Source of the DNA: Bdellovibrionota bacterium FG-2
GTDB lineage: Bacteria > Bdellovibrionota > UBA1018
Assembly: GCA_051382305.1 (NCBI GenBank)
Contig: JBBCAV010000116.1
Location: 1 to 6,482 of the forward strand
Direction: 5' to 3'
Length of the DNA: 6,482 nt
The notes beneath the pieces were generated by a model, which saw nothing but the letters and a program-made list of their open reading frames with translations, did no database searches and was not told where the DNA came from. A program made the translations under genes and the position numbers. Within the stretch, counting starts at the first letter, position 1; every line of letters begins with the position of its first letter. This document shows, piece after piece, positions 1-6,482 of this stretch.

Positions 1-2
1 CT

Positions 3-632
3 AAGGAGCAGGTCGAGAGTTTTATGGAGAATACGTTGTTTGCGCTGCCGGCCAACGCAAAGATTGCTAAACGTCTCCGACAGGCGAGGCTCAAGGGCGT
101 TTCATGCGCTCTCGTTTTCAAGAATTACGAAATTGAGCGTTTTAAAGCCATCAGCCAATGGTACCATTTGGCAATTCTCGATCTCACAACGACGACGGGG
201 TTTCGCAGTGAGATGGCTTGGATTGCTAGCCGCCTAGGAATCAGTAACCTCGAAGCCCGCGATGCCGTGGTCCGTCTCATTGATCTGGGCCTCTTGGAAC
301 AAAAGGCAAGTAAGCTTCACAAAACTGAAAACAAGATCTACTTCGCTACTCAACGCTCGGAGGCTGCGGTGCGCAGCTTTCATCAGCAAATGATTGGCAA
401 GGCTATTGAGCAATTGCAACGCACCGATGAAGCCTCGTTTGCGACACGTGAGATTTCGTCAATGACGATGGCGATTTCCAAAAGCAAAATTCCTTTGGCA
501 AGAGAGCGGATTCAGAAATTTCAAAAGGAATTAGCTGCGCTTCTTTGCGTTGGAGATTGCGATGAAGTCTATCAATTTAATGTTCAGATGTTTCCATTAA
601 CAAAAGTATTGAAAGAGGAGATTAGAAAATGA
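3..632 (+). CDS. TIGR02147 family / DUF4423 domain protein (putative HTH regulator), 5'-truncated by the window edge
   Basis: The frame is open from base 3 (KEQVESF-MENT...), so ATG 24 is probably internal. It carries motifs typical of the family: 'F..ISQWYHLAILDL', winged-helix-like 'WIASRLGIS..EARDAV.RL..LGLL', 'AVRSFHQQM', 'REISSMTMAI' and C-terminal 'EVYQFNVQMFPLTK'. Confidence 0.85.
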   Translation, partial: KEQVESFMENTLFALPANAKIAKRLRQARLKGVSCALVFKNYEIERFKAISQWYHLAILDLTTTTGFRSEMAWIASRLGISNLEARDAVVRLIDLGLLEQKASKLHKTENKIYFATQRSEAAVRSFHQQMIGKAIEQLQRTDEASFATREISSMTMAISKSKIPLARERIQKFQKELAALLCVGDCDEVYQFNVQMFPLTKVLKEEIRK

Positions 633-2065
633 AAATAAATAAGGGTTGGAGCATTGTGCTAATACTCATGGGAGTCGCGCCTACTGTTGCATTAGCAAGT
701 AATGGGGGTAGTACCGGTGTCGGAAGCGGTGGGGGTTCGGTTATTTGTCGGGCTGATGGGGTCAATGTTTCTTTTGCACAAATGTATGAGATTTGGGAGT
801 ACGACAAGTTAGATATTCAAGAATCAAATGAAATAAAGGCTCATGACCTTGTACAAGCGAGAATAGCGCGGCTGGCTGAGTTAAATCCTTTGTTTGCAGA
901 CGAAGTGAGCCAGCGAGTGGGCTTTATTGAGAAGGAGATTGAGCGAAATTTAAAGAGCGGCAGGAAAGTTTCTTTAATGCAAGTTCTTGCGCCACAAGGA
1001 GTCGAGTTACCTGCGCGATGTCCGAATAATTCGGCTACGCTCGCGGCTTTCGCGCAAATCGCCAATTACATCGATGCAAAAGATGGGAATGAGGACATCA
1101 TTCACCTCGATACTGAAATCTATGCTGCATTTTCTGAGACAAGTCGAGCAACGCTTATTCTGCATGAGGCATTTTTCAAGATTTTTCGGGAAACGTTAGG
1201 GGAAGCTAATGCCGACCACGCAAAGTATTTAGCGGCCAACTTAATGGCTGAGGTCAGCGACGAGGTACTGATTCCAATTCTCAAGGACTTACTAATACGC
1301 ACCCGATTTTCAGTCGTTAGTATTCTCTATAACGATTATTATGAGAAGATTTTTGCCTCGGCTAAGCTCGGAAATGTTGAAGAAGTTGGTCGGTTACTCA
1401 CTCGGCCTGTGATTATTTATAAGCAGAAAGTAGATCTTGATACTACCATTCGGCTTCAGGTTACCGAAGAAAGAGGGGGGTTCGTTCCTACGGCTGAGTA
1501 TGCGGAAATTGGCTTTCAGGATTACTTTGGCGACCGCCTTGAAGAAGCTATGCTAGCGATGGATGCCACGAGCGTGCGTGATATAGCTCACTTAAGGATT
1601 CAGGTGCCAGGTTTATATCGTCCTCAAGAACTAGACGCCTGTACGGGCGGAAAAGTGTTTAGACGATTAATGGATAAAATATCAAATGAAAAAAGATCCT
1701 CTTTTCGCGTGTTGAAAACGAAAAGGAATTTTTGGAGAAAAGACACCTATTCTTTTGATCATCTCACGGAAGACGGAAAACTCATTGTGGCTCAAGTTAA
1801 TACTCTTGTCTTGAATTTGCCTGGAAAATTTAGTTTTGCTTGTGCATTTGAGTGGAAGAAATTTGAAAACCCGGTGTCTTTTGCGGCTTATGCAAATGAT
1901 ATCGAGCTCGCAAGGATGATGCTTCAAAATATGTCTCAGAAGGAAATCGCAAATCTTTCGGATGCAAGTTTTGAAGAAAATGCCAGCAACTTGGCTGCAA
2001 GCAATGAAATGAGAGCGCTTCTGGAGCCCTATGGAATAAAGGGGCAAAAGCACCCTTGGGAATAG
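629..2065 (+). CDS. Secreted hypothetical protein (478 aa) with Gly-rich N-terminus, LILHE helix and degenerate ankyrin-like segments
   Basis: SD GAGGAG at 615-620, 8 nt before the ATG, and an ATGA overlap with the upstream stop. Sec signal peptide MKINKGWSIVLILMGVAPTVALA| followed by SNGGSTGVGSGGGSVIC. LILHEAFF motif with His at 1163. Ankyrin-like segments at about 1346-1399, 1868-1930 and 1979-2035. Confidence 0.8.
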   Translation: MKINKGWSIVLILMGVAPTVALASNGGSTGVGSGGGSVICRADGVNVSFAQMYEIWEYDKLDIQESNEIKAHDLVQARIARLAELNPLFADEVSQRVGFIEKEIERNLKSGRKVSLMQVLAPQGVELPARCPNNSATLAAFAQIANYIDAKDGNEDIIHLDTEIYAAFSETSRATLILHEAFFKIFRETLGEANADHAKYLAANLMAEVSDEVLIPILKDLLIRTRFSVVSILYNDYYEKIFASAKLGNVEEVGRLLTRPVIIYKQKVDLDTTIRLQVTEERGGFVPTAEYAEIGFQDYFGDRLEEAMLAMDATSVRDIAHLRIQVPGLYRPQELDACTGGKVFRRLMDKISNEKRSSFRVLKTKRNFWRKDTYSFDHLTEDGKLIVAQVNTLVLNLPGKFSFACAFEWKKFENPVSFAAYANDIELARMMLQNMSQKEIANLSDASFEENASNLAASNEMRALLEPYGIKGQKHPWE

Positions 2066-2116
2066 TTGCCGTTTCCCACAATCTCGGGACAATGTTTTCA
2101 AATTGAAAGGTATATT

Positions 2117-2509
2117 ATGAAGTATTTAGCAACCCTTTTGTTAGCCGCATGTTCAGTGGTGCCAAGCGCCGCTTTTTCGTCAGAGTTCTATAATTGCAAG
2201 GGCGTGGGGAAGAACGTCTTGCAGGATGGACAAGAGACGATGAGCGAAGCTTCCGTCTTGATCTACCGAGAGGCCGGTCAGAAGAAATTGATCGCTGAAT
2301 TTCCTAATCCGGGGGAATCCAAATTGGCTGGGACTATTGAAAATGATGGCCAGGTTCAAATTGTAAATGTCGATAAGCCCTCTACTGTCGTTTTTGCTGG
2401 CAGCGTAAAACTCACTTCTACTTCTTTGCCCGGATATAAGGCTGGCCTTGTTCTTAATGGAAAAGGTTATGACGGATGCGCTTTAGAAGCACTCCTTCTA
2501 TGTGAGTAA
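2117..2509 (+). CDS. Small exported hypothetical protein (130 aa), predicted beta-rich; possible lipoprotein
   Basis: Start moved from TTG 2066 to ATG 2117, which has GAAAGG at 2105-2110. The N-terminus MKYLATLLLAACSVVPSAAFS fits either a lipobox (LAAC, Cys12) or an SPI site (AFS|S). Further Cys residues lie near both ends of the mature region (FYNC, DGC, LLCE). Confidence 0.75.
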   Translation: MKYLATLLLAACSVVPSAAFSSEFYNCKGVGKNVLQDGQETMSEASVLIYREAGQKKLIAEFPNPGESKLAGTIENDGQVQIVNVDKPSTVVFAGSVKLTSTSLPGYKAGLVLNGKGYDGCALEALLLCE

Positions 2510-2796
2510 TTGTTTTAGCTCTGCACATCGCGTAACGGATTTCTCCCCCAGGCGCTGGCCTACATCGGTGTCACTCAGAAATCAGCTACTGAGCGGTTCC
2601 CCTTCGGTGAGAAAATTTCGCGCGAACGTGCGTACTCGCACGCCCCTTCTGGCGGCGGGTTTTCGGATTGGGTGGAAAACAGGTTTATGCGACCTTCGAA
2701 GCCGAAGTGATACCGTTTCCTTGAAAAAATCGCACCTTGCGATGCATTAGTTATTTTTGAGACTGAGTATTTCCCAATACTTAAACCGCCAAAGAG

Positions 2797-2813
2797 CTGG
2801 CAAGGATTTTGCT
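2797..2813 (+). promoter_or_regulatory. Sigma54 (RpoN) -24/-12 promoter for the Cys-rich repeat gene
   Basis: CTGGCAAGGATTTTGCT matches the consensus YTGGCACGNNNNTTGCW with one mismatch. GG (2799-2800) and GC (2811-2812) are exactly 10 nt apart. The site is intergenic, correctly oriented and ends 34 nt before ATG 2848. Confidence 0.7.
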
Positions 2814-2847
2814 TGGTCATCGGGAAACTTAACTTAATAGAGGCCAT

Positions 2848-3510
2848 ATGAATAAATATCTCGTTTTAATAATCGGCATCATGGCGATCAATAACGCTGC
2901 TCTTGGGGACAGCAAAAAATTAGAGAGTAACTCGTTCACTCAGGTTGCACTGACCTGCTTCGCGGATCAAAAAACAGAAAAAGAAAACACTTTTTCTTTA
3001 GACGATTTTGGAATGCTTTCGTGCTCCAATACTGGACAATACTGCACTGGAGATAATGATTGCTGCGGAAGAGGTCGGTGCAGTGGCGAAAATGTTTGTG
3101 TGGAAAACCCTACGGGCTGCTCAGCGCCAGGGCAATTCTGCAGAGGCAATGACAATGATTGCTGCGGAAGGGGAAGATGCAACAAGCTCAATGTTTGTGT
3201 GGAAAATCCTTCCAGCTGCTCAGCTCCCGGACAATTCTGCAGAGGCAGTGACAATGACTGCTGCGGAAGAGGGAAATGCAACAAGCTCAATGTTTGTGTC
3301 GAAAACCCTCCCGGCTGCTCAGCGCCTGGGCAATTCTGCGGAGGCGATGACAATGATTGTTGCGGAAGGGGAAGATGCAATGGAGCAAAAAACATTTGTG
3401 TTGAAAACCCTACGGGCTGCTCTGCGGCAGGACAATTCTGCAAAATTAGCAATGATTGCTGCGGTCGAGGGGTATGTAGCAATAACGGCGTTTGCGTCGA
3501 TAATCCATAG
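2848..3510 (+). CDS. Secreted Cys-rich protein with five tandem knottin-like (C-x6-C-x5/6-CC-x4-C-x5/6-C) modules
   Basis: GAGG at 2840-2843. Signal peptide MNKYLVLIIGIMAINNAALG, then a spacer of about 38 aa, then five 6-Cys modules. Repeats 2 and 3 differ at 12 of 99 nt, 8 of them synonymous in this frame, which supports this frame as the coding one. Confidence 0.9.
   Translation: MNKYLVLIIGIMAINNAALGDSKKLESNSFTQVALTCFADQKTEKENTFSLDDFGMLSCSNTGQYCTGDNDCCGRGRCSGENVCVENPTGCSAPGQFCRGNDNDCCGRGRCNKLNVCVENPSSCSAPGQFCRGSDNDCCGRGKCNKLNVCVENPPGCSAPGQFCGGDDNDCCGRGRCNGAKNICVENPTGCSAAGQFCKISNDCCGRGVCSNNGVCVDNP
3022..3507 (+). repeat. Five coding tandem repeats of about 99 bp, starting at 3022, 3118, 3217, 3316 and 3418
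   Basis: Unit lengths are 96, 99, 99, 102 and 90 nt. Consensus CSxxGQ(F/Y)Cx3-4NDCCGRGxCx5-6CV(E/D)NP. The 20-mer GAAAACCCTACGGGCTGCTC is identical at 3103-3122 and 3403-3422. Confidence 0.95.
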
Positions 3511-3526
3511 GTTCGATGAACCTATG
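3506..3526. terminator. Hairpin overlapping the stop codon at the convergent junction; possible terminator or mRNA 3'-stabilising stem
   Basis: CATAGGTTC-GAT-GAACCTATG is a perfect 9-bp stem. The U-tract is poor on both strands, so intrinsic termination is uncertain. Confidence 0.4.
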
Positions 3527-3569
3527 TTGTACAACGTTTTGGAGACGCTGGGCCGCGGCTCAAAGTCCT

Positions 3570-4235
3570 TCACTCATCACTTTCAGTCTTAAACTCTAAC
3601 TCACGTTCTTTGTCACGGCAGCCCTGGCATCGCCTTGGATGCTGGAAACCCATCTTTTCAAAATGCTTCTGTTCTCCAGGATCAAACTCAAACTGCTCGC
3701 CGCATTCGCGGCATTTGATAAATATGGTTTCTCTGACAACGTACGGCTCTGGTTCGCTTCGCCCCAAGCGAATTATGATTTCTTTCTGCCATAAAGTTAA
3801 AATACTTTCGGTAGAGCGATGAAACAAGATTTCAATCGGAGTACGAAACCAACGAACCGGATCATAAATGAGGCCTTCCCGTTTTTCAATATAGGGCGTG
3901 CGTCCACACTCCAGACGAGCACAATCCCTAGTTTGACCGGGACATTCCTTCCTAAAGCACACGTTACCTAAGAAACTTCGATCAGTTCCAAACACAAATA
4001 GATCGAATCCGCCCGTCCTGCCTTGAAGCTGGCGCTTGATCTTGGCGATTCGACCTAGATCGCAAAATGCATTTAGGAACAGGGCGACATCAACATCTGA
4101 GGGGTATGGATCGTTGCCAGCGACTGAAGCAAAGATTCCTACTTCTTCAACTGACTGAAACACTTTAACTTGATCTGAAAAATCAGCCGCAACGGCTTTG
4201 TATTGTGCAAGTTTGTCGATCTTTGCTCGGATCAT
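3570..4235 (-). CDS. Pol-beta superfamily minimal nucleotidyltransferase domain fused to a Cys4 cluster and a C-terminal zf-trcl-like zinc ribbon
   Basis: 'VEEVGIFASVA.....SDVDVALF' is the hG[GS]..DxD motif with Gly replaced by Ala (D47, D49); the third Asp is in 'FDLFV' (D78). Cys cluster C93-C98-C105-C110. C-terminal 'IKCRECGEQFEFDPGEQKHFEKMGFQHPRRCQGCR' matches the zf-trcl pattern CxxCGxxFxFxxGEQxxF/YxxxGFxxPxRCxxCR. Confidence 0.8.
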   Translation of the reverse strand: MIRAKIDKLAQYKAVAADFSDQVKVFQSVEEVGIFASVAGNDPYPSDVDVALFLNAFCDLGRIAKIKRQLQGRTGGFDLFVFGTDRSFLGNVCFRKECPGQTRDCARLECGRTPYIEKREGLIYDPVRWFRTPIEILFHRSTESILTLWQKEIIIRLGRSEPEPYVVRETIFIKCRECGEQFEFDPGEQKHFEKMGFQHPRRCQGCRDKERELEFKTESDE

Positions 4236-4336
4236 TTGCCATGCCCTTTGGTCGAGGTTCTTGGTGCCTTGTTGCTCCGATTATCATATGGCAATTTGGG
4301 GGTAAATACATTTCCAGTTGTTCGTGATGAGTTGGC

Positions 4337-4774
4337 CTAGGCCTTTTCCTCGAAATTCTGAGTCTCCACTAAATGTTTTCGCCACTCCGGAGCTGGATAG
4401 CAGTCTGCCCAATACTCTTTCATTGAAACGATCAGCTCTTCCTCAATTTCAAAATAGGAGATTACAAACAAATTCATCGTTTTCCCCTCCGGTAATTCGG
4501 AGGTAATTTTAACTTCTGAGATAAAATGATCCCGATGCTCCCATTGATCATAGTTGTGGGTGCTATCAAAGAACTCAAACTTGTGAGTTCCAGGGGAGAT
4601 TCTATTCATTACGATGAAGTTGGCGGCTGAGGTAAATGTTTCGTTTGATTGCGGCCAATAAGCTTCAAACTCATCTGCGAAAAGGAGTTTGAGTTTGTCC
4701 CAGTTCTTTTCGGCAAGGGCGTTCCAATAAGCGCTTACGACTGCGCTTGCCTGTTCGTAATTTCCAATTTTCAT
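4337..4774 (-). CDS. NTF2-like / SnoaL-like family protein (145 aa)
   Basis: Start moved to ATG 4774, which has GAGG upstream and lies 5 nt after the previous stop. Motifs 'VVSAYWNAL...NWDKLKLLFAD....YWPQSNE' and 'VISYFEI....IV...EYWAD..PAPEWRKHL' are typical of small bacterial NTF2-family proteins. Confidence 0.85.
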   Translation of the reverse strand: MKIGNYEQASAVVSAYWNALAEKNWDKLKLLFADEFEAYWPQSNETFTSAANFIVMNRISPGTHKFEFFDSTHNYDQWEHRDHFISEVKITSELPEGKTMNLFVISYFEIEEELIVSMKEYWADCYPAPEWRKHLVETQNFEEKA

Positions 4775-4779
4775 TTTCG

Positions 4780-5232
4780 TCACGCCTCTTTTAGTTTTCC
4801 ATTCCAATACCCGATATAGGCTTGGTATGCCCTAACTGATTTCAAAAATGCGACATGGTGTTCAGCGGCCACCCGATAGGCCGGAATGGTTTCGAGTCCA
4901 TCCCGTCTGGCTTTTTCTAGGCGATGATTTCCATCGATCACGTTGAATCGACCAGGGCTGATCTCACCCAGAACGATTGGATTCGAGAGGTTTGCCTGTT
5001 GGATGGTTTTTTCATCGAGGTGCATCGGTACAAATCGTGCCAAAGGGGCAACGGTGACTTGCTCGGTAGGAAAAATATCGGGTTTAGCACGGATGAATGC
5101 CACCAGTTTCGTGATGTTGAATTCGAAGATGCCATTGGCAAAGTACTCATCGTCATCGCCTGGTGCTACCGGAACAAAATTTTTCTTCAGCTTCATTTTG
5201 CGGGTCATTATGCGGGTCATGGCTTCATTCAT
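4780..5232 (-). CDS. Stand-alone ParB/Sulfiredoxin N-terminal domain protein
   Basis: 'LSNPIVLGEISPGRFNVIDGNHRLEKARRDGLETIPAY' contains the PI.v.....y.viDGxHR..A motif. No HTH or dimerisation domain follows. The start is uncertain (ATGs at 5232, 5220, 5208, 5196). Confidence 0.8.
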   Translation of the reverse strand: MNEAMTRIMTRKMKLKKNFVPVAPGDDDEYFANGIFEFNITKLVAFIRAKPDIFPTEQVTVAPLARFVPMHLDEKTIQQANLSNPIVLGEISPGRFNVIDGNHRLEKARRDGLETIPAYRVAAEHHVAFLKSVRAYQAYIGYWNGKLKEA

Positions 5233-5270
5233 CCTTTATTGAAGCTCAAAAGCCAATCCAAATCCGATGC

Positions 5271-6143
5271 CTACTTCCCCCCTTGGCTTGCTATCGTTTG
5301 AAATATACTTGAAACACTTTGATATCCAGGTATTCGGTAGACGGTTTTGTTCGTAAGATCGCCGACAAGAAGCAAGGGTACATTCTGAATGCTCTTTTCT
5401 CGAAGTTCATCGGGGGTTGCTCGAACAGCAGGAATTGAAAGCCCCTCAAGCCCTCGTGGATCATTATCGACTTGCCTTGCCTCCACCATAAAGCCACGCT
5501 CCTGGAGCTCCGTGAGCGTTCCAAACATCTTTTTGCAGTGGGGACAGTGGGAATCGAAGTACATGCGAAACCTAAAGCGCTTTGCGTCGGGCTCAGCTTT
5601 GGGTAGGGCATTAGCCTTGGCTTGAAGATAACTTCGCCCTGTGTTTTCAAGTTGTCCTCCGAGTTGCCCGCTGGGCGGCCCTCCAAGATTCCCCGGGAGT
5701 TTAGCCCCCGGATATTTTTCAATGTACTCTTTCATTCGGGCCTGAAGTCTATCGGATAGTTGATTCTTTTTGTCGTTGTAGGCGAACCAGAGTTTCAAAT
5801 TCTCATCCGTGGGGTTGCGAACAATTTCCATGAAGGCCTCGGGCGGTGTGTAATCGCCTTCTTTGAAGAATTCCTTATTCTTTGGGTCAAGGTACTGATT
5901 CCAATTGAAAGTCCCCGGTTCTTTGGTACCGCCACTGGCATCAATACCCCCGTTCGTTGATGTTTGGCGTTCGATTGTCACAGGAACTTGCGGTGAAGCT
6001 TTAACCTGCGTTTTAATCTTTCGCTGCGACTCGTTCCAAAAATCGATTTTCTCGTTGAAAAATTGGAAATCGTCAGCGCGAGCGACCAAAATTGATGCAA
6101 CATAAAGAATGGCAAGTATAGGGGCTAAAATGTGCAGTTTTAC
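5271..6143 (-). CDS. traF: TraF-like periplasmic thioredoxin-fold protein (F-type conjugative pilus assembly family); start codon uncertain
   Basis: Signal-peptide-like VKLHILAPILAILYVASILVARA|DD. 'IVRNPTDENLKLWFAY' (5799-5816) resembles the TraF NPTxEN motif. Thioredoxin fold 'FRMYFDSHCPHCKKM' (CPHC at 5535-5546), cis-Pro loop 'IQNVPLLL' and terminal 'GYQS'. The 80 aa annotated upstream (TTG 6383) look like a shadow of the overlapping 103-aa gene. Confidence 0.6.
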   Translation of the reverse strand, partial: VKLHILAPILAILYVASILVARADDFQFFNEKIDFWNESQRKIKTQVKASPQVPVTIERQTSTNGGIDASGGTKEPGTFNWNQYLDPKNKEFFKEGDYTPPEAFMEIVRNPTDENLKLWFAYNDKKNQLSDRLQARMKEYIEKYPGAKLPGNLGGPPSGQLGGQLENTGRSYLQAKANALPKAEPDAKRFRFRMYFDSHCPHCKKMFGTLTELQERGFMVEARQVDNDPRGLEGLSIPAVRATPDELREKSIQNVPLLLVGDLTNKTVYRIPGYQSVSSIFQTIASQGGK

Positions 6144-6451
6144 GTAGGGGGTTGAGAATGCGTAGCTGGTTCTATTGCTATTGAAGTCTGCTTCAACTGA
6201 GGTACCGAAGCTTCCGTGTCTTTGGTGAGGCTTCGGCTCATTCTGGACATTTCCCGGAAGTCTTCGGTTGTGATGTCGATTTGTTCGATTAGCAACACTG
6301 TTGCGTTGATGAGCTTCGCGATCTGTTCCGTTAGCTCGTCTAGTGGCGGCCGGATTTGTCCTATTACATCTGTGAGTATCCAATACTGCATTATCGTTCG
6401 CTGAAGATTTGCATTTTGGGCCAGTCGTTTCGCAAATTCTATTTTTGACAT
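6140..6451 (-). CDS. Hypothetical alpha-helical protein (103 aa)
   Basis: SD AAGAAGGA a few nt before ATG 6451. Amphipathic heptad-like pattern (LDELTEQIAKLINATVLLIEQIDITTEDF). The stop abuts the TraF-like signal peptide. Confidence 0.65.
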   Translation of the reverse strand: MSKIEFAKRLAQNANLQRTIMQYWILTDVIGQIRPPLDELTEQIAKLINATVLLIEQIDITTEDFREMSRMSRSLTKDTEASVPQLKQTSIAIEPATHSQPPT

Positions 6452-6482
6452 ATGGTTCCTTCTTTTGTTGGAGTGATAAATC

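Follow-up and report, generated by a model that had tools for sequence, protein, structure and literature searches.

Does a short open reading frame with five six-cysteine modules, found in the genome of a freshwater bacterium, encode an exported multi-knottin protein, and what would such a protein do? Knottins are prized as hyper-stable scaffolds and are known almost wholly from animals, plants and fungi. The locus lies in a window of 6,482 nucleotides (the whole stretch of DNA that was analysed) from Bdellovibrionota bacterium FG-2. The open reading frame starts with an ATG, occupies positions 2848-3510 of the plus strand and encodes a protein of 220 aa (P0001). An AGAGG ribosome-binding site lies 4 bases 5' of the start codon (Table 1), and a scan of the plus strand for promoters and terminators gave nothing useful.

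The N-terminus of the protein consists of MNK, an 11-residue hydrophobic core and NNAALG, with the lipobox cysteine absent; judged by eye, it is a putative Sec signal peptide. The pattern C.{6}C.{5,6}CC.{4}C.{5,6}C matches the protein exactly five times (residues 59-84, 91-117, 124-150, 157-184 and 191-216). Each match carries the C-C-CC-C-C order of knottins within about 30 residues, with loops of 6, 5/6, 0, 4 and 5/6 residues. Between the modules stand the four linkers VENPTG, VENPSS, VENPPG and VENPTG, in this order, and VDNP closes the protein. The preliminary description of this DNA had proposed a signal peptide, a spacer of about 38 aa and five modules joined by VENPxx linkers, and both the translation and the five matches agree with that layout. 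Its count of 30 cysteines holds for the modules; the whole protein has 31, the odd one being C37 in the spacer, which is kept in the ortholog fragment of a sister genome. With a signal peptide assigned by eye and five tandem disulfide-rich domains, where two or more define the class, the protein has the architecture of a secreted cysteine-rich repeat protein (SCREP).

Table 1. Features of the five-module gene and its leader (positions in the window).
Feature	Positions	Strand	Remarks
Upstream region	2703..2847	+	kept in sister species; includes AGAGG at 2839-2843; synteny with the G001 and X2 contigs ends at 2703
Signal-peptide-like N-terminus, residues 1-20	2848..2907	+	by eye from the translation; putative cleavage after ALG; without lipobox
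Spacer or possible pro-region, residues 21-58 (38 aa), holds C37	2908..3021	+	no family match; pLDDT <50
Module 1, residues 59-90, C-x6-C-x5-CC-x4-C-x5-C plus linker VENPTG	3022..3117	+	A5 profile 35.3 bits
Module 2, residues 91-123, C-x6-C-x6-CC-x4-C-x5-C plus linker VENPSS	3118..3216	+	A5 profile 39.5 bits; module folded with AlphaFold2
Module 3, residues 124-156, plus linker VENPPG	3217..3315	+	A5 profile 38.5 bits
Module 4, residues 157-190, last loop of 6 residues, plus linker VENPTG	3316..3417	+	A5 profile 33.6 bits
Module 5, residues 191-220, C-terminal VDNP	3418..3507	+	A5 profile 37.2 bits; stop codon 3508-3510

The five-module repeat is not a chance arrangement of cysteine codons. 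Six-frame translation of the whole window gave five motif matches, all inside this open reading frame. When its codons were shuffled 20,000 times with all 31 cysteines kept, 19,927 shuffles had no match, 73 had one and none had two or more. At the protein level, the other modules share 67-88% identity with module 2, and the mean column identity of the module DNA alignment is 80%. Pairwise differences between modules fall at codon positions 1, 2 and 3 in the numbers 66, 54 and 130, which identifies 2848-3510 as the coding frame; the long open reading frames in other frames (2967-3482 on the minus strand and 3008-3592 on the plus strand) are thus by-products of the repeat. Eight of the ten module pairs had a computable dS, and their dN/dS was 0.09-0.19; in the pairs m1-m5 and m4-m5 the synonymous sites are saturated and dS is not computable. 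Purifying selection acts on the modules, and the copies are old duplicates kept alike by selection, not products of recent conversion.

The gene and its leader recur outside this assembly. In a sister genome of the same genus (G001), the first 49 residues are encoded at 96% identity at a contig end, and blastn aligns that contig (L002) to positions 2703-2994 of the window at 95.9%, the match ending at 2703. In the lake-water metagenome run X2, from a separate study, positions 2703-2959 are present with 11 substitutions and one insertion, and the X2 contig, which has a loose end at 2703, covers positions 3214-3526 with 2 differences. Since the G001 match and the X2 contig both end at 2703, the gene and about 145 bp of upstream DNA behave as one unit. 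The only contig across the entire open reading frame comes from run X1, probably the source data. As the X2 and G001 contigs end within the repeat, the number of modules, five, rests on one assembly; X2 does not cover 2972-3213 and so does not confirm it. An IS110-family transposase gene (L002 452-1486) stands directly 5' of the ortholog's conserved 145-bp leader in G001, in place of the upstream genes of the window. No RNA data set was listed for the locus.

The flanks are not conserved. From positions 3000-6482, only 5930-6482 (99%) and 5784-5912 (74%) are present in G001. The locus shows no partner genes and no conserved neighbourhood, and no gene for a protease, for export or for a target enzyme is adjacent. 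Downstream lie a gene for a treble-clef protein (3570-4235) that weakly matches a nucleotidyltransferase (Polbeta), a gene (4780-5232) of ParB_N-like type and, near it, a TraF/TrbB-like thioredoxin-fold gene on the minus strand (5271-6383), where the last 553 bases of the window (5930-6482) are 99% identical to the end of a second G001 contig. These three genes suggest a mobile-element neighbourhood, and no tie between them and the five-module gene was found. Two upstream genes within 629-2509 on the plus strand encode signal-peptide-bearing proteins, one of 478 aa and one of 130-147 aa with a lipoprotein-like start; neither has a Pfam, NCBIfam or PHROGs match. For a neighbouring DUF4423/TIGR02147 gene, the nearest Atlas clusters belong to Bdellovibrionota. 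The host had been described as a probable predatory bacterium, which this neighbour makes plausible at the level of phylum only, but not as regards predation itself.

The 220-aa protein falls below every family threshold. It passes no Pfam or NCBIfam cut-off, and NCBIfam gives no match at all. Pfam Conotoxin (PF02950) scores 14.6 bits (E 0.066), short of the cut-off of 25.1 and hence of the threshold for O-superfamily conotoxins, and Conotoxin_I2 scores 10.1 bits; besides these two, no Pfam ICK family matches at E<=1, and neither does Pfam give an EGF or granulin match. Dickkopf_N (PF04706, cut-off 25 bits) gives no match at E<=1, and a scan of the protein's own genome with that family misses the gene. 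The Dickkopf_N domain has ten cysteines over about 51 positions, a layout that the modules do not share, with six cysteines in 26-28 residues. The PHROGs family phrog_15496 (57 positions, without an assigned function) reaches a summed E of 1.8e-6 on 2848-3507, and no single stretch passes.

Searches for whole-protein homologs were similarly sparse. A word-index search at near lengths among 5.8 billion proteins returned 548 candidates, none at E<=0.001, and the two-module profile A4 found 1,402 candidates among longer proteins in the word index, none at E<=1. The best score in the ESM Atlas search was 0.77, under the useful range. Exhaustive phmmer against 1.84 billion representatives gave four matches at E<=0.001 (P0002, P0003, P0004 and P0005). 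The top match, P0002 (910 aa, E 2.2e-18), carries a two-cysteine repeat and has in common with the 220-aa protein only NPTxCxxPGxF, which spans the linker and first loop; the two may be truly related, or their likeness may be a coincidence summed over the repeats. P0003, which has HEAT-like repeats, was rejected as spurious. Among weak matches in other genomes, that in G026 lies inside other genes, those in G242 and G281 are unrelated, and that in G046 is a different small cysteine-rich protein. This last (L004 547-1713) is a 94-aa secreted peptide rich in Cys, Gly and Lys beside an MbnB/TglH/ChrH-family enzyme (345 bits), a RiPP-like pair in its own right. Among viral contigs, 90 matches to the pattern came up, none of them a relative. 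By these searches the protein is nearly an orphan, though module-level relatives exist.

Those relatives carry the module in arrays of different lengths. P0005 (144 aa, E 2.7e-4) has the same layout as the 220-aa protein, with three modules after a signal peptide and a spacer; its own word-index search at near lengths recovered only itself among 46 candidates. P0004 (474 aa, E 1.2e-4), from a Candidatus Bilamarchaeaceae archaeon MAG (L010; L011), has an N-terminal membrane anchor followed by seven modules that match the pattern; it passes Toxin_12 (36.2 bits; cut-off 21), and a cluster mate of it is named 'dickkopf-related protein' by NCBI. The metagenome contig L012 (3-2336) has an open reading frame of 777 aa or more, whose product is rich in NxS/T sequons and carries 20 matching modules at two-residue spacings and, after the array, a separate C-terminal domain of about 120 aa. 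The five modules of the window and 26 foreign modules align to the consensus C-x3-G-x2-C-x5-CC-x4-C-x4/5-C, and profile-profile comparison of the window modules with those of the relatives (hhalign) gave a probability of 95.9% and E 5.5e-9.

In the protein's own genome, the module profile matches this gene alone, and among 401 sampled genomes of its phylum, three match at E<=1e-4, the own genome included. Two extra matches obtained in the phylum with the narrower A4 profile proved spurious. A genome of the same order (G047) has a single module at the C-terminus of a 507-aa protein (25.9 bits), which may be a pilus-associated adhesin. Three consecutive genes there (L041 3434-7249) have pilin-like N-termini as judged by eye, Pfam N_methyl reaching only 13 bits, and the product of the middle one (4478-6001) ends in a Cys-rich region with the module. 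G387 has a single module on a protein of more than 743 aa. In the archaeal phylum of P0004, 23 of 301 sampled genomes match at E<=1e-4, in open reading frames of 72 to 1,276 aa, mostly above 360 aa. One of these archaeal proteins (L026) repeats the layout of P0004 with an anchor, a module array and a small C-terminal domain, and a small conserved domain after the array was seen in both archaeal proteins read (P0004/L011 and L026). The KNOTTIN database paper states that archaea had no knottins (PMC5753296). For specialists, the archaeal module arrays may be of no less interest than the gene.

Sequence and structure comparisons point to the inhibitor cystine knot (ICK). A phmmer search of the PDB sequences with the 220-aa protein gave five matches at E<=10; each is an ICK toxin, and Xt3a (7rz3; E 5.5e-5) leads them. 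A profile of the 31 modules gave 35 PDB matches at E<=10, of which only Xt3a was significant (E 3.5e-6). Almost all of them are ICK peptides, from spiders, cone snails, nemerteans, sea anemones, assassin bugs and plants; the exceptions are two entries of the Dkk4 N-terminal domain, covering only profile positions 8-25. The AlphaFold2 model of module 2, built on the 31-module alignment, has a pLDDT of 86.9, a pTM of 0.50 and a beta-hairpin formed by residues 19-21 and 26-29, giving a compact fold with a C-terminal hairpin that resembles solved ICK peptides. Two structure searches with this model returned almost only ICK structures, at low, size-limited scores. Foldseek gave nothing against the PDB at E<=0.001, as expected for a module of only 33 residues; its top 50 matches are knottins except a handful, including hanatoxin (TM 0.78/0.75, rmsd 1.5 Å) and SGTx1 (0.72/0.70, 1.2 Å). 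Superposition on ICK structures gave 1.0-2.0 Å rmsd over 29-32 residues. The whole-protein model is too poor for module packing (pLDDT 58.7; residues 1-57 below 50, modules 57-81), and its best Foldseek match is again Xt3a (E 0.093). The module 2 model may echo what the predictor has learned of this cysteine pattern. On these predictions, the modules are probably knottin-like. The ICK reading of the preliminary description is upheld as to the cysteine framework, the profile matches that include Xt3a and a confident module model that superposes on ICK structures; the defining disulfides I-IV, II-V and III-VI, the last of them passing through the ring that the first two form, are predicted from that superposition.

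We tentatively propose, with slightly less than even confidence, that the gene encodes an exported protein of five independent knottin-type modules that acts as an intact, protease-resistant multivalent binder. The gene is real and would have its own promoter region, and its product would be exported by the Sec pathway. In the oxidizing periplasm or outside the cell, it would fold into five independent six-cysteine mini-domains with three disulfides each, strung on short, conserved, proline-containing linkers. The chain would stay intact, and its five near-identical binding surfaces would give avidity for a repetitive extracellular target, with an envelope glycan or an oligomeric protein on another cell's surface as candidates. 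The odd C37 may permit a covalent dimer or a tether. This reading is favoured because the loops are conserved, the opposite of the hypervariable loops of venom ICKs, and because surface proteins of archaea and a pilin-like protein carry distant relatives of the module. The fuller claim looks unlikely as a whole: that the pentavalent protein secreted by a member of the Bdellovibrionota is a true cystine-knot protein and acts by avidity, as a toxin, an inhibitor or an adhesin, on prey bacteria or protist grazers.

The modules might instead adopt another fold (a Dickkopf CRD1-like, granulin-like ladder or EGF-like one) or build a rigid stalk or other structural part of the envelope, which we regard as unlikely. 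Three relatives pass Dickkopf_N, namely P0004 (27 bits), P0005 (33.3 bits) and the L012 protein (30.1 bits) against the cut-off of 25; Dkk4 N-terminal and Dkk1 C-terminal domains are among the weak matches; and arrays of about 20 modules in the relatives look stalk-like. However, the 220-aa protein itself has no Dickkopf_N match at E<=1, its modules have six cysteines, and in two of the three relatives the match is confined to the C-terminal half of the model's 51 positions (best stretches 25-50 in P0005 and 21-51 in the L012 protein, compared with 6-50 in P0004). EGF and granulin matches are lacking, and the vast majority of fold matches are ICK peptides.

Within the knottin fold, each module could block a protease or a glycoside hydrolase, whether the bacterium's own or that of prey or competitors, so that the protein would be a multi-headed inhibitor; we consider this rather improbable. 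Squash-type, amaranth-type and wrightide-type knottins are enzyme inhibitors. Squash trypsin inhibitors (MCoTI, EETI-II and CPTI) and alpha-amylase-inhibitor knottins occur among the sequence and structure matches, and tandem identical heads fit stoichiometric inhibition. Yet channel toxins match at least as well, the CC doublet marks the toxin-type ICK and not the squash family, no loop resembling a reactive site was identified, and no target enzyme gene lies nearby.

A polyprotein of the kind of the plant TIPTOP precursors, from which the signal peptide and a pro-region would be removed and cuts at VENPxx would release five knottins of about 30 residues with antimicrobial, toxic or inhibitory activity, is improbable on the present evidence. 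The preliminary description had named a polyprotein among its readings, and this one gained no support. The order of signal, spacer and modules resembles a prepropeptide, and the three-module P0005 is laid out alike. Every linker has a conserved Asn or Asp, the residues at which TIPTOP precursors release several knottins through asparaginyl endopeptidase (PMC7101308). In the 220-aa protein, however, Pro follows the linker Asn or Asp and dibasic sites are absent. Its own genome, 85% complete, has no match to Peptidase_C13 (legumain), and no protease or export gene is adjacent. The relatives, with linkers down to 2 residues, are clearly intact multi-domain surface proteins.

A role as a toxin directed at eukaryotes, for instance grazing protists, with avidity enhancing its action on ion channels in the way of DkTx, Hi1a and Xt3a, is highly improbable. 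The bivalent Xt3a is the protein's best PDB sequence match and ranks first for the whole-protein model, and channel toxins have exactly this cysteine framework; but the module loops are near-identical and under purifying selection, the prokaryotic relatives are anchored surface proteins, and no link to eukaryotes is known. Given the export signal, the fixed spacing of the loops and a hairpin modelled with confidence, metal binding by the cysteines, as in metallothioneins, was not favoured.

The preliminary description had warned that Cys-rich CC repeats are also seen in myxobacterial surface proteins and that novelty called for a search, a caveat that was right in spirit, as relatives are already filed under Dickkopf_N or as 'dickkopf-related protein'. 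Because module relatives stand in the databases and the KNOTTIN database paper mentions 'bacterial knottins', the novelty is lower than that description implied. A literature search that covered few subscription journals, and not the KNOTTIN database itself, turned up no study of a characterised bacterial knottin. Tandem ICK toxins, plant precursors with several knottins and the SCREP class are already known. What is new is a pentavalent, bacterial and nearly orphan protein below all family thresholds, which is not a new category. If the protein is a pentavalent knottin acting by avidity, it would be the first functionally defined prokaryotic knottin, and the presence of the module in a share of the genomes of an archaeal phylum with small genomes and in pilus-associated proteins would make the knottin fold an ancient prokaryotic module of extracellular binding and not a eukaryotic invention. 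Such an array would offer a prokaryotic multi-knottin scaffold that folds in the periplasm, a test case for the correct formation of 15 disulfides there, and a handle on the roles of small disulfide-rich modules at prokaryotic surfaces and pili. Should either the fold or the role in binding prove wrong, the 220-aa protein remains one more uncharacterised cysteine-rich repeat protein.

The hevein repeats of wheat germ agglutinin and the cyanobacterial scytovirin consist, like the 220-aa protein, of small repeated disulfide-rich domains, which in these lectins bind glycans with avidity; their matches to the whole model are very weak (TM 0.15-0.28) and their cysteine frameworks differ, so the likeness is one of mechanism only. 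Plant TIPTOP proteins also carry several knottin domains per precursor with conserved Asx linkers (PMC7101308), but they are squash-type, lack the CC doublet and depend on asparaginyl endopeptidase for cutting and cyclisation. SCREPs, as collected in ScrepYard, likewise combine a signal peptide with tandem disulfide-rich domains; the SCREP is an architectural class and not a family, and it assigns neither fold nor function. Bacterial SCREPs are numerous, and 69.5% of prokaryotic SCREPs have unrecognised domains according to two reports (PMC6262176, PMC9885460). The 'bacterial knottins' of the KNOTTIN database are likewise predicted and, according to its paper, without experimental structure (PMC5753296).

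The Candidatus Bilamarchaeaceae MAG proteins P0004 and P0008, P0005 and the L012 protein share the module consensus in tandem arrays with the 220-aa protein. Most of the relatives filed as Dickkopf_N are anchored in the membrane, with 7 to about 20 modules and an extra C-terminal domain, whereas the 220-aa protein is free and has five modules. In domain plan, Xt3a, Hi1a and DkTx come near as well, with tandem C-C-CC-C-C modules on a short linker after a signal peptide; Xt3a is reported to be a bivalent double-ICK toxin of a remipede (PMC9950431). These toxins come from animal venoms, have two non-identical modules and act on known ion-channel targets. The protein described here, in contrast to the double-ICK toxins, is bacterial and carries five near-identical modules under purifying selection.
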